A DNA stretch of 64,000 nucleotides, taken from contig JADZGC010000004.1 in NCBI GenBank assembly GCA_020854115.1, forward strand, positions 65,665 to 129,664. Direction: 5' to 3'. This stretch comes from a bacterium. GTDB lineage: Bacteria > Patescibacteriota > Saccharimonadia > CAILAD01 > GCA-016700035. Position 1 is the stretch's first letter, and every line of letters begins with the position of its first letter. Positions 1 through 64,000 of the stretch are shown here, one piece after another. The translations under genes were made by a program, and so were the position numbers. The notes beneath the pieces are model-generated. The model made no database searches. It was not told where the DNA came from and saw only the letters and a program-made list of their open reading frames with translations.

Positions 1-881
1 TCTTCTTTATAGCTGACCTTCATGCCCTAAATGCTCGACAAGACCCGGAGTTACTCCGAAGTCGTAGTCTGGATCTTCTGGCATGGCTATTGGCTTTGGG
101 TATTGATGCTGAGACTAACCCTATCTTTGTACAGTCGCAGGTATCGGCTCACGCTGAGCTTGGGTGGATCCTAAATAACTACACCACCATGGGCGAGCTT
201 TCTCGTATGACGCAGTATAAGGATAAGGCTGCAAAATCTGGTGCTGCTGGTCAGCTTGTGGCTCTATTTGACTACCCTGTTTTGATGGCGGCTGATATCT
301 TGCTATATGATGCAGATGAGGTGCCTGTGGGCGACGATCAGACTCAGCATGTTGAGCTGACAAGAGACATTGCAGAACGTATGAACAATCTGTATGGAGG
401 CAATCTGTTTCGCATTCCTACGTTCTCAAAGCCGAATGCTGCGTCGCGCGTTATGATGCTCGATGATCCAACGAAGAAAATGAGTAAAAGTGAGGCGGGG
501 GATGGATGCGTCTATTTGCTTGATACAGAAGAGTCGATAAGGCGTAAGGTGAGTCGGGCCGTAACAGATTCACTGGGCCATGTGTCGTATGATCTTGCGG
601 CCCAGCCAGGCGTTAGTAATCTGTTGGGAATAGAGAGTGAGCTTACGGGTCTGAGTATTGAGGAAGTGCTCCATAAGTATTCAGGCAGTCAGTATGGCGT
701 ACTGAAGCAGGGTGTGGCAAATGCTATTTGTAACGCCCTATTGCCGCTTCAGGAGAAATACAGTGATTTACGAGCAAATGAACGGCTGCTACTGGGTGTA
801 AGTGAAAAAGGTGCTGCTCGAGCTCGAGCGGTCGCCGATAAGAAGCTTGATCAGGTGAAGCGATCACTGGGATTGTTGTAA
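1..881 (+). CDS. trpS: Tryptophanyl-tRNA synthetase, 5'-truncated at window edge (frame open from nt 3; ORF track starts at TTG 90)
   Basis: Frame open from window start gives FFIADLHALNARQDPELL...; class I aaRS KMSKS motif (KKMSKSE); overall TrpRS-like sequence (PVLMAADILLY, VPVGDDQTQH). Confidence 0.9.
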   Translation, partial: FFIADLHALNARQDPELLRSRSLDLLAWLLALGIDAETNPIFVQSQVSAHAELGWILNNYTTMGELSRMTQYKDKAAKSGAAGQLVALFDYPVLMAADILLYDADEVPVGDDQTQHVELTRDIAERMNNLYGGNLFRIPTFSKPNAASRVMMLDDPTKKMSKSEAGDGCVYLLDTEESIRRKVSRAVTDSLGHVSYDLAAQPGVSNLLGIESELTGLSIEEVLHKYSGSQYGVLKQGVANAICNALLPLQEKYSDLRANERLLLGVSEKGAARARAVADKKLDQVKRSLGLL

Positions 882-931
882 AAAATACTCGCATATCAAC
901 AGAGTAGAGTGTCTAAAATTAGTCAAAAATA

Positions 932-960
932 TTGACAAAGCATAAGTACTTTGCTATACT
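932..960 (+). promoter_or_regulatory. sigma70-like promoter TTGACA-N17-TATACT
   Basis: TTGACA 932-937, 17-nt spacer, TATACT 955-960; no coding ORF downstream before terminator at 1434. Confidence 0.45.
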
Positions 961-964
961 GTAC

Positions 965-1455
965 ACAAGTTAGTTCATTCAAAACAAAAACAAAAACAAG
1001 CTTTCCGCAAATTTCTTTTTATCGCTTGAACTCGTAAAAAGCGATGTTTTGTATACAGTAGGGCAACTCCGACCTGCAGACACCCCCCTTGTCTCGGGTC
1101 GGGTTTCCCCTACTGTTCGAGGGAAACCTCAGAAGGCACTCGCAAGAGAGCCACATACCACCCGCTGGATAGTAAGTATCCTCACAAAAGATGACTCCCC
1201 GTAGCGATCTTTTCATACAGGATCTACATCCGTACGGATGGTAGGGAAGCAGCGACAAAATACCCCACAACGTATCGTACCTTCAGTGGAGTATAGAGAC
1301 GCGACCGTTTTTCTAGGTGTAAACTTAGAAAAGCCCCTCGGGGCAGCACGTGCCATATAGATTCGTATCTTTTTAGGGCAGATGTAGCTGCCCCGTAACC
1401 ATTTATGTTTATTCACGCATACTAATATCGAACCCGCCGCAAGGCGGTTTTTTGT
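965..1455 (+). ncRNA. Candidate ~490-nt structured non-coding transcript of unknown class (promoter to intrinsic terminator)
   Basis: Bounded by promoter 932-960 and terminator 1434-1453; no plus-strand ORF >=60 aa; multiple local hairpins (e.g. ggtttccc/gggaaacc 8-bp stem ~1100-1130; gggcag/ctgccc ~1388-1406). Confidence 0.3.
1434..1453 (+). terminator. Rho-independent terminator (CCGCC-GCAA-GGCGG + T6)
   Basis: 5-bp GC stem with GCAA tetraloop followed by TTTTTTGTTT. Confidence 0.6.
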
Positions 1456-1556
1456 TTATGGACATGCGCGTGAGCGAATAGCATACTTAAGCATTAAAAG
1501 AATAAAATATATACTCAAATGGAAAGCAAAAATGACAGTATTAATAAAATAGTTCA

Positions 1557-2000
1557 ATGATCACTACATTGTACTCAGTACAAAAGGTCGATGAACCGTG
1601 CCATAATATGACTATGCGACTTGCAGAAATGAATCGGTTGGTATTGCTATTGTCAGTACTAGTACTTATTGGGTTGCTCGGGATGAGCGTCACATTATTC
1701 TTTTTCTTTGCTATATCGCCTAGAGACATTGGTGGCGTTGGCGTGACGGCTTGGTTTGTCAGTCTTTTTTGCGCCTTAGTTGCAGTACTTACTCTGATTC
1801 GTTACGTATTGCGGGTTCGCAAGGTAGAGTCTCAGTATAGACTCGAGCGGCTGCGCGTGATACTAAGAAGTAGTTTTATTATTAGTCTTTTTTTGGTCAT
1901 AGCATTAGCTATGCAAAGCCTGCGAGCCTTGAGCGCAGGCGATGTAGTACTTTTTCTCCTTACTCTTGCTATAATTGAGATATACTTTCGGACTAAATAA
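1557..2000 (+). CDS. Hypothetical polytopic membrane protein (start uncertain; alternative ATG at 1608)
   Basis: Hydrophobic segments LVLLLSVLVLIGLLGMSVTLFFFFAI / VTAWFVSLFCALVAVLTLI / IISLFLVIALA; ends 3 nt before pheS. Confidence 0.45.
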   Translation: MITTLYSVQKVDEPCHNMTMRLAEMNRLVLLLSVLVLIGLLGMSVTLFFFFAISPRDIGGVGVTAWFVSLFCALVAVLTLIRYVLRVRKVESQYRLERLRVILRSSFIISLFLVIALAMQSLRALSAGDVVLFLLTLAIIEIYFRTK

Positions 2001-2002
2001 TT

Positions 2003-3007
2003 ATGATGAGACTACATAAGAAGCTGGAGAGTCTATCTACAGCTGCTAAAAAAATGATAGCGAGTGCTGATTCTGTAGAAGCGCTTGAAAAAGCGCGAGT
2101 CCAGTTACTGGGCAAGAAGAGTGAATTGGCTAGTATATTATCGCAATTGCCTGACTTGCCAATGCGAGAGCGCAAAGAAATCGGGGCGTTGGCTAATCAG
2201 CTGAGGGCAGACCTAGAGCTGGCCATCGAGCTGCGTACACAGAAGCTTATTGACTCTGTAGATGATGCCTTAAGTTCAATCGATATCTCCGCGCCAGGGG
2301 AGTTGCATATCGTCGAGCCGGGGCACATACATCCAACGCAAGCCATACTCTCCGATATCTATGATATTTTCTTGCGGCTGGGGTTTGCAGTTGCTGATGG
2401 TCCCGAGATTGAGACTGACTGGTACAACTTCGAAGTACTGAATATGCCAGCGGATCATCCTGCGCGCGAGATGCAAGATACTTTCTATATCGAGAGTGAC
2501 GGTAAGCACCCGCCACTTGTGCCGCGCACCCATACGTCTGCCTCCCAGATTCGCTATATGGAGCAAAATGAGCCGCCATTTAAGGTCATTGTGCCGGGTA
2601 GGGTGTACCGTAACGAAGACGAGGACAGAACTCATATTTGGAGCTTTTATCAGGTAGAGGGATTGGTGGTTGGTGAAGGAGTCAGTATGGCCGATCTAAA
2701 GGGGACACTCTTGCATGTCATGAAGGAGTTGTTTGGTCCGCAGACAAAAGTTCGTTTTAGGCCAAGTTATTTCCCATATACAGAGCCATCTGTCGAGATA
2801 GATGTCTGGTATCAAGAATCCTGGCTTGAATTATGTGGGGGGGGTATGGTGCATCCAGAGGTATTACGTCAGGGGGGGATAGATCCAGAGAGGTACTCTG
2901 GCTTTGCTTTTGGGTTTGGGGCTGATCGATTAAGTTTTATTCGTTATGGTCTTCAAGATATACGCGTATTGTGGCGACCTAATCTCTTGATAAGTAAACA
3001 AGTATGA
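2003..3007 (+). CDS. pheS: Phenylalanyl-tRNA synthetase alpha subunit
   Basis: 334 aa; class II aaRS core (FRPSYFPYTEPS, GFAFGFGADRL); stop TGA overlaps pheT ATG (ATGA). Confidence 0.95.
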   Translation: MMRLHKKLESLSTAAKKMIASADSVEALEKARVQLLGKKSELASILSQLPDLPMRERKEIGALANQLRADLELAIELRTQKLIDSVDDALSSIDISAPGELHIVEPGHIHPTQAILSDIYDIFLRLGFAVADGPEIETDWYNFEVLNMPADHPAREMQDTFYIESDGKHPPLVPRTHTSASQIRYMEQNEPPFKVIVPGRVYRNEDEDRTHIWSFYQVEGLVVGEGVSMADLKGTLLHVMKELFGPQTKVRFRPSYFPYTEPSVEIDVWYQESWLELCGGGMVHPEVLRQGGIDPERYSGFAFGFGADRLSFIRYGLQDIRVLWRPNLLISKQV

Positions 3008-5853
3008 AGATAGCTGTCGAAACAATCAATCGATACTTCAAGAAACCTCTATCTACAGATAGAATGGTGAGTTTAATTGAGCGCACAGAAATCGAAGTCG
3101 AAGAAATTTTGTATGCGAATAGGCTTGATCCAAAAATTATCTTAGCTAAAGTTCTGGATGTGTTTCCGCATCCTAATGCAGATCGACTACGACTAGTAGA
3201 TATAGAATATGGTGCGAAGCGACCAACGCGTGTAGTGTGCGGTGCTCCAAATGTAGCAGTCGGGCAGCGCGTAGCCTGGGTGCGACCCGGAGCTACGCTA
3301 CCGGACGGTACGCAGATTGACCAGGCAGTCATTCGCGGTGAGAAAAGCGCAGGAATGCTAGCTAGCGCCAAGGAATTAAGCATATCGGATGACCATTCTG
3401 GAATCGTCGTGCTTGATGAAGTAACCCACTCGCTTGGAACATCATTGTGCGACATTGTATTTTCGACTGACGTCCTGGATGTGAAGACGCCTGCGAACAG
3501 GTGGGATTACCTTAGCGGGGAGGGGATAGCACGTGAGCTGTCTGCATATGATCAGTCAATTCAGCTCCTTTTGCCAGAGCGAGGGGAATATACTTATCAA
3601 GACACCGATGTCGCGAAAGTCAAGGTTAGGGAAGAGAATAAGCGGTTTCTCAGTGCTCGCTTGCGATTAAAGAACGATGTCAAAACACCATCATGGCTTG
3701 TGGATAACTTGCTCGCGAACGGATTTGTGCCACATAATCCAGTCGTCGATATTACGAATTTTGTGATGCTAGAAACCGGACAGCCATCCCATGCCTATGA
3801 TGCGAATAAAGTCCGCGGTCCCCTTACTGTGCGTTTTGCAAAGAGCGGTGAAAAACTTACAACACTTGATGATGTGCATCGTACGCTCATGGATCAGGAT
3901 CTTGTGGTATGTGATGATTCAGGTCCGATCGGACTGGCTGGCGTGATTGGTGGCGCATCGACTCAAATTGACGCCACATCAACAGAAATAATTCTCGAAG
4001 CAGCGCATTGGGATAAGACTCTAGTACGCCGATCATCCATTCGACATGGTATTAGAACGGAAGCCTCGGCTCGCTTTGAGCGCAATCTCCCACTCCCCTT
4101 GCAGCCTTACGCATTTGCGCGCTTACTTGATTTGCTGATCGACATTTGTGGCGCAGAGATTATCGAAGGACCTTTTGACCAATTGCATGCCTGGCCGTGG
4201 CGACGTTTCTTGGGAGTTCGGTTGCGCCGTGCGGAACAATACTTGGGGATGCGGCTAAAGGAAGCGGAGATGGTCAGAGGTTTACGTAGACTTGGATTTG
4301 CTGCGCATCACTTTTCTCTCTCGGCCGAGCTGAAGTCACATCTTGGTAAGCCGTATAAATGGGGCGCAAATTTCCGTCAGGATGGTGAAGAAGCCTTTGA
4401 CTGCTCATACCTGGTAGATCGTTTGTATTCGAAGCTCGGTGTAGCCGTCGGACATACTGCCTTAGGTCAGCTACATCACGGTGAAGAAGTTGACTCAAAT
4501 GATGCATTAAGACCTGGTGACGTTGTGTTTTATGAGGGCAAAATTGAGAATTCTCACACCGACCACTATTACAAGACATTGCCAGATGGCTCGAAGCAGA
4601 AAGTAGTACTCAAGTCACCGGTACGTGTCGGACATAATGGTATATATCTCGGCAACAACCAGGTTATACATGCAGCCATATATAAATTTCGCAATGGGAA
4701 GTGGGTGAAGCGTCGACAGCAAGGGGTGATCATCTCTCCCCTGTCTGAGTTTGTTGATAATCCTGGCTACATCGGTGCGCGTCGCTATATTTCGAGCTTT
4801 AATCATATTATTGCGATCGAAGTCCCCTGGTGGCGAACAGACATTACATCAGAGACTGATATCTTCGAAGAAATGGCAAAGCTAGCGGGGTATGAAAAAT
4901 TGCCAGAAAGCCTACCGCAATTGCCACCTATGCCCGGCACAGCTCAGTCACAACAGGTTGAGAACATGCGGATTCGGCATGGCCTAGTACGCCAAGGTGC
5001 AATCGAGATAAATAGCTACAGCTTTATTTCCGAAGCGGATGTAAAATTGAGTCAAATACCAGAATCTCAAGTATTACGGATAGCGAATCCACGCTCTCCA
5101 GAGCAAGCGTTCGTACGTTCATCAATGCTAGCGAGTCATGCACGATTTTGGGCAAAGCAGTCGGCGCGTGCATCGTCGCTTGGCGCATTCGAGATCTCAC
5201 GTGTGTATGAGGCACAAGGGCTTGTCAAGCAGCCGAAAGAATCTTGGCGCCTGGCGATTAGTGCGCCTGGCGAGCAAGCTCTTCAAAACGTTCAAGGATT
5301 GCTCCATTCCGTGCTGTCAGATATGCGGGCTCAGGTGACGTTTCGGGCTGGTAGGCACGACGCAGACTCGATCAGAGGATTATCTGTGTATGTGCCGCAG
5401 CGCAGCGCCGGTTTGTTCGTCGGCTCGGAGTGGGCTGGTGTGATTGGCCAGCTACGCACTTCAGTACGACGAGGCTTCTCGTTGTCTGCTGATCTAGCGT
5501 ATGCAGAGGTGCTTATTGAGCTACTGGGATCAAGTCCTCGTCCGTATCCGATTAGGGCACTACCGCCCTATCAGCTCGTCACACGTGATATCTCGCTTGA
5601 GGTACCGGTGGGTGTTTGGTGGCAGGAGATTCGAGGCGCACTGCAGTCGGATAAGCATGTGTGGCAGGTGGAGTATCGAGAAAATTATTCGGATAGCATG
5701 CTACAAAAATCAGATAGACGAGTAGTGACCGTGCGACTGTGGCTAGATCTTGGTGCTCAACCAAGCCTTGATCAAATTGACAAGTCGGTGCAACGGGCGG
5801 TCAAGGGTCTTCAGATCCAGCTGAAACAAGCTGGTAAAATCAGCGTTCGATAG
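3004..5853 (+). CDS. pheT: Phenylalanyl-tRNA synthetase beta subunit, 949 aa, carrying an inserted NlpC/P60 domain
   Basis: N-terminal tRNA-binding (Myf) domain (VVCGAPNVAVGQRV...GEKSAGMLAS), B3/B4, B5 (LGVRLRRAEQYLGMRL..), C-terminal FDX-ACB region; about 150 aa longer than typical PheT. Confidence 0.95.
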   Translation: MKIAVETINRYFKKPLSTDRMVSLIERTEIEVEEILYANRLDPKIILAKVLDVFPHPNADRLRLVDIEYGAKRPTRVVCGAPNVAVGQRVAWVRPGATLPDGTQIDQAVIRGEKSAGMLASAKELSISDDHSGIVVLDEVTHSLGTSLCDIVFSTDVLDVKTPANRWDYLSGEGIARELSAYDQSIQLLLPERGEYTYQDTDVAKVKVREENKRFLSARLRLKNDVKTPSWLVDNLLANGFVPHNPVVDITNFVMLETGQPSHAYDANKVRGPLTVRFAKSGEKLTTLDDVHRTLMDQDLVVCDDSGPIGLAGVIGGASTQIDATSTEIILEAAHWDKTLVRRSSIRHGIRTEASARFERNLPLPLQPYAFARLLDLLIDICGAEIIEGPFDQLHAWPWRRFLGVRLRRAEQYLGMRLKEAEMVRGLRRLGFAAHHFSLSAELKSHLGKPYKWGANFRQDGEEAFDCSYLVDRLYSKLGVAVGHTALGQLHHGEEVDSNDALRPGDVVFYEGKIENSHTDHYYKTLPDGSKQKVVLKSPVRVGHNGIYLGNNQVIHAAIYKFRNGKWVKRRQQGVIISPLSEFVDNPGYIGARRYISSFNHIIAIEVPWWRTDITSETDIFEEMAKLAGYEKLPESLPQLPPMPGTAQSQQVENMRIRHGLVRQGAIEINSYSFISEADVKLSQIPESQVLRIANPRSPEQAFVRSSMLASHARFWAKQSARASSLGAFEISRVYEAQGLVKQPKESWRLAISAPGEQALQNVQGLLHSVLSDMRAQVTFRAGRHDADSIRGLSVYVPQRSAGLFVGSEWAGVIGQLRTSVRRGFSLSADLAYAEVLIELLGSSPRPYPIRALPPYQLVTRDISLEVPVGVWWQEIRGALQSDKHVWQVEYRENYSDSMLQKSDRRVVTVRLWLDLGAQPSLDQIDKSVQRAVKGLQIQLKQAGKISVR
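4340..4800 (+). other. NlpC/P60 papain-like cysteine hydrolase domain embedded in PheT (B5 region)
   Basis: GKPYKWGAN...FDCSYLV (Cys), RPGDVVFY, GHNGIYLGNNQVIHAA (His, His), QGVIISPLSEF...YIGARRY aligns motif-for-motif with Spr/MepS-type NlpC/P60. Confidence 0.8.
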
Positions 5854-5935
5854 TACGCCACCCTAGCTTTTGTGAGTTGGCGCGTGCTACTATTATGCAT
5901 AAGCATAACTGGTAAGTGGTGGAAAAATCGCTCAA

Positions 5936-7435
5936 GTGACGGCGACAAGTCAATATAACCGCACGCAGCGTGTCACGCACGCTCATCGATTTGCCCTTCC
6001 TCGGCGGCTGTCAAAGTCTGGGCAAGCACCGAGCAAAACGGCTCGAGTGCTATTTCTGTTGCTCGCTCCGTTATTCATGTTTTTGCTCCTCAACTCCATG
6101 GCGGCAGCCTACACAGAAGGAGTGATGTATCCGGGCGTCTCAATTGCCGGCGTGAATGTATCGGGTTTAACAAAACAGCAGGCGTACACAAAGCTACAAG
6201 CCTTACCACTCGGCCGGTCATATACGATCAAGATCGACGATAAAGTATTCAAAACCACAAATGATGCACTTGGCGCGCGTTATGACTTAGACCGCACGGT
6301 CAATCTAGCGTATTCGTATGGGCGCGATACAAGTTTGCCGCTAGTTGGCCTGATGCGAATTTCTACCGAGAAGTCGCAGCTGAATCTGGCCTATGAGCTT
6401 GATTACAGGCGGCTTCAGAAATTTACCAACCAAGTGGTAGAAACAATTGGCACTCCCCCGAAGAATGCCGCCGTGGTTGTCGAGAATGGTGACATTAAGA
6501 CTGTCCCGGATGCGCCAGGGGTTGGCCTCGATCGTACGGCAGTTACGCGCCTGCTAGCTGATTCGATGGCGGGGGTAAAGGATGCAACTTTTGTGCTGGC
6601 GCCCGAAACGGTACCGGCTGATATTCAGTTGCCACAGACCGAGCCGGCAAAAGAAGAAGTAGCTAGCTACCTCAGTCTCAAGTATGACTTAGTATATGAA
6701 TCCCGACGCTTCATCCCTACCCCAGCAGAGATGGGGTATTGGGTACAGGTTGTACCTGATCGAGAGATTAATGCCTCACAATTGGTTGTCAGAATCAGTG
6801 AGCAGGAAGTACGTGGCTACATGCAGTCGGTTGCGAATCAGATAAACAAGAATCCGGTCAATAAGAAGGTGATTGTCGCGAACGGAAACTCTTCGGTCGA
6901 GCGAGAAGGGCAAGATGGCATCGCCTTAAATCAAGAAGCGGCAGTGCGTGATCTGATGGCTGCCTTGGCTGGTAAGCGAGGGGCAACCATTACACTGAGC
7001 ACTAGCCCTATCCCCTACAAGACCGAGACTACACGCACCGTTAGCTTAGATGCTCCAAAATATATTGAGATCAATCTCTCGTTGCAGCGACTTTGGGCGT
7101 ATGAAAACGGTCAAATGGTCTACTCGAGCCCGATTACCAGTGGGGCAACTGGGGCAGGGCTCGGTACGGTGACAGGATTATTCGCAATCTACTATAAGAC
7201 CACAAACACCTATCTCAATGGTCGATCGTATGGCTATAACTATAATGTGCACGTCAATTATTGGATGCCGTTCTATCTGGGGTATGGATTGCACGATGCA
7301 GCGTGGCGTTCCAGCTTTGGTGGGTCTGATTATTACTATAATGGTTCGCATGGGTGCGTTAATTTACCTGACGCGACGGCAACATTTATATACGCCTGGT
7401 CGGAGGTTGGGACCCCGGTGTGGGTACACAACTAG
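5936..7435 (+). CDS. L,D-transpeptidase (YkuD domain) with VanW-like N-terminal region and N-terminal TM (GTG start)
   Basis: C-terminal YkuD catalytic motif NGSHGCVNLP; N-terminal TM LFLLLAPLFMFLLL; central region resembles VanW-family. Confidence 0.8.
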   Translation: MTATSQYNRTQRVTHAHRFALPRRLSKSGQAPSKTARVLFLLLAPLFMFLLLNSMAAAYTEGVMYPGVSIAGVNVSGLTKQQAYTKLQALPLGRSYTIKIDDKVFKTTNDALGARYDLDRTVNLAYSYGRDTSLPLVGLMRISTEKSQLNLAYELDYRRLQKFTNQVVETIGTPPKNAAVVVENGDIKTVPDAPGVGLDRTAVTRLLADSMAGVKDATFVLAPETVPADIQLPQTEPAKEEVASYLSLKYDLVYESRRFIPTPAEMGYWVQVVPDREINASQLVVRISEQEVRGYMQSVANQINKNPVNKKVIVANGNSSVEREGQDGIALNQEAAVRDLMAALAGKRGATITLSTSPIPYKTETTRTVSLDAPKYIEINLSLQRLWAYENGQMVYSSPITSGATGAGLGTVTGLFAIYYKTTNTYLNGRSYGYNYNVHVNYWMPFYLGYGLHDAAWRSSFGGSDYYYNGSHGCVNLPDATATFIYAWSEVGTPVWVHN

Positions 7436-7462
7436 TAAGAACAGGGTATAATCATAAGCAAT

Positions 7463-7849
7463 ATGCAGTCGACTCAATCCCAATTAGAATTAAGGCCGGT
7501 CGAAGGATCGGCGGAGCGGCAAGGGATGGGCCTTGAGCGATCGACCGAACTGGTGCCGGCTGCGGTAGAGCAGCAGGCGACCCCCCCATCTACGTCGCAC
7601 AATGTTGTCGCTGGAGATCAGGCAGCTACATCTGCCACAGAGAATGCAGCGGAAGTGACGCCGGTCCCCGTCACGTCTCCCCTGTCTGCTATGGACGACG
7701 ATAATATCGAGCCGCAATGGGTAGATGCAGTGGATCGTATTGTTGACGAGAACGGGAATGATCCACGTCAACAAGAAGAGGCTGCTGAGGACCTGAGCCA
7801 AAAATATCTCAAAGAACGTTTTGGGATTGATGTAAAAGAGGCGAGTTAG
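7463..7849 (+). CDS. Hypothetical acidic protein
   Basis: 128 aa, D/E-rich, no recognisable motif; immediately upstream of ATPase gene. Confidence 0.45.
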   Translation: MQSTQSQLELRPVEGSAERQGMGLERSTELVPAAVEQQATPPSTSHNVVAGDQAATSATENAAEVTPVPVTSPLSAMDDDNIEPQWVDAVDRIVDENGNDPRQQEEAAEDLSQKYLKERFGIDVKEAS

Positions 7850-7853
7850 TCGG

Positions 7854-10376
7854 ATGAGCGAATTTGCAAGTCTCATTCTTCTCGTCATGTTGGTTGTCAT
7901 GTTGGGTGTCGGTGGTGTTGTATTCTGGATTGTGCGCCGCCGCTTGCAGCACGCTAAGGACATCGAGCGCAGCCTTAAGATGGTGCCATTACTCCTAAAG
8001 TTACCTCCGGCCGAGGAAGATGAGAGTCAGCGTGATGAGCGTGAGAAAATCAAAGAAAATGTCTCACGTGCTGAGGGCATATACACGCTGCTTTCAGGTA
8101 TCGCCACAAATCGTCGTTGGCTGTATTCTCAGCGGCATATATCTTTTGAGATCGTGGCCCATGGCGAGCAGATCTACTTCTATGTTGCGGTGCCGGTTGC
8201 GCTTGTAACTTCTGTCGAAAAGGCTCTGGTCGCGGCCTATCCGACCATACAGATTATCCCAGCCGAGGATCACAACATCTTCTCTGAGACGGGCAAGATA
8301 GCGACTATTACAGGTGGGGAGATGCACCTGACTGGAGACTCATTTTATCCCTTGCAGACCTATAAGACGTTGGAATTCGACCCTTTAGCGGGCATGCTAT
8401 CAGCATTGACGCGCCTGAAACCTGATGAGGGTGTGGTAGTGCAAGTGATGTTTCGGCCGGCCAATCCGAAGTGGGTCATCAAGGCTCGCGAGTTCGCCAA
8501 GGGGCTCTTGAATCCGCAGCGAGCAAAAATGCATGATCCGATGCATATAGCGGCATCGGTGGCACGAGCCCCATTTGGTTCACCTGACTGGCAGGCTAAA
8601 GAACAGATGCAAGACCCATCGAAACAGGCCGATTCGATTGACCAGAAGTTGGCTCAAGCAGTTGAGGAAAAGGCGGCCCAGCCGGCCTTTGAAACGCTTA
8701 TCCGAATTGTGACGAGCTCGGATGATTTTGGTCGTAGTAAACTGCTCTTACAGGATGTCGTGAATGGCTTTGCACAGTTTGCACTACCAGGTAGTAATAG
8801 CTTTCAATTCGTCGCCGATCCATCACAGCAGCAGCTTGCGACCGACTTGATTTTTCGATTCTTCCCGGCGCAAAAAAAGAAAGTGATCCTAAATAGCTCG
8901 GAGCTCGCGACGCTATTCCATTTGCCGAGCAGTCATTCAGAGCTGGCTGCGCCACTTGAACGCAAGGGCCTTAAGGAGGTTGCTTCACCTGCGGACTTGC
9001 CGGACGCCGGGATTGTCCTGGGAAGCAACTTCTTCCAGGGCAAGGAAAAGGTCGTTCGGCTTACGGATAAGGATCGCACACGCCACATGTACATTCTTGG
9101 TCAGACCGGTACCGGTAAGTCTGTCTTGCTTGGCGATATGATTGTGCAGGATATGATGGCCGGGAAGGGCTTGTGCTTTATTGACCCGCATGGTGAGGTG
9201 GCTGAAGAAATTATTGCTAAGGTTCCGCCGCATCGAGCTGAGGATGTGATTTACTTCAATCCAGCCGATATGGCTATGCCGCTCGGAATGAATATCTTAG
9301 AAACTGATCCGGCGCATCCAGAACAAAAAGACTTTGTGATTCAAGAAACGTTGGCGATGCTCTATAAGATGTATGACCCAAATAACCAGGGTTTTATCGG
9401 CCCGCGCTTTGAGCAGTGGTATCGTAATGCGGCTCTGACGGTAATGGCTGACCCGGCTGGGGCGACCTTCCTTGAGATCCCCAAGCCGTTCTTGGACGAT
9501 GACTTTTTGAAGGCGAAATTCAAATATGTGACAGATCCGACAGTGCAAGACTTTTGGATTAATGAAATGGGTCAAACCTCTGAACGCGATAAGAGCGAGA
9601 TGCTTGGCTACTTTGTATCAAAGTGGGGCGCCTTCCAGTCAAACGAAACGATGCGCAATATTATGGGGCAGCATCAGAGTGCGTTTGATTTTGGCAAGGT
9701 GATGGATGAGGGCAAGATCCTGATTGTCAATCTCTCGAAGGGCCAAGTCGGTGAGCTGAATGCAAAATATCTTGGGATGATTTTCGTGATCAAAGTGCTT
9801 GCTGCAGCCTTCGCTCGCTCAGGCAGGCCAAAAGATCAAATGCCGCTCTTTACACTCTACGTCGATGAGTTTCAAAACTTCGCTACTGAGTCATTTGCAA
9901 CGATTCTGTCTGAAGCCCGTAAGTACAACCTGTGTCTTGTCGTGGCAAACCAGTTTATTGGTCAGTTGACCGATGAGATTAAGGGTGCGGTATTTGGCAA
10001 CGTTGGTACGCTTTTCACTTATCGCTGTGGGCCAGATGATGCTGAATATCTAGAGAAGCAGTTCCTGCCAAGCTTTGATAAGACTGACCTCGTCAATATG
10101 CCAAACCTCTTGGGTGCGGTGAAGTTGATGGCAAATGGGTTGCCGACGAAGCCTTTTACGCTCAAGCCGATCTTCCCGCCCATAGGAGGATATGGTGATG
10201 CGAATGTGGCGCTGAATGTGAAAGAGCTGTCGCGCAATAAGTATGGTCGACCAAAGGAGGAAGTAGCTAAGGAGGTAGCAGCTGCGCTGACGATGCGTGA
10301 TGAGCCAAGGCCAAGTAGTGCACCAGCTCCCGCCGAGCAAGCTTCAGTACCAGCTGGTTCTCAGTCAGCACAGTAA
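7854..10376 (+). CDS. Membrane-anchored P-loop ATPase, VirD4/TraG/TraD-like (coupling-protein / HerA-FtsK superfamily)
   Basis: N-terminal TM (LILLVMLVVMLGVGGVVFWIV); Walker A ILGQTGTGKSVLL; Walker B-like LFTLYVDEFQNF; 840 aa. Confidence 0.6.
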   Translation: MSEFASLILLVMLVVMLGVGGVVFWIVRRRLQHAKDIERSLKMVPLLLKLPPAEEDESQRDEREKIKENVSRAEGIYTLLSGIATNRRWLYSQRHISFEIVAHGEQIYFYVAVPVALVTSVEKALVAAYPTIQIIPAEDHNIFSETGKIATITGGEMHLTGDSFYPLQTYKTLEFDPLAGMLSALTRLKPDEGVVVQVMFRPANPKWVIKAREFAKGLLNPQRAKMHDPMHIAASVARAPFGSPDWQAKEQMQDPSKQADSIDQKLAQAVEEKAAQPAFETLIRIVTSSDDFGRSKLLLQDVVNGFAQFALPGSNSFQFVADPSQQQLATDLIFRFFPAQKKKVILNSSELATLFHLPSSHSELAAPLERKGLKEVASPADLPDAGIVLGSNFFQGKEKVVRLTDKDRTRHMYILGQTGTGKSVLLGDMIVQDMMAGKGLCFIDPHGEVAEEIIAKVPPHRAEDVIYFNPADMAMPLGMNILETDPAHPEQKDFVIQETLAMLYKMYDPNNQGFIGPRFEQWYRNAALTVMADPAGATFLEIPKPFLDDDFLKAKFKYVTDPTVQDFWINEMGQTSERDKSEMLGYFVSKWGAFQSNETMRNIMGQHQSAFDFGKVMDEGKILIVNLSKGQVGELNAKYLGMIFVIKVLAAAFARSGRPKDQMPLFTLYVDEFQNFATESFATILSEARKYNLCLVVANQFIGQLTDEIKGAVFGNVGTLFTYRCGPDDAEYLEKQFLPSFDKTDLVNMPNLLGAVKLMANGLPTKPFTLKPIFPPIGGYGDANVALNVKELSRNKYGRPKEEVAKEVAAALTMRDEPRPSSAPAPAEQASVPAGSQSAQ

Positions 10377-10409
10377 GTGCTACAATGCTCTTAAGGTAAT
10401 CAAATATCA

Positions 10410-12308
10410 ATGCTATTTCGCGACTTCGTTACAAATTTTTCTGTCGGGCAGCAGGATCGTGGGCTTGTCTCATACTACATCAAGCGATTAGGTCAAGAAC
10501 AGGCAGTTCGGGCTGCTGGGGCGGTACTGGCGGTAATGGTTTCTATCTTTCAGGTGCTCACTGTCGTAGCGCCTCCTCAGCACTCGGAGGCAAGTGCTGG
10601 GTCTGCAAACGACGTTATCTATGGTGGTTTCTCGTCGAAGGCAGAGTTGCTGCGTCGATACGATAGCGACCTCGAGCTTCGAGCAGTGTACCTGCAGCTG
10701 AAGATCACGCGTCCAATGATCGAGGCTGCTACTAATGGCACTGCTAATTCTTCCGACAATACCTGGTCTGTAGGTCGCTTGCCACATGGTGACAAAAACA
10801 TCAAGTTTACTGTTGCTGGTGGGCGCACGCCTTTCTATGTTCGCCCCTTAAGCGTGTGGGGGGCTGGTAAGCAATTCCCTGGGCTTCAAGGTGTGAATGC
10901 AGACGGCAATCGTTTTTGGATCCTGTATGATTGTGGTAATCCGGTCGTGGAACTTCCAAGGGATAATCCTGCGCAGAAGAATCCTCCGACGGCACCTCCA
11001 ACTGTGCCACCAACCGAACCACCTACGGTTCCTCCGACGGCACCTCCAACTGCCCCACCAACTACTCCTCCTACGGTTCCGCCCACTAATCCGCCGAGGA
11101 TATCTTACGTATGCGATAGCCTCGAGGCTACGTACGATAGCAATAACCAGCAGCGCTATGCGCCACTTACGGTTAATTTCAAGACCACTGCTTCGGTTTC
11201 GAATACTACAATCACAGGATATATCTATGACTTCGGCGACCAAGAGAACGAAAATGCCAACAATCAGTCTACAGGTCATACCTATACCAGGGCAGGCACC
11301 TACACTGCGACCGTACGCGTCAAGACGACTGCCGGTACCACAGAGCAAAACGCGGCATGTCGCGCGACCATTGTTGTGGGTAGCGTGCCACCGCCACCAC
11401 CCGTCAGGTACGCCTGTTTGCAGCTAACAGCCTATCAGGATGCGAATAATCCCTCGGGTAACGCACCGTTGAAGGTGAGCTTCGCAACCGAAAAGCTGGT
11501 AGAGAACACGGGCTTTGTGAGCTATCTCTATGAATTTGGTGACGGTACGACAAAAGAAACCAGCACCAATCCGTATGAGCATACCTATGAGAAGGCAGGT
11601 ACCTATGTAGCGAAGGTCCGCATCAAAACTCGTGCCGGTACGTCACAATATGTTGAAGAATGTCAGGTGACACTACAAGTAGTGAGTCCTAATATGAGTT
11701 ACAAGAAGTCAGCCCTCAACCTTACTCTGCTTGATGCAAATAAGCAGCCAACGAACGCCGCTGGTACTCAGGCGCGTGCTGGGGATAAGATTAAATACTC
11801 ACTGACAGTCTATAACTCCGGCACTGGTCCCGTTGATGAGTTTGTCTTTGATGAAGCGATAAGTGACATTTTGGAGTATGCTGACATTGTTGATCAAGGT
11901 GGAGGTAAGCTAGTCGAGACTGCTATCCCCGGCAAAGATGGTGCAAAGACGACGAATCTTGTCTGGCCAGCACAGGCAGTTGGTCCTGGTAAGACAGTCA
12001 CTAAAGAATTTATCGTTCAAATCAAGAGCCCCATTCCAGCCGTGCCGGTTGGTAAGAGTGATAAGAACTCGTATGACTTGCAGATGGATAATATCTTCTA
12101 CGGTCAGCGAGTGACGATTACGCTCCCTGCTGCACCTCCGAAGCAGATCGAGCGCGTTGTGATGACACTACCCCAAACGGGCGCTACCCTCGCCAATACG
12201 GCGCTCGCGCTGTTTGCTGCTGGAGCAGTATTCATCTACTTGCGCAATCGACTAATCCGAAAAGAACTAGCTATTCTCAATAACATACACGAGGGCTTGC
12301 CATCATGA
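10410..12308 (+). CDS. Cell-wall-anchored surface protein: N-terminal TM/signal, PPT-repeat linker, two PKD-like repeats, DUF11-like region, LPQTG sorting signal
   Basis: C-terminal LPQTG + hydrophobic stretch + RNRLIRK tail; repeats YIYDFGDQ...GTYTATVRVKT / YLYEFGDG...GTYVAKVRIKT; PPTAPPTVPPTEPPT linker. Confidence 0.75.
   Translation: MLFRDFVTNFSVGQQDRGLVSYYIKRLGQEQAVRAAGAVLAVMVSIFQVLTVVAPPQHSEASAGSANDVIYGGFSSKAELLRRYDSDLELRAVYLQLKITRPMIEAATNGTANSSDNTWSVGRLPHGDKNIKFTVAGGRTPFYVRPLSVWGAGKQFPGLQGVNADGNRFWILYDCGNPVVELPRDNPAQKNPPTAPPTVPPTEPPTVPPTAPPTAPPTTPPTVPPTNPPRISYVCDSLEATYDSNNQQRYAPLTVNFKTTASVSNTTITGYIYDFGDQENENANNQSTGHTYTRAGTYTATVRVKTTAGTTEQNAACRATIVVGSVPPPPPVRYACLQLTAYQDANNPSGNAPLKVSFATEKLVENTGFVSYLYEFGDGTTKETSTNPYEHTYEKAGTYVAKVRIKTRAGTSQYVEECQVTLQVVSPNMSYKKSALNLTLLDANKQPTNAAGTQARAGDKIKYSLTVYNSGTGPVDEFVFDEAISDILEYADIVDQGGGKLVETAIPGKDGAKTTNLVWPAQAVGPGKTVTKEFIVQIKSPIPAVPVGKSDKNSYDLQMDNIFYGQRVTITLPAAPPKQIERVVMTLPQTGATLANTALALFAAGAVFIYLRNRLIRKELAILNNIHEGLPS
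10981..11100 (+). repeat. Tandem PPT(A/V/E/T) coding repeats (about 10 units of 12 nt)
   Basis: Repeated cc(t/a)cc(g/a)ac(g/t)g(c/t)... encoding PPTAPPTVPPTEPPTVPPTAPPTAPPTTPPTVPPT. Confidence 0.6.
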
Positions 12309-12976
12309 GCGAACGCGAACCACGCGGCAAAGAACAATCTGAGCGAAATAGTACTCAGCGCAATGAGCTCAAGGATATCGCGAAACAATCGCAGCAGGAG
12401 AAGCTAGCGGCTGACGCGGGTACGGAATCAAAACGCCAACAAGCAATCGATAAGGCGCGAGAACAGCTCAAAGCGACCGAAAAACAAGCGGAAAAGTCTC
12501 AGGAGACGAAGGCTGAAGTCCAGGCAGTAAAATCTGAGAAGAAGGTTGAGAAGGCCGAAACAGTCGAGAAGCCAGAGCCGAAGACCGAAAAACAAGCGGA
12601 AAAGTCTCAGGAGACGAAGGCTGCACAGTCTACTGGTAGACGAGCTCGTAAGCAAGCTTATGATCATACTATGGAGCAAGTGCGGAGTCAGCTGACCCCG
12701 AGTCAGCAAGTGTTTTCGCGCTTCGTACATAGCCGTCCGATAGAATATACGAGCGAGCTACTTGAGGAAACATTCTATCGTCCAAGCTTTTTGTTGGGTG
12801 GCACTCTCGGCGCCTTGATCTTCGGTGGCGCGTTGTATATTTCTGCTCGGGTGTTTGGCTTTGAATTGTCGGGCAGTGAATTTACGCTAGGTATCATTGG
12901 CGGCGGCCTGGCCGGATTCGTGTGTGAAAAGCTCTATCGTTTCATTCGTAAAGATAAATCACCTCTAGACGTTTAG
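12305..12976 (+). CDS. K/E-rich coiled-coil-like protein with C-terminal TM helices; overlaps upstream gene by ATGA
   Basis: Charged low-complexity N-terminus with duplicated TEKQAEKSQETKA; C-terminal hydrophobic segments LLGGTLGALIFGGALYI / LGIIGGGLAGFV. Confidence 0.55.
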   Translation: MSEREPRGKEQSERNSTQRNELKDIAKQSQQEKLAADAGTESKRQQAIDKAREQLKATEKQAEKSQETKAEVQAVKSEKKVEKAETVEKPEPKTEKQAEKSQETKAAQSTGRRARKQAYDHTMEQVRSQLTPSQQVFSRFVHSRPIEYTSELLEETFYRPSFLLGGTLGALIFGGALYISARVFGFELSGSEFTLGIIGGGLAGFVCEKLYRFIRKDKSPLDV

Positions 12977-13166
12977 TAAAATACGCAAAGAGGTCGACGG
13001 TGAGCTGATTATCACCTCGAAGCCTGGGGTCGAGGCGGTTGTTCCTATGAATAAACTACCAAAATTTCACAGTAATAATAAGTACTGGCTGTCACGCTCC
13101 CCATATACTGAACACGCTGTCTTGGACAATGCAGTAAAATAATCAGTAAACAAGGAGTAAAAAAAT

Positions 13167-13424
13167 ATACCAGGATTTAAACCAATAGATCCAGAAATTA
13201 AGACTGAAATACTGGATCAAATTCGCAACCAAGGTATTAGCGTAAGTCAGGCGGCGGCCTCACATAATGTCAGTACAAAAACCATCTACAACTGGCTTCG
13301 AGCTGGTGTAGTCGACGGAGATAAGAATTTAATCCTAGAGAACAACAGGCTAAAAAAAGAATTGGAACAGGCCTACAAGGTTCTAGGTAGGCTGACGGCT
13401 GAGACACAACGCCCAAAAGGCTAG
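13167..13424 (+). CDS. IS3 OrfA (HTH/leucine-zipper); no ATG/GTG/TTG start - frame opens after TAA at 13158, first plausible codon ATA 13167 behind AAGGAG
   Basis: Translation PGFKPIDPEIKTEILDQIRNQGISVSQAAASHNVSTKTIYNWLR...LKKELEQAYKVLGRL; SD aaggag 13152-13157. Confidence 0.55.
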   Translation: MPGFKPIDPEIKTEILDQIRNQGISVSQAAASHNVSTKTIYNWLRAGVVDGDKNLILENNRLKKELEQAYKVLGRLTAETQRPKG

Positions 13425-14275
13425 CCGCTCTGGACGAGGTCGATCCAGGCTGGCGGAAGCAATATATTCGTCGTCTTGGACTTAGTAGAACAAGTTACTA
13501 CGTTCGTCCGACCAAACAAGCTAGTCTCGACAACCAAGCTGTTGCTGAGCTTCAAGCAGTTCATGAGGTGCATCCATTCTACGGTGTTGACCGTTTGAGC
13601 ATGCATCTCGGCTGGAACAAGAAGAAAACCAGGCGGATTCGTGACTTAGCTGGTGTGGTCATCCCCACTCCTGTCAAAAAGCGTCGAGGCAACAAATCTA
13701 GCAAAGCAGAAATTAACGCTCCACTCAATATCTTGCAACGCTATGCCAAGTTCAAAGATGAGCTCAGACCGCAAGACGGCATGGACTACATGGGCATGGT
13801 GGATGCCCATGCCTGGGTGCAGGACTTTACCTATCTGTGGCTTAGTAAAAACACGCACCACTTGGCTGTAGTTTTAGATCTCAAAACTAGGCAGGTTGTT
13901 GGTTGGCGACTTGGTCTGCGTCACTCCAGTGAGCTAACCCACGAAGCCCTACTTGATGCTCTGAGTAAGCACGATAGTCCAGCTATCTTACATAGCGACC
14001 AAGGAAGTGAATATCTGAGCTACAAACACCAGGACTTATGCGCCAAGATGGAGATTCTACTCAGCGCCAGCAACAAATCTAGTCCGTGGCAAAACGGCTT
14101 CATGGAGCGTTGGTTTGGAGGCTTCAAGCGTGAAATGGGAAACCTTAGTCAGTACAAAGATTTAGCCCAACTTCATGAAGCAATTGCCATGCATATTTAT
14201 TACTATAACCACAAACGCATCCACACGGCATTAGGCATGAGTCTAGCAGCTTACGCTGCTAGCCTCAAAACCTAG
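13403..14275 (+). CDS. IS3 OrfB transposase (DDE integrase core); frame opens 13403, first ATG 13568
   Basis: HSDQGSEY, NGFMERWF, YNHKRIH motifs; -1 frame relative to orfA; candidate slip sites A_AAA_AAA 13352-13358 (followed by stops in -1 frame) and A_AAA_G 13415-13419 in the 21-nt overlap. Confidence 0.8.
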   Translation, partial: DTTPKRLAALDEVDPGWRKQYIRRLGLSRTSYYVRPTKQASLDNQAVAELQAVHEVHPFYGVDRLSMHLGWNKKKTRRIRDLAGVVIPTPVKKRRGNKSSKAEINAPLNILQRYAKFKDELRPQDGMDYMGMVDAHAWVQDFTYLWLSKNTHHLAVVLDLKTRQVVGWRLGLRHSSELTHEALLDALSKHDSPAILHSDQGSEYLSYKHQDLCAKMEILLSASNKSSPWQNGFMERWFGGFKREMGNLSQYKDLAQLHEAIAMHIYYYNHKRIHTALGMSLAAYAASLKT

Positions 14276-14340
14276 GCGGTTTTGTCTTAGACAAGGTGTT
14301 TGTTGAAAAGGGAGGTTGACTGAACCGGCTGATCAATCCC

Positions 14341-14370
14341 TTGCTCCAACCTGATCTTCTCTTATATAAT
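14341..14370 (+). promoter_or_regulatory. Putative gyrB promoter TTGCTC-N18-TATAAT
   Basis: ttgctc 14341-14346; tataat 14365-14370 within tatataat. Confidence 0.35.
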
Positions 14371-14427
14371 GGATTGGTATTTTGTGACTAATAAAAAAGA
14401 AAAACCTTTGGAGGGGTTACCTTACTC

Positions 14428-16533
14428 GTGGCAGATGTAGACAAGACAGCAAAAAAACCGGCTAAATATTCTGCAGAACAAATTCAGGTACTTGAGGGGC
14501 TTGAGCCGGTCCGCAAGCGTCCTGGTATGTACATCGGCGGCACCGGTAGCGAGGGATTGCATCACCTGGTATGGGAGCTAGTCAATAACTCGATCGATGA
14601 GGCCCTGGCCGGGGCTGCGACCGTGGTTGAGGTTGCGCTCGAGGCTGATGGTTGGGTGCGAGTGACTGATAATGGGCGTGGTATACCAGTAGACACAGTG
14701 AAATCGACTGGCAAGTCAGCTCTCGAGACAGTGCTGACTGTTTTGCACGCCGGCGGTAAGTTTGGCGGCGACGGCTATAAGGTTTCTGGTGGTTTGCACG
14801 GTGTTGGTGTGTCGGTAGTAAACGCTCTGGCAACTGATTTGCATGCGATTGTCTATAAAGACGGATCGATTCACGAGCAGACGTACAAAGGTGGCGTAGC
14901 AACTGCCCCCATCAAGGTAACTGGCAAGACCAAGCAGACTGGAACGACCATTCGCTTTAAGCCAGACGAAACAATCTTTGAAACGGTGAAGTTTAGCTAC
15001 AATACAATTCTTGATTATCTACGCCATCAGGCATATCTGACCAAAGGTGTACGAGTGCGCCTGATAGATGAGAAACACAATAAGCGCTTTAGTTTTTATT
15101 TTGAGGGCGGTATCCGATCGTATGTTGAGCACCTCAACAAAGGCAAGGAGGCTATTAACGAGCCTACTTTCTATGTCGACAAGCAACAAGGCGATGTGAC
15201 GGTTGAGGCTGCTATTCAGTATGCTGATAGTTACAGCGAACAAGTGAAGAGCTTTGCAAATAATATCTACAACCCAGAAGGCGGGACGCACCTGACCGGC
15301 TTTAGGACGGCCTTGACGCGCGTCATTAATGACTATGCACGCAAAAACGGACTAATCAAGGAGAAGGACGAGTCTCTGACTGGCGATGATGTACGCGAAG
15401 GTTTAACCGCGATCGTATCGGTCAAATTGCCAGAGCCGCAGTTTGAGGGTCAGACCAAAGGTAAGCTGGGTAACCCAGAGATCCGCGGTATCGTTGATAC
15501 GGTCGTCAGTGAATACCTCGCTTATTATCTCGAAGAAAACCCAGTCGAGGCGAAGAAGATCATTAGTAAGGCATCGCTCTCGGCGCGTGCTCGACTAGCT
15601 GCGCGGGCAGCTCGCGACACCGTGATCCGTAAGGGTGCTCTCGAGGGCATGACACTTCCAGGTAAACTGGCTGACTGTAGCTCAAAGAAGATGGAGGAAT
15701 CCGAACTCTTTATTGTAGAGGGCGACTCGGCTGGCGGCTCTGCGAAGCAAGGCCGCAATCGTGAGTTTCAGGCGATTCTGCCATTGCGAGGTAAGATCCT
15801 CAATGTCGAGCGCGCTCGTCTTGATAAGATGCTTGGGAATAATGAAGTTAAAAACCTCATCATTGCTATGGGGACCGGCATAGCTGATAACTTTGATCTG
15901 GGTCGTTTGCGCTATGGTCGCATCATCATCGCCACGGACGCCGATGTGGATGGCTCGCACATCCGTACATTACTTCTGACATTCTTCTTCCGGCACATGC
16001 CATCTTTGATCGAAGAGGGGCATATCTTCATTGCTCAACCACCACTCTATAAGCTTTCGGTGGGTCGAGAAAAGCATTATGCGTACAATGATGGTGAGCG
16101 TGACGCCATCCTGTCGGAATTGGCTGCAAAGGCTGGAAGCAAGGCGAATAATAAAGACAAATCTCAAGCCGAAGTGGTCGAGGAAGGGGCTGAGTCTATC
16201 CCTGATAGTGTTGAGACGGCAGCCGATTTGGCAGAGCTGGCAATACAGACCGAACAAATTGATGAACAGGCTGTTGAAGATGAGGTCGCCTCAGAGACAG
16301 GCATCAAGATACCGGGTCTATCCATCCAGCGCTACAAGGGTCTTGGTGAGATGAACCCAGACCAGCTATGGGAGACAACCATGGATCCGAGTAATCGTGT
16401 GCTGCTCAAAGTAGCGATCGAAGATGCTGAAAAGGCAGATGCGATATTCTCGAAGCTTATGGGTGATGAAGTCAGCTTGCGTAAGCACTTCATTCAGATA
16501 CATGCGAAATCAGTAACTAACTTGGATATTTAA
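14428..16533 (+). CDS. gyrB: DNA gyrase subunit B (GTG start)
   Basis: [42 protein letters not shown] motifs; 701 aa. Confidence 0.95.
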
Positions 16534-16535
16534 TC

Positions 16536-19055
16536 ATGGCTACAAAGAAATCATCCCTAGACATGACTCCAGAAGAACAGGCGAACGAAGCCTTGCAAGC
16601 TGCCAATATTGGTACGGTAAAATTCCAGCCGATCGAATCCGAGATGGAAAAAAGCTATCTTGAGTACGCTATGTCGGTCATTGTATCGCGCGCATTGCCA
16701 GATGTACGCGATGGGTTGAAGCCAGTACATCGACGCATTCTTTATGCAATGATGCGAGAGGGGCTGTACTCCAATCGCAAGCACTCTAAGTCTGCTGGTG
16801 TGGTCGGTGAAGTGTTGAAGAAATATCACCCGCACGGTGATTCGGCCGTGTATGATGCGATGGTGCGCTTGGCGCAACCATGGAGCTTACGCTACCCAAT
16901 GGTTGATGGTCAGGGCAACTTTGGTTCACCAGACGGTGATCGAGCGGCTGCCTATCGATATACCGAAGCGCGCATGACCAAGATTGCCGAAGAGATGTTG
17001 GTTGATATCGACAAGAATACGGTTGACTTCATGCCAAACTTCGACGGCTCACACAAAGAGCCAAAGGTGCTGCCCGCTAAATTACCAAACCTCTTATTGA
17101 ATGGTGTGCAAGGTATTGCTGTGGGTATGGCGACCAACATTCCGACTCACAATTTGCGTGAGTTGGTCGACGCTATTCTGCACATCATCGAGAATCCATC
17201 GGCTAATAGTGCCGACTTGCTACAGTTTGTAAAAGGTCCGGACTTCCCAACCGGTGGCATTATCTTTGATGATGGCGGCATTGCTAGCGCCTACACGACC
17301 GGCAAGGGGAGTATCGTGATGCGTGCAGTAGCCGAGATCGTTGAATCAAAGAAGGGCAAGCAACAAATCTTAGTGACCGAACTACCATATCAGGTAGTTC
17401 GTGGAAATCTTGTCGAGAAGATCGCTGAGCTGGTACATGCGAAGAAGGTTGTTGGTATTAGTGATATTCGTGACGAGAGCTCTGATCGCGATGGCACTCG
17501 TATTGTGATTGAGCTCAAAAAAGATGCCTATGCGCAGAAGCTTCTGAATCAGCTCTACAAGCTCACACCGATGCAGACGAGCTTCCACGTCAATATGCTT
17601 GCGCTCGTGGATGGCATTCAGCCGCGCGTATTGAATCTAGAAATGGTGTTGAAGTACTACTTGCAGCACCGGCAGGAGGTTGTCCGACGTCGTACGGAGT
17701 TTGATCTCAAGAAAGCCGAAGATCGAGCCCATATCCTCGAAGGTTTGTTGAAGGCACTCGATGAGATTGATAAGGTTATATCGACGATCCGTGCCAGTCA
17801 GACACAGGATGAAGCTCGCAAGGCCTTGATGCAAAACTTCAAGCTGACCGAAGTGCAGGCAAATGCCATCCTGGCGATGCAGTTACGAACTCTAGCTGGC
17901 CTGGAGCGCAAAAAGATCGAAGACGAATATGCTGAGTTGCAAAAACTCATCAAGGAGCTCAAGAGGATTCTGAGTAGTGCTGAAAATATCTTGGCTGTTA
18001 TTAAGGAAGAGCTTACGGAGATGCGCGATAAGTATGGTGACGAGCGCCGTACGCAGATTGAGAACAAAGGCGCTGGTATATTTTCAGAAGAAGATCTTGT
18101 GCCGAACGAAGATGTGATTATTACTTTGACAAATGGCGGTTACATCAAACGCATGCCTTCTGACACCTACAAGAGTCAAGGTCGTGGCGGCAAGGGCATT
18201 ATGGGTATGACGACCAAGGAAGAAGACGTTGTGCAAGATGTCTTGAAGACCAAGAACCATGATTGGGTGCTCTTTTTCACGAGTAAGGGGCGTGCGTTTC
18301 GCCTGAAGGTCTATGAGATTCCAGCCGCAAGTCGAGTTGCGAAGGGTGTGTCTATTGTCAATATTCTTAATCTTGCGCCTGAAGAACGAGTAACGAGCTC
18401 TGTGGCCCTGACCAAGGAGGAGCAGGCGCAGTATCTTTTCATGGCGACGCGTCAAGGTACTATCAAGAAGAGCAAGTTAACTGATTTTGCAAACATCCGC
18501 TCGAGTGGGATTATTGCCATTAAACTCGATGTCGGCGATGAACTGGCTTGGGTCAAGAAGTGTAGTGATGGTGATGATATTATCTTGTCGACATCGAAGG
18601 CACAGGCATTACGCTTCGGCCAAGAGGCTGCTCGGCCGATGGGTCGCGCGACTCGGGGCGTGCGGGGTATGCGTTTGCGTGCCGAGGATCATGTAGTCGG
18701 TGTCGATATTATTGGTCAAGAAGAAGGTCTCATGCTCGTCACGTGTGCGAACGGCTACGGTAAGCTCACGAAGACGGAGCAATTTACAAAGCATGCGCGC
18801 GGGGGGGTAGGAATTAAGGCTGGGGTGGTGACTACAAAGACGGGTGAGGTGATTGACTCTCGCGTGATTGGGGCGCGCGATGATGATCTGCTCCTGATCT
18901 CTCGTCAGGGTCAAGTAATTCGCTTGCGACTCAAAGATATCTCGGTGATAGGGCGTGCTACGCAGGGAGTGCGCATCATGAAGCTCAAGGATGGCGACAC
19001 AGTTGCATCACTTGCATTGATTGATGCTTCAGGTGAGCCTGAGGTTACGGAGTAG
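16536..19055 (+). CDS. gyrA: DNA gyrase subunit A
   Basis: [45 protein letters not shown]; 839 aa. Confidence 0.95.
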
Positions 19056-19094
19056 CGCAGATTGCGTCAAGTGCGGTAGGATAGAAGCATAACC

Positions 19095-19685
19095 ATGATC
19101 CACCGCACACTTCACTCCCTGAAAAAACTACCCACTCGAGTCCGTTCTCGGATGGGCGGGCATTTTATTAACCCTCGTGCGATTCTTGATGACCTGAAAA
19201 TTGAAGAGGGAGATGCTGTGCTAGAGCTAGGAAATCCCATAGGGTTCTTTGCGCCGGCAGCCGTAAGCTTACTAGGAACTCCTGGGCGCATGATCGTAGC
19301 TGGCCCGAATCAAGATTCCTTTGATCGCATCAAGAATCTCATAGAAGGCCGCCGAGTTGAGCCTGTACTCTTGGCCGATGTCTTACTCGGTAAAGCCCTC
19401 GAACGCCATGTGCTCGATACAGTACTGCTCACAAATCTACTTTCGTCATCAGTGCACCCGAATCAGTTCTGCTTGTCGCTTAATAGTTATCTCAAGCCCA
19501 AAAGCCGCATCGTTCTGATTGACTGGGAAGTCAATACTGGAGTTGGCCCCGAGCACGAGCGTAAAGTAAGTCGGGAGGATGCCATCCGCATGCTTTCAGG
19601 CTGTGGATGGAAATTTGAGTCAAGTTTGCGCACCCCAGGCTATCATTATGGACTTGTCTTCAGGAACAATCCTCCGGTAAGATAG
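19095..19685 (+). CDS. Class I SAM-methyltransferase-like protein with degenerate motif I
   Basis: VLELGNPIGFF (motif I-like), RIVLIDW (motif IV-like); weak. Confidence 0.35.
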   Translation: MIHRTLHSLKKLPTRVRSRMGGHFINPRAILDDLKIEEGDAVLELGNPIGFFAPAAVSLLGTPGRMIVAGPNQDSFDRIKNLIEGRRVEPVLLADVLLGKALERHVLDTVLLTNLLSSSVHPNQFCLSLNSYLKPKSRIVLIDWEVNTGVGPEHERKVSREDAIRMLSGCGWKFESSLRTPGYHYGLVFRNNPPVR

Positions 19686-19710
19686 TAGCAATATAACGAG
19701 GAGGTGAGGG

Positions 19711-20568
19711 GTGCAGATTTCCGAGTATTTATGGGTGCCATTAGCTACCTGGGCAATTGCTCAGAGTGTGAAGTTTTTTATTGCAGTTTTTAGGGGGCAA
19801 TATACTCCGTCGCTACTCTTCTCGTCGGGAGGTATGCCAAGCGTGCATTCGGCTACTGTGTCATCGCTCGCAACGGTAGCTTTGATCATCGGAGGCCCAG
19901 AGAACCCGCTCTTTGGGATTACCGGAGTAGTGGCGGCAATCGTGATGTACGATAGTCTCGGAGTGCGACGCTCGGCTGGTGAGCAGGCACGGATGCTCAA
20001 CCACCTGATCGATGATTTGATGCAATCTGGTGCCATCAAGACCCACAAGAAGTACGGACACTTGCGCGAGATATTAGGTCATCGGCCGCTCGAAGTTGTG
20101 ATCGGAGCAACGCTGGGTGTCTTGCTGGCTGCAGCCTTCAATGCATCGACTGTATTAGATCGTCTGCCGTGGCTCGTGGTACGCCCTAATGCTACTGCAA
20201 TGTTGATTGAACTGATTCTCGCGCTATTTCTGATGGCTGTAGGTATTCTAACCTGGGTATTGGCACGGCGCCCACAAGGTCGCTTAGCAAGCTATCGTCC
20301 ATTTGCAAGTCATATGGCTATTTCAAGTCTGGTGACAGCGCTGGTGCTTGGATTTTGTCTCCTAGTGCAGCGACAACAGATTGAGGGATGGCAGACATGG
20401 TTCGTGCTGCTAGTGGCTTTGATGGGCTTTGTATTTTGGCATCTAGGCCTGTGGTACCGTCTGCTCGTCGACGGCGCGTTACGTACGCCTGTCGAAACGA
20501 AGACATCTGCCCGTCGCGAGAAGTGGTTGAGCGCAGCCGGTAAGCGCCGCCAAAAAGCGTCTAAGTAA
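19711..20568 (+). CDS. YuiD/DUF212 divergent PAP2-family membrane protein with C-terminal TM extension
   Basis: SGGMPSVHSATVSSLA and GHRPLEVVIGATLG match DUF212 signature; additional C-terminal TM helices. Confidence 0.7.
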   Translation: MQISEYLWVPLATWAIAQSVKFFIAVFRGQYTPSLLFSSGGMPSVHSATVSSLATVALIIGGPENPLFGITGVVAAIVMYDSLGVRRSAGEQARMLNHLIDDLMQSGAIKTHKKYGHLREILGHRPLEVVIGATLGVLLAAAFNASTVLDRLPWLVVRPNATAMLIELILALFLMAVGILTWVLARRPQGRLASYRPFASHMAISSLVTALVLGFCLLVQRQQIEGWQTWFVLLVALMGFVFWHLGLWYRLLVDGALRTPVETKTSARREKWLSAAGKRRQKASK

Positions 20569-20587
20569 TTTCTGCTCTTAAAGAGGG

Positions 20588-20617
20588 TTGACTTACCTTT
20601 AGGAGATCAGGTAAAAT
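20588..20617 (+). promoter_or_regulatory. rRNA (16S) promoter TTGACT-N18-TAAAAT
   Basis: ttgact 20588-20593, taaaat 20612-20617; ~310 nt upstream of 16S. Confidence 0.5.
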
Positions 20618-20777
20618 CCTCTCTAGTAGCTTTTATTGTAGAAGCAACAAAAATACATCGGTTCCGCTCCGGCGAAAAATCCAAAAAAGAATCGCCACTC
20701 AGGAGCCATATTTTTTGACACATCTTGTGGTGTGTATGTAGATCCGATTGGATTGAATTTTACGAACAGCTACGATC

Positions 20778-20802
20778 TTTGACAAGTGAAACGTGTCAGT
20801 TC
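20778..20802 (+). other. 16S leader half of putative RNase III processing stem (pairs with 22640-22663)
   Basis: tttgacaagtgaaacgtgtcagttc is complementary (22 WC + 1 GU of 24) to gagctgacacgtttcactggtcaa downstream of 16S. Confidence 0.6.
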
Positions 20803-20929
20803 AACTTAAAAAAGTTTTAAAGTTGTTTTGTATTCGTCTAGATGACAGGATTACATGCATTTCGAGTCTTCACTGTTGGCTCGAAAGCATTCCAAGATAA
20901 CAGTGAAATGATTCTTTGAATCATTTGTG

Positions 20930-22456
<1,527 letters not shown>

Positions 22457-22664
22457 AGGGAGAAAGCTGACAGGTAACTGTTTTGGCGCCTTGAGTGCCA
22501 ACAGACCGTGATTGGTTCGAGCTAAAGAGCTTGCTCTTTGTGCTCACCACACATCATGACTCTGGCTATCCTAGGTCGATCGTTCACTTTTTATGAACGA
22601 TTCCTGTCATCTTGGATACAACACTTTAGCTTTTCTATCGAGCTGACACGTTTCACTGGTCAAT

Positions 22665-22696
22665 AAAAAACACCGCCTAATTCTGGCGGTGTTTTG
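22665..22696. terminator. Bidirectional intrinsic terminator (ends the 16S transcription unit and the convergent minus-strand gene)
   Basis: aaaaaa-CACCGCC-taattct-GGCGGTG-tttt. Confidence 0.7.
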
Positions 22697-22718
22697 AGTG
22701 TTTTTGATTTTTATGTGA

Positions 22719-22976
22719 TTATGTTTTGACTTGGAACATGCTGCGGATCGCATCACCCACAGGCGTGAGAATCCAGTCCCACATACCGATCATCGTGCCG
22801 ATGCCGAGTATCACGAGGCTAGCGCCTACTAGCTTAATGAACGCCGGCGTACCAGCGGTGATATGTCGCTCGACTGATGCGATAGCTCCGGTGAAGTTAT
22901 AGACTTGCTCATGAAACTTTAGGACTAAGAATCCAATCACGATCATGCTGAGGCCAATAAAAATTTGTGTAAACAT
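22719..22976 (-). CDS. Small two-TM membrane protein, hypothetical
   Basis: 85 aa; IFIGLSMIVIGFLVL and LVGASLVILGIGTMIGMW hydrophobic helices; tacaat box 7-12 nt upstream of ATG with no SD (possible leaderless/short leader). Confidence 0.45.
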   Translation of the reverse strand: MFTQIFIGLSMIVIGFLVLKFHEQVYNFTGAIASVERHITAGTPAFIKLVGASLVILGIGTMIGMWDWILTPVGDAIRSMFQVKT

Positions 22977-23163
22977 ATGTGCTATTGTACGGGTATTTGA
23001 GGTGTTAGTAAAAAATGGTGCCTCTTTACGCTGAGGCTCGAACCTATTTTATCTCAAAAATGTAAGTTTGTGCTAAATTGCTGCTCCGTGCGCAAATGGA
23101 AGTCCGTAGAGCCAAATGCTACCAGCCCCGCCGCCTGCGCCAGCAGAGCTGTCGCGCGCCCAG

Positions 23164-23250
23164 CCCAGCCAGACTAACTTTTTGCATTTTTTTAGATTTC
23201 CCCCGCCAAAAAATTCTTTTTAATTTAGGAAAAAGTTAGTCTGGCTGGGC
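23164..23250. repeat. Long imperfect palindrome/hairpin (20-bp arms, 46-nt spacer) formed by two copies of the ccagccagactaacttttt repeat
   Basis: cccagccagactaacttttt (23164-23183) vs aaaaagttagtctggctggg (23231-23250). Confidence 0.6.
23224..23249. repeat. Left copy of 26-bp perfect inverted repeat atttaggaaaaagttagtctggctgg
   Basis: Exact reverse complement of 25411-25436. Confidence 0.7.
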
Positions 23251-23452
23251 CGTTCGCCTGCCATAAATGGCAAGAGACGGCGGGGTTTCGTCCCTGCTGA
23301 CTTCTAATTTTACTTAAACCGAAAGTCCGTGTCGCGAACAAAAAATAAGGCCAGCGGCTACGCCGCTGACATATGCAGTTGTAGGCAATGGCTACATGCA
23401 TAAACTAGGAAAATAGCGCCGACTATAGCACTATATCTCAAAGCGAAAAACA

Positions 23453-24526
23453 CGTATAGAACTCAGGACCTTTGCAACATTTCAGCAGGCGTCAGTAACT
23501 GCAAGCCTAAGTGTACGCGCTTAGTGTTGTAGTAGTCGAGATACGTCGTAAGCTTATCTCGCTGGCACTTAAGCGACACACTCCTGTTCCAGTAGTAGCC
23601 AATACATTCGGTTTGGATGGTGCGGTTAAATCGCTTAATGTGAGCGTTGTCATTCGGTCGGTGCAGCCGACTGTGTCTAGTAGCAATGCCATGAGACCGC
23701 ATTACTTGCTCAAAATAGCGTCCGTACTCCGGCCCATTGTCAGCTTGTATCATAGTCACTCTAAAGCCCCAACTGTCTTGAGCTTCCAGTACAGCTTGAG
23801 CCGCTCGTCCCGGACTCAGCTTTGCCGCCAGGGTAACGTAAGCCATTCGGCTGAATAAGTCTATGACTGTGTAGTAGTACAGTCTCCTACCGCTACGGGG
23901 GTCAACATGGTGGATGGTATCCGTCTCAACTAATTCACCTGGTCTCACGGCATATGGACGATGAGGGTTATCTCGTTTGAGTCGTGGCTTCCTGGCACCA
24001 TCAAAGCAGTGATGACGCCGCAGAATACGACGCACACTGCTGAGGCTAAGTCTTACTCCAAGAGTGTTTGTTACGTAATACCAGACAATCTCAGCACAAC
24101 GCATTAACTTAGCCCGGGCAGCTAGAACGAGCCTGACTGTCGCCCCGGGAATAGCATTAGGACAAGTATGCGGCCTAGAGCTTAGTGTAGCGATTCGCCA
24201 GCTACAAGCAGTTAGCTTGTGAGCTAGGCTAACCGATCGGCTAGGCCGGTTAGGGTTGTCAAATTGGACATATCGGTTAAGCTTGTCCCATTTGCGTTTC
24301 CAGCGCCAGATGGTTGAGCGATGAACACCACACTTTCTTGCGACAACAGCCAGAGGTTGTTGGTCTTCGACCAGTAACCGCATAGCGGTTGCTCTGGCAC
24401 TAGGTAAGTTAGGGTTGATAGAATAAGCCATGGTAGGCTCCTTTCTTATTAGTTGTTGATACTAACAGTTTAGGACGCCTACCTTTTTTAGTTCAATTTA
24501 GGTTGCAAAGGTCTTGAGTTACTACG
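23453..24526 (-). mobile_element. IS481-family insertion sequence (1074 bp) with imperfect ~26-bp terminal IRs and perfect 6-bp target-site duplication AAAACA
   Basis: IRL cgtatagaactcaggacctttgcaac (23453-23478) vs IRR-rc cgtagtaactcaagacctttgcaac (24502-24526); flanking aaaaca at 23447-23452 and 24527-24532. Confidence 0.85.
23463..24431 (-). CDS. IS481-family DDE transposase (integrase core domain)
   Basis: 322 aa; ETDTIH, IQADNGPEY, RPNDNAHIKRFNRTIQ, N-terminal HTH (VARKCGVHRSTIWRWKRKW). Confidence 0.9.
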   Translation of the reverse strand: MAYSINPNLPSARATAMRLLVEDQQPLAVVARKCGVHRSTIWRWKRKWDKLNRYVQFDNPNRPSRSVSLAHKLTACSWRIATLSSRPHTCPNAIPGATVRLVLAARAKLMRCAEIVWYYVTNTLGVRLSLSSVRRILRRHHCFDGARKPRLKRDNPHRPYAVRPGELVETDTIHHVDPRSGRRLYYYTVIDLFSRMAYVTLAAKLSPGRAAQAVLEAQDSWGFRVTMIQADNGPEYGRYFEQVMRSHGIATRHSRLHRPNDNAHIKRFNRTIQTECIGYYWNRSVSLKCQRDKLTTYLDYYNTKRVHLGLQLLTPAEMLQRS

Positions 24527-24532
24527 AAAACA

Positions 24533-24562
24533 TTGACAAATACTATATGTTTATTATAAAAT
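24533..24562 (+). promoter_or_regulatory. Putative promoter TTGACA-N18-TAAAAT for the high-GC ORF, immediately adjacent to the IS481 duplication
   Basis: ttgaca 24533-24538 directly follows TSD 24527-24532; taaaat 24557-24562; SD aaggag 24601-24606. Confidence 0.45.
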
Positions 24563-24615
24563 ATACCGAGTGTTTCTCAATCCCGAGAGACTCGTACCTA
24601 AGGAGTGTGAGGCAG

Positions 24616-25236
24616 ATGCCCACAGGCTACACGTCCGACCTCTACGAGGGCAAGGATGTCGAGTTCTCTGATTTCGTCATGAAGTGCGCGAGGGCGTTCG
24701 GTGCTCTCGTTGAGCTCCGTGACGAGCCGCTCGACTCGCCTGTCCCGACGGAGTTCAAGCCGAGCAGCTACCACACGGAGCAGCTCGAGAAGGCCGAGGC
24801 GGACGTCGCTCGCATCAAAGCGTGGGACGACACCGAAGCTGACCGCCAGGCACAGCTCGCTTTCGAGCGCGCAACACATGAGTACCAAGAGTCGCAAGCT
24901 CGCGAGCTCGCGATGCGTGAGCGCTACGAGACAATGCTCGCCAAGGTTCAGGCTTGGACGCCGCCCACCCAGGAGCATCGCGAACTCAAGAACTTCATGG
25001 TCAAGCAACTAGAGAAGTCCATCGACTTCGACTGCAACACGACCTACCCGGAAGTTCCGGAGCGCCTCAGCGGTGCCGCCTACAAGGAGCAGCAACTCCA
25101 TTCGGCCCGTTGGCAGGTCTCGTACCACACCGAGCACGGTGAGGAAGAGATCAAGCGAGCCAAGGAGCGTACCGATTGGGTTCGGGCCTTGCGCCAGAGC
25201 CTCACGGAGTCCTCTGACACAACTGTCGAGGCCTGA
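24616..25236 (+). CDS. Hypothetical protein encoded by compositionally foreign high-GC DNA (GC3-rich), 206 aa
   Basis: ATG 24616 behind AAGGAG; codons overwhelmingly G/C-ending (gac ctc tac gag ggc aag ...); several overlapping alternative-frame ORFs on both strands typical of high-GC DNA; the 24514 upstream extension in the ORF track is AT-rich and non-coding. Confidence 0.65.
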   Translation: MPTGYTSDLYEGKDVEFSDFVMKCARAFGALVELRDEPLDSPVPTEFKPSSYHTEQLEKAEADVARIKAWDDTEADRQAQLAFERATHEYQESQARELAMRERYETMLAKVQAWTPPTQEHRELKNFMVKQLEKSIDFDCNTTYPEVPERLSGAAYKEQQLHSARWQVSYHTEHGEEEIKRAKERTDWVRALRQSLTESSDTTVEA

Positions 25237-25410
25237 GAGCACGAAACCCTGCACATGCAGGTCGGTAGGCAGAAAGTCTAGTAAGAGATCGTGGCAAAAC
25301 CACAATCACTGAACAACTTTCTACCTACCGTATAACCCGTCCATGAAGCGTAAAACAGCCATGCTGATGAGCCGTAAAGCGGCGAAACGGTTAGAAAAGT
25401 AGAATTAAAA

Positions 25411-25436
25411 CCAGCCAGACTAACTTTTTCCTAAAT
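25411..25436. repeat. Right copy of 26-bp perfect inverted repeat ccagccagactaactttttcctaaat
   Basis: Exact reverse complement of 23224-23249; lies 15 bp beyond the 3' end of tRNA-Ile. Confidence 0.7.
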
Positions 25437-25451
25437 CAAAAAGTTTCTTTA

Positions 25452-25528
25452 TGGTGGGCTTGGCAGGACTCGAACCTGCGACCTCGTCATTATCAGTGAC
25501 GCGCTCTAACCAGCTGAGCTACAAGCCC
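25452..25528 (-). tRNA. tRNA-Ile (anticodon GAU), CCA encoded
   Basis: Minus-strand cloverleaf gggcttgtagctcagctggttagagcgcgtcaCTGATAAtgacgaggtcgcaggttcgagtcctgccaagcccacca. Confidence 0.9.
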
Positions 25529-25561
25529 ACAATATATGGAAGGTTTAATCGATAGATATCA

Positions 25562-25638
25562 TGGTGGAGCATATCGGATTCGAACCGATGACCCCCTGCT
25601 TGCAAAGCAGGTGCTCTAGCCAGCTGAGCTAATGCCCC
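25562..25638 (-). tRNA. tRNA-Ala (anticodon UGC) with G3:U70 identity pair, CCA encoded
   Basis: ggggcattagctcagctggctagagcacctgcTTTGCAAgcagggggtcatcggttcgaatccgatatgctccacca. Confidence 0.9.
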
Positions 25639-25778
25639 ACGATTTGTTCCTAGCAAAATACATCAAATTGATATGAATATCGTATCTGAAGAACTGGCAT
25701 ATTGTACCTGTTTTTTATGATTTGAGCAAGGTCAATGCTCGGTTGTAAAAAGTCCTCCCCCACCGTAGCATAAATACT

Positions 25779-26450
25779 ATGCAAGTGTTACTCGTAGTTG
25801 TACTGACGGCAGCCGTGTTTGGCGGCATGGCATTTTACTTACTCAGTCGCGATAATGGTCAGGAGCCTATATGGGCGCTAGCTACAGTATTTCTTATAGG
25901 GCTCGCAGCAGCTCAACTCGCAGGTGTTATTAATGACAAGCTCATCCCGTACCCAGTTGATACGTCTATCGGCTTCGTTGGCGCTTTGGTGGTGGGGATT
26001 ATCCCTGGAATCTACGAGGAGATACTGAAGAGCCTGCCTGTAGCTTTCTTTGTTGGTAACCAGTCGTTTTTTCGGCAGCCAAGTGATGGGGTGATATATT
26101 TCGCGTTTTCTGGCCTGGCATTTGGCTTATTAGAGAACATTCAATATACTGTCCAGTTTGGGGCAATGGTTGGCTTTGACCGACTCCTGACATTATTATT
26201 CTTTCATGCTGCGACAAATGGCATATTTGGCTGGTATTTCTTCCGTGCTCGTCGGCGAGGTGACTGGAAGATTGCAGTACGTGCGGCGATCTTTTTGATG
26301 CTAGCCCATGCCGTATACAACTTCTCGGTCGCATATGCTGGGGCCATCCCATTGCTTCGTATGGTCGCCTACGTGATCTCAGTTGTTCTGAGTGTGTTGC
26401 TGATTCGAGTCTATGTATTGGCGCGCAAGGACGATAGACAAGCACGGTGA
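25779..26450 (+). CDS. PrsW/CPBP-like intramembrane protease family protein
   Basis: Polytopic; YEEILKS (EExxK), FFHAATNG and LAHAVYNF (HxxxN x2). Confidence 0.6.
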   Translation: MQVLLVVVLTAAVFGGMAFYLLSRDNGQEPIWALATVFLIGLAAAQLAGVINDKLIPYPVDTSIGFVGALVVGIIPGIYEEILKSLPVAFFVGNQSFFRQPSDGVIYFAFSGLAFGLLENIQYTVQFGAMVGFDRLLTLLFFHAATNGIFGWYFFRARRRGDWKIAVRAAIFLMLAHAVYNFSVAYAGAIPLLRMVAYVISVVLSVLLIRVYVLARKDDRQAR

Positions 26451-26495
26451 AGTCAGTCACAATATAAGATAAGCATAACTAATTTTTGGAGAATA

Positions 26496-27374
26496 ATGGA
26501 TCCGCGTATAGCATCGGGGGATGTAATGCAGCCAGGTGGCGGGACTCCCGCCGTACAATTGAATCCAAATCCGAGTATCGGAGTGGGGGAGATTGTTCGT
26601 CCAAACCCTGAGCAGTCAGTTGCTGCCGTACAGGCGCCGGTATATCCTCAAGCGCAGGCTATGGTGGTGCCTCCTATTGCCCCCAGCCCTATGCCACCCT
26701 TACCACAAGCGGCAGCACCCCAGCCTGTGCAAAACGGAGTACCGCAAGCACCAATAATGACTGCTCCATCGCCACCTCCCCAGATGATAGTACCTCCACC
26801 GGTAGCAATGCAGGCAGCTAACCAGCCGGTACCCGCCCAGCCAATGCCGCAGCCAATAGCTCCGCAGAGCCAGCCTGCTCCCGCACAGTTTGCGCCCGCC
26901 CCGCAGCAACCAGCACCGACGGCGCTTGTGCAAGGCGCTCCAATGATGGATGCGCTTGCACCGCGCCCCGCAGCTCCCTCGGTAGCTCCGGTGGCTACTC
27001 AGCCCCCCTCGGCGCAAGCTCCAGTACCAGCTCCGGTATCCACTAGTACAGTGAAATCAAACAAGCGATCAAGCCTAGCGCTTGCCGCTCTACTTGTCGG
27101 GGCAATGTCGGTTTTGTTAGAAATCTTTATTAGTAATCAGCTGAATTACATTATCGCTGTTGCTCCTGTAAGCCTTGCTGCCATAGGGTTGGGAGTACCG
27201 GCTCTCGGGAGCCCAAGACGTGGGCTTGCAATAGCTGGCGTAGTACTCGGCTCGCTGTCATTGGTCTCGGTAATTATCCTGTTTAGTGTTAATGCGGCAA
27301 CGCAGAGTCGCTGTAGCATTAACCCGACAAGCGACCCGCAGTGCCAGGCGGTACAACCAACAGTAGGAGGATAA
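26496..27374 (+). CDS. P/A/Q-rich low-complexity protein with C-terminal TM helices (DUF4190-like architecture)
   Basis: N-terminal PAPQ-rich region; C-terminal LALAALLVGAMSVLLEIFI / IIAVAPVSLAAIGLGV / LAIAGVVLGSLSLVSVIILF. Confidence 0.5.
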   Translation: MDPRIASGDVMQPGGGTPAVQLNPNPSIGVGEIVRPNPEQSVAAVQAPVYPQAQAMVVPPIAPSPMPPLPQAAAPQPVQNGVPQAPIMTAPSPPPQMIVPPPVAMQAANQPVPAQPMPQPIAPQSQPAPAQFAPAPQQPAPTALVQGAPMMDALAPRPAAPSVAPVATQPPSAQAPVPAPVSTSTVKSNKRSSLALAALLVGAMSVLLEIFISNQLNYIIAVAPVSLAAIGLGVPALGSPRRGLAIAGVVLGSLSLVSVIILFSVNAATQSRCSINPTSDPQCQAVQPTVGG

Positions 27375-27378
27375 TAAG

Positions 27379-28695
27379 ATGTCAGTACAAACTATAGATA
27401 TGCGTCGCAGCCCAATCGGTGCCGCAATTATATGGGGTTCAGTAGGGATGGTGTTGTTACTCTGGGCTTTGGTAGTACCTTTGCAGGGTCGCGTGGCGAA
27501 TAGCGCTGTTATCTGGAAGAGCCTCGCAAATATCGGAGCATTTGCCGGCACAATCTTATACAGCTGGTCGGTAATCCTTTCGGCTCGGTGGCGTTGGGTA
27601 GAGAAGTTATTTGGGGGGCTTGATAAGGTCTATCATTGGCATCACATTACGGGTGGCCTGTCGTTCTTGCTTTTGGCCCTTCATCCTTTTTTCTTGACCA
27701 TCCGACTAGCGGGTATTCGTCCGGATAAGCTTAGCTCGCTCTGGGTGCTCGGATCGAATTGGCAGCTCAATTTTGGCATAATCGCACTTTATGCAATGCT
27801 ATTGATTCTGCCGGCCACTGTGTTCTTGCGTCTGCGCTATCAGGTCTTTCTCTGGATTCATCGTATTCTGGGCCTGGTCTTCTTTTCAGGCTTCATCCAT
27901 GCTTTCTTGGCAAGCCAAGGCAACTTGGCGAAGTCGCAGCTGCTGTGGTGGTACGTGATGGTCTTTTGTCTGCTGGCGGTCTACGCCTTTTTCTATCATT
28001 CGATACTAGGGCGATTCGTGCCAGGACGGTTTCGTTACGCAGTCGCACAAGTGCGCAAGCATGGTGACTCGACAGTCGATATTATCCTTGAGCCAAAAGG
28101 GCGCTTGATGAACTTCATGGCTGGCCAATTTGCGTTTGTGAGTTTTGTCGGACATCCGATCAGCGATGAGGCGCACCCGTACTCCATGGCATCGTCGTCC
28201 CAACAGAGGCAGCTACGGTTTATCGTCAAGGTGCTCGGTGACTTCACGGCTTCCTTGTTGGCACTGAAGCCAGGGACGACGGCATACATAGAGGGCCCGC
28301 ATGGCGGCTTCACTTTTCGGCATGTGCGTGGCTCGAAGCAAGTATGGATTGCCGGCGGGATCGGCGTCACGCCATTTCTCGCTATGGCGCAAGCACTGCC
28401 GTCGAAAAGGTATTCGGTTGATTTTTATTACTGCACACCCTCCAGTGCGGAGGCGTATTTCATGCCTGAGTTTCAAGCTATAGCCAAGCGCAATCCAAAC
28501 TTCCGTCTACATCTATTCTGTCAGGATAAGGAGGGATTTTTGACCGCCGATATTCTGTCGAAGCAACATGACTGTCAGCGGACTGACTTCTTGATTTGTG
28601 GTCCGCCGCCGATGATGCGAGCGATACATGATGGCTTGCGCAAGCAGGGCGTGGGCGAGAAGCATATTCTCTATGAGGACTTTGGTTTCCGCTAA
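27379..28695 (+). CDS. Ferric-reductase/NADPH-oxidase-like flavocytochrome (ferric reductase TM domain + FAD-binding + NAD-binding)
   Basis: Bis-His TM motifs (HWHHITGG...LALHPF; HRILGLVFFSGFIHAFL); FAD motif HPYS; NAD-binding GGIGVTPF; C-terminal CGPPPMM. Confidence 0.8.
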   Translation: MSVQTIDMRRSPIGAAIIWGSVGMVLLLWALVVPLQGRVANSAVIWKSLANIGAFAGTILYSWSVILSARWRWVEKLFGGLDKVYHWHHITGGLSFLLLALHPFFLTIRLAGIRPDKLSSLWVLGSNWQLNFGIIALYAMLLILPATVFLRLRYQVFLWIHRILGLVFFSGFIHAFLASQGNLAKSQLLWWYVMVFCLLAVYAFFYHSILGRFVPGRFRYAVAQVRKHGDSTVDIILEPKGRLMNFMAGQFAFVSFVGHPISDEAHPYSMASSSQQRQLRFIVKVLGDFTASLLALKPGTTAYIEGPHGGFTFRHVRGSKQVWIAGGIGVTPFLAMAQALPSKRYSVDFYYCTPSSAEAYFMPEFQAIAKRNPNFRLHLFCQDKEGFLTADILSKQHDCQRTDFLICGPPPMMRAIHDGLRKQGVGEKHILYEDFGFR

Positions 28696-28733
28696 TCCTT
28701 GGGGTCGAGCGGGCAATCTGTCATAATGATGGT

Positions 28734-29432
28734 ATGGGCCAAATCAGTGATTTCCTATATGCGTATCAAGCCCAGTCTGATGCTGAGCGGGCGATTATTA
28801 TCTTGCCCGAGATCTTTGGCGTCAAAGACTTCACGCGTGAGCTGGCAGGCAAGGTACAGATAGAGCTCGGCTGGAATGGGTATGTGCTTGACCATTTCTA
28901 TGCTGTAACCGGTGAGGTGCAGACTTTTGCGTATGACGACATGTCGGGGATGGAGATCATGGAGCGTATGACTGGAGAACTATTTTTGCCATTATTGGCG
29001 CAGGCAGTTGGCATGATACAAGAAGCGCAGCCCAAACTAAAGCATCTTGCGGTCTGGGGATTTTGCTTTGGGGGCAAGCTCGCGTATCTCTCGGGAGTTA
29101 ACCCCCATGTGACCGATATTGTTTCCTGCTATGGTGGCGCCAGTGTGCAACCGGGATTTTATGCAGGCGATTCGGTGGTCCAGGCATTAGCTCGAGCACG
29201 CTATGCGGATAAGAGTCTCAAGATCTTGGGTGTATATGGTGAGCATGATCCAATGATTCCTGCAGCTGATCGAGAAAAAATATCTACATTACTTACTGAA
29301 TCTAAGATCTCACACCAGATCAAGGTGTATGACGCTGGCCACGCATTCTTCAATGAGGATCGAGCAGATCGATATGTCGAAGCTGCGGCTAAAGCTGCGT
29401 GGAATGATGTGTCAAACTGGCTTAAGCGGTAG
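28734..29432 (+). CDS. Dienelactone hydrolase family protein
   Basis: ILPEIFGV, nucleophile elbow GFCFGG, GHAF motifs. Confidence 0.8.
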   Translation: MGQISDFLYAYQAQSDAERAIIILPEIFGVKDFTRELAGKVQIELGWNGYVLDHFYAVTGEVQTFAYDDMSGMEIMERMTGELFLPLLAQAVGMIQEAQPKLKHLAVWGFCFGGKLAYLSGVNPHVTDIVSCYGGASVQPGFYAGDSVVQALARARYADKSLKILGVYGEHDPMIPAADREKISTLLTESKISHQIKVYDAGHAFFNEDRADRYVEAAAKAAWNDVSNWLKR

Positions 29433-29445
29433 TACCGGCAGTTAA

Positions 29446-30141
29446 TTAAGCGCCGAATCGACGCTGTCTATTGGCGTAATCTTCTAGCGCAGCTGAGAGG
29501 TCAGTTTCATCGAAGTCCGGCCACTTCTTGTCTATAAAGTAGAGCTCGGCATAAGCTGCTCGCCAAAGCATGAAGCCACTAAGGCGTTTTTCACCAGAAC
29601 TGCGGATAATCAAATCGACTGGTGGGACATCGGGCACGTATATATTCTGGCTGATTGTTTCCTCAGTAATCTCCTCTGGATTCATGCCAGAACGTACAAT
29701 CCGCTTCGTGGCATCAACGATCTCCTCATGGCCGCCATAGTTTAGACACAGTACGAGTGTTCCGTTTGTATTATTCTTCGTATGGTCCTCGGCTTTTCGG
29801 ATAAGCTTGAGAATTTTTTCTGACAGTCGATCGTCATTGCCGGCAATACGTATGCGCACACCCCGAGTGTGGATGTCATCGAGCTCATGCTTCGCAACCC
29901 ATTCGAGTAGTTTCATGATAAATGCAACTTCTTCGGTGCTGCGCTGCCAGTTCTCGCGCGACCACACATAAGCGGTGACGTATTTGACGCCGCTCTCGAG
30001 GGTCTTGAGGCCTATTTCTTTGAAGTTTTTATACCCCTGACGGTGGCCTTCTAGGATAGGGAGGCCCTGTTCTTTTGCCCAGCGGCGGTGACCGTCAAGA
30101 ATAAAGCCGACGTGGGTCGGGATGTGTGATTCGTGTTGCAT
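29446..30141 (-). CDS. uppS: Isoprenyl transferase (undecaprenyl-diphosphate synthase); true start at MQHESHIP (ATG 30139-30141)
   Basis: HVGFILDGHRRWA, GYKNFKEIG, LCLNYGGHEEI, RSSGEKRLSGFMLWR; the 74-aa upstream extension in the ORF track has no homology. Confidence 0.85.
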   Translation of the reverse strand: MQHESHIPTHVGFILDGHRRWAKEQGLPILEGHRQGYKNFKEIGLKTLESGVKYVTAYVWSRENWQRSTEEVAFIMKLLEWVAKHELDDIHTRGVRIRIAGNDDRLSEKILKLIRKAEDHTKNNTNGTLVLCLNYGGHEEIVDATKRIVRSGMNPEEITEETISQNIYVPDVPPVDLIIRSSGEKRLSGFMLWRAAYAELYFIDKKWPDFDETDLSAALEDYANRQRRFGA

Positions 30142-30557
30142 ACGTGTATTTGTGAAACCATTATATCCTACTCGAGCTGCGACAGAAGTCAAACACCATC
30201 TGATTTTTATCGAGAAATAGTATTGACCCCGGATGTGCAGTCGTGCTACCATCGTTGACAGGTATACATAAGGAGTAGTCCACGCGTGAGTAACCGATCC
30301 ACATTTGGAGGCACCCGCCACTAAGCTGATTTTAGCTCGGGGATTCACGCGTGGCCGCCTCAAAAAAGCGCCACGTTTTTATTTTGCTCATTGACATAAG
30401 CATCTTTGATAGTAATCACTGATTCTAGCCGACGACTATCAAATATAAGGTGCGATCATAGAGAATAAGGGTAATACAAATGTGATTTAATGTTAGAGAT
30501 AGTAATAGTAAACCAGCTTGCGATTGTGGACTGGTTATTTCTAACGAACCGACAACG

Positions 30558-30584
30558 CACTTGAAAGAGTGTGTTAGTCATCTC
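30558..30584 (+). other. 23S leader half of putative processing stem (pairs with 33833-33860)
   Basis: cacttgaaagagtgtgttagtcatctc partially complementary (~20 of 27) to gagacggctaacacgctcttgaagagtg downstream of 23S. Confidence 0.5.
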
Positions 30585-30596
30585 AAACGAGAAAAA

Positions 30597-33780
<3,184 letters not shown>

Positions 33781-33947
33781 TTCTTTGCGTGACATTGTGT
33801 GATGAATTCGTTCTTCATACAAGTCACAGCATGAGACGGCTAACACGCTCTTGAAGAGTGTTGTCGAAATAAGTCACGTTTGTATCTTATTCTCTATGTG
33901 TGCCAATGAGCATCGATCTGGTAGCTTTGATTTACATTGAGGAGACA

Positions 33948-34058
33948 TCGGACCGGTGCTTATAGCGAAGAGGTTCCACCGGTTCCCATCCCGAACACCG
34001 AAGTTAAGCTCTTCTGCGGCGATGATACTGCTCTGCGGGAAAGTAGCGCGGTGCCGGA
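33948..34058 (+). rRNA. rrf: 5S ribosomal RNA
   Basis: tcggaccggtgcttatagcgaagaggttccaccggttcccatcccgaacaccgaagttaag...gggaaagtagcgcggtgccgg. Confidence 0.9.
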
Positions 34059-34068
34059 TTTATCATGA

Positions 34069-34097
34069 AGACCAGGTCTTAGCCTGGTCTTTTTGTT
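34069..34097 (+). terminator. Intrinsic terminator after 5S (AGACCAGG-tcttag-CCTGGTCT + T5)
   Basis: 8-bp stem, 6-nt loop, TTTTTGTTTTT. Confidence 0.7.
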
Positions 34098-34223
34098 TTT
34101 ATTGATGAATTATGTAATGTAAGCACAAGCGACATGAGCCTATCTCTAATTGGCACAAGACCATTTAATACCTAGCCCCGCCGCCCCTTCCGTAGAATTT
34201 TAAGTAATTCTGTATGCATGTCA

Positions 34224-34853
34224 TTATGCCTCATTGTTATATCTAAATTCGCATTCCTTAAGATGTAGGTTGAAATGGTCGTGCCTAAGACCTCGTAATT
34301 TGGATAGACGTACTTTTGCTACTCCCCAGAGGTTTTCAATGCCATTGATGTGATTCCTGGGATTAGCGTGGCTTACAAACTCATTCTCTCCATGGTTTAC
34401 CCTGAAATGTTGCTTGTAGCCCCAATCTACTAAGCCATCGTAGGCCTTCCAGCCGTTACTGTAGACCGTAGAATCACCAGTTATCCTTTCTTGTATGATC
34501 TGTTTTAGCACATCTCTGGAAGCGTTCTTTGCGACTTGGGTGTACACGCTATCCCCACGTTTTATGAGCCCAAAGACAACAATCTTCTTACCGGCTCCGC
34601 GTCCGCGTACACCACGGACTCTGCGTGGACCAAAATAGCTTTCGTCTATCATCTTTTACCACTCAGAGGGCTTGTGGCATCACAGTAACGTACAATGCAG
34701 CTATGTATGTAGGTTATGCTTCGTTAATTGCTTACAGTTTAACATTATAATGTTTGCTATCTGAATAGCTGTTAAATCCTCGTAAAAGTAACGCGCAATC
34801 TCACGATACTTCTTATCTGAAATTCGGGGACGTTTCTGGTACCGGTCGCTCAT
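34224..34853 (-). pseudogene. IS1595-family (ISXO2-like) transposase pseudogene with internal deletion: N-terminal 50-aa fragment (34701-34853) + DDE-domain fragment (34224-34652)
   Basis: N-frag MSDRYQKRPRISDKKYREIARYFYEDLTAIQIANI... then stop; C-frag MIDESYFGPRRVRGVRGRGAGKKIVVFG...; about 100 aa missing between them. Confidence 0.75.
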
Positions 34854-34994
34854 CTGTTATCTAGCATAACATTTTGGAGTTAACTGGTCTTGTACCAAAA
34901 CATATAGCACCAAGCCTTGGTGCTGGCCATGGTTGCTCAACTTCATCTGCGGCCTTAATTAGTTAAGGAATGTAGCATTCGAACATAAGACTAT

Positions 34995-35022
34995 TGACTT
35001 TGAGTCAAATATGCCGTAAAAT
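34995..35022 (+). promoter_or_regulatory. Promoter TTGACT-N16-TAAAAT with overlapping 6-3-6 palindrome TTGACTttgAGTCAA (candidate operator)
   Basis: ttgact 34995-35000; agtcaa 35004-35009; taaaat 35017-35022; SD aggag before ATG 35151. Confidence 0.5.
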
Positions 35023-35150
35023 CCTGAAGCATAACTAATTACTCGAGTAAAATCGAAGAATTAGTGAGGAGTTTTACGCGTGCTGACCGTGGAGGGTCGG
35101 CCAAAAAGCAGGCGCACTCCAGTGATTATCAATAATCAGGAGATAAGCGA

Positions 35151-35357
35151 ATGCCAGGAACAAAGAATGGTGGCATCAAAGCCGCTGAAACCAATAAGAA
35201 ACGTTATGGTAAGTCTTTTTACCAGCGCATCGGCGCTATGGGTGGAAAGAAAAGCACTGGCGGTGGTTTTGCCGCTAACCCAGAGTTGGCACGAGAAGCC
35301 GGTCGCAAGGGTGGCTTGAAGAGCCGCAAGAATAAGACCGCTAAGCAAGCAGCTTAA
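35151..35357 (+). CDS. KGG-repeat general stress protein (YciG/YmdF-like)
   Basis: 68 aa; repeated GGKKS/GRKGG/KGGL motifs, glycine/lysine-rich. Confidence 0.75.
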   Translation: MPGTKNGGIKAAETNKKRYGKSFYQRIGAMGGKKSTGGGFAANPELAREAGRKGGLKSRKNKTAKQAA

Positions 35358-35374
35358 AACTATCGCAAGCATAC

Positions 35375-35405
35375 AAAAAGACGCCCCTCCGAGGGCGTCT
35401 TTTTG
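35375..35405. terminator. Bidirectional intrinsic terminator between convergent genes
   Basis: aaaaa-GACGCCC-ctccga-GGGCGTC-ttttt. Confidence 0.7.
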
Positions 35406-35420
35406 TATGAGGCATATTTG

Positions 35421-35888
35421 TTAAAGTCTTATGCGACGAACGCGCGCCTGTACGTCGGTTTTGACCTGCCATCGTGTATCGCAGAGAAAACATCGATACG
35501 TAATTGCATCGTCTTGGGTTGAGAAATTATTACAGGCGGGGCAGGTAGCGCGTTGGGTTAGCCAGGAAGCATAGGTTTGGAGACATGAGCGTAGGTATTC
35601 GTCGGGGATAGTAACACTATATTGTTTACAGAGCTGCGAGGTAAGGCCCCAGGCCTGAGTTTCTAGGGCAAATAGCTCGAGGTCAGTATTGTAGTGGAAA
35701 TGCCCGAGCTGAGCATGTGCTATCTCATGGAGTAGGGCAATTTGCCCTTCGTTTTCACCTACGGTATCAGAATCGTAGTAAATGATCTCGTCGGCGGCGT
35801 CGTACAAGAAGTCATCACTTGCTTCAAATTGGAGGTCATTATAGCGCTCCTGTACACGTGTTAATAACGATTGTTTCACCCTCATCAC
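35421..35888 (-). CDS. ImmA/IrrE-family zinc metallopeptidase with C-terminal CxxC...CxxC zinc ribbon
   Basis: HEIAHAQLGH (HExxH); CPACNNF...CFLCDTRW. Confidence 0.75.
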   Translation of the reverse strand: MMRVKQSLLTRVQERYNDLQFEASDDFLYDAADEIIYYDSDTVGENEGQIALLHEIAHAQLGHFHYNTDLELFALETQAWGLTSQLCKQYSVTIPDEYLRSCLQTYASWLTQRATCPACNNFSTQDDAITYRCFLCDTRWQVKTDVQARVRRIRL

Positions 35889-35908
35889 TCTCTATCATAC
35901 AGCGACTT

Positions 35909-36730
35909 TTAGTCTTCGGCGAGCGTAGCGTCAGCTGCAACTAATAGTGCTCCCAGCAGCGGGGCGTGCTCAGTATATTTTGCCTGGAGAATAGGTGGGA
36001 GTTGATAGAACGGTTGGTAGCTACGCATAATCTTTCGTACATCTTTTATGAAGCGCTTGTAGTGTACGCCCACGCCTCCACCAATGATGACGGCTTCAGG
36101 GTCGCTTGAAACAATCAAGTCATAGAGTCCGAGCGCGATATCTTGGCTGATCTCACGCCATATGCGGCGCGAACGGATTTGGCCGGCAATTCGGCCGTAG
36201 CGCTGCCGAATTGCGGTTCCGCTAGCAATTTGCTCGAAACGCTGCGTGGGGGTTTTGAGTAGGATGCGCCCGCCTTCGGGATTGTGAGGACTTGGCAACG
36301 CCTTGCCATCCAGGATGAGGGCCGACCCGATACCAGTAGATATTGTGACGTAGAGGATGAAGCGATACTTTTTTGCACTTCCCATGCGCGCCTCACAGAT
36401 ACCAGCAGCCGTTGCATCATGTACCAGAGTAGCTGGTACGCGGTATCGGGCATGTAGCCAGGGAATAATAGCCGCATTGTGCCACGGTATGTGTGTAGGC
36501 TTTGTCATAACCCCGCGCTTTGTATCGAGTGGACCAGGCGCTGTGACCCCAATAGCTGTAAACGGTGCACGGATTTGCCAGCGATCGATAATTTCTTCCA
36601 TATGGTGGCGTGCTACGACAAAACTAGCCGGCGTCGGAATATCAATAGTCTCTCCAACGTGTTGAGGGTGGTTGGTCTTAGTAAGGCGTATCTTCGTGCC
36701 ACCAATATCGACGCCAACATAGGTTGTCAT
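35909..36730 (-). CDS. ROK-family sugar kinase (glucokinase-like)
   Basis: VGVDIGGTKIR N-terminal ATP motif; GIGSALILDG; 273 aa. Confidence 0.8.
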   Translation of the reverse strand: MTTYVGVDIGGTKIRLTKTNHPQHVGETIDIPTPASFVVARHHMEEIIDRWQIRAPFTAIGVTAPGPLDTKRGVMTKPTHIPWHNAAIIPWLHARYRVPATLVHDATAAGICEARMGSAKKYRFILYVTISTGIGSALILDGKALPSPHNPEGGRILLKTPTQRFEQIASGTAIRQRYGRIAGQIRSRRIWREISQDIALGLYDLIVSSDPEAVIIGGGVGVHYKRFIKDVRKIMRSYQPFYQLPPILQAKYTEHAPLLGALLVAADATLAED

Positions 36731-36840
36731 CTCTTTCTATCATACGGCTCGGGGCGCGAAAACAAAACCCTTACGCTTGCTATCTAGCCACCAGGTGCTA
36801 CAATCTGGGGTAAGTGTATTAATAAGGAAATATCAGCCAT

Positions 36841-37203
36841 ATGTTGAAAAATTCAACAGTTCGCATAATTCTCGCTGCCGCAGTAGTCGTCTTAATTGTT
36901 GCTGCAACTTTTGCATATGGGAATAGCCAACGTCAGACCCAGCTTAAGAAAAACGAACAGCTCGCTCAACAGAGCAGCTCGACCTCAGAGAGCGCGTCAA
37001 CTTCACCAGCTGCTAGCGCGTCTGCAACCCCAACTCCATCTAGCACCCCATCGCCAACAGTGATTACCCCTCCAAACGGCATTACTCCTGAAACTGGTGC
37101 GGGTTGGTTGGTTTCGGTACCTGTTGCACTCTTGGCAGTGCTTTATTATGTCAGTAAACAGTCTAAGGATGATACCGAGTCAGCATTGCGCAAGCAGCGC
37201 TAG
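36841..37203 (+). CDS. Small S/T/P-rich exported protein with C-terminal TPETG sorting-signal-like motif
   Basis: N-terminal TM/signal IILAAAVVVLIVAA; ...GITPETGAGWLVSVPVALLAVLYYVSKQSKDD (motif + hydrophobic + charged tail). Confidence 0.5.
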   Translation: MLKNSTVRIILAAAVVVLIVAATFAYGNSQRQTQLKKNEQLAQQSSSTSESASTSPAASASATPTPSSTPSPTVITPPNGITPETGAGWLVSVPVALLAVLYYVSKQSKDDTESALRKQR

Positions 37204-37228
37204 GCACACTCAGTTATAGTAGCTTGAG

Positions 37229-37262
37229 AAGACTCGGCATAAAGCCGAGTCTTTACTTTTTA
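37229..37262 (+). terminator. Intrinsic terminator (AGACTCGGC-ataaa-GCCGAGTCT + T-rich)
   Basis: 9-bp stem followed by ttacttttt. Confidence 0.6.
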
Positions 37263-37379
37263 CAGATAGAGAGCTATAATTGTACCCAACGTAGCAGTAC
37301 TGGTCTATGAAGTACTTTTCTTTTCGTACTTCTCTTCGGTTCTGTTGCAATCTTTTTTGAAAGGAAGAAATTACATATT

Positions 37380-38474
37380 ATGGCAGAAAAACTTATGACT
37401 ATGGATGACCTCCTCGCGCAGACAGAGATGAAAGTGCTCGCTGCAGGTGATATTGTCGAGGGGAGTGTTATCTCGGCAGACAAGCATGAGATATGGCTTG
37501 ATCTGGGTGCATACGGCATTGGAGTCATTCTAGGTCGCGAAATCGAGCACACAGCACAAGGGCTCAATGAAGGGGCTGAGCTGTCCGCCTCAGTACTGGA
37601 GCCAGAGACCCCAGAGGGGTACGTCATCTTGAGCCTGCGTAAGGTCGCTAAGGAGAAGGGCTGGGAGACTCTAGAGACTCGTCACGAATCTGGTGAAGTA
37701 TTTGGTATTGTGCCCTTTGATGCTAACCGCGGTGGCTTGCTCATCGAAATCGACGGGATACGGGGATTCTTACCCGTAAGCCAGCTCTCAGCTGAAAATT
37801 ATCCTCGCGTTTCAGGCGCAGATAAGGATGAAATCTTACATCGACTCAATCAGCTCGTTGGGCAAACGTTGATGGTTCGTATCCTTGACCTTGATCGTAA
37901 ACAGAATAAACTGATTGTTTCCGAAAAGGCTGCGCGTCGCGAGATGACCGAAGATAAGATCTCCTCGATCGAGGTTGGTGCCGAAATAGAAGGCATTGTA
38001 ACTGGAGTGGTCGATTTCGGGATCTTTGTTAATGTCGATGGCGTTGAGGGTATGGTCCATATTTCCGAGATAGCTTGGGATCGAGTCGAAAGTCCAAGTA
38101 AGTATGTCAAGGTTGGTGATACGGTCAAGGCGAAAGTGATTGCAATAGATTCAGATAAGCTTTCATTGTCGATGAAGCAGCTCACCCCTGACCCATGGAT
38201 GAAAGAGAGCGAACAGTTCAGGGTAGGTGATAGCGTCGAAGGCACTATCAATCGCATCACTCCATTTGGTGCTTTTGTACAAGTTACCCCAGTGATTGAA
38301 GCTCTGGTACATATCTCGGAGCTATCCGAAGAACATGTCTCTGATCCGAATGATCTGGTGAGGGTAGGAGATAAGAAGACCTTCCGCATCATTGCGATTG
38401 ATCCGGTACAGCATAAACTCTCATTGTCGCTTAAGCCTGCCAAGGCGGGTAAGACAGAAGCGAAAGAAAAGTAG
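37380..38474 (+). CDS. rpsA: 30S ribosomal protein S1 (short four-S1-domain form)
   Basis: Repeated S1 domains (GDIVEGSV.., GEVFGIV.., GAEIEGIVTGVVDFGIFV.., GDSVEGTINRITPFGAFV..). Confidence 0.9.
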   Translation: MAEKLMTMDDLLAQTEMKVLAAGDIVEGSVISADKHEIWLDLGAYGIGVILGREIEHTAQGLNEGAELSASVLEPETPEGYVILSLRKVAKEKGWETLETRHESGEVFGIVPFDANRGGLLIEIDGIRGFLPVSQLSAENYPRVSGADKDEILHRLNQLVGQTLMVRILDLDRKQNKLIVSEKAARREMTEDKISSIEVGAEIEGIVTGVVDFGIFVNVDGVEGMVHISEIAWDRVESPSKYVKVGDTVKAKVIAIDSDKLSLSMKQLTPDPWMKESEQFRVGDSVEGTINRITPFGAFVQVTPVIEALVHISELSEEHVSDPNDLVRVGDKKTFRIIAIDPVQHKLSLSLKPAKAGKTEAKEK

Positions 38475-38477
38475 CAT

Positions 38478-38717
38478 ATGGCGGCAGCGCGCACAGGACA
38501 TATCCCAGAGCGCACCTGTCGCGCTTGTCGCAAGAAATTCCCAAAGCTTGCGTTGCATCGCTGGGTCGTAATTGATGGAGTGGCGGTGCCAGATCCTCAA
38601 AAAAATAAAGGCGGTCGTGGGTGGTATGCCTGTGATGAACCGAGCTGCCAGGCCAAAATATCACAGATTGCTGTCGGACAAGCTAGATCATTACAGCGCC
38701 GTAAGCAAGGAAACTAG
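38478..38717 (+). CDS. ylxR: YlxR/RnpM (DUF448) family protein
   Basis: ERTCRACRKKFPK...GRGWYAC; position just upstream of infB is typical. Confidence 0.8.
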   Translation: MAAARTGHIPERTCRACRKKFPKLALHRWVVIDGVAVPDPQKNKGGRGWYACDEPSCQAKISQIAVGQARSLQRRKQGN

Positions 38718-40508
38718 ATGAAAGAACATACAGACGACACATCGACTGACTCAAAGACTGAGGTACTCATTCCCCAGACTATTACTGTAGGTGAATTCGC
38801 TAAGCGGCTTGAGATGGGCCCAGCAAGACTGATTGGGGTATTGATGAAAAACGGTGTGATGGCAACGATCAATGAATCAATTGATTTTGGCACAGCTTCA
38901 ATTATCGCAGACGAACTTGGTTTTCAACTCAAGCTTGAAGAAGTTGTTGATCTCAGGCCAAGTGATGAGATGGAGATAGAAGAGGAGCTCACGGATCTCC
39001 AGGACCGTCCGCCTGTGGTAGCAGTGATGGGGCATGTTGACCATGGAAAGACCAGCCTTCTTGACTCAATTCGAAATGCAGAGGTTGTAGCATCTGAGTC
39101 TGGTGGGATTACGCAGCACATCGGCGCCTATCAGGTTGAGCGCAACAAGCGCATGGGGACGTTTCTCGATACGCCAGGGCATGAGGCATTTAGTGTGATT
39201 CGGGCACATGGTGTGCGTGTGACTGATGTGGTAGTTATAGTTGTGGCAGCTGATGATGGTGTGAAGCCACAGACCAAAGAGGCAGTGCGACTTGCCCAAG
39301 AAGCTGATGCTGGTCTCGTGGTGGCAATAAATAAGGTCGACAAGCTAGACGCTGACGTCAACAAGACCAAACAACAGCTGAGTGAAATTGGTCTCGTACC
39401 AGACGATTGGGGTGGCGATGTGCCATGCGTCGAGGTCTCAGCAAAGACAGGTAACGGCATAGATACATTACTAGACATGGTATTGCTTGTGGCAGACCTC
39501 AAGAAGCCTCAAGCGCACTTTGTGGGCTCACCGCGGGGTGTAATTATTGAAAGCCACATGGAGACTGGCAAGGGAGCCGTCGTAACACTCTTAGTGCAAG
39601 AGGGGCGACTCAAGACTGGAAGTGTGATAGTGGCAGGATCGACGTATGCGAAGGTCCGAGCTCTGGAGAATGAAAAAGGCCAACGAATGAAGGCGGCAAC
39701 TCCGGGTATGCCGGTGGTGGTGACTGGCTTTAAGGGTGTACCTGCGTATGGAGATTGGTTTGAGGGGGTGGCCTCTGAGAAGGTCGCCAAAGATTGGTTG
39801 GCAGCAAAGAGTAGAGAGACGAGTATCAAGAGCCTTGTGCGCAATAAGGTAGTTTCTGCAAATGATATTGAACGGGCAGTAAATCGCGGACAGGTCAAAA
39901 CGGTGGCAGTTATTCTCAAAGCGGACACTCAGGGATCAGTTGAGTCAATTCTTCAAGCCCTTGAGGGAATCGGGAATGACGAGGTGGCTATCAATATCGT
40001 TTTCTCGGGGATAGGCGATATATCCGAGAACGATATTAATACCGCGAATGCAACCGGTGCAGTAGTACTTGGCTTCCATGTGTCGATTCAGTCTGCAGTG
40101 AACCAATTAGCAAAGCGAACAGGCGTTACATATAAGTTATATCAGATTATCTATGAGCTTCTCGATGATGCGCGCGAATGGCTCACAAGCCTACTTGAGC
40201 CTGAAACCATTACAACGGAGCTTGGTACGCTGGAGCTGTTGGCGATATTTAAGACAGCAAAAGATACGGTTATCTGCGGAGGCAAGGTACTCAGTGGGTC
40301 GGTAGAGCCTGGCGTTGAAATCGAAGTGGTACGTGAAGGCGAAGTGGTCGGCAGTACAGAGCTTATGGAGCTCAAAAAAGGTTCTGATGTGGTTCAGGCC
40401 GCGCTTGTGGAAGAAGAATGCGGCATGCTTGTCAAACGTACCATGACCTTCGCGGTAGGGGATATTTTTCGCTTCATTAAGCACGAGCAGGTGGCTCGTA
40501 CCCTATAA
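38718..40508 (+). CDS. infB: Translation initiation factor IF-2 (short form, 596 aa)
   Basis: VMGHVDHGKTSLLD, DTPGHEAF, NKVDK G-domain motifs. Confidence 0.95.
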   Translation: MKEHTDDTSTDSKTEVLIPQTITVGEFAKRLEMGPARLIGVLMKNGVMATINESIDFGTASIIADELGFQLKLEEVVDLRPSDEMEIEEELTDLQDRPPVVAVMGHVDHGKTSLLDSIRNAEVVASESGGITQHIGAYQVERNKRMGTFLDTPGHEAFSVIRAHGVRVTDVVVIVVAADDGVKPQTKEAVRLAQEADAGLVVAINKVDKLDADVNKTKQQLSEIGLVPDDWGGDVPCVEVSAKTGNGIDTLLDMVLLVADLKKPQAHFVGSPRGVIIESHMETGKGAVVTLLVQEGRLKTGSVIVAGSTYAKVRALENEKGQRMKAATPGMPVVVTGFKGVPAYGDWFEGVASEKVAKDWLAAKSRETSIKSLVRNKVVSANDIERAVNRGQVKTVAVILKADTQGSVESILQALEGIGNDEVAINIVFSGIGDISENDINTANATGAVVLGFHVSIQSAVNQLAKRTGVTYKLYQIIYELLDDAREWLTSLLEPETITTELGTLELLAIFKTAKDTVICGGKVLSGSVEPGVEIEVVREGEVVGSTELMELKKGSDVVQAALVEEECGMLVKRTMTFAVGDIFRFIKHEQVARTL

Positions 40509-40823
40509 GTGATGTCGCGACGGTCTGATCGGGTAGCAGAACAGATACAGCGTTATGCAGCGCAGGCCTTGGCTGAGTTGAACTTGAGTCGAGAGGTATT
40601 ATTGACTGTTACACGGGCTCGAGTATCTCCTGATATGAAGCAAGCCACTGTTTGGGTCGCTGGGTGGCGGCAGCTTACGCCGGGTCAACAAGAGCGAGCG
40701 ACGCACGAAGTCGCACGATTATTGGCGCGGAACCTAACGAGCAAATTTACACCGCGTGTAACTATCGAGGCAGATGATGCGGGTGAGTATGCATCGAAGA
40801 TCGCTCATTTGTTATCGGGCTGA
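40509..40823 (+). CDS. rbfA: Ribosome-binding factor A
   Basis: RSDRVAEQIQRYAAQAL...LLTVTRARVSPDMKQATVWV. Confidence 0.9.
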   Translation: MMSRRSDRVAEQIQRYAAQALAELNLSREVLLTVTRARVSPDMKQATVWVAGWRQLTPGQQERATHEVARLLARNLTSKFTPRVTIEADDAGEYASKIAHLLSG

Positions 40824-40851
40824 GAATTGACCCGATAACTCGGCTTGCAGT

Positions 40852-41226
40852 ATGATGAAATATATGAAAAGCGTATTGCTTGTCGAAGACAATGACTTCA
40901 TCCGCAAGATGTATTTGCTGAAGCTAGGCAAAGCTCAGGACTTTGAAGTCCTAGAAGCTGCGGACGGACTTTCTGCACTACAGGTGCTTGAACAGAAAAA
41001 GCCCGATCTTATGTTGCTCGACATCATGATGCCAAACATGAGTGGGCTCGAAGTGCTTGAAGAGATGAAGAAGAAAAATATTGCAGTGTCAGTGATTATA
41101 TTGAGTAATGTGATGAGTACCGAAACACGTGAGACGGCTCAAAAATACGGCGTGAAGGACTACATCATCAAGAGTGATCTGACCCCGAGCCAGGTATTAG
41201 AAAAGATTCAATCAGCTTTGGGGTAG
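40852..41226 (+). CDS. Stand-alone response-regulator receiver domain (CheY-like)
   Basis: LLVEDNDFIRKM...DLMLLDIMMPNMSGLEVL; 124 aa. Confidence 0.8.
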   Translation: MMKYMKSVLLVEDNDFIRKMYLLKLGKAQDFEVLEAADGLSALQVLEQKKPDLMLLDIMMPNMSGLEVLEEMKKKNIAVSVIILSNVMSTETRETAQKYGVKDYIIKSDLTPSQVLEKIQSALG

Positions 41227-42171
41227 CTTGGGTACGCGTAGGCCGTTAAGTGCTTGTTTGGCGTCTAATATCTTGCGTCCAGGCAGCTGGACTTGATCAG
41301 CTGCGAGTGTGCCATCTTTTGTGATGAGTATAAGTTGTTTATTGTGTATATATACTCCTGGCTCTGCTGCTACATTATCTATCTGATGGGCATTGTGAAT
41401 GCGTAGACGGTCTAGCTTTTCTGGCAGGACCACACTTACTCCTGGCCAGCCAGCGTAGGCACGGATCATCCGCTCGAGTTCGGTCGCCGATACATCAGAT
41501 AGAGAGACTTGCCCAGCCGTTTTATTAATAAGTTTGCAAAACGTCACTCCCTCGTCGGGCTGTTCTTGCGGTACCAGGTATCCGGCTAGGTATTTGTGCA
41601 GTGTGGGGAGGAGGAGTTCTTTGCTGGCAGAGATGAGTTTTTGTGTCAATTCTTGCTTCGAGGTCATAGGGGACACTGAAAACGATACTTGACTCAATAT
41701 TGGTCCAGCATCCATTTGCTCGGTAATTTTCATGATCGTAGTGCCTACCTCGGTGTCGCCTGCAAGGATGGCTGCCTCGATTGGTGAAGGGCCTCGGTAT
41801 TTCGGTAGGAGTGAGGGGTGAATATTGATGATACCTTTCGAGAAGAGGGCGAGAAGATCAGGCTTGAGGATCTGACCGTAAGCGAAGAGTAATCCAGCTT
41901 CGGCCTCGAGAGGACGGAGTTCCTCAATGCAGTCACTCGTTCTGACCGGCCGAAAAAGGGGCACCTTATATTCTTTTGCGACTCGAGCGACTGGCGTATC
42001 GGTTTGATGGGCATGCGCGCCTTCTCGACTGGGCTGCGTGACAATACCAACGATATTGAGAAATGTACCGTTCTCCAGTACGTAGCTCAGAATATCAGCG
42101 CTTAACCCAGAGCTTCCAAAGAAGATTATCTTATGAGTGGTTGTGGTCATGGGCTGCCTCACGAATGACAT
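41212..42171 (-). CDS. fmt: Methionyl-tRNA formyltransferase (possible later start MTTTTHK at ~42150)
   Basis: IIFFGSSGLSADIL, HPSLLPKYRGPSPIE; overlaps def 3' end. Confidence 0.9.
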   Translation of the reverse strand: MSFVRQPMTTTTHKIIFFGSSGLSADILSYVLENGTFLNIVGIVTQPSREGAHAHQTDTPVARVAKEYKVPLFRPVRTSDCIEELRPLEAEAGLLFAYGQILKPDLLALFSKGIINIHPSLLPKYRGPSPIEAAILAGDTEVGTTIMKITEQMDAGPILSQVSFSVSPMTSKQELTQKLISASKELLLPTLHKYLAGYLVPQEQPDEGVTFCKLINKTAGQVSLSDVSATELERMIRAYAGWPGVSVVLPEKLDRLRIHNAHQIDNVAAEPGVYIHNKQLILITKDGTLAADQVQLPGRKILDAKQALNGLRVPKLPQS

Positions 42172-42703
42172 CCGGAAGTGATTTGACAGGGTGTAGCTTA
42201 TCGTCGTCGCCTAGCTCGAGCACATCATCTGCGGACTTGATTATATCGATAAATAATTTACCGTGCATGTGGTCAACCTCGTGCTGGAATACGCGCGCAG
42301 CAAAGCCTTCGAGTGTCATACGGATGGGCTGTCCATCGAGGGTCTCGGCTTTTACCTTGATCTTGCGTGCGCGGGGTATGCGAGCATAGATGCCCGGAAC
42401 GGATAGGCAGCCTTCAATATCAATAACCCGGTCAGAGCTTTTCTGCACAATCTCGGGGTTTACGAAAGTCAAGAATGTCTTATCTTCCGCATCGTCAAAA
42501 TTATTGCGTACTACGGTGAGTTTCATGGGCTGTCCAATCTGAATGGCTGCCAAGGCAGCACCAAACTCACTACCGTGATCCCAGTCGAGCGTGGTCTCAA
42601 TCATGTCTTCAGCAAGCTGCTTGATTGCATCATCGACGAGCCCGATGCGCTTGGACTTCATGCGCAATACTTCAGATGGAATGGTGACGAGTGTGCGAAT
42701 CAT
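42131..42703 (-). CDS. def: Peptide deformylase
   Basis: GAALAAIQIG, EGCLSVPG, HEVDHMHG motifs. Confidence 0.9.
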   Translation of the reverse strand: MIRTLVTIPSEVLRMKSKRIGLVDDAIKQLAEDMIETTLDWDHGSEFGAALAAIQIGQPMKLTVVRNNFDDAEDKTFLTFVNPEIVQKSSDRVIDIEGCLSVPGIYARIPRARKIKVKAETLDGQPIRMTLEGFAARVFQHEVDHMHGKLFIDIIKSADDVLELGDDDKLHPVKSLPDVIREAAHDHNHS

Positions 42704-42715
42704 TCAATCATTACA

Positions 42716-44665
42716 TCAGATAATAATGATCGGATCAAGATCAGCCTGCCATCCCGACGGAGGGGAGTCAGCTATGTCAGTCAAGGTCTTGCGTTGGGTT
42801 GATCGTACAATGAGTTGTCGTGTGTGATAGATGCCATCTTTGTGGTGGAGGGGCGTAGCTGGGCCGAGTACTTCTATATTTGGGTATTTCTGCGCCAGTA
42901 GATCTGAAAACTCGCTGGCGGCTCGCTCTGCATTTCGAGCATTTGAGCGTCGGACCCAGAGTCGTAGAAGCCAGCGATACGGTGGGTAGTGGAAGGTATG
43001 CCGATGGATCAGCTCTTGGGTGGCAAATCCATTCCAGTCATGGGCTTGGATTGCCTGTAGAATTGGTTGCTGAGGGTTATGTGTTTGGAGGATGACCCGA
43101 CCTGGTATATTGCCTCGACCGGCGCGCCCAGAGGCCTGAATGATAAGGCTGGCGGCTCGCTCTGAGGCGCTAAAATCTGTTCCATGGAGCAGGCTATCAG
43201 TATCAATAATGGCAACGAGGCTTACATGTGGAAAATCGAGCCCTTTTGCGATCATTTGTGTGCCAATGAGGATATTGATTTCCCGACGTTGCATCCTCTC
43301 AAGCAAACTAGGCAGGCTATCGCGATCAATACTGTCGCGGTCCAGCCTCTCAATATGTGCATTGGGGAATAGCTGCTGGAGGGTGGTTTCGAGCTGCTTG
43401 GTGCCAATACCGGAATAGCGAAGATCATCTTGGTTGCAGGAAGGACAGCGAGATGGGGGCCACAGCTCACGATTACAGAGATGACACTTCAGTCTGCCGA
43501 GGTCGGCGTGGAGGATCATAGTGGTGTCGCAGTGGTCACAGCGCACGGCTTGGCCACAACTGTCACAACTCAGACGGCGTGCAGTGCCTCGTTTATTATG
43601 GAGAATAAGGGCTTGCTGCTGGTGCTCGAGAGTTTGTTCGATAGCATGATGTAGCTGATCGGATAGTACACCGTGCTTATTATGGTGCTCGACGAGCATA
43701 ATTTCTGGGAGCTTTGCTCCACCATGTCGCGTAGGGAGGGAGAGGCGTGCGATGCGTCCGCGATGTACCAGTTCGAGCGTCGTCAGCGAGGGGGTGGCCG
43801 ATCCGAGGACGAGCCGGGCACCAGTCAGCTGCGCTAGGCGACCGGCTACTGTCACTGCGTGGTAGCGCGGGCTTTGATCTTGCTTGTAGCTTGTGTCGTG
43901 TTCTTCATCAATAATGATGAGTCCCAAATTATGGATTGGCAAGAAAAGTGCCGAACGAGCTCCCAGGTACACTTGAGGGGTCGTATTACTTAGGGCCTTG
44001 AGCCAGACTGCCCGGCGCTGGGTTGCTGTGAGTCCAGAGTGTGTCACGAGTAATGAAGCTCCAAGGCTCTCTTCTAGTCGCCGTTGGAGGTGTGTTGATA
44101 GGACTATTTCTGGCGCCAGGATAAGTACTGATTGGCCACGCTCCAGGGTAGACTGAATCAGATCTTCATAGATGCGTGTTTTGCCCGAGCCAGTAATACC
44201 TTGGATGAGTACGGCTTTTTGTGAAGGGAGTTTCTGTATTGCTTTAATGACTTGCTCTTGTTCGATGGAGAGTGGTGGCAGGTGTGCCGGTGCCTGGGCG
44301 ACCGAATCTTGAAGTAGTCCTTTACGCGGCTTGGCCTGGAGTCCAGATGGCAAGATCGTGTGCCAGATTGCCCGGGGATGAGCCGCGTAGTACTCACCAA
44401 GCCATTCTGCGAGCTTGAGGTAGTGCTTTGGGGGTTGCGGTAAGTCAAGGACGCGCGAAACTGGCTTGAGCTTCTCTAGTGCAATGTCGCTTGAAGTTCG
44501 AGTGGCGATGACGATACCGGTAGTTTGCGTTTTCCCGAACGGCACTACCACCCATTGGCCAGACTGAAGTACTTTATCGTGCACATAGTCGAAAACTTTA
44601 GCTGGTCGTCTAGGGTAGTTTGTGACGAGGACAGATACAATGATTGATGGAACTGTTCGTTTCAT
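42716..44665 (-). CDS. priA: Primosomal protein N' (PriA helicase)
   Basis: Walker A GITGSGKT, DExH IIIDEEHD, Cys-rich zinc-binding insert CDSCGQAVRCDHCD...CHLCN...CPSCN. Confidence 0.9.
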   Translation of the reverse strand: MKRTVPSIIVSVLVTNYPRRPAKVFDYVHDKVLQSGQWVVVPFGKTQTTGIVIATRTSSDIALEKLKPVSRVLDLPQPPKHYLKLAEWLGEYYAAHPRAIWHTILPSGLQAKPRKGLLQDSVAQAPAHLPPLSIEQEQVIKAIQKLPSQKAVLIQGITGSGKTRIYEDLIQSTLERGQSVLILAPEIVLSTHLQRRLEESLGASLLVTHSGLTATQRRAVWLKALSNTTPQVYLGARSALFLPIHNLGLIIIDEEHDTSYKQDQSPRYHAVTVAGRLAQLTGARLVLGSATPSLTTLELVHRGRIARLSLPTRHGGAKLPEIMLVEHHNKHGVLSDQLHHAIEQTLEHQQQALILHNKRGTARRLSCDSCGQAVRCDHCDTTMILHADLGRLKCHLCNRELWPPSRCPSCNQDDLRYSGIGTKQLETTLQQLFPNAHIERLDRDSIDRDSLPSLLERMQRREINILIGTQMIAKGLDFPHVSLVAIIDTDSLLHGTDFSASERAASLIIQASGRAGRGNIPGRVILQTHNPQQPILQAIQAHDWNGFATQELIHRHTFHYPPYRWLLRLWVRRSNARNAERAASEFSDLLAQKYPNIEVLGPATPLHHKDGIYHTRQLIVRSTQRKTLTDIADSPPSGWQADLDPIIII

Positions 44666-44750
44666 ATTCGTTCCTAGTGTATCAGGTCTGCATAGAAAAC
44701 ACCCAGCTTTGACTCATCAGGGTAGATAAGATATGATCTGTGCTTAGAGT

Positions 44751-46082
44751 ATGCAACCAAAGCAACTGAGGCGACGATTAGTAATAATAGTGTTACTCGC
44801 GGCTATCGCGATAGCTTTGGTGTTACCGCGTGAAGACCGTATTTTACGAGCGATTGGCATAAAAAACCTGACACCAAAAGTAAAACTCGGTCTGGACTTA
44901 CAGGGAGGTACAAGCTTAACGTACGAAGCAGATCTCAACGACACCCCAACAGAAGAACGATCGAAGGCGATGGAGGGGGTACTCAATGTGATTACGAAGC
45001 GAGTGAACCCAACTGGCACGAGTGAGGCGGTCATTCAGCAGTCGGGCCAAAATAGAATCGTAGTGCAGCTACCAGGAGTAACTGATGCTCAGGCTGCAGC
45101 TGACCAGATAGGTCGCACGGCTCAACTGTCGTTTTATTCACTGTCGGGTGATGAGCAGCCAGTACCCGAACAGACTGATCTGACAGGTAAGGATCTCGAG
45201 CAGGCCACGGCCGATATTGATCCACAGACTGCTACGCCTATTATTCGATTCAATATGAAGTCAGGTGATGCTACGAAGAAATTCTCTGAGCTTACCACCA
45301 AGATTAATCAAAGTGGTGGCCGCTTGGTGATCGTTCTTGATAATGAAGTACTGTTTAATGGTACTGTTTCGACACCAATTACTGACGGTGTGGGTCAGAT
45401 GACCGGCTTTGAGGACGTCCAGACCGCTAAAGAGACCGCAGTCTTACTGAACGCGGGCGCTTTGCCGGTGCCAGTAGCGCTTTCGAGCCAGCAGACCATT
45501 GGGGCGACCCTTGGGTCGGAATCAATTGCTCGCTCTATGATAGCGGGTGTGATTGGGATTGTGGCAGTGATGCTCTTCATGATCTTTAGCTATCGCTGGG
45601 CGGGTGTGATTGCAAGTGCGGCTCTGACATTATATGCACTCTTCAATATTGTCATATTTAAGCTGGCGAGCATTACGCCGTGGCCGATAGTTTTGACGCT
45701 CGCTGGTATCGCTGGCTTTGTGCTCTCGGTTGGTATGGCGGTGGATGCAAATATTTTGATATTTGAACGCATGAAAGAAGAGATGCGATCTGGTAAGACA
45801 GTGCATACGGCGATGATTACGGGCTTTAAGCGCGCGTGGAGCTCCATACGTGACTCTAATATTTCAACACTACTCACTTGCCTTATCCTCTATACATTTG
45901 GTGCGCCGATTATTAAAGGCTTTGCCGTGACTCTCGCGCTTGGAGTCATGATCTCAATGGTGACCGCAATTACGATCTCTCGCACATTCTTGCAGTTATT
46001 TGCCGATACTAAGTTTGGCTCGAATCCGAAGCGTTATAGTAATATCCCAGTGGAGCATACTGGGAAGGAGGCGGTCTCATGA
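44751..46082 (+). CDS. secD: Protein translocase subunit SecD
   Basis: LGLDLQGGTSLTYEAD; C-terminal SecD/F TM bundle. Confidence 0.9.
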   Translation: MQPKQLRRRLVIIVLLAAIAIALVLPREDRILRAIGIKNLTPKVKLGLDLQGGTSLTYEADLNDTPTEERSKAMEGVLNVITKRVNPTGTSEAVIQQSGQNRIVVQLPGVTDAQAAADQIGRTAQLSFYSLSGDEQPVPEQTDLTGKDLEQATADIDPQTATPIIRFNMKSGDATKKFSELTTKINQSGGRLVIVLDNEVLFNGTVSTPITDGVGQMTGFEDVQTAKETAVLLNAGALPVPVALSSQQTIGATLGSESIARSMIAGVIGIVAVMLFMIFSYRWAGVIASAALTLYALFNIVIFKLASITPWPIVLTLAGIAGFVLSVGMAVDANILIFERMKEEMRSGKTVHTAMITGFKRAWSSIRDSNISTLLTCLILYTFGAPIIKGFAVTLALGVMISMVTAITISRTFLQLFADTKFGSNPKRYSNIPVEHTGKEAVS

Positions 46083-46990
46083 ATGTGATTGGACGCCGAC
46101 GCCTATGGTTTGCAATTTCATTATTAGTGATTATTCCCGGCACGATCTCATTGTTTATTTGGGGGCTACGACCAGGTATTGACTTTGCTGGTGGTCAGTC
46201 AATGGAGATTGCTGGTACACAGGATCAACAATTCGTACGTGATACATTGGCCAGCGTGGGCGCTCGCGACATTGTCATCACTACTACTGGTACCGATAAA
46301 CTGTTGGCACGCTATCGAGACGAAGAGGGTAAGGACTCTACAGTGACTAGTAATGAAATCAAGACTAAATTAGCCACGCAGAATGCTCAGCCGACCAATT
46401 TTGAATCGATTGGCCCAGCTGTCAGTCGAGATATCACTCGCAATGCCTTTGTATCCGTCGGGCTGGCTTCCCTGGCTATCGTATTCTTTATTGCGTTTGC
46501 GTTTCGCAATACACCGCCTCCTGTGAGCCCATGGAGCTTTGGTGTCACAGCCGTGATTGCACTTTTGCATGACACATTGGTGATAGTTGGTATTTTCTCA
46601 CTGCTTGGGCGGTTTGCGAACGTCGAAATAGATTCACTCTTCGTCACTGCGGTACTGACAGCGATCGGTTTCTCGGTTCACGATACGATCGTGGTGTATG
46701 ATCGTATCCGCGAGAATTTGAAGCGCTCAAGTGAGTCATTTGAAGTGGTTGTAAATGACAGTATTGTCGAGACCATGGCTCGATCCTTAGGTACAAGTTT
46801 GACGGTGATCTTTACACTTCTCGCTTTATTGATATTTGGTGGTGAGACGATTCGTCTGTTCATATTCGCTCTCTTGGTTGGCATTATGTCTGGTACGTAT
46901 TCTTCTATCTTTAATGCAGCTCCTATGCTGGTAGTGTGGCACAACTTCAAGTTTAAGCGTCGTGCTGCGAAGAAGCTCAAGAAGACTTAG
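46079..46990 (+). CDS. secF: Protein translocase subunit SecF
   Basis: Overlaps secD by ATGA; SecF TM pattern (GIDFAGGQS...). Confidence 0.9.
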   Translation: MNVIGRRRLWFAISLLVIIPGTISLFIWGLRPGIDFAGGQSMEIAGTQDQQFVRDTLASVGARDIVITTTGTDKLLARYRDEEGKDSTVTSNEIKTKLATQNAQPTNFESIGPAVSRDITRNAFVSVGLASLAIVFFIAFAFRNTPPPVSPWSFGVTAVIALLHDTLVIVGIFSLLGRFANVEIDSLFVTAVLTAIGFSVHDTIVVYDRIRENLKRSSESFEVVVNDSIVETMARSLGTSLTVIFTLLALLIFGGETIRLFIFALLVGIMSGTYSSIFNAAPMLVVWHNFKFKRRAAKKLKKT

Positions 46991-47991
46991 TCTGAAGTAT
47001 TGTTCTTGACTACGTAGACCCCATTCTTGGTGTCTGGGTCGGTCTTATTTTCGAGTACGCATGACAATGTGAAGCTGCTTCCGTCGGAGGTGTAGCCATA
47101 TTGAATAATACTACCCTCTTTTGATGCCGGGTCGTTGGGGATCTTGACGATATATGGTGGGGATGTCTGAGTAAGTGGTTCGAGCACGGCGATATTCGAC
47201 CCAGTGGGGTATACGCCGGCGTTTTTCTTGTAGGACTCTATACTGATCGAAAGTGAATTTAAATCAGCCTTACGCTGTTTGTCGCGCTGCTGTTGGGCAA
47301 GATTACTTGGTGTTGCAGATGGAGAGATACTAGATTTGACTTGAGCCGTGGGTACAGGTGCTTTCGAGAGTAGCCAGGCTGTAATCATACCTCCGAGAAC
47401 GATTACTACACTCAAGGAAATCAGGATTATGTTCTTGTTCTGACGGGAAGTCTGGCTTTCTGTGCTAGCAGCTTTGAGGAGTTCTTCAGCGCGTTCTGTG
47501 GCAGTTGTGTGGTGTGTATGGGGATGTGGCGCGATAGGTTCATGCGCGCGTGACTCTTTTAGGGCATCGCGGAGCAACTTTTGCTCCGTCTCCGTTAAGG
47601 ATGGTACTGTGTCGGTATTTGTGCTGACTGTGTTTTGGGTGGGTTGCGTTGACGCGGTACTTTCTAGCCTGGGCTGTTGATTGGGGGCTTTGAGCTCAAG
47701 TTCTTCCATTTGAGCGAGTCGTTCGCGCAGTCTCTTACGATATTGACTTGATGCATGGTGATTGATGATCGTCGCTTGCGTAGATTGCATATGCCGATGT
47801 GCTTCATGAGGGCTATTGCGATCTTCGGAGTATTCTTGAAACTGATCATTTATCTGAATAGTATCGTCCCCCGAAGGCGTTGTAGTACGTGTTTGGCTAT
47901 GCGGAGGTGTACGCTTCCCGCAGGTTGGACAAGCGTATCCTATATCTGTTGTAACTATTGCTGATCCGCAGGCAGGGCATGAGTGTAACAT
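46987..47991 (-). CDS. Zinc-ribbon / low-complexity / single-TM / C-terminal type-IV-pilin-like domain protein (non-canonical, no prepilin leader)
   Basis: N-terminal CPACG...CPTCG; TM IILISLSVVIVLGGMITAWLL; C-terminal RKADLNSLSISIESYKKNAGVYP...IPNDP...YGYTSDGSSFTLSCVLEN resembles pilin/pseudopilin globular domain. Confidence 0.5.
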   Translation of the reverse strand: MLHSCPACGSAIVTTDIGYACPTCGKRTPPHSQTRTTTPSGDDTIQINDQFQEYSEDRNSPHEAHRHMQSTQATIINHHASSQYRKRLRERLAQMEELELKAPNQQPRLESTASTQPTQNTVSTNTDTVPSLTETEQKLLRDALKESRAHEPIAPHPHTHHTTATERAEELLKAASTESQTSRQNKNIILISLSVVIVLGGMITAWLLSKAPVPTAQVKSSISPSATPSNLAQQQRDKQRKADLNSLSISIESYKKNAGVYPTGSNIAVLEPLTQTSPPYIVKIPNDPASKEGSIIQYGYTSDGSSFTLSCVLENKTDPDTKNGVYVVKNNTSD

Positions 47992-48124
47992 AGCTTAACT
48001 ATTATTGTAGCGTACTCTGAGCACGAAAACTATTGTAAATAATACTGTTGTGATATATGCTATAGTTACTTTTTTAGCAATACATCAAACAATCAGAAAA
48101 AATCAACAGTGGCAGTAAACAAAG

Positions 48125-48406
48125 ATGCTCCAACATTTTATAACATCAAAAACACGTCGAAAAATCATCACTGTATTCTCGAAATACCCGGATTATCGCG
48201 TTCACGTTCGTGGGCTTGCTAAGTTGATACGCGAAGATCCGGGTAATGTTGCGCGCGAGCTGGAACGCTTAGCGCGTATTAAGTATGTACATACAGCCAA
48301 ACAAGCAAATACCAAGCTTTTTTGGGTGAATCAAAATTTCTTACTTTATAAAGAGTTACAGGCTATGGTACTCAAGACAACAAGAAAAACAAAGAAAGAT
48401 ATATGA
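48125..48406 (+). CDS. Small putative winged-helix DNA-binding protein
   Basis: 93 aa; RRKIITVFSKYPDYRVHVRGLAKLIREDPGNVARELERL HTH-like. Confidence 0.4.
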   Translation: MLQHFITSKTRRKIITVFSKYPDYRVHVRGLAKLIREDPGNVARELERLARIKYVHTAKQANTKLFWVNQNFLLYKELQAMVLKTTRKTKKDI

Positions 48407-48583
48407 AAAGATTGATTACAAAAATAGTTCAAGATATCCGAAGAGTTGACCGTCAGTTCGCACGTGAGCGCATGCGCACCCCGCAGATTTCACGACGCAT
48501 ATATCAAAGTCAAACTCCACTCGGTTTTCGATCTAGGGCCACACACTCGTATTTTGTTCGCTAGTCGATCATAATAAGAGTTC

Positions 48584-50269
48584 ATGAAAGAATTTGCGCG
48601 GATTGATTGGCGTCTGCCGCCTCAGGAAGAGGTACTTCTTGAGGATTTGGCTATGACTATTTTGTCACGCCGAGGATTCAGTGAGGCGCAGTCGCTTGAT
48701 AGCTTGCATCCACGGTATGATTCGCTTGGGGATCCATTCGGCTTACAAGATATGGAGCTGGCCGTATCGGCTATTCTAGATTTTCGTGATAAGAATGAGA
48801 AGATTATTATTTATGGGGACTATGATATCGATGGACTCACCGCCAGTAGCTTGCTAGCTGATGTGTGCAGTCAATTACATATCAAACATGAGGTATATAT
48901 ACCCGATAGGTTTGAAGAAGGCTATGGTATACATGTACGGGCTCTTGAAAAATTATCCGAGCAAGGTGCTCGCACGATCGTAAGTGTAGACTGTGGTAGT
49001 TCGGCGCTTGAGGCTGCACAAGCCGCCCAGCGGCTTGGGATTCGGCTCATCATCACTGATCATCACGCCCTTATCGCTCAAGAGCTGGAGGGTGCGTATG
49101 CGCATATTAATCCATTGCGGGAGGCGAACCAGTACCCTGAAAAATATCTTTCAGGTGTAGGAGTAGCTTTTGCGCTCGCACGAGCTCTCCAGCAAGCAAG
49201 TGAGTATTCAATTCCTGCAGGGCAAGAAAAATGGCTGCTTGACCTAGTAGCGCTTGGTACGATTTGTGATGTTGTGCCATTGACCGGCGAGAACCGGGTG
49301 CTGGCATCATATGGGTTGCAGGTATTGCGTAAGACACGTCGTGCTGGCTTACGAGCTCTCGCAAGGGTGAGTGGAGTTATGCTTGAAGGTATCTCGGCAG
49401 AAGATCTTGGCTTCAAGCTGGGGCCTCGATTGAATGCGGCCGGCCGACTTGAGCATGCACAGCATGCACTCAAGATGTTACTGGCAGTAGACTACGAGCA
49501 GGCGTTCGAGCATGCAGAGTACCTCCAGAAGCTAAATACTCAAAGGCAGGCTGATACAAAGTGGATCCATGAATCCGCCCGCGAGCAAGCGCAGCGATAT
49601 CTCGATGATCCAATTTTGGTCCTATCTGATACATCGTGGTCACATGGTATCGTTGGATTGGTGGCCAGCCGAATTAGCGAGGAGTATCATCGACCAGCGT
49701 TTTTACTGCAGCTGGAAGGTAATCTGGCAAAGGGGTCGGGGAGGAGTTATGCAGGTATTTCGATTATCGATATTATGCGGAAGCAAGATGCAATACTTGA
49801 TCGGTATGGTGGCCACGCTGCAGCCGCTGGTATGACTATAGCTTCCGAAAAGATAGATTTGTTTAGGGAACGGATGATCGAAACAGTATCACAGCTGGGG
49901 GATGACGTATGGACCAAGCAAGAGACAGTCGATGCCTGGTTGCAGCCAGAATTTGTTAGTCTTGAAGGATTCGCGCAACTTGAAAAACTCGAGCCTACTG
50001 GACGAGATCACCCGGGGGTACGATTTGTATTCGATGGAGAGATTACTGGCATCAGGCCGGTGGGCGCAGACGGGAGTCATTACCAGCTATCAGTTCGTGT
50101 CCAGGAACGAGAACAGCGCATGATTGCGTTTGGCGCCGCAGTTAAGTGGCCGTTGCTAAAAATGGGCGACATCATTCGTGGTGTCGTTCGACTGGGTCGT
50201 TCTGAGTGGCGAGGGGTGGCTCGCATAGAGGTGATGTTATTAGATATACTGGATAACCCATATGCCTAA
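48584..50269 (+). CDS. recJ: Single-stranded-DNA-specific exonuclease RecJ
   Basis: DHH motifs YGDYDIDGLTASSLL, ITDHH; DHHA1 GGHAAAAG. Confidence 0.9.
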   Translation: MKEFARIDWRLPPQEEVLLEDLAMTILSRRGFSEAQSLDSLHPRYDSLGDPFGLQDMELAVSAILDFRDKNEKIIIYGDYDIDGLTASSLLADVCSQLHIKHEVYIPDRFEEGYGIHVRALEKLSEQGARTIVSVDCGSSALEAAQAAQRLGIRLIITDHHALIAQELEGAYAHINPLREANQYPEKYLSGVGVAFALARALQQASEYSIPAGQEKWLLDLVALGTICDVVPLTGENRVLASYGLQVLRKTRRAGLRALARVSGVMLEGISAEDLGFKLGPRLNAAGRLEHAQHALKMLLAVDYEQAFEHAEYLQKLNTQRQADTKWIHESAREQAQRYLDDPILVLSDTSWSHGIVGLVASRISEEYHRPAFLLQLEGNLAKGSGRSYAGISIIDIMRKQDAILDRYGGHAAAAGMTIASEKIDLFRERMIETVSQLGDDVWTKQETVDAWLQPEFVSLEGFAQLEKLEPTGRDHPGVRFVFDGEITGIRPVGADGSHYQLSVRVQEREQRMIAFGAAVKWPLLKMGDIIRGVVRLGRSEWRGVARIEVMLLDILDNPYA

Positions 50270-52424
50270 GCAAAAGACATCCAGGATCATTCCGAAGTTT
50301 ATTCGCGATATGCAGTATACCGAAGATGAGCGTCAGGACATAGCTCGGGCATATTGGTTTAGTCGCGACAGGCATCGTAATCAGTTGCGAAAGAGCGGGG
50401 AGGCATACATTATTCACCCGATCGCTGTCGCACAAATACTGGCCGGATGGCACGTCGATATTCCTACGATACAGGCTGGATTGTTACACGATACCCTCGA
50501 GGACACGCAGACGACAAGTGAGGAGATTCGGGCTGAATTTGGTGAGGTGTGCACACAGTTGGTTGAGGCAGTTACGAAGATTGGGTCACTGCAATCTCAG
50601 ATTGCGCATACGGCTACTCCTGAATCGATTGAAAACATCCGAAAGTTACTCTTAGCGATGAGTCACGACATTAGAGTTATCCTCGTGAAGCTTGCGGATA
50701 GGCTGCACAATATGAGGACCATTCAATATCTGTCAGAGCACAAGCAGCGTCGTAAGGCACAGGAGACTCTTGATATTTATGCTCCTATAGCTGATCGATT
50801 AGGTATGGGTGAATTGCGTGCCGAGCTGGAGGATAGATCGTTTGCAGTGGTGCATCCAAAAGAATATGCGCGCATCAAAGAGCTTGCTCAACCCTATGTA
50901 AAACGTGGCGAGCAGCTTTTGGCGACGATTAAGCCGGAAATTGAGGCGGATTGTCGATCAGAGGGTATACAATTTGAGGTAACAAGTAGAATAAAAAACG
51001 TATTCAGTATACATAAGAAGCTTGCGAAGTATGACCAAGATTTCTCAAAAATACGTGATCTTGTTGCGCTCAGGATTATCGTTGAATCTATACCTGATTG
51101 CTATCGCGCGTTGGGCCTTATTCATGCACGATACAAGCCGCTTTTACTATTTATCAAGGATTATATCGCAGTACCAAAGCCCAATGGGTATCAGTCACTT
51201 CATACAACTGTTCTTGGAAAAAATCAGGTATTTGAAGTGCAAATTAGGACTCAGCATATGCATGAATATGCTGAGCAAGGGTTAGCTGCACACTTCTATT
51301 ACAACGAGTCAAAACAACAGCAACAATACAAGACTGGCGGAGGAGTAGTGTTGCCTAAAAAGTACGAATGGGTAAAAAATTTGCTCGACTGGCAAGAAGC
51401 GTTTGAGCATGAAAAAGACATACGGTCTGCATTGCAGCTTGACGTATTCCAGCAGCGTATCTTTGTATTTTCTCCCAACGGCGACTTGTTCGATCTACCA
51501 GAAGGCGCTACACCTGTAGACTTCGCTTTTGCGGTGCATACAGATTTGGGTATGGCATGCCGTGGCGCACGAATTAATGGCAAAATGATGCCACTGGATA
51601 CTCGACTTGAAAATCGAGATGTCGTTGAGATTTTTGCGTTTGTGAAAGCGCCGAGACCAAGTAGGGACTGGCTGAGCTTTGTTGTAACCGCGAAAGCACG
51701 CTCACGTATTAAGGCTTGGCTGCGCAATCAAGAGCGTACGACTGCCGAGCAGGAAGGTATGCGTTTGCTTGATGAATATATTCGCACTGTGGCTGATCGA
51801 AGCTGGGAACAGTTGCCTCCAAGTACAAAGCGAGTGGTGCTTGAGTCGTATGAGTTATCTGATAGTTCAGCGCTAGCCGAGGCTGTCTACGAGGGGAAGG
51901 TGAAGTTGGCAGACATCTCGCGGCTTGTATTAATGCAACGTCAGCAGCAGGCTAGAGCCTTCTTGCCTGTAAAATTCTTGCGCAAGCGTGGGCCACGACC
52001 GGTTTCTCTCGTACCCGGTATAGAGCGTGAGCATATTTCGCGTGCAGGATGTTGCTCTCCGACATATCCTCAGGAAATTGTGGGCTATGTAAGTCGCGCT
52101 GGGTTGATTCGAGTGCACCGAAAAGACTGTGATCGAATCGCTGCTGATTTCCAGCGTTGCCTTCCAGCTTATTGGTATTATGATTCGACTGACCGCATTC
52201 GCTTGAAAGGGGATTCGGCGATGGCCACCTCAATGCTCAAGGCCATATCTTCCTATCTATCTGCGTTTGATGCTCGTGCAGCAAAGATTACTCAAAACTC
52301 AATTGGGGATACCGTGGAGATAGAGGTTGCATTGAGCCTGGTGCGCATGGATCGCTGGGCTGATTTATTGAGGGCGCTACATCGTGTACCGGGAGTATTG
52401 GATGTAGAGCATATTGTCGGGTAG
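50262..52424 (+). CDS. rel: Bifunctional (p)ppGpp synthetase/hydrolase Rel/SpoT family
   Basis: HD domain HPIAVAQIL...LLHDTLEDT; synthetase region; TGS/ACT C-terminus; 720 aa. Confidence 0.9.
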   Translation: MPKQKTSRIIPKFIRDMQYTEDERQDIARAYWFSRDRHRNQLRKSGEAYIIHPIAVAQILAGWHVDIPTIQAGLLHDTLEDTQTTSEEIRAEFGEVCTQLVEAVTKIGSLQSQIAHTATPESIENIRKLLLAMSHDIRVILVKLADRLHNMRTIQYLSEHKQRRKAQETLDIYAPIADRLGMGELRAELEDRSFAVVHPKEYARIKELAQPYVKRGEQLLATIKPEIEADCRSEGIQFEVTSRIKNVFSIHKKLAKYDQDFSKIRDLVALRIIVESIPDCYRALGLIHARYKPLLLFIKDYIAVPKPNGYQSLHTTVLGKNQVFEVQIRTQHMHEYAEQGLAAHFYYNESKQQQQYKTGGGVVLPKKYEWVKNLLDWQEAFEHEKDIRSALQLDVFQQRIFVFSPNGDLFDLPEGATPVDFAFAVHTDLGMACRGARINGKMMPLDTRLENRDVVEIFAFVKAPRPSRDWLSFVVTAKARSRIKAWLRNQERTTAEQEGMRLLDEYIRTVADRSWEQLPPSTKRVVLESYELSDSSALAEAVYEGKVKLADISRLVLMQRQQQARAFLPVKFLRKRGPRPVSLVPGIEREHISRAGCCSPTYPQEIVGYVSRAGLIRVHRKDCDRIAADFQRCLPAYWYYDSTDRIRLKGDSAMATSMLKAISSYLSAFDARAAKITQNSIGDTVEIEVALSLVRMDRWADLLRALHRVPGVLDVEHIVG

Positions 52425-52534
52425 AATGTGTATATCCTTGGAGTCTTGCTGTTTTTGAGAAAATCTGCTAATATACATATCTGTTATGGTCAGATCATTG
52501 GCCCAATGCCATTAGAAAGGATTACGTATAAAAT

Positions 52535-52747
52535 ATGCTTCATGTTGAACGCAAGGATGATGAGTCTCTAGAGAGTTTGATTCGTCGTTTCAATAAGAAA
52601 GTGACTCAAGCTGGTATTTTGAGCTCGGCTCGTCGTAAAAAGTATTTCGAGAAGCCTCTCACCAAGCGCGAAGAGCGCGAGATTGCAATTCGTAAGCGTG
52701 TTCGAAAAGAGCAGAAGACACGCGAAATGCTTAGTATTCGAGGGTAA
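52535..52747 (+). CDS. rpsU: 30S ribosomal protein S21
   Basis: ESLESLIRRFNKKVTQAGILSSARRKKYFEKP. Confidence 0.9.
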   Translation: MLHVERKDDESLESLIRRFNKKVTQAGILSSARRKKYFEKPLTKREEREIAIRKRVRKEQKTREMLSIRG

Positions 52748-52749
52748 AT

Positions 52750-53190
52750 ATGGACTTAACACAGCGACTTGAAGCGGATCTCACAGAAGCTACCAAAGCT
52801 CGTGATGAGATCACGTTGCAGGTATTGCGTTTGTTGAAGGCCGCTCTCAAGAATCATTCGATTGAGCTGCGCCAGGACTTATCCCCTCAGGAGGCTTTGC
52901 AGATACTCCAAAAAGAAGCTAAGAAGCGTCAAGAGGCAATTCAGCAATATTCAGACGCCAATCGACAAGATCTGGTACAGAAAGAATCTGCCGAGCTACA
53001 GATTCTTGAGCGCTATCTTCCAGAGCAGCCTAGTGAAGCTGAAGTGCGTGCTGCTGCGCAGGATATCATCCGGGAGCAAAAGCTTTCAGGTCAGTCCGCT
53101 ATGGGGCAGCTTATCTCAGGGTTAAAAGATCATTTTGACGGACTAGATGGGTCTTTGGCTGCAAAGGTAGCTCGCGAGGAGTTGCTTTAA
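52750..53190 (+). CDS. yqeY: GatB/YqeY domain protein
   Basis: LKAALKNHSIEL, typical YqeY length and position after rpsU. Confidence 0.85.
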   Translation: MDLTQRLEADLTEATKARDEITLQVLRLLKAALKNHSIELRQDLSPQEALQILQKEAKKRQEAIQQYSDANRQDLVQKESAELQILERYLPEQPSEAEVRAAAQDIIREQKLSGQSAMGQLISGLKDHFDGLDGSLAAKVAREELL

Positions 53191-53193
53191 ATC

Positions 53194-53676
53194 TTGTCAG
53201 CCGTGCATGGATTGCGCTTTACTCTCGTCGATGCGCCGAAGCAAGTCATTCAATCTCAATGGGAGGAGTTGTTTTATGCTTGGGTCAAGCAGGAAAAACC
53301 CTCTCTTCGTGGCGAGGTGGTAGTGAGCTTTGTGATTCCAGCGGAAATGAAGGAGCTCTATTATCATAGTTTTGGTGAGCATACAGCTACTGATGTATTG
53401 TCTTTTCGATATCAAGCCCAGGACATCTCGCCAGACTCAGAAATAGAGAGCTCAGCTGGTGAGATCATAATTTGCACAGATGTGGCACGAAAGAATGCAA
53501 AGAAGCTGCATGTATCGCCAGGCAATGAACTCATGACGCTTTTTGTGCATGGCCTTTTGCATTTACTTGATTATGATCACGCAACCAATGCTGAGAGAGC
53601 TGCATTTAAAGCCAAAACCCATGCTATTATGAGGGTAGTTAATCAGGAGCCTGCGCCATTGTGGTTACTTTCGTAA
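53194..53676 (+). CDS. ybeY: rRNA maturation endoribonuclease YbeY
   Basis: HGLLHLLDYDH zinc-binding motif. Confidence 0.85.
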   Translation: MSAVHGLRFTLVDAPKQVIQSQWEELFYAWVKQEKPSLRGEVVVSFVIPAEMKELYYHSFGEHTATDVLSFRYQAQDISPDSEIESSAGEIIICTDVARKNAKKLHVSPGNELMTLFVHGLLHLLDYDHATNAERAAFKAKTHAIMRVVNQEPAPLWLLS

Positions 53677-54017
53677 GTTTTCGAAATGCCTGGAAGGGAT
53701 TGCGCGTCGTTGTTAGTCGTGAGCGAAATGCACGCTTTCATATTCTTATAGGAGCACTTACCTTAGGGGTTAGTCTGACACTCAGAATTAGTCTCCCAGA
53801 AATGGCTCTGGTGCTGGCTATGATTACACTCGTATTCTTCGCTGAAGTCGTGAATACGGCGGTTGAACGTACGTTAGACCTGATTGTCACCGAGAATAAC
53901 CAGGTTGTGAAGCTGGTGAAGGACATGATGGCAGGAGCGGTACTTGTGACTGCTGTTGGAGCAGTGCTAGTTGGGCTATGTGTATTTGGTCCCGTAATTG
54001 CTAGTTTGGTTACCTAA
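53661..54017 (+). CDS. dgkA: Diacylglycerol/undecaprenol kinase (DgkA family)
   Basis: RNARFHILIGALTLG...AEVVNTAVERTLD; three TM helices. Confidence 0.8.
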   Translation: MVTFVSFRNAWKGLRVVVSRERNARFHILIGALTLGVSLTLRISLPEMALVLAMITLVFFAEVVNTAVERTLDLIVTENNQVVKLVKDMMAGAVLVTAVGAVLVGLCVFGPVIASLVT

Positions 54018-54571
54018 TGATGATCATTGTTATTGCGGGCCCTCCAGGCGGCGGGAAAGATACACAGGCAGCTCGAATGGCGGAACGACTTCAAGCATAT
54101 ATTATTAGCCCGGGTGCGTTATTGCGTGCTGAGGCTACAGTGGATCAGGATTTGGCAGCGCAGCTTAAACGAGGCGATCTCGCCGACGATGATCACGTCA
54201 ATGAGCTTGTGGGTGAGGCGATGTTGGCGCATCGAGATCAGACGCTGATACTTGATGGCACACCACGACATGTACCGCAGGTAGCCTGGCTGAGGGATTT
54301 TCTAGAGAAGCACTTTAAGGGGATACAAACGGTCTTGGTGGAGCTCAGAGTTTCAGATCAGGAACTGCGGATTCGTGCTACTAAGCGTGGGCGGGCAGAT
54401 GACAGCCCAGCAAGCTTTGAGCACCGTCTTGACATCTATCATCAGGAGATTGTGCCGGCAATTCACGAATTGGCGCGATACATGCCGCATATAGTCGTGA
54501 ATGGGGAGCAATCGATTGATACGATTGCACAAGAGATTGCTGAAGCAATGAAAGAACGAGGATATTTATGA
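54017..54571 (+). CDS. adk: Adenylate kinase-like nucleoside monophosphate kinase
   Basis: P-loop IAGPPGGGKDTQA; 184 aa. Confidence 0.75.
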   Translation: MMIIVIAGPPGGGKDTQAARMAERLQAYIISPGALLRAEATVDQDLAAQLKRGDLADDDHVNELVGEAMLAHRDQTLILDGTPRHVPQVAWLRDFLEKHFKGIQTVLVELRVSDQELRIRATKRGRADDSPASFEHRLDIYHQEIVPAIHELARYMPHIVVNGEQSIDTIAQEIAEAMKERGYL

Positions 54572-55317
54572 GGACTCAAATCAAGACTCAAGATGAGATA
54601 GCGGCGATGCGTACTTCGGGTAAGATACTAGCTGAAATCTTGCAGCTGTTGAAGCAAGCCACACGGGTGGGTATGGCGACACAAGAGCTTGATCATATGG
54701 CTCGCGAGGAGCTCAAGAAGCGAGGAGCGAAGGCGGCTTTTTTAGGATACCAAGACTTTCCAGCAGCACTTTGTATTTCGATCAATGATGAGATTGCTCA
54801 TGGTATACCGGGTGATTACGTTTTGCAGGATGGAGATCTGGTTCATTTAGACCTAGGTGTGTCATATGAGGGGATGATCACTGATGCCGGTATAGGATAC
54901 GTGCTTGGTGAAGCAACTGATGATCAGCAGCGGCTGCTGATCGGTACTGAGAAGGCGCTTATGGCTGGCATAGTCATGGTCAAGGAAGGTGCTCGCACAG
55001 GAGATATCGGTGCTGCAATCGAGAAAACACTAGACAAGTATCGCCTCGATGTCGTGTATGAATTGGGTGGACACGGGGTTGGGCATACGGTGCATGAAGA
55101 TCCATTTGTCGGCAATTATGGTACGCCTGGCACCGGAGAATCGTTACGGGCGGGTATGACAATCGCTATAGAGCCGAATGTTAGCTTGGCTGGGCATGAG
55201 ATGTATTTGAAGAATAACGGCTGGACATGGTGCACAAAAACAGGTGCTTTAGCAGTACAATTTGAGCATACTGTTCTGGTAACAGAAGACGGTTACGAAA
55301 TTCTAACTCAAGTTTGA
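54568..55317 (+). CDS. map: Methionine aminopeptidase type I
   Basis: DGDLVHLDLGV, GHGVGHTVHE, metal-ligand pattern. Confidence 0.9.
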   Translation: MRTQIKTQDEIAAMRTSGKILAEILQLLKQATRVGMATQELDHMAREELKKRGAKAAFLGYQDFPAALCISINDEIAHGIPGDYVLQDGDLVHLDLGVSYEGMITDAGIGYVLGEATDDQQRLLIGTEKALMAGIVMVKEGARTGDIGAAIEKTLDKYRLDVVYELGGHGVGHTVHEDPFVGNYGTPGTGESLRAGMTIAIEPNVSLAGHEMYLKNNGWTWCTKTGALAVQFEHTVLVTEDGYEILTQV

Positions 55318-55419
55318 ACAAATATAATACTCATAAAAAGTAGTGCACAAAATATTTGCACTATTGGTTTGGGCGGTATACAATTTTTATATCCAATTGA
55401 CGAAGGGGTGAGATCACAT

Positions 55420-56658
55420 ATGGCTTCAAACAAAGGGGAAATCACAGCAGTCGGACTCGATATCGGTACTAGCCGGGTCGTGTGCTTGGTTGGTGTTGCT
55501 CAGCCTGACAGCCCTAGTGTATCTGTTGTGGGGATCGGTATTGCTTCTACTGCCGGCCTGCGGCGTGGAGTGGTCGTAGATATTGAAGAAACAGTTACGG
55601 CTATTACTTCTGCTCTCGAAGAAGCCGAGCGAATGAGTGGCGTTGTGATTGAAAGAGCAACAGTGTCTGTGGATGGTAGTCACATACAGAGCCTGAATTC
55701 GCGTGGTGTGATAGCCGTGAGTCGCGCAGATAAGCAGATTAGTCAGGAAGACATGTCTCGGGCGGCGGAAGCTGCGGCTGCACTTTCGCTTGAGACGAAT
55801 CGAGAAATATTACGTGTAATACCCCGCCACTACATAGTTGACGGTCAGAGCAATATTCAGGATCCATTCGGTATGAGTGGTGTGCGACTGGAGATAGATA
55901 CGCATGTTTTAACAGCATCCATACCTGCCATGAAGAATCTTGATGATGCCATCCATCGGGCTGGTATTACGGTCAATGGCCATATGATCGTCCCGCTCGC
56001 CGCAGCTCGAGCCTGTCTCACCAAGCGCCAGAAAGAGCTTGGTGTGGCGGTTGTCAATATCGGAGCTGAGACTACCGGTATTGCGATTTTTGAGGAGGGG
56101 CGAGTTGCATTCTCGAGCATTTTACCTGTAGGATCCAATCACATTACGAAGGATATTGTGTATGGTCTGCGGACTACAATCGACATTGCCGAGAAGATGA
56201 AGCTCACCTTTGCCACAGCTCGAAAGCCAAAGATTAAGGATACTACGAAGCTAGAGCTGAGCAAGATCGGTGCGAAAGGTGTGCTGCTGCAGAGAGAGTT
56301 AGATATGATCGTTTCATCGCGACTGGATGAAATGTGTGATCTTGTAAAAACTGAGATTACCCGCTCGGGCAAAGAGCACCTATTGTCAAATGGCATTGTC
56401 TTAACTGGCGGCGGCGCAAAGCTTGAAGGGTTACCTGAATATATTGAGGCTGCGGTTGGTATTCCTGCAGCGCTCGGAGAACCACAGGGGATCACGGGCA
56501 TCGTTGATAAGGTGAGGGGCGCATCGTTTGCAGTGCCTGTTGGGTTGATGCTCGAGGACCTGGATCGTCCGCAGGCCGGCAAGAGCATCAACGACCGCAT
56601 TGGGCAATTGTTTGGTCGAGCACAGAGTTTATTTCAGGGATTTCTCAATCGTGGGTAA
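55420..56658 (+). CDS. ftsA: Cell division protein FtsA (start at ATG 55420 behind GAAGGGGTGAG)
   Basis: VGLDIGTSRVVCLVG actin-fold phosphate-1 motif; upstream 17 codons of ORF track lack SD. Confidence 0.9.
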   Translation: MASNKGEITAVGLDIGTSRVVCLVGVAQPDSPSVSVVGIGIASTAGLRRGVVVDIEETVTAITSALEEAERMSGVVIERATVSVDGSHIQSLNSRGVIAVSRADKQISQEDMSRAAEAAAALSLETNREILRVIPRHYIVDGQSNIQDPFGMSGVRLEIDTHVLTASIPAMKNLDDAIHRAGITVNGHMIVPLAAARACLTKRQKELGVAVVNIGAETTGIAIFEEGRVAFSSILPVGSNHITKDIVYGLRTTIDIAEKMKLTFATARKPKIKDTTKLELSKIGAKGVLLQRELDMIVSSRLDEMCDLVKTEITRSGKEHLLSNGIVLTGGGAKLEGLPEYIEAAVGIPAALGEPQGITGIVDKVRGASFAVPVGLMLEDLDRPQAGKSINDRIGQLFGRAQSLFQGFLNRG

Positions 56659-56733
56659 AATGCATACAACAACTACTCATCCGGTGTACAAAAAAAATGC
56701 TCTAAATATTCGAGGTTTTATAATGAACCACTA

Positions 56734-56763
56734 TTTGACTCGAGCGTTGAGTAATGGGTATAC
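56734..56763 (+). promoter_or_regulatory. Putative ftsZ promoter TTGACT-N18-TATACT
   Basis: ttgact 56734-56739; tatact 56758-56763. Confidence 0.45.
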
Positions 56764-56883
56764 TGCAAATAGTTTGGGCAATATATGTGTGAAGCACATG
56801 CCGGTGCCGTCACGAGTGTGGGCTCGTGGCGATTTCTTGTTTGCTAACTATAGTCAAGCGTTAACTTGGGGGAGAGGGTAGTC

Positions 56884-58401
56884 ATGGCTGAAATTTTACC
56901 TGATATTGAAGCGTTTGCGCGTATTCGTGTGGTCGGCGTCGGTGGCGGGGGCGGTAACTCGTTAAACCGTATGGTCCAGTCGAAGATGCGCGGCATTGAG
57001 TTTATTGCTATCAATACAGATGCGCAGGCCCTGCATTACAGTCAGGCACACCGAAAGATTCATATCGGTAAGGAAACTACGCGCGGGCTCGGAGCTGGTG
57101 CTAATCCAGAGATTGGTAAGCAGGCTGCGGAAGAGAGTGAACAAGAGATATACGCTGCCCTTAAGAATAGCGAAATGGTATTTATTACTACAGGAGAGGG
57201 TGGGGGTACTGGTACGGGAGCTGCGCCGGTCATCGCCCAGATTGCGAAAGATTGTGGCGCGCTTACTGTAGGGATTGTGACAAAGCCGTTTAAGTTTGAA
57301 GGTGATCGACGTCGCAAGATGGCCGAAGAGGGAATCGCAGCGCTCAAAGATAAAGTCGATACGCTCATTATTATCCCTAACGATCGAATTCTACAGATTA
57401 TTGATCGCAAGACCTCGCTTCTCGATGCCTTCGCGACGGTCGATGATATTCTGCGACAGGGGGTACAGGGTATATCGGATTTGATTACGGTTAATGGCTT
57501 GGTTAACCTTGACTTCGCGGATGTCGAATCGATCATGCGTGATGCTGGGACGGCCCTCATGGGTATCGGACTTGGCAGTGGTGATAATCGTGCCGTAGAA
57601 GCTGTGAAGCAGGCAATTGATAGCCCACTTCTCGAGGTATCAATCCAGGGCGCTAAGGGCGTTTTGATTAACTTCACCGGTGGTCGTGATATGGGCATGC
57701 ATGAAATCGAGGAGGCAGCTAAGCTGGTTCACGATTCGGTTGATCCGGAAGCAAATATCATTTGGGGTATGGTAATGGATGAGAACTCCAATAACGAGAT
57801 AAAGGTAACACTCGTCGCGACCGGCTTTGATGTTGCTCGTGGGATGGCGGCTCAGGCTCACTTTGCTGGCCAGAGCCAGCTTTTTAATCGCACTGTTGGA
57901 GAACTGGAAGATAGTCATTGGGTAAATCAGTCTACAAGAGTGACTCAGACTACTATTGCGCAAAGTTCTGACCAGGAGCCACTCCGCCCGTCAGAAGAGA
58001 TGGGTGTGCCAGCATATGAATTCCGCGGAATTCGTGAAGAAGACCCTGAGCCGGCAGTCGAACCTAGTATTAAGGAAGAAGATGACCTGCTAGCAACTGG
58101 TCCTCGTGTGCGCGAGGATGCCTTACAAAATGTGAAGCCACTAATCACGCCTGATTCAGATCTAGACCCAGTTAGTTTCACAGATGAGGAGCCGGTGCGC
58201 GAACCAACATCTCACGGTATTGTTGCCGATGACAAACCCGAACCTGAGCCGGTGAGAGTTCAGGATAAGCCAATCGTCGAGACACTGTCGTCACACTTCG
58301 AGCGCGACGAAGAGGATGATTTAGATAAGCCAGCCTTCTTGCGGCAGGGGCGAAGTGTGGAGCGCTCTATTGTCGAGGATGATGATAATTCTAAAGAATA
58401 G
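56884..58401 (+). CDS. ftsZ: Cell division protein FtsZ with long acidic C-terminal tail
   Basis: [13 protein letters not shown] tubulin motif; NTDAQAL; ATG 56884 behind GGGGGAGAGGG. Confidence 0.95.
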
Positions 58402-58410
58402 GCCCCGTTA

Positions 58411-58881
58411 ATGCGCTGTACGCAATGTCAGCAGCCAGATACGCGTGTACTTGAGTCTCGTGAGGTCGATGATGGTCGTGCAATTCGTCGTCGTCGGCTC
58501 TGCAATCATTGTGGCGCGCGCTTTACGTCTTATGAACGTGTCGAGCTGCCGCGCTTGCTGGTGGTCAAAAAGTCTGGGGAGCGTGAGCAGTATGATCGCG
58601 AAAAGTTGGCTCGAGGTATCTATCGGGCAGCCGAAAAGAGGCCCATTTCGGCTGAACAGATTGAAGACCTTGTAAGCAATATCGAGCGTGATGTGTATGC
58701 TCGAGGCGAATCGGAGTTATCTACACAGTCGATAGGTGAGATGGTGATGGAGGCGTTAGCGAGCCTTGATGAGGTGGCATATGTGAGGTTTGCAAGCGTC
58801 TATCGCAGTTTTACGAGCGCAGAAAGCTTTCGGGATCATATTGCGCAACTCAAGCGATCTACTCGCCGCAAAAGCACATAG
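58411..58881 (+). CDS. nrdR: Transcriptional repressor NrdR
   Basis: MRCTQCQQPDTRVLESR...CNHCGARFTSYERVE zinc ribbon + ATP-cone. Confidence 0.9.
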   Translation: MRCTQCQQPDTRVLESREVDDGRAIRRRRLCNHCGARFTSYERVELPRLLVVKKSGEREQYDREKLARGIYRAAEKRPISAEQIEDLVSNIERDVYARGESELSTQSIGEMVMEALASLDEVAYVRFASVYRSFTSAESFRDHIAQLKRSTRRKST

Positions 58882-58920
58882 GGCAGCGACATTTCTCCCA
58901 TCGACGACTATAATAGAACT

Positions 58921-59181
58921 ATGAAAATCCTTTTGCTTGGGAAGGCGCATACCCATGCGCAGTCAAGGGAATACGATCATTTGACGCAGCAAATTATTGC
59001 CGAAATAGGCCCAGTACGGTCAGTAAGTGCAAATTCTCGGGATGGGATCGCGCTCATGCAGCTGTATGACGTTGTGCAAACTCCTGCCTATGTAGTGACG
59101 CGCGATGATGGCACGCTGGTAGCCGTTTGGCAACATCGCAAGCCTACATTAGACGAAGTGAGTGCTGCCGTGCGCTCATAA
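58921..59181 (+). CDS. Hypothetical small protein
   Basis: 86 aa, no recognisable motif. Confidence 0.35.
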   Translation: MKILLLGKAHTHAQSREYDHLTQQIIAEIGPVRSVSANSRDGIALMQLYDVVQTPAYVVTRDDGTLVAVWQHRKPTLDEVSAAVRS

Positions 59182-59222
59182 GTGCCTGGTTTTATCCGTA
59201 AATAAACCGTATAATATACACC

Positions 59223-62093
59223 ATGACTAAGAGAGAAATAAGTGCCGTAGCGCAAGCCGAGGAAGCACAACTCAAGCGCTGGGCGCAAGACAAGGTTTTT
59301 GAGCGATCAGTCGAACAGCGAGCTGGCCAGCCTACCTATGTTTTTTATGATGGCCCGCCGTTTGCTAATGGTCTACCGCATCTTGGACACATGATGACTT
59401 CGACTCTTAAGGATGCCATAATGCGCTATCAAACAATGCGCGGTAAGTATGCGCCGCGTCGATTTGGCTGGGACTGTCATGGGTTGCCACCGGAACTACT
59501 GGCCGAAAAAGAGCTTGGCATATCGGGTAAGATTGCAATTCAAGAATATGGTATCGAAAAGTTTGTGCAGTATTGCGCTGACTCCGTATTGCGGTTTACG
59601 GGGGAGTGGCATGAATACGTCGTAAGAGTTGGTCGATGGGTCGACTTCAAGCACGACTACCGAACCATGGATACAGACTACATGGAGTCTGTCATTTGGG
59701 CGTTTAAGCAGCTCCATGAAAAAGGCTTGGTGTATGAGGGGGAGCGCGTGGTGCCATATAGCTATGGCGCACAGACTGCCCTGAGTAATTCTGAGACTCG
59801 ACTTGATGATAGTATGCGCGATCGAGAAGACCTCACTGCAACCGTGAAGTTTCGACTGCATGATGGTCGCTATCTCCTCGGCTGGACAACGACCCCCTGG
59901 ACACTACCGGCAAATCTATTGCTCGCCGTAAACGAAAAAATGGATTACGTCGAGTATAAGCTAGGCGATGAAGTGCTCATCATCGGTCTTGAAGCGCTTG
60001 ATCGATATGCCGAGCAGCTATCGGGTGCTAGCGAACAAAAGCGCTTTAGGGGCACGGAGCTGGTTGGCCTGTCGTATGAGCCGTTGTTTACCTATTTTGT
60101 TGGTTCTGAGAATAGCTTCCAGGTGGTTGCAGGGGAGTTTGTAACGGAGGGCGAAGGTACGGGTGTGGTACATATTGCGCCAGGACATGGTGAAGATGAC
60201 TACTGGCTTGGTAAGCGGATCGGTACGCCGATTGTGAGCCCAGTCGATGATGATGGTCGATTTACGGCAGACGTCAAAGATTATGTAGGACGACTGGTGT
60301 TTGATGCGAATGGCGAGATAATAGCTGACCTTGAGAGGCAGCATAAATTATTTGTGAGTCAGACTATATTGCACAAATACCCCCATTGTTGGCGCACTGA
60401 CGTGCCAATCATCTACCGAGCATTGAGCGCATGGTTTGTGGATGTTCCTAAGATCAAGGATCAGTTACTGGAAGCTAATCGGCAAATCAACTGGTACCCA
60501 GCTCACGTTAAAGATGGTGCATTCGGCAAATGGCTTGAGAATGCTCGCGAATGGAATGTGAGTCGGAAGCGATTCTGGGGGGCTCCGATTCCTGTCTGGA
60601 AAACCGAAGACGGGGAAGTCTTGATTGTGGGAAGTCTCCAAGAAATCAAGGATCGCGCTGTCGACCCGGCGAAAGTGGTTGATTTGCACCGTCCCCATAT
60701 TGATCAAGTTGAATTGAAGACAGACTCAGGTAAAATAGCTCGTCGGGTTGAAGATGTGTTTGACTGCTGGTTTGAATCGGGTAGCATGCCATTTGCGCAG
60801 ATGCATTATCCCTTTGAAAACAAAGAACAATTTGAATCGGGGCATCCCAGCGACTTCATTACTGAATACATTGGTCAGACCCGTGGTTGGTTTTATACGC
60901 TGCATGTCATGAGCGTGGCGCTTTTTGGTAAGCCAGCCTTTAAGAATGCAATTGCTCATGGAATTCTGCTCGGTAGTGATGGCCGTAAGCTCAGTAAGCG
61001 TCTTGGGAATTATCCTGACAACAACGAGGTTTTCGACACGGCAGGTGCCGATGCTGTGCGCTATTATTTACTTGGTAGCGCTCTCGGTATTGGTGAGACA
61101 GCAATCTATGACCCCGCGGCACTCGTAGAGATTCAGCGTAATGTGATTGCACGGCTGAAAAACGTATTGGGCTTTTATACGATGTATGCTTCGGTTGATT
61201 CATTCGTGCCGAAAGCATATGCAGCTATCCCAAGCTCCGACCACGTACTTGATCGCTGGGTTCTGAGTCGCTTAAGCGAAACGGTAAACTTAGTTGCCGA
61301 ATCGGTTGATGGTTTTGATACACCTCGGGCGATGCGCGAGATAACAAACTTCCTAGATGACTTATCGAATTGGTATGTGCGACGCAGTCGTCGTCGTTTT
61401 TGGAAGTCTGGAGATGACAGCGATAAGCTAGCGGCATACGAGACACTGCATTTTGTGTTGGCTACCACTGCACAAGTCATTGCGCCATGGGCTCCGTTTG
61501 TAGCTGATGAAGTTTGGCAGGGCATTATGAGCGGTGTATCTGATGTCCCAGAATCAGTACATCTGAGTGACTGGCCAACTCTACCGGCGCCGCAAGAATC
61601 TTTGCTGAAATCTATGCAGCAACTTCGCGAGGTTGTCACAGAAGGTTTATCACAGCGCGCGCAGGCCGGCATCAAGGTTCGTCAACCGTTAGCAAAAGTT
61701 GAGATTACGGGAATGACATTAGGTGCTGATATGCGGGCGATTGTTTCCGAAGAGTTGAACGTGAAGAAAGTGGAGTGTCATAAAGGAGCATCGCTGAGCG
61801 TCGCTTTAGATCTCACCTTGACAGAAGAACTCAAGCAAGAAGGGCTCGTGCGAGACGTCATTCGTCAGATCCAAGAAGCGCGTAAGCAAGCTCAGCTCGC
61901 GGTAGATAATCGTATTCATTTGTCACTGCAGTCAGAGGATGCTCAAATGCGGGCTGCAATAAAGGCTTACAAAAAAGACATCCAAGCCGAAACGCTTGCT
62001 ACAAAGATTGATGATAGTAGCCGTTATGATTTTGTAACGAGCACAAAGCTGAATGGAGTCGAGCTGACTATTACATTGAAGCTAATGGATTAG
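59223..62093 (+). CDS. ileS: Isoleucyl-tRNA synthetase
   Basis: PPFANGLPHLGH (HIGH), GWDCHGLP, KLSKRLGN (KMSKS); 956 aa. Confidence 0.9.
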   Translation: MTKREISAVAQAEEAQLKRWAQDKVFERSVEQRAGQPTYVFYDGPPFANGLPHLGHMMTSTLKDAIMRYQTMRGKYAPRRFGWDCHGLPPELLAEKELGISGKIAIQEYGIEKFVQYCADSVLRFTGEWHEYVVRVGRWVDFKHDYRTMDTDYMESVIWAFKQLHEKGLVYEGERVVPYSYGAQTALSNSETRLDDSMRDREDLTATVKFRLHDGRYLLGWTTTPWTLPANLLLAVNEKMDYVEYKLGDEVLIIGLEALDRYAEQLSGASEQKRFRGTELVGLSYEPLFTYFVGSENSFQVVAGEFVTEGEGTGVVHIAPGHGEDDYWLGKRIGTPIVSPVDDDGRFTADVKDYVGRLVFDANGEIIADLERQHKLFVSQTILHKYPHCWRTDVPIIYRALSAWFVDVPKIKDQLLEANRQINWYPAHVKDGAFGKWLENAREWNVSRKRFWGAPIPVWKTEDGEVLIVGSLQEIKDRAVDPAKVVDLHRPHIDQVELKTDSGKIARRVEDVFDCWFESGSMPFAQMHYPFENKEQFESGHPSDFITEYIGQTRGWFYTLHVMSVALFGKPAFKNAIAHGILLGSDGRKLSKRLGNYPDNNEVFDTAGADAVRYYLLGSALGIGETAIYDPAALVEIQRNVIARLKNVLGFYTMYASVDSFVPKAYAAIPSSDHVLDRWVLSRLSETVNLVAESVDGFDTPRAMREITNFLDDLSNWYVRRSRRRFWKSGDDSDKLAAYETLHFVLATTAQVIAPWAPFVADEVWQGIMSGVSDVPESVHLSDWPTLPAPQESLLKSMQQLREVVTEGLSQRAQAGIKVRQPLAKVEITGMTLGADMRAIVSEELNVKKVECHKGASLSVALDLTLTEELKQEGLVRDVIRQIQEARKQAQLAVDNRIHLSLQSEDAQMRAAIKAYKKDIQAETLATKIDDSSRYDFVTSTKLNGVELTITLKLMD

Positions 62094-62100
62094 TTCTGAT

Positions 62101-63215
62101 ATGAAGAGGGAGGGGCTCAAGCGCATTGACTGGGTAATTGTCGCCACGAGCGTGCTCTTGGTGATTATTGGTTTATTGGTGCTATTCTCTTCTGGTATTA
62201 AGCCTGCAGAAACCACCGCCGAGATAGATACGACACGACAAATATTATATGCAGCCGTAGGTGTTGCTGTGGCTTTGATGCTCTTGCGGCTCGATTATCG
62301 TAGCTTGCGCAGCTACGTAGTGCCGATGTATATAGTTACGTTGATAGCTCTTGTTGCGGTTGAGTTTGTGGGTAAGTCGGCGCTAGGAGCTCAGCGTTGG
62401 ATCAATTTAGGATTTTTTCAGTTTCAGCCATCTGAGTTTTCTAAGTTAGCCTTCATAGTCGTTCTCGCAACATATTACAGTCGCGTGTATGGCGCGACGA
62501 AACAATTGCGTTATACGCTTACTTCATTATTTCTGCTCATTCCGCTTCTTATTCTAGTGATTGGGCAGCCTGACTTGGGAACTGGACTTGTGTTTTCGGT
62601 TATTTGGATTGCTATGACCATAGGCACGTTATTGCCTAAGCGGTATCTCGTGTTCGCCGGAAGTATAGGTGTTTTAGCATTGCCGATTATTTATCAGTTT
62701 CTTGCACCCTATCAAAAGAGTCGCTTGCAGGTTTTGCTTAACCCCCAGGCTGATCGCCTTGGTATTGGCTACAATGTCGTGCAGTCAGTTATAGCAGTAG
62801 GTAGTGGTGGTTGGTTTGGGCGTGGGTTGACGGCAGGGAGCCAGAGTCAGTTAAACTTTTTGCCGTCACAGCACACTGATTTTATCTTCGCGGTACTTGC
62901 AGAAAAGCTCGGCTTTGTTGGCGCTGCGCTAACGATAATCCTATTCTGTATATTGATAACACGCATTTTTCTGGTCGGGCTACAAAGCAATGATCGGCTT
63001 GGTTCGTTCTTGTGTATCGGGATCGGCGGTATGCTACTGTTTCACGTTCTCATTAATATTGGTATGAATATGGGAATTATGCCTGTCACGGGCATACCTC
63101 TGCCATTCATCTCGGCGGGGGGAACGAGCATGCTCATTAATTGTGCGGCGATTGGAGTTGTTTTGAGCGTGTCCTCTCGTCGTACGGGGGTGCGCCACAT
63201 CAAGGATGCGGAATC

Positions 63216-63219
<4 letters not shown>
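62101..63219 (+). CDS. SEDS-family peptidoglycan glycosyltransferase (RodA/FtsW)
   Basis: 10-TM pattern; FQPSEFSKLAFIVVLA, conserved SEDS blocks. Confidence 0.85.

Positions 63220-64000
<781 letters not shown>

Follow-up and report, generated by a model that had tools for sequence, protein, structure and literature searches.

We found that the β subunit of phenylalanyl-tRNA synthetase (PheRS) encoded in the window, the whole 64,000-nucleotide stretch of DNA that was analysed, carries a cysteine peptidase domain inside its B5 domain. It is virtually certain that residues 434-601 of this PheT form a genuine, structurally autonomous NlpC/P60 (MEROPS C40) domain nested at the tip of the B5 hairpin. 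The identity of the domain, its fold, its intact triad and the exact insertion point are all strongly supported and, judging from its residues, the nested peptidase is apparently complete and active. It is also strongly supported that this architecture is old, compositionally ameliorated and common to many Patescibacteria/CPR lineages; a literature search found no paper describing an NlpC/P60 domain within PheT, and the trait is seemingly undescribed. Tentatively, we propose that the domain may be a cytoplasmic γ-D-glutamyl (murein-peptide type) amidase that rides on PheRS and would work independently of aminoacylation. The features on which the analysis is based are collected in Table 1.

Table 1. 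Features of the pheS-pheT region and of the nested domain (nucleotide positions are those of the window; residues are those of PheT)
Feature	Residues	Nucleotides	Strand	Basis
pheS, PheRS α subunit, 334 aa		2003..3007	+	Pfam tRNA-synt_2d E 1.8e-93; Phe_tRNA-synt_N
pheT, PheRS β subunit, 949 aa, with nested peptidase domain		3004..5853	+	TIGR00472
B2 / tRNA_bind (EMAP-like OB) domain	45-139	3136..3420	+	PF01588 E 1.3e-13
B3/B4 editing domain	223-383	3670..4152	+	PF03483 E 8.7e-55
B5, N-terminal half	400-433	4201..4302	+	aligns with E. coli and S. haemolyticus B5
Nested NlpC/P60 (C40) cysteine peptidase domain	434-601	4303..4806	+	PF00877, PDB matches, AF2, Foldseek
Counterparts of YkfC Tyr226 and Trp228	Y451-K452-W453	4354..4362	+	signature from PMC2954226
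Nucleophile Cys467 between γ-D-Glu-binding Asp and Ser	D466-C467-S468	4399..4407	+	'FDCS' alignment to solved enzymes
β-hairpin sub-insertion, 27 aa, ENSHTDHYYKTLPDGSKQKVVLKSPVR	515-541	4546..4626	+	between GDVVFY strand and catalytic-His strand
Catalytic His	His544	4633..4635	+	aligned with catalytic His of 8v3w, 7cfl, 6biq
Third triad residue	His556	4669..4671	+	aligned with third His of solved enzymes
B5, C-terminal half	602-632	4807..4899	+	PF03484 E 2.5e-13, residues 601-630
Catalytic-like module (CLM, B6/B7)	633-836	4900..5511	+	PF17759 E 2.4e-26
Probable B8 / FDX-ACB anticodon-binding domain	855-937	5566..5814	+	PF03147, weak
L,D-transpeptidase (PG_binding_4 + YkuD), downstream of pheT		5936..7435	+	Pfam

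The ORF is a genuine pheT: it encodes the 949 aa counted in an earlier, sequence-only reading of this DNA and matches the bacterial family model (pheT_bact, TIGR00472) with 491 bits, the cutoff being 403. The protein is 100% identical to NCBI MCC7543209.1, which is named 'C40 family peptidase [bacterium]', and insert-bearing PheT proteins often go under the name "C40 family peptidase" at NCBI. The pheS stop and the pheT start overlap in an ATGA, and the two genes are translationally coupled. With canonical PheRS β subunits (T. thermophilus 1pys/2iy5, E. coli 3pco, S. haemolyticus 2rhs) the window PheT shares the domain order B1/B2, B3/4, B5, CLM, B8, the pheS-pheT operon and the conserved editing residues, but it differs from them in having 168 residues in place of the approximately 6-residue turn of the B5 hairpin and in its weak FDX-ACB match (17.8 bits, under the 31.1 cutoff, in a region that aligns with B8 of 2rhs_B). 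The canonical editing residues of B3/4 are N252, H263 (nt 3790-3792), E332 (nt 3997-3999), T352 and A354, which map to E. coli N254/H265/E334/T354/A356 and are kept in 104-120 of 120 relatives (N252 in 120, H263 in 120, E332 in 115, T352 as Thr or Ser in 120, and A354 in 115), indicating that the insert does not replace a lost editing function. It is strongly supported that the canonical PheRS features (pheS coupling, B3/4 editing residues and catalytic-like module) are intact and, as a prediction, that the β subunit is otherwise complete and functional.

The sequence-only reading had located an NlpC/P60 domain inside B5 at residues 446-600; the place was right, and the actual extent is slightly wider. 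In Pfam, NLPC_P60 (PF00877) matches residues 448-521 of the 949-aa protein with E 2.1e-13 and 50.6 bits, well above the gathering score of 23; every NlpC/P60 motif quoted in that reading is present in the insert, and the PDB sequences that match it are NlpC/P60 hydrolases (E down to 6e-10). The flanks are the two halves of B5. Alignment of PheT to solved chains stops at residue 433 and restarts at 602, a gap that corresponds to no more than the step from 443 to 450 in the S. haemolyticus chain, and the Pfam B5 match covers the C-terminal half only (model positions 38-67 of 67). In the AF2 model of B5 plus insert (pLDDT 91.4, pTM 0.87) the N-terminal half of B5 comprises a strand, two helices and the first hairpin strand (E6-11, H12-19, H25-34, E38-42), and the C-terminal half the second hairpin strand, the PWWR motif and a helix (E207-212, H222-233). 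The top Foldseek matches of the insert were all NlpC/P60 D,L-endopeptidases (Acd24020, MepS, LytE, SagA), with a target TM of up to 0.84 and a probability of 1.00, supporting an independent fold.

A domain nested in an essential gene is sometimes an intein, and the source is a metagenome-assembled genome; nevertheless, it is hardly credible that the insert arose from chimeric assembly or a frameshift fusion, or that it is an intein-like or mobile element with no function in the cell. The pheT frame is uninterrupted, GC3 is 0.452 in the insert and 0.453 in the rest of the gene, and identical or near-identical proteins occur on several independent contigs, ruling out chimerism and frameshift, while hundreds of proteins from many lineages, each assembled independently, show the same insert junctions. 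The selfish insertion that had been suggested is disfavoured by the ameliorated composition and strong conservation of the insert, which has no Hint, intein or homing-endonuclease match in Pfam and no splice-junction residues.

The domain had been called catalytically intact, and indeed, in alignments, Cys467, His544 and His556 fall on the catalytic residues of solved NlpC/P60 enzymes, in an order that is not permuted (Cys before His). In YkfC of B. cereus, a cytoplasmic γ-D-Glu-diamino-acid endopeptidase acting on murein peptides, the γ-D-Glu S1 signature consists of Tyr226, Trp228, Asp237, Ser239 and a small residue at 257, Tyr226 being the transition-state Tyr and Trp228 the S1/S2 hydrophobic wall (PMC2954226). 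The window protein has the signature at all positions, as do 98 of the 107 catalytic group-1 inserts; the Tyr451 position is Tyr, and the Trp228 equivalent hydrophobic, in 107/107 of them. Group-2 inserts (n=116) have the Tyr in 114, the Asp in 113, the Ser in 113 and the small residue in 115. About 30% of the Parcubacteria inserts have a non-hydrophobic Trp228 equivalent, a point against the proposed amidase. Cys and His occur together in 107 of 120 Saccharibacteria clusters (Cys in 108, His in 109) and in all 116 insert-bearing Parcubacteria clusters. The third triad residue is His in 114/116 Parcubacteria inserts and varied in Saccharibacteria (Q36, H22, E19, M17, T10), where its replacement by Met or Thr in 27/107 clusters counts against the proposed amidase. 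The sub-insertion at residues 515-541, which falls in a gap when the insert is aligned with any of the solved NlpC/P60 enzymes, is predicted by AF2 as two strands (E124-130 and E136-145) and carries a conserved S-x-T-D-H-Y-Y motif; it was found in 69 group-1 clusters, with D520/H521/Y522/Y523 kept in 55-61 of these.

The insertion had also been thought rare and perhaps lineage specific, which did not hold. It is present in all of the best 120 PheT clusters and, at the same site, in 116/120 Parcubacteria clusters; the architecture occurs in well over 200 90%-identity clusters, usually wrongly machine-annotated, and an exhaustive search returned 101 50%-identity representatives at E <= 1e-30, mostly insert-bearing PheT. 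Alignment against related PheT proteins revealed a single site shared by Saccharibacteria, Howlettbacteria and many Parcubacteria, and the source names include Saccharibacteria, Howlettbacteria, Terry-, Lloyd-, Yonath-, Vogel- and Campbellbacteria and Paceibacterota. The insert-bearing PheT of Parcubacteria also lacks B2, and the accompanying PheS lacks the N-terminal coiled coil. With a mean pairwise identity of 0.52, the insert exceeds the rest of PheT (0.47), the CLM (0.36) and FDX-ACB (0.32), and purifying selection on the insert is a strongly supported reading of these alignments.

Some inserts have lost their catalytic residues. In 13 of 120 Saccharibacteria clusters Cys and/or His is missing, and most of these lack the PYxWG...FDCS segment and keep a remnant of 100-120 aa; G505-D506 and R594 are invariant, remnants included. 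The AF2 model of a Cys-less remnant (pLDDT 85.7) resembles NlpC/P60 structures, among them that of the non-catalytic RipD of M. tuberculosis (4jxb/4lj1), although the catalytic homologues in the alignment used to build it may bias the model toward this fold. The likeness to RipD concerns these relatives only, since the window protein has the full triad. The persistence of a folded remnant after Cys/His loss suggests a non-catalytic value or structural entrenchment, and the insert could serve PheRS mainly through structure, binding or regulation (it might, for instance, bind murein peptides or a partner protein, or steady B5), its catalytic residues being largely a legacy. The relaxed third triad residue of Saccharibacteria and the pTM of the B5 plus insert model, which suggests a fixed mutual orientation, would fit such a role. 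We nonetheless consider it unlikely, because retention of Cys and His and a near-invariant Tyr, Asp, Ser and small-residue signature among proteins only about 45% identical are hard to explain without selection on catalysis. Moreover, the insert is cleanly absent, leaving a plain hairpin, from close relatives (about 60% identical) in a few Parcubacteria, indicating that B5 does not need it; that PheRS can exist without the insert is strongly supported.

Among the three roles that had been proposed, a moonlighting cell-wall-type amidase is the best-supported candidate. With a γ-D-glutamyl moiety bound in its S1 pocket, the insert would act in the cytoplasm as a thiol amidase that splits γ-D-Glu-diamino-acid bonds of murein-type stem peptides, whether these come from the cell's own turnover or are scavenged. 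In a papain-like mechanism, His544 would activate the Cys467 thiolate, His556 would orient His544 and Tyr451 would stabilise the transition state. PheRS would be no more than a scaffold, abundant and constitutively expressed, and neither aminoacylation nor B3/4 editing would have a part in the peptidase's work, an independence to which the conserved editing residues and the plain-hairpin relatives point.

The D,L-endopeptidases Acd24020 of C. difficile (7cfl), MepS/Spr of E. coli (7v6u, 8xud, 2k1g), LytE/CwlO of B. subtilis and SagA of E. faecium have the same fold as the insert (target TM 0.7-0.84), the same motif order (PYxWG, FDCS, GDxxF, HxGxYxG, xxH), the same Cys-His-His triad and the same γ-D-Glu S1 signature. 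However, these enzymes are secreted or lipoproteins, either on their own or joined to LysM, SH3b or coiled-coil modules that direct them to the wall, whereas the insert has no signal peptide or targeting domain and lies inside a cytoplasmic aminoacyl-tRNA synthetase; its pre-Cys loop is 4 residues longer and, in this lineage, it bears the 27-aa hairpin. YkfC offers a cytoplasmic NlpC/P60 precedent with shared catalytic and S1 residues, and in Chlamydia trachomatis it recycles murein peptides in a reduced genome (PMC9928106). YkfC owes its restriction to free peptides to two SH3b domains and an Asp256/Tyr118 pair, which recognise the free L-Ala amine, whereas the PheT insert lacks SH3b and Asp256 (Thr485 here, Met or Ile in Parcubacteria) and falls outside the YkfC subfamily. 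These absences weigh against the amidase reading; an enzyme of this kind in the cytoplasm might also attack UDP-MurNAc-peptide precursors and be harmful unless controlled. The reading also leaves unexplained why the domain has stayed nested in PheT across such great evolutionary distances.

The S1 signature specifies a γ-D-Glu-like moiety and not its flanks, and S' sites are poorly conserved across the family generally (PMC2954226), leaving room for an active hydrolase of some other cytoplasmic γ-glutamyl or acyl substrate, such as γ-glutamyl amides, poly-γ-glutamate-like compounds, host-derived peptides taken up by an epibiont, or lipids. The Saccharibacteria-specific S-x-T-D-H-Y-Y sub-insertion near the catalytic-His strand could reshape the cleft, and the equivalent of Arg255 is His in most Saccharibacteria inserts. 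We give this possibility little credence, as the closest relatives in sequence and structure are all peptidoglycan D,L-endopeptidases, and the domain is unpermuted, unlike the lipid-acting LRAT and YiiX families.

Fusion to an aminoacyl-tRNA synthetase is a classic hint of a functional link, and the thiol domain might instead attack the ester of an aminoacyl-, N-acyl-aminoacyl- or peptidyl-tRNA that PheRS has made or holds, by hydrolysis (proofreading, deacylase or Pth-like) or by acyl transfer through a Cys467 thioester, for instance to a cell-wall precursor. Papain-fold relatives of NlpC/P60 such as LRAT handle esters via thioester intermediates, a precedent for such chemistry, and mycobacterial LysX is a synthetase fused to an enzyme that consumes its aminoacyl-tRNA product. 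A papain-superfamily thiol amidase and an ATP-dependent ligase also share one polypeptide in glutathionylspermidine synthetase/amidase, where both act on the same metabolite, but there the CHAP amidase is N-terminal and here the insert is nested. Fungal ErdS is reported to be a bifunctional synthetase polypeptide that uses its own aminoacyl-tRNA and links the translation machinery to envelope chemistry (PMC13219428). ErdS and LysX, however, are end-to-end fusions with DUF2156/MprF-type transferases, not nested papain-fold peptidases, and we found no evidence of transferase activity for the PheT insert. The proofreading domains (ProRS INS/YbaK fold, class I CP1, PheRS B3/4) are, as here, hydrolases embedded in a synthetase, but they are unrelated to the insert in sequence and fold, do not use a catalytic thiol and are turned toward the tRNA 3' end; CtdA is a free-standing B3/4 deacylase (PMC12449066).

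Preservation of the architecture over very long evolutionary distances and the basic charge of group-1 inserts (median pI 8.9) would suit a tRNA-directed enzyme, but group-2 inserts are not basic (pI 6.3), no contact between B5 and tRNA is known, and the insert is absent or catalytically dead in some lineages with otherwise similar PheRS. With the B3/4 site fully conserved there is no editing gap to fill, the γ-D-Glu peptide signature is kept in a pocket without signs of remodelling, and profile searches gave no similarity to known deacylase families. We therefore regard action on tRNA esters as distinctly unlikely, and the additional editing or deacylase role suggested earlier is disfavoured.

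As regards the genomic context of the proposed amidase, the pheT-Ldt (L,D-transpeptidase) order is the same in L003 and L004 (PheT 60% and 41% identical) and not in the Parcubacteria L005. The adjacency is general Saccharibacteria synteny, to be read as context and not as evidence of one system, and with Ldt adjacency absent in Parcubacteria we found no gene-context link of insert-bearing pheT to peptidoglycan recycling. Ldt, UppS and FtsW are all encoded within the window, indicating that the organism makes peptidoglycan.

The pheT gene of the window encodes a genuine beta subunit of phenylalanyl-tRNA synthetase (PheRS). Its product passes the NCBI equivalog model TIGR00472 (pheT_bact) with 491.4 bits against a cutoff of 402.65, and keeps the canonical bacterial domain order of tRNA_bind, B3_4, B5, the catalytic-like module (CLM) and a weakly matching FDX-ACB domain. 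The pheS-pheT order is common to the four loci compared, namely the window, two Saccharibacteria loci (L003 and L004) and one Parcubacteria locus (L005). When aligned to solved PheT chains, however, the window protein breaks off at residue 433 and restarts at 602, an interval over which the S. haemolyticus chain moves only from 443 to 450; the alignment to E. coli PheT breaks identically at B5. These breaks define a 168-residue insert that takes the place of a beta-hairpin turn of about six residues in B5. The sequence-only reading, which had placed the insert at residues 446-600, was right about the site, and the alignments give it a slightly wider extent.

Coordinates of the features in the window and in the compared loci
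Feature	Locus	Position (nt)	Position (aa)	Strand	Remarks
Predicted membrane ORF	window	1557-2000			147 aa
pheS	window	2003-3007			operon partner directly upstream of pheT
pheT	window	3004-5853			949 aa; pheS stop and pheT start overlap (ATGA)
tRNA_bind	window PheT		45-139		Pfam
B3_4	window PheT		223-383		Pfam
Insert	window PheT	4303-4806	434-601		168 aa
NLPC_P60	window PheT		448-521		Pfam PF00877, E 2.1e-13, 50.6 bits (gathering score 23)
Hairpin	window PheT	4546-4626	515-541		27 aa
B5, C-terminal half only	window PheT		601-630		Pfam, model positions 38-67 of 67
CLM	window PheT		633-836		Pfam
FDX-ACB	window PheT				Pfam, weak match C-terminal to CLM
Acidic low-complexity ORF	window	7463-7849			128 aa
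VirD4/TraG/HerA-like ATPase	window	7854-10376			840 aa
ATPase, syntenic position	L003	9973-12432			
ATPase, syntenic position	L004	9640-12078			
pheS-pheT region	L005	3912-7409			
rve-family ORF	window	13568-14275		+	
16S rRNA	window	20927-22454			
rve-family ORF	window	23463-24431		-	HTH_23
Two tRNAs	window	25455-25638		-	
23S rRNA	window	30591-33785			3195 nt
23S insertion, domain I	window	30866-31132			
23S insertion, second	window	32591-32659			

The nested segment is almost certainly an NlpC/P60 domain (PF00877, MEROPS C40), as had been claimed from the sequence, and all of the motifs quoted for it are present in the window PheT. The identification is borne out by the Pfam match, which exceeds its gathering score, by the 433/602 alignment break and by the predicted structure; the NCBIfam RipC and p60 models also match the insert in part. 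In alignments, Cys467, His544 and His556 fall on the catalytic positions of the solved structures 8v3w, 7cfl, 6biq and 4xcm, following the non-permuted order of a Cys at a helix N-terminus, a His on a beta-strand and a third polar residue. In the permuted NlpC/P60 families (LRAT; YaeF/YiiX, C92) the His comes before the Cys, whereas here Cys467 precedes His544, and the C92 match was sub-threshold (24.9 bits against 27), covering just aa 524-597. An AlphaFold2 model of aa 396-640, built on a 30-sequence alignment (pLDDT 91.4, pTM 0.87), placed the two halves of B5 (strand-helix-helix-strand and strand-helix) on either side of a compact alpha+beta domain, in agreement with the expectation of an independently folding unit; the predicted fold is papain-like. 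Foldseek comparison of this B5-plus-insert model with the PDB returned NlpC/P60 peptidoglycan hydrolases for all of the 50 best matches (probability 1.00, target-normalised TM up to 0.84), including C. difficile Acd24020, MepS/Spr, Trichomonas NlpC, LytE and SagA. Two features set the insert apart from the solved enzymes: the loop before the Cys is four residues longer, and the hairpin before the catalytic-His strand is found only in the insert. This hairpin is specific to Saccharibacteria, where its S-x-T-D-H-Y-Y motif is strongly conserved, as are G529 and L536; the proteins that have it often show Met, Thr or Gln as the third residue of the triad.

The insert is not an artefact of chimeric assembly or frameshift. 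The reading frame runs through it unbroken, its GC3 equals that of the remaining pheT (0.452 and 0.453, respectively), and NCBI has an identical protein (MCC7543209.1) from a 136-kb contig as well as near-identical ones from further contigs. The equal GC3, together with a broad vertical distribution, ruled out both a chimera and a recent horizontal acquisition. Inteins are recognised by a Hint domain, a terminal His-Asn and nucleophilic residues at the two splice junctions. Pfam gave no match to Hint, intein or LAGLIDADG profiles in the window PheT, and the junctions read GFA/AHHF and SFNH/IIAI, with no Cys, Ser or Thr at the +1 positions, so an intein or other selfish element was discarded.

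The insert had been thought possibly specific to one lineage, but it occupies the same site in Saccharibacteria, Howlettbacteria and many lineages of Parcubacteria. The best 120 clusters of a whole-protein search comprised proteins of 870-952 aa, except for three truncated entries of 627-850 aa; 111 of the clusters have a recorded PF00877 domain, with identities as low as 37-40%. Their named members are Candidatus Saccharibacteria, and a GTDB genome match was a Saccharibacteria MAG. A word-indexed search with a 227-residue insert fragment returned two weak LysM-NlpC/P60 matches only and missed the near-identical database protein P0003, which reflects a limitation of that search rather than rarity. 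When B5 plus the insert served as query in an exhaustive profile search across 1.84 billion representatives, 101 of them reached E <= 1e-30. The best 150 matches of that search formed four classes: Saccharibacteria-like PheT (910-973 aa); a group of 750-845 aa with about 70 representatives, which are PheT proteins without B2/tRNA_bind that have the same insert at the identical position in B5; a few forms of 923-936 aa; and stand-alone proteins in which NlpC/P60 occurs in 3-11 tandem copies. The source names of the second class and of related proteins include Parcubacteria, Paceibacterota, Terry-, Lloyd-, Yonath-, Vogel- and Campbellbacteria, and one insert-bearing PheT of 965 aa came from Howlettbacteria. 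In NCBI, full-length insert-bearing PheT proteins are named 'C40 family peptidase', 'NlpC/P60 family protein', 'phenylalanine--tRNA ligase beta subunit-related protein' or 'hypothetical protein'. Product and source names therefore establish that the architecture is widespread across Patescibacteria (the Candidate Phyla Radiation, CPR) and already machine-annotated, mostly misleadingly. This mis-annotation of an essential gene as a peptidase and the like, which includes MCC7543209.1, is systematic, and could distort metabolic reconstructions and marker-gene estimates of completeness.

Full-text searches of the literature found no description of an NlpC/P60 domain nested in PheT, and a survey of CPR protein families (PMC6744442) names PheRS solely in a different context. 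The architecture, which is new and built from two well-known families, appears to be undescribed, as does the occurrence of a conserved, apparently active cysteine peptidase inside an essential aminoacyl-tRNA synthetase. Since it marks large parts of the CPR, the insert is a candidate lineage-defining molecular trait. Outside PheT, the insert profile matched best to the tandem NlpC/P60 proteins (P0151, P0169, P0172, P0174, P0175, P0181 and others); the catalytic Cys is usually present in one copy only, and these proteins resemble arrays of pseudo-peptidase repeats. The cluster of P0220 holds insert-bearing fragments of bacterial-type PheT from contigs of 1.4-3.2 kb (e.g. MCK4968484.1) whose records name 'Candidatus Aenigmarchaeota archaeon' as the source, most likely through CPR contamination of an archaeal MAG bin.

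The Cys and His dyad is present in 107 of the 120 Saccharibacteria clusters, with a variable third triad residue (Gln in 36, His in 22, Glu in 19, Met in 17, Thr in 10 and Asp in 2). The remaining 13 have lost the Cys and/or the His, and most of these lack the PYxWG...FDCS segment, leaving a remnant of 100-120 residues. A Cys-less remnant, modelled from an alignment that included catalytic homologues, gave a pLDDT of 85.7 and matched NlpC/P60 structures, including the non-catalytic RipD. Because Saccharibacteria retain such folded remnants and have relaxed the third residue, a non-catalytic role of the insert stays in play, although we consider it unlikely. Parcubacteria carry the insert in 116 of 120 clusters, and there the Cys and His are kept in every case and the third His in 114. 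In four close relatives (612-669 aa, about 60% identical) among the Parcubacteria clusters, the exact insert site is occupied by a plain short hairpin, indicating that PheRS can do without the insert.

Where it is catalytic, the insert is clearly under constraint: mean pairwise identity in the catalytic Saccharibacteria set was 0.52 for the insert and 0.47 for PheT outside it, B3/4 being more conserved (0.61) and the CLM (0.36) and the anticodon-binding domain (0.32) less so. Insert identity correlated weakly with that of the rest of PheT (Spearman 0.23). An HMM of the Saccharibacteria insert scored the Parcubacteria inserts at 51-106 bits and the best stand-alone domains at 38-86 bits, and because these ranges overlap, similarity of sequence does not by itself prove a single origin. 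The identical site and boundaries make one ancient insertion for both groups the most economical reading. The natural series running from intact through triad-relaxed and Cys-less to cleanly deleted forms offers a system in which to study the gain, entrenchment and loss of a nested domain. In L005 PheRS is otherwise minimised: the 250-residue PheS has no N-terminal coiled coil, a 110-aa ORF separates pheS from pheT, and PheT lacks B2/tRNA_bind yet retains the peptidase insert.

What could the insert act on? In NlpC/P60 enzymes gamma-D-Glu is bound by Tyr226, Trp228, Asp237, Ser239, a small residue at 257 and the triad (numbering of YkfC, a reference cytoplasmic endopeptidase; Xu et al., PMC2954226). 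The window insert carries this S1 signature as Y451, W453, D466, S468 and A486, and the signature is complete in 98 of the 107 catalytic Saccharibacteria inserts. Among the 116 Parcubacteria inserts, the Tyr is kept in 114, the Asp and the Ser in 113 each and the small residue in 115, the Trp position being less conserved. The retention of the signature in both groups indicates that the pocket has not been remodelled for a new substrate. YkfC reads the free L-Ala amine through N-terminal SH3b domains together with Asp256 and Tyr118, whereas the window insert has no SH3b domain (Pfam) and has Thr485 at the Asp256 position (T/Q/V or M/I in relatives); judged by these two features, it falls outside the YkfC subfamily.

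An additional editing or deacylase activity had also been proposed, and this idea is disfavoured. For aa 434-601, Pfam and NCBIfam gave NlpC/P60-type matches only, as did the Foldseek comparison of the model, and none to deacylase and trans-editing families (YbaK/ProX, AlaX, DTD, free B3/4). Pairwise alignment to E. coli PheT (N254, H265, E334, T354, A356) showed the editing residues to be present as N252, H263, E332, T352 and A354, and the B3/4 editing residues are kept in 104-120 of 120 PheT relatives, so the peptidase is no substitute for a decayed editing site. The equivalent of R244 is Val in the window PheT and Arg in 89 of the 120 relatives. The fusion to PheRS in itself gives some grounds for a hydrolase or transferase directed at tRNA, a role that we regard as improbable. 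With a pI of 8.9 the Saccharibacteria inserts are basic, whereas those of Parcubacteria (6.3) are not, which disfavours a conserved RNA-binding surface and leaves one for nucleic acids in general unsupported.

The organism makes peptidoglycan, and the window contains UppS, FtsW and, directly downstream of pheT, an L,D-transpeptidase gene (ldt). A cytoplasmic NlpC/P60 enzyme recycles murein peptides in Chlamydia, another bacterium with a reduced genome (PMC9928106). With editing intact, the signature kept, the charge not conserved, peptidoglycan made and this precedent, a murein-peptide-type amidase is the best explanation. The moonlighting cell-wall-type amidase proposed from the sequence is thus the best-supported of the candidate roles. 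We tentatively propose that the insert could be a cytoplasmic papain-type thiol amidase, which would attack gamma-D-glutamyl, murein-peptide-like substrates while PheRS would act merely as its carrier. This frames a question on the poorly understood physiology of ultra-small epibionts: are murein peptides processed in the cytoplasm and tied to translation? Mechanistic coupling of the nested thiol domain to PheRS in Patescibacteria, giving a truly bifunctional enzyme, is very unlikely in either of two versions. In the first, Cys467 would form a thioester with a phenylalanyl or non-cognate group drawn from tRNA or the adenylate, for hydrolysis or transfer, e.g. to a murein peptide. In the second, binding or cleavage of murein peptides by the insert would allosterically tune Phe-tRNA synthesis, which, if true, would tie cell-wall turnover on the host surface to the translation rate of the epibiont.

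The gene neighbourhood is weak evidence for a link between the insert and peptidoglycan, because the pheT-ldt adjacency is kept across Saccharibacteria alone (PheT 41-60% identical; L003, L004) and is absent from L005. Syntenic with pheT-ldt across Saccharibacteria is a gene for a VirD4/TraG/HerA-like ATPase (DUF87, weak T4SS-DNA_transf), whose relatives carry DUF8128; a PKD-domain protein follows it in the window. The acidic ORF between ldt and the ATPase gene probably corresponds, by position, to 134-aa ORFs of L003 and L004. The predicted membrane ORF upstream of pheS had no Pfam match.

Elsewhere in the window, the 23S rRNA gene is longer than E. coli rrlH at two places, by about 250 nt in domain I (following E. 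coli position ~270-287) and by 69 nt following position ~1747; neither insertion matched an Rfam intron family above threshold. The rRNA genes are unlinked, the 16S and 23S genes lying about 8 kb apart, and the gap holds an rve integrase, a PrsW protease, a ferric-reductase-like protein, a dienelactone hydrolase, UppS and two tRNAs in the opposite orientation. The two rve-family integrase/transposase ORFs, one of which adjoins the 16S gene, lie in what is otherwise a housekeeping region of a small genome and are probably IS elements.

Follow-up and report, generated by a model that had tools for sequence, protein, structure and literature searches.

The origin of inverted repeats bracketing a single-gene cassette beside a tRNA-Ile gene

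In the window analysed here, which is the whole stretch of 64,000 nucleotides (64 kb) of bacterial DNA, two perfect inverted repeats of 26 nt enclose a 2.2-kb segment that carries one high-GC gene and an insertion sequence, directly beside a tRNA gene, and the question is what these repeats are. A first, sequence-only reading offered three answers, i.e., the ends of a small non-autonomous mobile cassette, the recombinase sites of an invertible segment, or the remnants of a rearrangement that broke the rRNA operon. The explanation that we find somewhat more probable than all others together is a different one, in which the repeats are relics of one arm of a hairpin element, named H here, that bracket an islet cassette at the 3' end of tRNA-Ile. 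The locus joins three subjects that are usually studied apart, i.e., long bracketing inverted repeats, a putative self-cleaving ribozyme and an “orphan” gene family of phages, and the host belongs to a poorly known lineage of ultra-small bacteria.

The inverted repeats and the hairpin element H

The 26-mer (CCAGCCAGACTAACTTTTTCCTAAAT) occurs exactly twice in the 64-kb window, at 23223-23248 on the minus strand and at 25411-25436 on the plus strand, where the expectation in shuffled sequence is 0.00 even with three mismatches tolerated. The perfect repeats of the sequence-only reading are thereby confirmed, its left coordinates being 1 nt too high, and the similarity that it saw to continue past them covers a left arm (23209-23248) and a right arm (25411-25450), both given on the plus strand, which form an inverted repeat of 40 nt with 36/40 (90%) identity. 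Weaker identity extends to 49 nt (40/49), reaching 9 nt inside the 3' end of tRNA-Ile, and the right arm itself stops 1 nt short of this gene, in line with the position claimed for it.

The third copy of the core (23165-23183, plus strand) is an exact direct repeat of the right copy over 19/19 nucleotides, and it pairs with the left copy in the hairpin that had been proposed, with 28-nt arms that are 89% complementary and a loop of 46 nt. The supposed third copy and left repeat are in fact the two arms of H (23100-23310, core 23140-23256, minus strand), an element of about 120-200 nt with a long stem, a conserved 46-nt loop and two side hairpins. The left arm of the inverted repeat consists of the second arm of H and 21 nt of its loop, while the right arm repeats only a part of H in inverted orientation, again the arm and 21 nt of the loop, and matches the H arm and loop at 97% over 33 nt. 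It is on the whole probable, taken jointly with the rest of the favoured explanation, that the three repeat copies all represent one arm of this structured element.

The fold of 23090-23320 has z = -7.0, and H is homologous across loci and stands beside the homologous cassette in two other species (L014/L015 and L046), where the loop TCGGCGGGGGAAATCT.AAAAAA.ATGC is conserved and the stems differ in sequence. RNAalifold predicts 30 pairs for H, 12 of which have compensatory changes, and a covariance model (R1) run over 227 kb found H only at the loci of the window, L014/L015 and L046, beside the cassette each time. The Rfam scan returned only spurious sub-threshold miRNA matches for H, and its loop motif is absent from IMG/VR. 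Similar to ERIC, Correia and REP/BIME-like repeats, both H and the repeat R of a sister lineage, described below, are intergenic, strongly folding, imperfect palindromes of ~100-200 nt, but H differs from these families in being single-copy in 64 kb and confined to the neighbourhood of the ORF206 cassette.

The covarying stems would also suit a repeat that acts as RNA, with the minus-strand trailer of tRNA-Ala/tRNA-Ile pairing over 40 nt with H RNA, for processing or regulation, or else competing with the stem of H. The minus strand of H has a promoter-like site (23335-23307) and a terminator-like site (23037-23020), a terminator-like hairpin with a T-run lies between IS481 and H (23350-23370, minus strand), and the right copy directly follows tRNA-Ile on this same strand. 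Both variants are nevertheless highly improbable, given that H in L014 occurs without a partial copy and without an adjacent tRNA, and that 2.2 kb of DNA, including a minus-strand terminator, separate the arms.

Inverted repeats of 26-40 nt around a promoter and a gene resemble invertible segments of the hix/gix type. Given this resemblance, and the similar length of the repeats that surround ~1-2 kb in Hin/Gin systems and “invertons”, the arms might serve as crossover sites at which a site-specific invertase turns the 2.2-kb segment round, with phase variation of ORF206 as the result, and a resolvase-domain gene does adjoin the sister-lineage unit. The invertible segment of the sequence-only reading is, however, scarcely credible, as tblastn found no resolvase or invertase homolog in the 64 kb, and as the five same-species contigs that span one or both arms (L001, L002, L003, L004 and L008, from four other samples) are all colinear with the window across the arms they contain and show no inversion isomer. 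The organism is present in the samples SRR29708233, SRR9852169, DRR774218 and ERZ27258528. Moreover, flipping would leave the linkage of promoter and gene unchanged, because both lie inside the segment and turn together.

The ORF206 cassette and its hammerhead motif

The bracketed payload is a self-contained unit made up of a promoter, ORF206, two 3' hairpins and a type III hammerhead motif. The promoter, high-GC ORF and 3' stem-loop of the first reading are all present, and only the stem-loop as the end of the unit has to be given up, as the hammerhead motif, which that reading missed, lies further 3'. The promoter is sigma-70-like (TTGACA-18-TAAAAT, 24533-24562, plus strand, score 11/12), and its layout upstream of a conserved 5'UTR is repeated in L014, L026, L022 and L054. 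This 5'UTR (AGTGTTTCTCAA..GAGAG..AAGGAGTGTGAGGC, 24569-24615, plus strand) includes a ribosome-binding site and marks the start of the DNA homology to other cassettes.

ORF206 (24616-25236, plus strand) encodes an all-helical protein of 206 aa from the phage family phrog_8905 (PHROG, E 3e-40), with a GC content of 61% vs 49% in the window, and it is represented in 47 phage genomes, at 246 IMG/VR loci and by 1395 homologs. The AF2 model of the protein has a pLDDT of 91, and the fold search in BFVD matched uncharacterised phage proteins only; there was no match in the Pfam, NCBIfam, PADLOC, PDB sequence or PDB fold searches, nor any DNA similarity between the region and the GenBank phages. Behind the gene follow a small (25248-25261) and a long (25263-25330) hairpin of the 3'UTR (25248-25330, plus strand), which have no T-run and a z of -5.2, and this architecture is kept with different sequence in L014 (z -6.4), L022 (z -8.6) and L054 (z -7.0).

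The hammerhead motif (25337-25390 or, more widely delimited, 25334-25393, plus strand) matches Rfam RF00008 at 34.9 bits, with an E of 1e-4 in 8.3 kb, which does not reach the gathering score of 48.5. Its conserved core CUGAUGA...GAAA is intact, with GUC|C, CUGAUGAG and CGAAAC all present, and cleavage is predicted after C25341 (GUC|C). A purpose-written scanner found one hammerhead per cassette and none elsewhere, and the four sequence variants among the cassettes have compensatory changes in helices I, II and III, in the type III topology. Helix I reads CAUG/CAUG, CAUAG/CUAUG, CACGAA/UUCGUG or CAUAAG/CUUAUG, and helix II reads GCCG/CGGC, GCCA/UGGC, GUCC/GGAC or GCUG/CAGU, with helix III varying likewise, so that the motif is accompanied by covariation. 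The versions in L014, L053 and L054 were not reported by cmscan. By the scanner, a type III hammerhead is present in 0/80 of the IMG/VR ORF206 loci scanned and in none of the distant genome loci, and the closest 20 IMG/VR loci gave no RNA-family match at all when scanned with Rfam.

Self-cleavage is predicted, and the putative hammerhead would cut the RNA 11 nt past the long hairpin, leaving an mRNA whose ribozyme-made 3' end would be capped by the hairpins of the 3'UTR. The same cut would separate the mRNA from read-through RNA antisense to tRNA-Ile and tRNA-Ala, and there is no plus-strand terminator-like site between the hammerhead and the tRNAs. In this way, the cassette would work as an autonomous transcription unit, and the locus offers a testable case for the role of a bacterial hammerhead, with a hairpin-capped mRNA 3' end and tRNA genes insulated from antisense read-through.

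In bacteria, single genes flanked by hammerheads are known from prophage or integrase contexts (PMC3088659). As in those of Perreault et al. 2011 (PMC3088659), the type III motif described here adjoins a phage-family gene in a foreign region, and it presumably serves to cut a longer transcript down to a gene-length mRNA. On the other hand, this is a single 3' hammerhead placed after conserved protective hairpins, with the bracketing repeat directly behind it, and the host is apparently a Saccharimonadaceae-like member of the CPR bacteria; the literature searched held no paper connecting hammerheads with Saccharibacteria.

A small circle of the Obelisk or viroid type was also considered, because of the ~1.1-kb size, the ORF of ~200 aa and the type III hammerhead, and was rejected, given that ORF206 belongs to a dsDNA-phage gene family and that the unit is chromosomal and has a DNA promoter.

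A foreign islet beside tRNA-Ile

The cassette lies in an islet of 2.44 kb, or 1.36 kb before the arrival of IS481, in which ORF206 and the IS481 transposase are the only genes. Its left boundary is R' (TGGTGCCTCTTTACGCTGAGGCTCGAACCTATTTTATC, 23016-23060, plus strand), the remnant of an R-type repeat end, which aligns with the outer end of the repeat R that bounds the mobile unit in L026/L014/L046, and the homology with the empty-site relatives L038/L039 ends at 23015. The right boundary is the 3' end of tRNA-Ile(GAU) (25452-25528, minus strand). The DNA absent from L038/L039 is thus 23016-25451, the boundary being approximate since these relatives are different species, and the left arm, which starts at 23209, is ~190 nt inside it.

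The search for empty sites that the first reading called for was successful, as the islet is missing from the syntenic interval of L038/L039 and L043. In L038/L039, 48 nt separate an 85-aa gene from tRNA-Ile, the start region of this gene facing the tRNA in L038, and in L043 the same interval holds an unrelated spacer of 270 nt. The DNA between the arms is of foreign origin and of a mobile type. These relatives also decide against the breakage of the rRNA operon as the source of the repeats, because they lack the islet and yet share the layout of 16S (plus strand) followed by tRNA-Ile and tRNA-Ala (minus strand), with L043 also having 23S (plus strand) downstream. The split operon is ancestral, and this part of the sequence-only reading is refuted by the synteny conserved in L043 and L038.

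The islet resembles tRNA-adjacent genomic islets and phage morons, which consist of promoter, ORF and terminator, as an autonomous unit of atypical GC that has a phage-family gene, stands at a tRNA 3' end and is missing from relatives. It differs in that an integrase is absent and a direct repeat of the tRNA 3' end is not clearly recognisable, in that its mRNA 3' end would be made by a putative ribozyme in place of an intrinsic terminator, and in that the unit is outside any prophage.

Given the position of the islet, H and its partial copy may be the relics of attachment sites or junctions, left when a small circular integrative element recombined with the tRNA-Ile 3' end, where the conserved motif of the H loop, TGGCGGGGG, would mimic the complement of the tRNA 3' end. 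The similarity of the repeats that continues 9 nt into tRNA-Ile (TGGTGGGC vs TGGCGGGGG) points in this direction, as do TGGTG...CTCGAACCT, which R' (from 23016) and tRNA-Ile share in direct orientation, the direct repeats of tRNA 3' ends beside other copies of the cassette (27 nt in L046 and 35 nt in L047), and the serine recombinase gene, with its resolvase domain, that neighbours the unit in L026/L051. Such an origin is still rather improbable, as the tRNA-like matches are short and degenerate, with a 4-nt indel in the match between R' and tRNA-Ile, and as no integrase was found in the islet or the 64-kb window; R' is, moreover, closer to the repeat R of other species than to tRNA-Ile. Conservative integration by way of the H loop also predicts a split H with its 3' half at the left junction, where a complete inverted H is seen instead, and the simple split-hairpin form of the model was rejected for this reason.

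Related cassettes and the origin of the repeats

Homologous cassettes are present in at least six other contexts, which include SpoU (L012-21), ftsE/prfA (L022), the neighbourhood of a resolvase (L026/L051), L052, tRNA-Leu (L046) and the 3' ends of tRNAs (L047, L054 and L050). The homology to the other loci (~80% nt) covers the 5'UTR through the hammerhead only and excludes the repeats. A sister lineage has the cassette between inverted repeats R (TGGTGAGTTTTTACGCCC...) of 126-136 nt, which are unrelated to the repeats of the window; the 136-nt repeats (96%) begin directly after the hammerhead. The R-bounded unit of 1,153 bp is demonstrably mobile, as L051 and L052 share 1141 bp at 100% identity and have different flanks, and such repeat-bounded copies make bracketing repeats on a mobile cassette plausible and provide a handle on the movement of single genes between streamlined CPR genomes.

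The repeat R is intergenic, contains a REP-like GC-rich hairpin of 33 nt, and in L026 is found next to a housekeeping gene for an FAD oxidase as well. The duplication beside the R-bounded unit is 4 bp (AATT) in L052 vs 7-8 bp in L014, and the latter may instead belong to a 41-nt direct repeat.

The repeats of the window may also be genuine terminal inverted repeats, belonging to a non-autonomous, MITE-like transposon with a passenger gene, which a transposase encoded elsewhere might recognise and which could still move 23209-25450. The perfect 26-nt core and the absence of the region from relatives agree with this, and so do the size of the unit without IS481 (1162 bp), near that of the mobile R-bounded unit, and the start of the right arm soon after the hammerhead in both lineages. 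Like MITEs and pack-MITE or composite-like units, the unit of the window is short, transposase-free and placed between inverted repeats, and the sister-lineage unit also resembles MITEs in its identical copies in different contexts.

Unlike MITEs, the unit of the window has neither a target duplication nor, in the DNA searched, a multicopy family, and its repeats are not conserved between copies of the cassette. No direct duplication flanks the 26- or 40-nt arms (...tttcccccgcca on one side and atggtgggct... on the other), and no further copy of the 26-mer or of a 14-mer was found in the 64-kb window, which covers part of the genome. The 19-mer core has no match in IMG/VR and only two in the JGI metagenomes, both within unrelated sequence and therefore due to chance, and DNA comparison with the other cassette loci found the repeat sequence in none of them. 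The left arm is inside a larger conserved hairpin, whose other arm and flanks would be outside the supposed element, and the DNA missing from relatives begins 190 nt further left. No partner transposon was found, and the ends of IS481 (CGTATAGAACTCAGG...) are unrelated to the 26-mer arms. A MITE-like origin is unlikely on this evidence, and there is no evidence in this genome of repeats that serve as the ends of an active jumping element. Of the mobile-cassette claim of the sequence-only reading, we retain the foreign DNA of a mobile kind, which is supported by its absence from relatives, by the homologous cassettes elsewhere and by the mobile unit of the sister lineage, and not the 26-mer as a classical MITE or terminal inverted repeat. 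The same searches reject, as far as the data from the window, the JGI metagenomes and IMG/VR allow, the idea that the 26-mer is a common dispersed repeat.

Most probably, we see in the bracketing repeat a structural relic of the mobilisation or insertion of the cassette. In the favoured explanation, H goes with an expression cassette of phage origin for a single gene in Saccharimonadaceae-like bacteria, and the complete H (third copy plus left arm) would lie upstream of the cassette, with an inverted partial H downstream, directly against the tRNA-Ile 3' end. H, the R-type remnant and the cassette would constitute one foreign islet, enlarged by the later insertion of IS481. The relic would stem either from the movement of a repeat-bounded unit in trans, as in the sister lineage, or from insertion into a palindrome, with an inferred role of the repeats in mobility. 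It is a weakness of this explanation that it supplies no mechanism for the inverted partial copy of H. The outer flanks of the bracketing repeats are themselves weakly inverted in the window, L052 and L026, a pattern that points to palindromic targets or to degenerate repeats of greater length.

Among ~6 cassette lineages, bracketing repeats have two independent origins, and there are none in L022, L054 and L047, so that the repeats may be incidental, in which case the locus would be an ordinary decayed islet at a tRNA hotspot. It is conceivable, if on balance doubtful, that the ORF206-hammerhead unit represents an undescribed family of ~1.15-kb non-autonomous mobile gene cassettes in the Saccharimonadaceae (CPR bacteria), with a right boundary set by the hammerhead and with long inverted-repeat ends, H-type in the window and R-type in the sister lineage. 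If so, repeat sequences that are specific to each lineage would imply mobilisation that depends on structure and not on sequence, or insertion into palindromes or tRNA 3' ends.

An integron cassette of the attC type was rejected, given that the repeats bracket the whole gene in place of a single 3' hairpin and that the copies alternate in orientation.

Finally, the IS481-family element (23453-24526, minus strand) is a later insertion into the region upstream of the cassette, and the terminal repeats and duplication claimed for it were found. The transposase (23463-24431; Pfam rve/HTH_23) matches NCBIfam NF033577 with an E of 6e-48, below the cutoff of that model, and the imperfect terminal repeats of ~26 nt have a 19-nt core that is 95% complementary (23460-78/24502-20). 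The element is flanked by a 6-bp target duplication, AAAACA (23447-23452 and 24527-24532), and its copy in other samples has an internal deletion of 577 bp.

Copies of the inverted repeat and the hairpin element H

The 26-mer CCAGCCAGACTAACTTTTTCCTAAAT occurs exactly twice in the window, at 23223-23248 on the minus strand and at 25411-25436 on the plus strand, with no occurrence expected by chance, and the perfect inverted repeats that a sequence-only reading had described as bracketing the cassette are thus genuine, the left one having been placed one base too high. The repeat extends over 40 nt at 90% (23209-23248 / 25411-25450) and, at 82%, over 49 nt, the last 9 nt of which fall inside the 3' end of tRNA-Ile. 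A third copy (23165-23183) is an exact 19-nt direct repeat of the right copy, and pairs with the left copy to form the hairpin already proposed, with 28-nt arms and a 46-nt loop. Repeats in this orientation might bound an invertible segment; no recombinase gene was found in the 64 kb, each of the five contigs from the same species that cover an arm is colinear there with the window, and this reading is considered extremely improbable.

This hairpin of the third copy and the left arm is the stem of a larger element, H (23100-23310, minus strand), with homologs at two sites that also carry cassette homologs (L014/L015 and L046). The loop is conserved among these elements (TCGGCGGGGGAAATCT.AAAAAA.ATGC), as are side hairpins; their stems differ yet covary. 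A covariance model of H matched solely at these cassette-associated loci in the 227 kb scanned, and H was not found in the empty-site relatives. The H arm together with 21 nt of the H loop recurs, inverted, as the right arm. The left arm of the repeat is internal to the inserted DNA and the right arm terminal. The repeats may also act by pairing at the RNA level, as the covarying stems of H would allow, a reading which we regard as very improbable. On the minus strand (23335-23012), a promoter-like site (23335-23307) precedes H, and a hairpin with a T-run that resembles a terminator (23037-23020) follows it; an sRNA of about 290 nt could, from this arrangement, be the product of H.

The islet beside tRNA-Ile

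The locus lies in a split rRNA operon, in the order 16S (20927-22454, +), a gene for an 85-aa membrane protein (-), the repeat-bracketed locus, tRNA-Ile (-) and tRNA-Ala (-), followed by PrsW, four further genes, and 23S and 5S (+). The tRNA-Ile begins 1 nt past the right arm, as the reported abutment on its 3' end had indicated. In syntenic relatives, located through PrsW homologs (76% and 67% identity), the order 16S(+) ... tRNA-Ile(-), tRNA-Ala(-) is that of the window, and in one of them (L043) 23S/5S(+) also lie downstream in the same position. Given this identical order, the split operon with its inverted tRNAs is, on comparative grounds, ancestral and unconnected to the repeat, and the suggestion that the repeats are remnants of the rearrangement that broke the operon is refuted; overall, the sequence-only reading is confirmed in its observation of the repeats and supported in part of its interpretation.

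Empty-site alleles, which that reading had proposed to seek, exist in relatives: L038/L039 lack the islet and have 48 nt between the start region of the 85-aa gene and tRNA-Ile, and L043 has an unrelated 270-nt spacer at the corresponding site. The homology between the window and L038 ends at 23015, and therefore 23016-25451 is, by alignment, an islet specific to the window's lineage (2436 bp, or 1356 bp minus IS481 and one duplication copy). Between the tRNA-Ile and tRNA-Ala of L038 (3016-3456, -) lies a different ORF, an orphan of 146 aa that has a promoter-like region and a 3' hairpin of its own and matches nothing in Pfam or PADLOC; single genes insert at this tRNA pair as at a hotspot. 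The match to 23S rRNA (30591-33785) spans 3195 nt vs 2925 nt for the model, and 3249 nt in L043, an excess which implies insertions of about 270-320 nt, and such insertions are common in CPR rRNAs.

The cassette and its hammerhead ribozyme

The cassette gene, ORF206 (24616-25236), belongs to the phage family phrog_8905 (E 3e-40), with homologs in 47 GenBank phages and 246 IMG/VR loci and no match in Pfam, NCBIfam or PADLOC; its closest genome locus is from a Saccharimonadaceae-like CPR MAG, from which the host of the window is probably a bacterium of this kind. The high GC attributed to it is confirmed (61% vs 49% for the window), as is the promoter ahead of it, in the form of a promoter-like site (24533-24562) scoring 11/12. 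The AF2 model is confident (pLDDT 91) and all-helical, and the modelled fold matches uncharacterised phage proteins only.

The IS481-like element inside the bracket (23453-24526) has, as described, its own ends, which are imperfect, and a 6-bp duplication (AAAACA). Other same-species samples (L002, L005, L009) hold a copy with an internal 577-bp deletion (window 23847-24423) that takes out most of the transposase gene. ERZ27258528 (L003 1-411, L005 1-1252) has an additional element exactly at the IS481 end (window 24522-24529). Its ends read GGCAATTAT(A)CCC, it is accompanied by a duplication of 8 bp (CTACGAAA), and it encodes the N-terminus of a zinc-ribbon transposase that is IS1595-like. 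The region upstream of the cassette is an insertion hotspot.

The 3' stem-loop noted behind the gene proved to be a small and a long hairpin, neither with a T-run, directly followed by a type III hammerhead ribozyme motif (25334-25393, +), which was absent from the sequence-only reading. Its GUC|C, CUGAUGAG and CGAAAC are intact, and its Rfam score of 34.9 bits is below the gathering score of 48.5. A structural scan placed exactly one hammerhead behind each close ORF206 homolog, and none in the rest of the window, in the other loci scanned or in 80 viral loci. In each of the three helices, the four variants of the sequence (window, L014/L026, L022, L054) show compensatory changes, and the hairpin-hairpin-hammerhead layout is retained despite the sequence differences; the L014- and L054-type hammerheads were not reported by cmscan. 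No terminator-like site was found on the plus strand between the hammerhead and the tRNAs, and the predicted cleavage would leave the mRNA with a hairpin-capped 3' end and cut away any read-through RNA, which would be antisense to the tRNAs. This putative role agrees with the published picture, in which bacterial hammerheads flank single genes in prophage or integrase regions (PMC3088659).

Related cassettes and the origin of the bracket

DNA homology between the window and the other loci is about 80% and limited to the 5'UTR through the hammerhead (24585/24599-25389), with the repeats outside it. Close ORF206 homologs (58-78% aa identity) occupy differing contexts: upstream of SpoU (L012-L021), between ftsE and prfA (L022), adjoining a resolvase gene (L026, L051), in a separate context (L052), adjoining tRNA-Leu (L046) and after tRNA 3' ends (L047, L054, L050). 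In a sister lineage of Saccharimonadaceae (L026/L051/L052/L014/L046), another repeat, R, with 136-nt arms (96%), brackets the cassette, and its right arm starts 4 nt past the hammerhead; the cassette there is a 1,153-bp unit (L026 2751-3903) with terminal inverted repeats of 126-136 nt. L051 1-1141 and L052 23-1163 share 100.0% identity over 1141 bp of this unit, and their right flanks diverge directly after ...CTCACCA, which is therefore direct evidence, read from sequence, of the recent movement of the R-bounded unit. By analogy with this unit, the bracket in the window was probably left behind by mobilisation or insertion. The unit in the window is of near-equal size (1162 vs 1153 bp), which may be incidental. 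That its repeats are the ends of an active MITE, as the R-bounded unit might suggest, is unlikely: no other copies of the window's repeat were found in the window or in further database searches, and no target duplication was found flanking the arms.

The repeats may also be what is left of an att site or junction of an integrative element that was circular, a quite improbable reading that is compatible with the tRNA-Ile beside the right arm and with the resemblance of the H loop motif and the R end to the complement of a tRNA 3' end (TGG.G...). At its left end (23016-23060), the islet retains part of an R-type end. R, H and the core cassette are thus building blocks common to the window and the sister loci, where they stand in different arrangements. 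We lean towards reading the repeats as H-arm copies that bracket a phage-derived, ribozyme-tailed expression cassette in a tRNA-Ile-adjacent islet. The flanks past the repeats are weakly inverted in the window, L052 (AGTTGCAATT and AATTGCAACT) and L026, a hint of palindromic targets or of longer degenerate repeats.

The locus combines known kinds, namely a tRNA-adjacent islet or moron, a gene-carrying inverted-repeat unit and a bacterial hammerhead, and its main significance lies in a family of cassettes, tailed by a hammerhead and bracketed by repeats, in a CPR lineage, more than in the 26-mer itself.

R is dispersed: in L026, inverted copies (926-1130 and 2555-2723) with a common 72-nt internal insertion flank a neighbouring housekeeping-type FAD-binding oxidase gene, and the outermost flanks (880-925 / 3904-3950) are likewise inverted copies, with a terminator-like hairpin in each. 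The L052 flanks form a palindrome with a possible 4-bp AATT duplication. Beside the left repeat of the R-bounded unit in L014 (775-834; L015 497-556) lies a perfectly palindromic mini-element (GGCGAAATATCTGAAATCTC...), with 28-nt arms including the flanking AATT, a 4-nt loop and an AATT duplication around it. Finally, next to the L046 cassette, a 27-nt direct repeat (1140-1166 / 1339-1365) is att-like in that it holds the tRNA-Leu(UAG) 3' end, and a 68-bp tandem repeat (1419-1571, 2.2 copies) overlaps the 5' side of this tRNA.

Follow-up and report, generated by a model that had tools for sequence, protein, structure and literature searches.

Introduction

Phage morons are autonomous units of promoter, gene, and terminator that reside in prophages. 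Hammerhead ribozymes have been described beside single genes in prophages, for example in the ardA unit of Agrobacterium tumefaciens, and their proposed role there is to process transcripts into single-gene mRNAs (Perreault et al. 2011, PMC3088659). The units known as MICs carry passenger genes between IS-type inverted repeats with no transposase, as in IS231-MIC231 and the Tn3-type MICs of Xanthomonas (PMC4337579). Here we describe a locus in which a GC-rich gene with its own promoter and a predicted ribozyme lies in an islet at a tRNA gene (Table 1), within a window that is the whole 64,000-nt stretch of DNA analyzed.

Like the prophage hammerheads, that of the window lies directly beside a single phage-type accessory gene, but its cassette has a single type III ribozyme, confined to the 3' end, and forms a stand-alone promoter-to-ribozyme unit that is mobile among CPR chromosomal sites outside prophages; about 90 phage and other loci have the same gene with no ribozyme beside it. 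The locus shares with morons a single accessory gene, a strong promoter and 3'-end signal of its own, and a composition unlike its surroundings. It differs in lying in a bacterial chromosome outside a prophage, and in its Saccharibacteria version a ribozyme and hairpin replace the terminator, which loci L016 and L117 do use. With MICs it shares non-autonomy, TIRs around passenger genes, and the recurrence of the same repeats with different cargo across genomes; unlike in MICs, the repeats flanking the cassette are very long (105-136 nt), their tips resemble tRNA 3' ends that terminate in CACCA, a large serine recombinase takes the place of a DDE transposase as the associated enzyme, and the window keeps a tip fragment only. 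As in tRNA-targeting islands and islets, the insertion lies exactly at a tRNA 3' end, has a tRNA 3' half as its distal direct repeat, and is matched by an empty site in relatives, but this islet is tiny (2.4 kb) and has no integrase, and its core is about 5 nt (CACCA) plus T-arm similarity. We consider it probable that the GC-rich ORF is cargo of a self-contained mobile expression cassette circulating among Saccharibacteria, in a joint explanation that also covers the islet, its vehicle, an old capture of the ORF, and a role for the ribozyme.

Table 1. Features of the tRNA-Ile islet and its cassette, in window coordinates
Feature	Position	Strand	Evidence or remark
Inserted islet, ~2.44 kb	23016-25451		Between tRNA-Ile 3' end and conserved 85-aa membrane-protein gene
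Pseudo-tRNA 3' half, ...GGTTCGAGCC...GCACCA	23016-23052	-	Direct repeat of tRNA-Ile 3' end
Palindromic repeat element, 28-nt arms	23156-23257		One arm and loop recur inverted at 25411-25450
IS with single 322-aa DDE (rve) transposase, 23463-24431	23460-24520	-	19-nt TIRs, 23460-78 and 24502-20
Cassette promoter, TTGACA-18-TAAAAT	24533-24562	+	Promoter score 11/12
Conserved 5'UTR: invariant AGTGTTTCTCA box, predicted hairpin 24572-24591, SD AAGGAG 24600-24605	24569-24615	+	Invariant alignment columns
GC-rich ORF, 206 aa	24616-25236	+	phrog_8905 member, every family-invariant residue kept
Structured 3'UTR: small hairpin 25248-25261, long hairpin 25263-25330	25248-25330	+	Fold, covariation
Predicted type III hammerhead	25330-25397	+	Rfam Hammerhead_3 (RF00008) and own CM, covariation; right end of conserved cassette
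Inverted partial copy of the 23156-23257 palindrome	25411-25450		Abuts tRNA-Ile 3' end
tRNA-Ile (GAU)	25452-25528	-	3'-terminal CACCA is the integration point

Results and discussion

Composition of the GC-rich gene

A lineage check placed the source genome among the Saccharibacteria, bearing out the type of genome that an earlier note on this DNA had supposed. That note had singled out the ORF for its G/C-ending codons, and the computation it proposed agreed: GC was 0.612 (GC1 0.64, GC2 0.42, GC3 0.783), with GC3 about 5.5 sd away from that of the window's 46 long ORFs (0.497 +/- 0.052), among which this was the sole outlier. The window-wide GC maximum fell in the 600-nt bin 24601-25200 (0.613), and GC jumped abruptly at the borders of the ORF. 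The transposase next door had a GC3 of 0.49, in keeping with the balanced codon usage claimed for the neighborhood, and the long overlapping ORFs that had been listed in other frames, at 24598-25008 (-), 24701-25012 (+), and 25009-25305 (-), all exist. Four further independent assemblies carry an identical gene with the same junctions, and samples SRR29708233, SRR9852169, ERZ27258528, and DRR774218 contain DNA of the strain. Among the cassette copies compared, dN/dS of the ORF was 0.22-0.50.

The islet at tRNA-Ile

The order 16S, tRNA-Ile/tRNA-Ala, PrsW, and 23S is preserved in sister genomes with 92.7-93.8% identity in 16S, and the GC-rich gene was absent from all three sister loci (L121, L122, and L123). 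One of these, L122, is an empty site: its 85-aa ORF (57% identical) lies 50 nt from tRNA-Ile, compared with 2475 nt in the window, and flank homology picks up again on both sides. The same ORF also lies 50 nt from tRNA-Ile in L121, and L123 holds different content there. This presence/absence check, which had been suggested earlier, shows that the gene is not universal in the lineage and upholds the view that it is foreign to the genome.

The far end of the islet is a pseudo-tRNA that aligns with the outer TIR tips of four loci in other genomes (L015, L009, L011, and L014), and the pattern TGGTG-N8-20-CTCGAACC has two matches in the window (at 23016 and 25452) against 0.02 expected. Relatives of the palindromic element were found near the cassette in L009/L010 and L116, and in the window a 40-nt inverted repeat (23209-23248 / 25411-25450) encloses both the gene and the IS with its 19-nt TIRs, as the repeat bracket described previously would have it. 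We detected no integrase or recombinase in the islet, where the only enzyme is the IS transposase, and no long TIR pair, the islet having only a 37-nt TIR-tip fragment and the unrelated 40-nt inverted repeat. The insertion of L011 at the CACCA of a tRNA-Leu has the same topology. Site-specific recombination probably put the islet exactly after the CACCA of tRNA-Ile, with the pseudo-tRNA 3' half as its far end.

The IS, which is likely IS481-like, encodes a transposase with Pfam domains HTH_23, rve, and rve_3, occurs as a single copy in the window, and ends 12 nt upstream of the -35 box of the cassette. It varies between samples: L002 has a 577-bp internal deletion, and in L003 another IS ends at the same junction, which led us to drop AAAACA as the target duplication. 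The IS would have landed upstream of the cassette promoter after the islet integrated.

The cassette and its relatives

The cassette spans about 865 bp (24533-25397) and consists of a promoter, a conserved 5'UTR, an SD, the ORF, a long 3' hairpin, and the predicted type III hammerhead. Nucleotide homology with loci of other genomes begins at 24533 and ends at 25389-25397, beyond which the flanks are unrelated, and other Saccharibacteria have the cassette at chromosomal positions that are unrelated. The promoter boxes (-35 and -10) line up across cassettes of different genomes, and the AT-rich UTRs are conserved together with the ORF. The SD and the promoter that had been called native-looking are present, but this promoter belongs to the mobile cassette and is not native to the locus. 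The nearest relatives of the ORF (54-78% amino acid identity) all come from other Saccharibacteria, each within a promoter-to-ribozyme cassette of the same kind. Pairwise dS is 0.6-1.3 for divergent cassettes and 0.10-0.13 for the closest pairs.

Both untranslated regions were compared across cassettes. The region 3' of the ORF (25237-25400) folds with z = -5.15, and 7 of the 21 pairs of the long hairpin show compensatory change. The hairpin in the 5'UTR showed no covariation across cassettes; it is a predicted structure, and we count the region as conserved sequence. Scanning metagenome contigs with the 5'UTR pattern gave one further locus (L116), and the same pattern had no match in IMG/VR. 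No terminator-like site was found 3' of the window ORF, and a small ORF that overlaps the ribozyme, at 25344-25403, lacks conservation. A Parcubacteria version of the cassette (L016, L117) has a terminator instead of the hammerhead. Two known kinds of unit were considered. An integron gene cassette, which was rejected, would be a promoterless ORF with attC in an array beside intI/attI, but this one has its own promoter, is solitary, and has no integron integrase nearby, and its 3' hairpin, set against an attC, leads into the ribozyme. The idea of a type III toxin-antitoxin system, with a protein and a processed RNA, was dropped; no repeats are present.

Elsewhere the cassette is flanked by inverted repeats of 73-136 nt whose tips mimic tRNA 3' ends. 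The TIR arms measure 136 nt at 96% in L015, 73 nt plus 44 nt in L009, and 105 nt at 95% in L016. L015 and L009 have 1135 nt in common at 92%, including TIRs of 126-136 nt, with unrelated flanks, and L011 and L014 carry the same TIRs around other cargo. In these relatives the TIRs thus surround a passenger gene with no transposase inside, and the same element recurs at different sites and with different cargo, as in MICs. A search for a DDE IS whose TIRs match the cassette-flanking repeats found none. A large serine recombinase adjoins in L015 and L011 and persists as a remnant in L016; the element that encodes it touches the CACCA tips in L011 and L015, but its own ends are different, being 152-nt inverted repeats whose outermost 30 nt start TTTCAGAGT.... 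This recombinase is the probable mobilizing enzyme of the cassette.

The hammerhead ribozyme

Rfam Hammerhead_3 matched the right end of the cassette over the full model at 34.9 bits (E 5e-5), below the gathering score of 48.5, so that the window ribozyme is absent from the list at the gathering threshold; Rfam likewise reported no hammerhead in L015 or L115. Our own CM placed a hammerhead on the 3' side of the gene in all Saccharibacteria-type cassettes, the copy in L005 being partial and weak (19.9 bits, E 0.01), and detected none beside about 90 homologues of phage or other bacterial origin. The catalytic core, CUGAUGA at 25364-25370 and GAAA at 25384-25387, agrees with the conserved hammerhead positions C3-U4-G5-A6-N7-G8-A9 and G12-A13-A14 and is invariant in every aligned cassette copy. 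The predicted cleavage site is GUC (25339-25341), 3' of C25341, with CUC in L115 and UUC in L005; the U16.1-A15.1 pair (alignment positions 11-58) is U-A in six of six sequences, and H17 is not G. The three helices comprise 15 pairs; loops close helices I and II, and helix III is open. In the alignment 97.8% of cells are paired and 10 of the 15 pairs show compensatory change, compared with 0-1 in slid controls, and such substitutions occur in all three stems among cassettes up to about 30% diverged. Judged from its sequence, the 3' region is therefore a type III hammerhead with an intact core that is predicted to cleave itself.

The strong promoter would drive transcription through the ORF, and the hammerhead would cut the transcript after C25341, leaving a stable hairpin and a 2',3'-cyclic phosphate at the end of the mRNA. 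Ribozyme and hairpin may in this way define and protect the 3' end independently of a terminator and of the surrounding context. A ribozyme cannot halt RNA polymerase, so read-through into the antisense tRNA-Ile/Ala is unaccounted for by this role. Two hammerhead-specific patterns had no matches in IMG/VR. A literature search returned no report tying hammerheads to Saccharibacteria, Patescibacteria, or CPR, and to judge by the searchable literature, no hammerhead had been described in CPR/Saccharibacteria before this one.

The protein and its phage family

The 206-aa protein matched the phrog_8905 profile over its full length with an E-value of 3.4e-40, its residues 1-198 aligning with positions 1-212 of the 215 in the profile. 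It has all 29 positions that are conserved at >=90% in the family as well as all residues invariant over 88 family members. Invariant features include an N-terminal MPTGYT and C24, R26, R35, D36, H121, Q131, and D139. The family comprises more than 1,390 clusters at 90% identity, and homologues were found in 47 phage records and 114 IMG/VR contigs. It occurs in phages of Bacillus, Streptomyces, Pseudomonas, Caulobacter, and Sinorhizobium; plasmid records with the gene come from Bacillus thuringiensis only. A scan of metagenome contigs with the single protein found nothing. The phage copies sit among early-region and accessory genes, such as those for Cro/CI HTH proteins, RecT, YqaJ, and NinX, with no constant partner gene among 150 upstream neighbors, whereas the CPR copies are solitary chromosomal genes. 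phrog_8905 is a phage early-region family.

No Pfam, NCBIfam, or PADLOC (defence-system) match was obtained for the protein, a PDB sequence-profile search was empty, and there was no BFVD annotation and no fold match; its AF2 model is all-helical with a pLDDT of 91. Because the MPTGYT N-terminus and the Cys, Arg, Asp, His, and Gln residues named above are invariant, our best guess, held with low confidence, is that the protein is a small enzyme or ligand-binding protein in phage-host conflict, acting in superinfection exclusion or counter-defence.

GC history and rival explanations

The GC of phage copies follows that of their context closely (gene minus context -0.006 +/- 0.026, r = 0.97, 80 phage contigs), in contrast to the CPR copies, which exceed theirs by +0.06 to +0.27 and whose GC3 is graded from 0.94 down to 0.54. 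Family-internal regressions put the "home" GC at 0.54-0.60 from amino acid composition and, from GC3, at 0.63 for the copy in the window and 0.71 for the one that has decayed least, which supports the high-GC source proposed before. Polarized synonymous changes run from S to W in 56 cases and from W to S in none with one triplet per branch, and in 104 against 15 over all 13 triplets. This excess, confined to CPR, and its decay point to an old high-GC source and not to a recent transfer from a host. We suggest that a single capture brought the ORF in from a high-GC replicon, most likely that of a phage or prophage given the early-region character of its phage family, and that its GC has been decaying toward that of its CPR hosts while the ORF stayed under purifying selection. 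It is likewise probable that a CPR mobile element carried the gene into this genome as cargo, and that any uptake from a high-GC donor took place earlier.

The abrupt GC step at the ORF borders could come from an assembly chimera or from high-GC reads contaminating a CPR contig, which is hardly credible given identical sequence and junctions in five independent assemblies, the same ORF-limited step in other species, and AT-rich UTRs conserved together with the ORF. It is unlikely, if less far-fetched, that selection in CPR hosts keeps GC3 high, for instance to protect the mRNA from AU-directed RNases, to maintain RNA structure, or to aid translation: the excess is limited to the ORF in every CPR copy, in both the hammerhead and the L016/L117 terminator design, it outlasts a dS of about 1, and the RNA of the ORF folds somewhat better than shuffles (z = -3.0, 20 shuffles only), yet synonymous changes go overwhelmingly from GC to AT on every terminal branch, the copies form a graded GC3 series, amino acid composition is high-GC-like too, and the family has no GC preference outside CPR. 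The earlier note instead favored a recent and direct transfer, in which the Saccharibacterium took the gene from a high-GC host among the Actinobacteria or from a phage of that host. Cultivated relatives of this genome live on Actinobacteria as epibionts, the family regression links a GC3 of 0.78-0.94 to genomes of 63-71% GC, and homologues occur in Glaciibacter, Lysinibacter, Acidimicrobiales, and Streptomyces phages. The homologue search that was meant to find best matches in actinobacteria or actinophages found them in other Saccharibacteria, however, the best actinobacterial and actinophage relatives being only 35-49% identical compared with the 54-78% of the Saccharibacteria copies. The latter are monophyletic in a weak NJ tree (long branches, limited sampling), have the non-coding cassette parts in common, and differ by dS of up to 0.6-1.3; the best actinobacterial or actinophage relatives do not branch beside them, an actinobacterial prophage copy falls elsewhere in the tree, and the least decayed ORF had no nucleotide match in 50,697 phage records. 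Neither a recent date nor a host-to-symbiont route agrees with these results, and we regard such a transfer as quite improbable.

Doubts about the 3' end can be weighed in the same way. The hammerhead-like motif might be a chance match or a decayed, functionless relic, with 3' conservation reflecting recent divergence of the cassettes, and the sub-threshold Rfam score, the two copies that Rfam misses, and the weak copy of L005 fit that picture. Against it, the CUGAUGA...GAAA core and H17 stay invariant while three stems compensate at about 30% divergence, and the motif always lies at the same spot, the right edge of the cassette, so we give the relic little credence. Obelisks and retrozymes have a comparable size, a single ORF of about 200 aa, and a type III hammerhead, a superficial likeness that would make the unit of about 1.1 kb the copy of an RNA replicon moving through an RNA intermediate in the manner of retrozymes, viroids, or Obelisks; the right boundary of homology also coincides with the ribozyme. 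This reading is very improbable, as the conserved unit includes the -35/-10 boxes and the ribozyme part 3' of the cleavage site, neither of which would remain in a processed transcript. Each unit also has a single ribozyme, with no second one in the opposite orientation; insertion occurs at a specific DNA site (CACCA), accompanied by TIRs and a neighboring serine recombinase; and the protein has homologues in DNA phages.

Implications

The mobile DNA cassette traces an oddity of codon usage to a defined mobile element, and it gives bacterial hammerheads a new setting in CPR/Saccharibacteria. Its unusually clean layout, in which promoter, ORF, hairpin, and ribozyme each occur once, makes the old question of the role of bacterial hammerheads directly testable. 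At about 865 bp it is also a natural portable expression module in organisms for which genetic tools are only now emerging, and a possible tool. The protein merits characterization as a member of a widespread family with no known fold relative, one that is kept under selection in CPR genomes as a solitary, strongly promoted gene.

A broader reading is tentative and in our view doubtful: CPR bacteria (Saccharibacteria and at least Liptonbacteria) may harbor an undescribed class of small mobile elements, namely ready-to-express single-gene cassettes between inverted repeats of 100-150 nt with tips like tRNA 3' ends (..GGTTC..CACCA). A large serine recombinase would insert or mobilize them at tRNA genes, or else at the pseudo-tRNA tips of other such elements, the Saccharibacteria version would have an integral type III hammerhead that makes the mRNA 3' end, and the recurrent phrog_8905 cargo would represent a new enzyme of the Cys/His/Asp type that acts in phage-host conflict and that the episymbionts domesticated from a high-GC phage. 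For the biology of these ultra-small, genome-streamlined episymbionts, the locus suggests that they still exchange accessory genes, mostly among themselves by way of tRNA-targeted islets and not directly from their hosts.

Composition and genomic setting

The gene under study, a 206-aa member of the phage family phrog_8905, had been described in an earlier note as GC-rich and rich in GC-ending codons within a genome of balanced composition, and its values agree: GC3 is 0.783 (GC 0.612, GC1 0.64, GC2 0.42) versus 0.497 +/- 0.052 across the window's 46 long ORFs, and the 600-nt bin covering it is the GC peak of the 64-kb window. Every long overlapping ORF listed in that note was recovered, along with the promoter, the AAGGAG SD, an inverted repeat bracketing the gene, and the ordinary composition of the adjacent transposase gene. 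A chimeric sequence was ruled out because the gene and its junctions are identical in four other independent assemblies and an NCBI MAG (protein MCC7543223.1). The neighbourhood's second GC-rich stretch (GC 0.58) encodes a Pro/Ala/Gln-rich 292-aa protein, and its GC1 of 0.70, GC2 of 0.55 and GC3 of 0.47 attribute the GC to amino-acid content and exclude foreign codon usage.

Coordinates of features in the window and at loci from other genomes
Feature	Position	Details
16S rRNA gene	20927-22454	
Pseudo-tRNA 3' half	23016-23052	second CACCA end
Insertion sequence (IS)	23460-24520	~1.06 kb; rve transposase; 19-nt terminal inverted repeats; 12 nt upstream of -35 box
Cassette promoter	24533-24562	TTGACA-18-TAAAAT
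Minus-strand promoter	24553-24580	TTGAGA-16-TATAAT (11/12); overlaps cassette -10/5'UTR; faces IS transposase gene
Target ORF (+)	24616-25236	
Small and long hairpins	25248-25330	3' of ORF
Hammerhead_3 match	25334-25393	end to end
Ribozyme core	25364-70; 25384-87	CUGAUGA; GAAA
Predicted cleavage site	3' of C25341	triplet GUC
Second GC-rich stretch	26496-27374	
23S rRNA gene	30591-33785	
5S rRNA gene	33952-34059	
146-aa ORF	L121 3016-3456; L122 1095-1535	no Pfam match; between tRNA-Ile and tRNA-Ala
Two AT-rich ORFs in long repeats	L011 8530-9757	150 aa; 170 aa with TM segments; GC 0.35
405-aa protein in long repeats	L014 3152-4681	HExxH motif
Recombinase element	L011 6698-9757; L015 6904-7672	1,832 bp; 152-nt perfect inverted ends
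Liptonbacteria cassette	L016 5300-6900	Candidatus Liptonbacteria MAG

By GyrB (~80% identity), the closest named relatives are MAGs of 'Candidatus Saccharibacteria' and Patescibacteria. The target gene is located between unlinked 16S and 23S genes, and next to it, on the opposite strand, are tRNA-Ile and tRNA-Ala. The 16S and 23S-5S genes stand 8.1 kb apart, with protein-coding genes and the two opposite-strand tRNA genes filling the gap, and sister genomes L121 and L123 keep the same 16S-to-23S order. A hypervariable spacer separates 16S from tRNA-Ile: its lengths are 0.98 kb, 3.0 kb and 4.8 kb, and its small ORFs differ. The gap between the two tRNA genes, occupied by an inserted ORF in L121 and L122, is only 33 nt in the window. 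Since the 23S match spans 3,195 nt versus a 2,925-nt model (3,249 nt in L123), the window gene carries an insertion or expansion of some 270 nt or more.

Insertion at a tRNA end

In agreement with the acquisition proposed earlier, relatives with 92.7-93.8% identical 16S genes are without the target gene, and these sister genomes share the order 16S ... tRNA-Ile(-) tRNA-Ala(-) PrsW ... 23S. A conserved gene for an 85-aa membrane protein (57% identical) lies 50 nt from tRNA-Ile in L122 versus 2,475 nt in the window, where an islet intervenes. On the minus strand the window reads tRNA-Ile ...CACCA, islet, ...GGTTCGAGCC..GCACCA, old flank; the pattern TGGTG-N8-20-CTCGAACC occurs twice versus 0.02 expected, and in alignment the pseudo-tRNA fragment matches long inverted repeats of other Saccharibacteria at their outer tips.

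The evidence for such long-repeat vehicles comes from relatives and not from the window itself. At L015 and L009, arms of 73-136 nt (96% complementary) bracket the cassette, and the whole common unit of 1,135 nt matches at 92% between unrelated flanks. The same repeats (88-96% identity between genomes) also surround cargo of an unrelated kind at L011 and L014. Relative to L013, L011 has a 3,055-bp insertion that begins exactly after a tRNA-Leu CACCA, encodes a 546-aa large serine recombinase and finishes in the repeat tip ...CTCACCA, after which the sequence returns to the original flank. At L015 this recombinase gene directly adjoins the right repeat of the cassette, and an N-terminal remnant of it lies beside the L016 cassette. 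We infer a role for this enzyme in integrating or mobilising repeat units at tRNA-like CACCA ends, and its loss from the window islet.

The 1,832-bp recombinase element is likewise inserted at CACCA ends, of a real tRNA or of pseudo-tRNA repeat tips, and the C-terminus of the 546-aa protein reads into tRNA-Leu. The L016 homologue (46-47% aa identity) has a separate cassette design, with a TTGACA-17-TATACT promoter, a rho-independent terminator and no ribozyme; its 105-nt inverted repeats sit amid a nest of further palindromes between tRNA genes, and L117 and L118 have part of its downstream repeat.

Cassette anatomy and a hammerhead ribozyme

Nucleotide homology between the window and other-genome loci begins at the -35 box (24533) and stops at 25389-25397, outside which the flanks are unrelated. 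The cassette consists, in order, of the promoter, an invariant AGTGTTTCTCA box and 5'UTR, SD, ORF, small and long hairpins, and the invariant 3' strings CTGATGAG ... CGAAAC. Because the same IS has a 577-bp internal deletion in one sample of the window strain (L002), and a different, IS1595-like IS with a zinc-ribbon transposase ends at the identical junction (window 24520/24521) in another (L003 1-411), the window IS is a secondary arrival. This junction resembles an insertion hot spot; the two transposase genes both point away from the cassette.

No terminator-like site was found 3' of the ORF in the window. The RNA fold of 25237-25400 gave z = -5.15, and the long hairpin has compensatory pairs at 7/21. 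The Rfam Hammerhead_3 match at the cassette's 3' end scored 34.9 bits (E 5e-5), below the gathering score of 48.5. Our own covariance model, made from five cassettes, placed the motif immediately downstream of the gene in the window and at L015, L009/L007, L011-14, L113, L116, L119 and L115, with a weak match at L005. Across ~90 phage and other-bacterial loci there was no credible match beside homologues, the sole one being a marginal hit (12.7 bits, E 0.26) that overlaps the end of the L108 homologue. Among six distinct ribozyme sequences, standard pairs fill 97.8% of pair cells, and compensatory changes, spread over all three stems, occur at 10 of 15 pairs versus 0-1 in slid-partner controls. 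With the core intact, these features point to a type III hammerhead ribozyme. Single prophage genes flanked by hammerheads are already known (Perreault et al. 2011, PMC3088659); our literature search found no link between hammerheads and Saccharibacteria, Patescibacteria or CPR.

The cassette promoter would drive a monocistronic RNA, and hammerhead cleavage would leave an mRNA with a 3' cap made up of the long hairpin plus a cyclic phosphate. The ribozyme may thus be a 3'-end device needing no host terminator context, which would suit a cassette landing in many places; the Parcubacteria version has an ordinary terminator in its place.

Protein family

No model in Pfam, NCBIfam or PADLOC matched the target protein, and phrog_8905 (PHROG, function unknown) matches it over its full length (3.4e-40). 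Homologues form 1,395 clusters and occur in 47 phage records (Bacillus, Pseudomonas, Caulobacter, Streptomyces and Sinorhizobium) and 114 IMG/VR contigs. Their phage neighbours are small early or accessory genes (Cro/CI-type HTH, RecT, YqaJ, NinX, dUTPase, methyltransferase), with no constant partner gene in these neighbourhoods. Over 88 members of 33-100% identity, the positions conserved in at least 90% are N-terminal MPTGYT, C24-A-R-A-F-G-A, R35-D36, H121, Q131, S135, D139, R181 and W188, and the window protein has every one. Because dN/dS between close copies is 0.22-0.50, the gene is functional and fast-evolving; tentatively, and at low confidence, its product might be a factor in phage conflict, with a site of the Cys/His/Asp type. 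The sub-clade L011-L014, L113 and L116 (P0026/P0019 type) is changed at near-invariant positions (G4S, F28S, A30K, D36E) and has the lowest GC3 of the Saccharibacteria cassette copies (0.70-0.73), which may reflect relaxed constraint or altered function.

Decay of the GC excess and source of the gene

In viral contigs (n=80) gene GC follows context (difference -0.006 +/- 0.026, maximum +0.047, r = 0.97), and in non-CPR bacterial genomes it likewise tracks the surroundings. In CPR-type contexts all copies are enriched in GC, with the step falling at the ORF borders; the anomaly thus recurs, and does so in CPR hosts alone.

GC3 of the gene and GC of its context in CPR-type copies
Copy	Gene GC3	Context GC
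Window	0.78	0.46
L015 (Saccharimonadaceae)	0.94	0.47
L007/L009	0.90	0.39-0.42
L011-14	0.70-0.72	0.46-0.49
L005	0.77	0.54
L119	0.73	0.43
L016 (Liptonbacteria)	0.755	0.435
L117	0.58	0.36
L111	0.54	0.40

For the 'home' genome, regressions trained on 81 non-CPR family members predicted a GC of 0.54-0.60 when based on amino-acid composition and up to 0.71 when based on GC3. Polarised synonymous third-position changes were GC-to-AT in 56 cases versus 0 AT-to-GC with one triplet per terminal branch, and 104 versus 15 over all 13 triplets, an extreme asymmetry even given that polarisation by parsimony favours common-to-rare changes. Since synonymous change is almost exclusively GC-to-AT, the excess is best read as a decaying historical signal from an ancestral GC3 of ~0.95 or more, not an equilibrium.

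The earlier note had taken the composition as a sign of recent transfer from a high-GC donor, possibly an actinobacterial host. In a distance-based, sparsely sampled NJ tree, the Saccharibacteria copies are monophyletic, neighboured by other CPR copies and by three low-GC and one 58%-GC viral contigs, and a copy from an actinobacterial prophage (Glaciibacter, 49% identity) is placed elsewhere, which argues against that source. Nor does a recent date hold: dS between cassettes is 0.1 for the closest pairs and reaches 0.6-1.3 for divergent ones, and this divergence, along with monophyly, indicates that capture from a high-GC replicon is old. The immediate source for the window genome was instead another CPR bacterium, which agrees with a published report that transfers into Patescibacteria mostly originate within the group itself (PMC12455944).

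Follow-up and report, generated by a model that had tools for sequence, protein, structure and literature searches.

Gene content of the 16S-23S interval

The window, by which we mean the whole 64-kb stretch of saccharimonadial DNA that was analyzed, carries 16S, 23S, and 5S rRNA genes on the plus strand, with 8136 bp between 16S and 23S by Rfam coordinates. ARAGORN identified exactly two tRNA genes in the window, tRNA-Ile(GAU) and tRNA-Ala(UGC), and both lie within this interval on the minus strand (Table 1). A preliminary description made from the DNA letters and their open reading frames had placed the two genes on that strand, about 3 kb from 16S and about 5 kb from 23S. ARAGORN, the type of predictor proposed there as a check, agreed with Rfam in position and strand for both tRNAs, and the distances by Rfam and ARAGORN coordinates are 2997 bp from the 16S end to tRNA-Ile and 4952 bp from tRNA-Ala to 23S.

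The arrangement departs in two ways from that of canonical spacer tRNAs. The genes are on the strand opposite to 16S and 23S rather than on the same strand, and their order of transcription is Ala (5' end at 25638) before Ile (5' end at 25528) rather than Ile before Ala. Elsewhere, the window carries genes of the chromosomal core (pheT, gyrB, gyrA, infB, priA, a relA/spoT-family gene, and a class I aminoacyl-tRNA synthetase gene). The GC skew is positive across the whole window; the plus strand is thus probably the leading one, in which case the tRNA unit would run head-on to replication. The 16S gene reads AAACTCAAAGG across E. coli position 912, where a U has been described as a signature of TM7.

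Table 1. Features of the 16S-23S region, with positions in the window
Feature	Position	Strand	Basis and remarks
16S promoter-like site TTGACT-18-TAAAAT	20588-20617	plus	consensus scan, 10/12 matches
16S processing stem	arms 20779-20811 / 22631-22663	plus	33-nt inverted repeat, 82% complementary, brackets 16S
16S rRNA gene	20927-22454	plus	Rfam RF00177, 1485 bits, full length
Intrinsic-terminator-like hairpin after 16S	22667-22695	plus	11-pair stem, T-rich tail
Gene for 85-aa small membrane-like protein (small ORF)	22719-22976	minus	ORF list; antisense to 16S, downstream of tRNA-Ile on minus strand
Small-ORF promoter-like site TTTACT-17-TACAAT	22984-23012	minus	consensus scan; ends ~7 nt before ATG
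Window-specific insertion, ~2.4 kb	23050-25451		between small-ORF promoter-like site and tRNA-Ile 3' end
102-bp hairpin, two inverted copies of repeat CCAGCCAGACTAACTTTTT	23156-23257		28-nt arms, 89% complementary
IS481-family-like insertion sequence	23460-24520	minus	19-nt terminal inverted repeats; transposase gene 23463-24431
Phage-family gene	24616-25236	plus	phrog_8905, E 5.7e-40
Repeat copy including 26-bp repeat	25411-25450		ends 1 nt before tRNA-Ile 3' end
tRNA-Ile(GAU) gene	25452-25528	minus	ARAGORN; Rfam tRNA model, 76.5 bits, E 5e-15
tRNA-Ala(UGC) gene	25562-25638	minus	first of minus-strand unit; ARAGORN; Rfam, 70.2 bits, E 2.8e-13
Sigma70-type promoter motif, Ala/Ile unit	25729-25701	minus	-35 TTGCTC 25729-25724, 17-nt spacer, -10 TACAAT 25706-25701
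Four-gene cluster divergent from tRNAs (PrsW-family protease, unknown ORF, ferric-reductase-like flavoprotein, dienelactone hydrolase)	25779-29432	plus	Pfam
UppS (undecaprenyl-diphosphate-synthase-family) gene	29446-30363	minus	Pfam Prenyltransf 2.1e-77; just upstream of 23S
23S rRNA	30591-33785	plus	Rfam
5S rRNA	33952-34059	plus	Rfam

The antisense layout in close relatives

Contigs of relatives were fetched by way of homologues of the PrsW-family protein and were then scanned for tRNAs and rRNAs. The sole match for PrsW in the genome collection, at 75% identity, was locus L003, from a MAG titled "uncultured Candidatus Saccharibacteria"; in this comparison, the Saccharibacteria label comes from that single title. 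Its layout reads 16S(+), small ORF(-), Ile(-), Ala(-), PrsW(+) and, further on, UppS(-), 23S(+), and 5S. Loci L004, L005, and L006 (PrsW 67% identical) have the L003 layout with four extra ORFs after 16S, L006 being a short contig that runs from the small ORF to the ferric-reductase gene. In L007 and L008 (76%), the order is 16S(+), small ORF(-), Ile(-), a 146-aa ORF, Ala(-), PrsW(+); TatC follows the dienelactone hydrolase gene, and there is no 23S within 7 kb. The more distant L013 (45%) reads 16S(+), small ORF(-), Ile(-), Ala(-), PrsW(+), and the contig of L011 (45%) starts at Ala(-), followed by PrsW(+). The minus-strand Ile and Ala genes thus lie beside PrsW in L003, L004-L006, L007/L008, and L013, and downstream of a plus-strand 16S gene in L003, L004, L007, and L013. 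No relative emerged when metagenomes were scanned with the PrsW alignment.

None of L003, L004-L006, L007/L008, and L013 carries an IS481 element, the phage-family ORF, or the repeat found in the window. Insertions on either side of tRNA-Ile differ among the relatives, and the lineage-specific ORFs at the same insertion place in L004, L007, and L013 had no Pfam match. The relatives' contigs also carry group I introns in their rRNA genes, in keeping with an origin of the window in the candidate phyla radiation (CPR, Patescibacteria); rRNA insertions are a known trait of CPR bacteria, as cited in bioRxiv 10.1101/705046.

The orientation of the tRNAs, with unique flanks on both sides, is shared by an NCBI MAG (CAZTHB010000006), by ENA assemblies ERZ27246970, ERZ27309394, and ERZ17987696, and by JGI assemblies 3300009083 and 3300032420. 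This agreement bears on whether the segment might simply have been assembled in the wrong orientation, a concern raised in the preliminary description. Short-read contigs with an identical or close PrsW do break inside tRNA-Ala (L001, L010) or just upstream of PrsW (L002); the stretch is therefore hard for assemblers, and the locus is a weak point for short-read assembly. Nevertheless, independent assemblies from different samples and pipelines agree on the orientation, and the promoter motif of the tRNAs is conserved on the matching strand, so that we regard an assembly artifact as extremely unlikely. We instead take the antisense layout, which is common to all relatives recovered, to be an old and stably inherited state of the lineage, and the comparison of synteny that had been suggested as a check speaks against a recent event.

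Integrity and predicted promoter of the tRNA genes

Both tRNA genes score above the gathering score of 29 for Rfam RF00005, and both predictors fold each into a cloverleaf with the correct anticodon. As read directly from the sequence, and as the preliminary description had it, CCA is encoded in both genes and tRNA-Ala has the G3:U70 pair. The sequence of tRNA-Ile is identical in the window, L003, L007, and L013, and that of tRNA-Ala in the window, L003, L004, and L007. The tRNA-Ile acceptor stem of L004 has changed from GGGCTTG/CAAGCCC to GGGTCTG/CAGACCC, with every pair kept by compensatory substitution. This identity in most relatives, together with the compensatory stem changes of L004, indicates that the tRNA genes are under selection, and by these comparisons they appear to be intact genes under purifying selection on their stems.

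The preliminary description held that these antisense tRNAs would need a promoter of their own, and that requirement is supported. It also reported no clean sigma70 promoter to the right of position 25638, and here our results differ: the motif TTGCTC-17-TACAAT lies on the minus strand, its -10 element ending 62 nt before the 5' end of tRNA-Ala. The motif has 8 of 12 consensus matches and a weak -35 element, and falls below the listing threshold of a simple consensus scan, which may explain why it was missed. In an alignment of six loci, cTTGyy-17-GGTAcAATATGyCAGTT forms a conserved block in the otherwise divergent region upstream of tRNA-Ala.

We then searched upstream of the first tRNA of the pair with the regular expression TTGNNN-16..18-TANNNT. 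Matches preceded the first tRNA in 12 of the 16 loci with Ala-then-Ile order. Among the loci with Ile-then-Ala order, cTTGnnn-17-TTAAAT was present in six of seven, with a variant having an 18-nt spacer in L020. The conserved block of L004 lies far upstream, approximately 210 nt from the tRNA, and no promoter motif was detected within 110 nt of the first tRNA in L049 and L029. At nearly every locus, however the cassette is oriented, a sigma70-like motif precedes the first tRNA. In both its spacing (16-18 nt) and its conservation, the predicted motif of the tRNA unit has the character of a sigma70-type promoter, and it probably acts as the promoter of the cassette. No clear terminator was found downstream of tRNA-Ile in the window, because the insertion at this point replaced the ancestral trailer.

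The tRNA genes might alternatively be decaying relics of an rRNA spacer, with functional copies elsewhere in the genome. The analysis covers 64 kb of the genome, the window tRNA-Ile has lost a leader-trailer helix that is present in relatives, and a tRNA of the more distant locus L119 has a damaged anticodon arm. Decay is, however, difficult to reconcile with full cloverleaf scores, encoded CCA, and the G3:U70 pair, with tRNAs that are identical across lineages whose PrsW proteins are only 45-76% identical, with the compensatory changes of L004, or with a conserved promoter motif. We consider it very unlikely that the genes are relics.

Signals of the rRNA units and the protein genes between them

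The 16S gene has candidate signals on both sides. Its promoter-like site has an equivalent in the conserved upstream motif TTGACA-18-TAGAAT/TAGACT of L004 and L007, and of the processing stem, the 3' arm is kept in L003 and the 5' arm in L004 and L007. At the position of the terminator-like hairpin, L003 has a perfect 14-nt inverted repeat. The hairpin in the window is preceded by an A-run on its 5' side and followed by a T-run on its 3' side, and may thereby terminate transcription on both strands, including that of the convergent small ORF.

Translations of the small ORF are conserved in L003, L004, and L007, and the TACAAT...ATG block before it is kept in L003. By tblastn, homologues immediately follow 16S, on the other strand, in L013, L119, L020, L032, L097, L091, and L086; in L092, whose contig holds no 16S, the homologue adjoins tRNA-Ile. 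The 85-aa protein had no match in Pfam or NCBIfam, and a homology search with it returned two close matches only and reached no outgroups.

On the other side of the tRNAs, the gene order of the PrsW cluster is also found in L003, L004, L007, L011, and L012, and uppS occupies the corresponding place in L003 and L004. Alignment with these last two loci revealed a conserved TTGACA-containing block approximately 200 nt upstream of 23S, which may hold the 23S promoter.

An insertion specific to the window at the 3' end of tRNA-Ile

Homology between the window and L003 breaks at approximately 23045 and resumes at 25452, the 3' end of tRNA-Ile; L003 has only about 80 nt where the window has the insertion. 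The insertion contains several copies of a repeat. In addition to the two inverted copies that form the 102-bp hairpin, there is a direct copy at 23165-23183, and the copy at 25411-25450 is the inverted partner of 23209-23248, with 40-nt arms that are 90% complementary and contain an exact 26-mer match. The 26-bp repeat at 25411-25436 noted in the preliminary description is therefore real; its second copy is at 23223-23248 on the other strand, with 0 chance matches expected. None of the 133 fetched loci has the repeat.

The terminal inverted repeats of the insertion sequence (23460-23478 and 24502-24520) are 95% complementary. Its transposase has the Pfam domains rve, rve_3, and HTH_23, and the best NCBIfam family is IS481 (6.3e-48), at 163.7 bits against a curated cut-off of 224. 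The phage-family ORF is 43% identical to its match in Bacillus phage J5a, with matches in 47 phage records by tblastn against INPHARED; a scan of viral contigs gave no match. Its GC content is 61% as compared to 49% for the whole window, and the gene is likely of foreign origin. We also considered and rejected insertion of a prophage or an integrative element at the 3' end of tRNA-Ile, for which an integrase gene and direct att repeats duplicating that end would be expected: no integrase was found in 23050-25451 using Pfam, NCBIfam, and phrog, and only a weak T-arm-like fragment (AGGTTCGAG...CACCA) is present near 23017-23047. At most, the phage-family ORF suggests a remnant of mobile DNA.

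We conclude from the comparison with relatives that the IS481-family-like element, the phage-family gene, and the 26/40-nt repeat represent a later insertion specific to this genome. The preliminary description had proposed instead that the spacer segment was inverted and displaced, likely by recombination between inverted repeats or by an IS. It is true that the 40-nt inverted repeats and the IS481-family-like element adjoin tRNA-Ile. However, the repeats bracket 23209-25450, leaving the tRNAs outside, and five relative lineages have the Ile(-)/Ala(-) arrangement while lacking the IS and the repeat. The order Ile(-), Ala(-) is, moreover, not the product of a single inversion of an Ile-Ala spacer. 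Because the relatives are antisense without either of them, the IS and the repeat are later arrivals rather than the cause of the antisense layout, and a recent inversion driven by them is highly unlikely.

Three cassette layouts in more distant loci

More distant, CPR-like loci were obtained by scanning metagenomes with the 3' end of tRNA-Ala; they were analyzed with ARAGORN, blastn, and tblastn and confirmed with Rfam, which also settled the orientation of 16S in L043. Among the matches listed, three layouts occur on contigs whose 16S is 78-86% identical to that of the window. With the rRNA genes taken as plus, type A reads 16S+, Ala+, Ile+, 23S+ and is complete in L083; L097 has no 23S on its contig, and L091 ends at Ala. 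Type B reads 16S+, Ile-, Ala-, 23S+ and comprises the window clade, together with L021, L043, and L119 (16S side), L049 (23S side), and L092 (small ORF and tRNAs only). Type C reads 16S+, Ala-, Ile-, 23S+ and is complete in L020, with L032 and L086 representing the 16S side and L090 the 23S side. Each of the three types includes loci in which a small-ORF homologue immediately follows 16S, on the strand opposite to it.

A single inversion of the canonical 16S-Ile-Ala-23S arrangement would put Ala(-) beside 16S. Here, it is Ile(-) that occupies this place, so the window cannot be a simple flip of a canonical spacer, and this part of the inversion proposed in the preliminary description does not hold. 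The part that does stand is that the cassette was plausibly inverted in the course of evolution, since in L083 an Ala-Ile pair is co-oriented with 16S and 23S. Type B would be the inversion product of a type A cassette, and we infer that the window cassette likewise derives, by inversion, from an Ala-then-Ile unit that ran in the direction of the rRNA genes.

The loci L021 (type B) and L083 (type A) share 92% identity across the 3'-terminal 440 nt of 16S and have opposite cassette orientations, whereas both are only approximately 80% identical to the window. The 16S tree used here was a neighbor-joining tree, midpoint-rooted, built from about 440 nt. The closeness of L021 and L083 to each other, as compared to their distance from the window, suggests that inversion took place more than once. 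Downstream of 16S in L083 come a strong terminator hairpin, TTGTCT-17-TACAAT, Ala, Ile, and then TTGACT-17-TAATAT ahead of 23S. The two tRNAs of L021 are inverted along with their promoter motif, while the counterpart of the L083 motif ahead of 23S has kept its position.

Related lineages include cassettes of either orientation, and loci as close as L021 and L083 differ in this respect, as might be seen if the cassette were a programmed element that flips within populations. We view this as very improbable. We looked in L003, L021, L083, L020, and L013 for inverted repeats that would bracket the cassette as a whole and found none, the only strong ones being those around tRNA-Ile by itself; Pfam showed no recombinase domain in the window ORFs scanned between 16S and 23S; and within the window clade, the orientation is fixed across several samples.

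Discussion

The above considerations lead us to favor, with good confidence, a reading in which a self-sufficient tRNA cassette lies within a fragmented rRNA locus, its antisense state being old and the mobile insertion later. The rRNA locus would have been split into separate units, each with its own motif-based signals. The 16S unit would comprise a promoter-like site, a processing stem, and a terminator hairpin. It would be met by a minus-strand Ala-then-Ile cassette with its own sigma70-type motif, aimed at the 3' end of 16S and with the small membrane-protein gene further downstream. Beyond the cassette, a divergent cluster from PrsW to the dienelactone hydrolase and the opposite-strand uppS would lead to a 23S-5S unit with its own upstream block. 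The transcription of these units is deduced from motifs and their conservation. Because the tRNA pair would no longer depend on read-through from the rRNA genes, its orientation would be free to change, and the IS481-family element, phage-family gene, and repeat would have been inserted later at the 3' end of tRNA-Ile. The orientation of a self-sufficient tRNA pair is probably near-neutral to selection, and the best reading of the loci compared here is that re-orientation took place on more than one occasion.

Unlinked rRNA genes occur widely and are common in CPR bacteria (Brewer et al., bioRxiv 10.1101/705046), where they are defined by more than 1500 bp between 16S and 23S; the 8136-bp interval of the window exceeds this value. 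Lui et al. (2021, PMC8172020) report 27 of 34 circularized CPR genomes as unlinked, and two Saccharimonadia genomes scored as operonic in which the rRNA genes are linked by two tRNAs and one to three ORFs. Their reasoning is that a single promoter cannot serve both rRNA genes when opposite-strand genes intervene, and in the window, the small ORF, the IS transposase, both tRNAs, and UppS are all on the minus strand between 16S and 23S. The window thus resembles the loci of these surveys in its distant 16S and 23S, in the protein and opposite-strand genes between them, and in its CPR host. The surveys differ from our analysis in that they classify by rRNA distance and strand, and antisense spacer tRNAs are not described in the portions of their text available. 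In the literature searched, we found no earlier description of antisense spacer tRNAs in Saccharibacteria or CPR.

Two other systems may be compared. In the canonical rrn operon (16S, Ile(GAU), Ala(UGC), 23S, 5S), the interval from 16S to 23S likewise holds these two tRNA species, which share their anticodons and identity elements with those of the window. Unlike that operon, the window has the tRNAs on the opposite strand and in reversed order on their own strand, a 16S gene with its own promoter- and terminator-like signals, a tRNA pair with its own promoter motif, and five protein genes and a mobile insertion in the spacer. In Borrelia, 16S is followed by tRNA-Ala, an oppositely transcribed tRNA-Ile, and then tandem 23S-5S genes (PMC4370689). 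As in the window, 16S is unlinked from 23S-5S, Ile and Ala tRNAs lie between them, and a tRNA runs opposite to the rRNA genes. However, in Borrelia only tRNA-Ile is opposite, the 23S-5S genes are duplicated, and the lineage is unrelated, whereas in the window both tRNAs are antisense and adjacent, in the order Ala then Ile, with one shared promoter-like motif.

A broader proposal can be put forward only tentatively, and we think it rather less probable than otherwise. In this part of the CPR, the Ala and Ile tRNAs may form a free-standing, self-promoted cassette that has repeatedly switched its orientation and internal order within the 16S-23S interval, with several lineages having a covarying leader-trailer helix of 12-18 bp around pre-tRNA-Ile that pairs the CCA end. 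If this is true, the helix would suggest that a tRNA undergoes a double-strand-specific maturation step resembling that of rRNA.

Long-amplicon methods based on 16S-ITS-23S, as well as rRNA-operon databases, assume a short co-oriented spacer and would miss the 8-kb spacer of this lineage, with its protein genes and mobile DNA. For the biology of these bacteria, the locus adds detail to the known picture of unlinked CPR rRNA genes, as a modest variation on the theme of the split operon, and the picture itself is unchanged. It offers a clear case of spacer tRNAs that kept their place between the rRNA genes once co-transcription had apparently ceased, and the comparison of loci suggests that orientation may be unconstrained once each unit has a promoter of its own.

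Folding of the tRNA-Ile precursor

In several relatives that share the Ile(-)/Ala(-) layout, and in the more distant locus L020, the leader and trailer of pre-tRNA-Ile pair as a helix of 12-18 bp, with folding z-scores of -4.7 to -5.5. The helix prolongs the acceptor stem and base-pairs the CCA end. Its sequence varies from locus to locus, which looks like covariation. tRNA-Ala lacks a comparable leader-trailer helix. In the equivalent stretch of the window (25424-25556) the helix is gone and the folding z-score is -2.0, because the insertion has replaced the trailer.

Features of the rRNA-tRNA region and of the wider window
Feature	Locus and coordinates	Strand	Size or number	Position or basis
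tRNA-Ile leader-trailer helix	L003:1095-1227; L004:9363-9495; L013:1589-1721; L020:1890-2022			folding
Lineage-specific ORFs	L004		4	after 16S
Lineage-specific ORF	L007		1	between tRNA-Ile and tRNA-Ala
Partial tRNA-Ile 3' fragment	L013			~50 nt downstream of tRNA-Ile
T-arm-like fragment, AGGTTCGAGCC...GGCACCA	window 23017-23047	(-)		
Partial copy of tRNA-Ala 5' end, GGGGCATTAGCTCAACTGGCTG	L004:9700-10000	(-)	22 nt	
Altered gene at tRNA-Ile position	L119:1672-1748	(-)		
Contig end	L001:1-46; L010:1-47			inside tRNA-Ala
Contig end	L002			~175 nt upstream of PrsW
Phenylalanyl-tRNA synthetase beta chain	window 3004-5853	(+)	949 aa	
IS1595-family transposase fragment	window 34224-34652	(-)	142 aa	directly after 5S

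Insertions and possible tRNA remnants around the tRNA genes

The site immediately 3' of tRNA-Ile is a collector of insertions, occupied in the window at 23050-25451 by an IS481-like element and a phage-family gene. Relatives carry lineage-specific ORFs elsewhere within the same 16S-to-tRNA-Ala stretch, and none of these ORFs had a match in Pfam.

Partial tRNA copies and tRNA-like sequences also occur in and around this region. The T-arm-like fragment of the window coincides in part with a terminator-like hairpin that lies close upstream of the promoter of the small 85-aa ORF. The fragment may be either a decayed copy of a tRNA 3' end or the terminator that originally served the tRNA unit. In the relative L004, a long leader runs from the conserved promoter block to tRNA-Ala, and the partial tRNA-Ala copy lies within it. 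On contig L119, whose 16S is ~96% identical to that of the window, three changes fall in the anticodon arm of the gene that occupies the tRNA-Ile position, with GAT becoming CAT and one stem pair broken. A sequencing error, a pseudogene and an altered tRNA are all possible explanations.

Short-read contigs from Logan and ENA with an identical or closely related PrsW stop inside tRNA-Ala (L001, L010) or a short distance upstream of PrsW (L002), which suggests branching of the assembly graph at the conserved tRNAs.

The 23S-5S genes and other features of the window

The position of 23S-5S varies among lineages having the PrsW cluster in common. The window, L003, and L004 have uppS followed by 23S-5S, and L007 and two further loci (L011 and L012) have DLH followed by tatC and other genes, with no 23S found on the available downstream sequence. 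The window 23S is 3195 nt long versus 2925 nt for the model, leaving ~270 nt of extra sequence, and the gene measures 3249 nt in both L003 and L004. The search of the window detected no intron family. Among more distant loci, group I introns lie inside the 23S of L083 and L049; in L043 a group I intron match falls between 16S and the tRNAs.

The phenylalanyl-tRNA synthetase beta chain is an unusual fusion: residues 448-521 hold an inserted NlpC/P60 peptidase domain. The IS1595 fragment after 5S is a second trace of mobile DNA bordering the rRNA genes.
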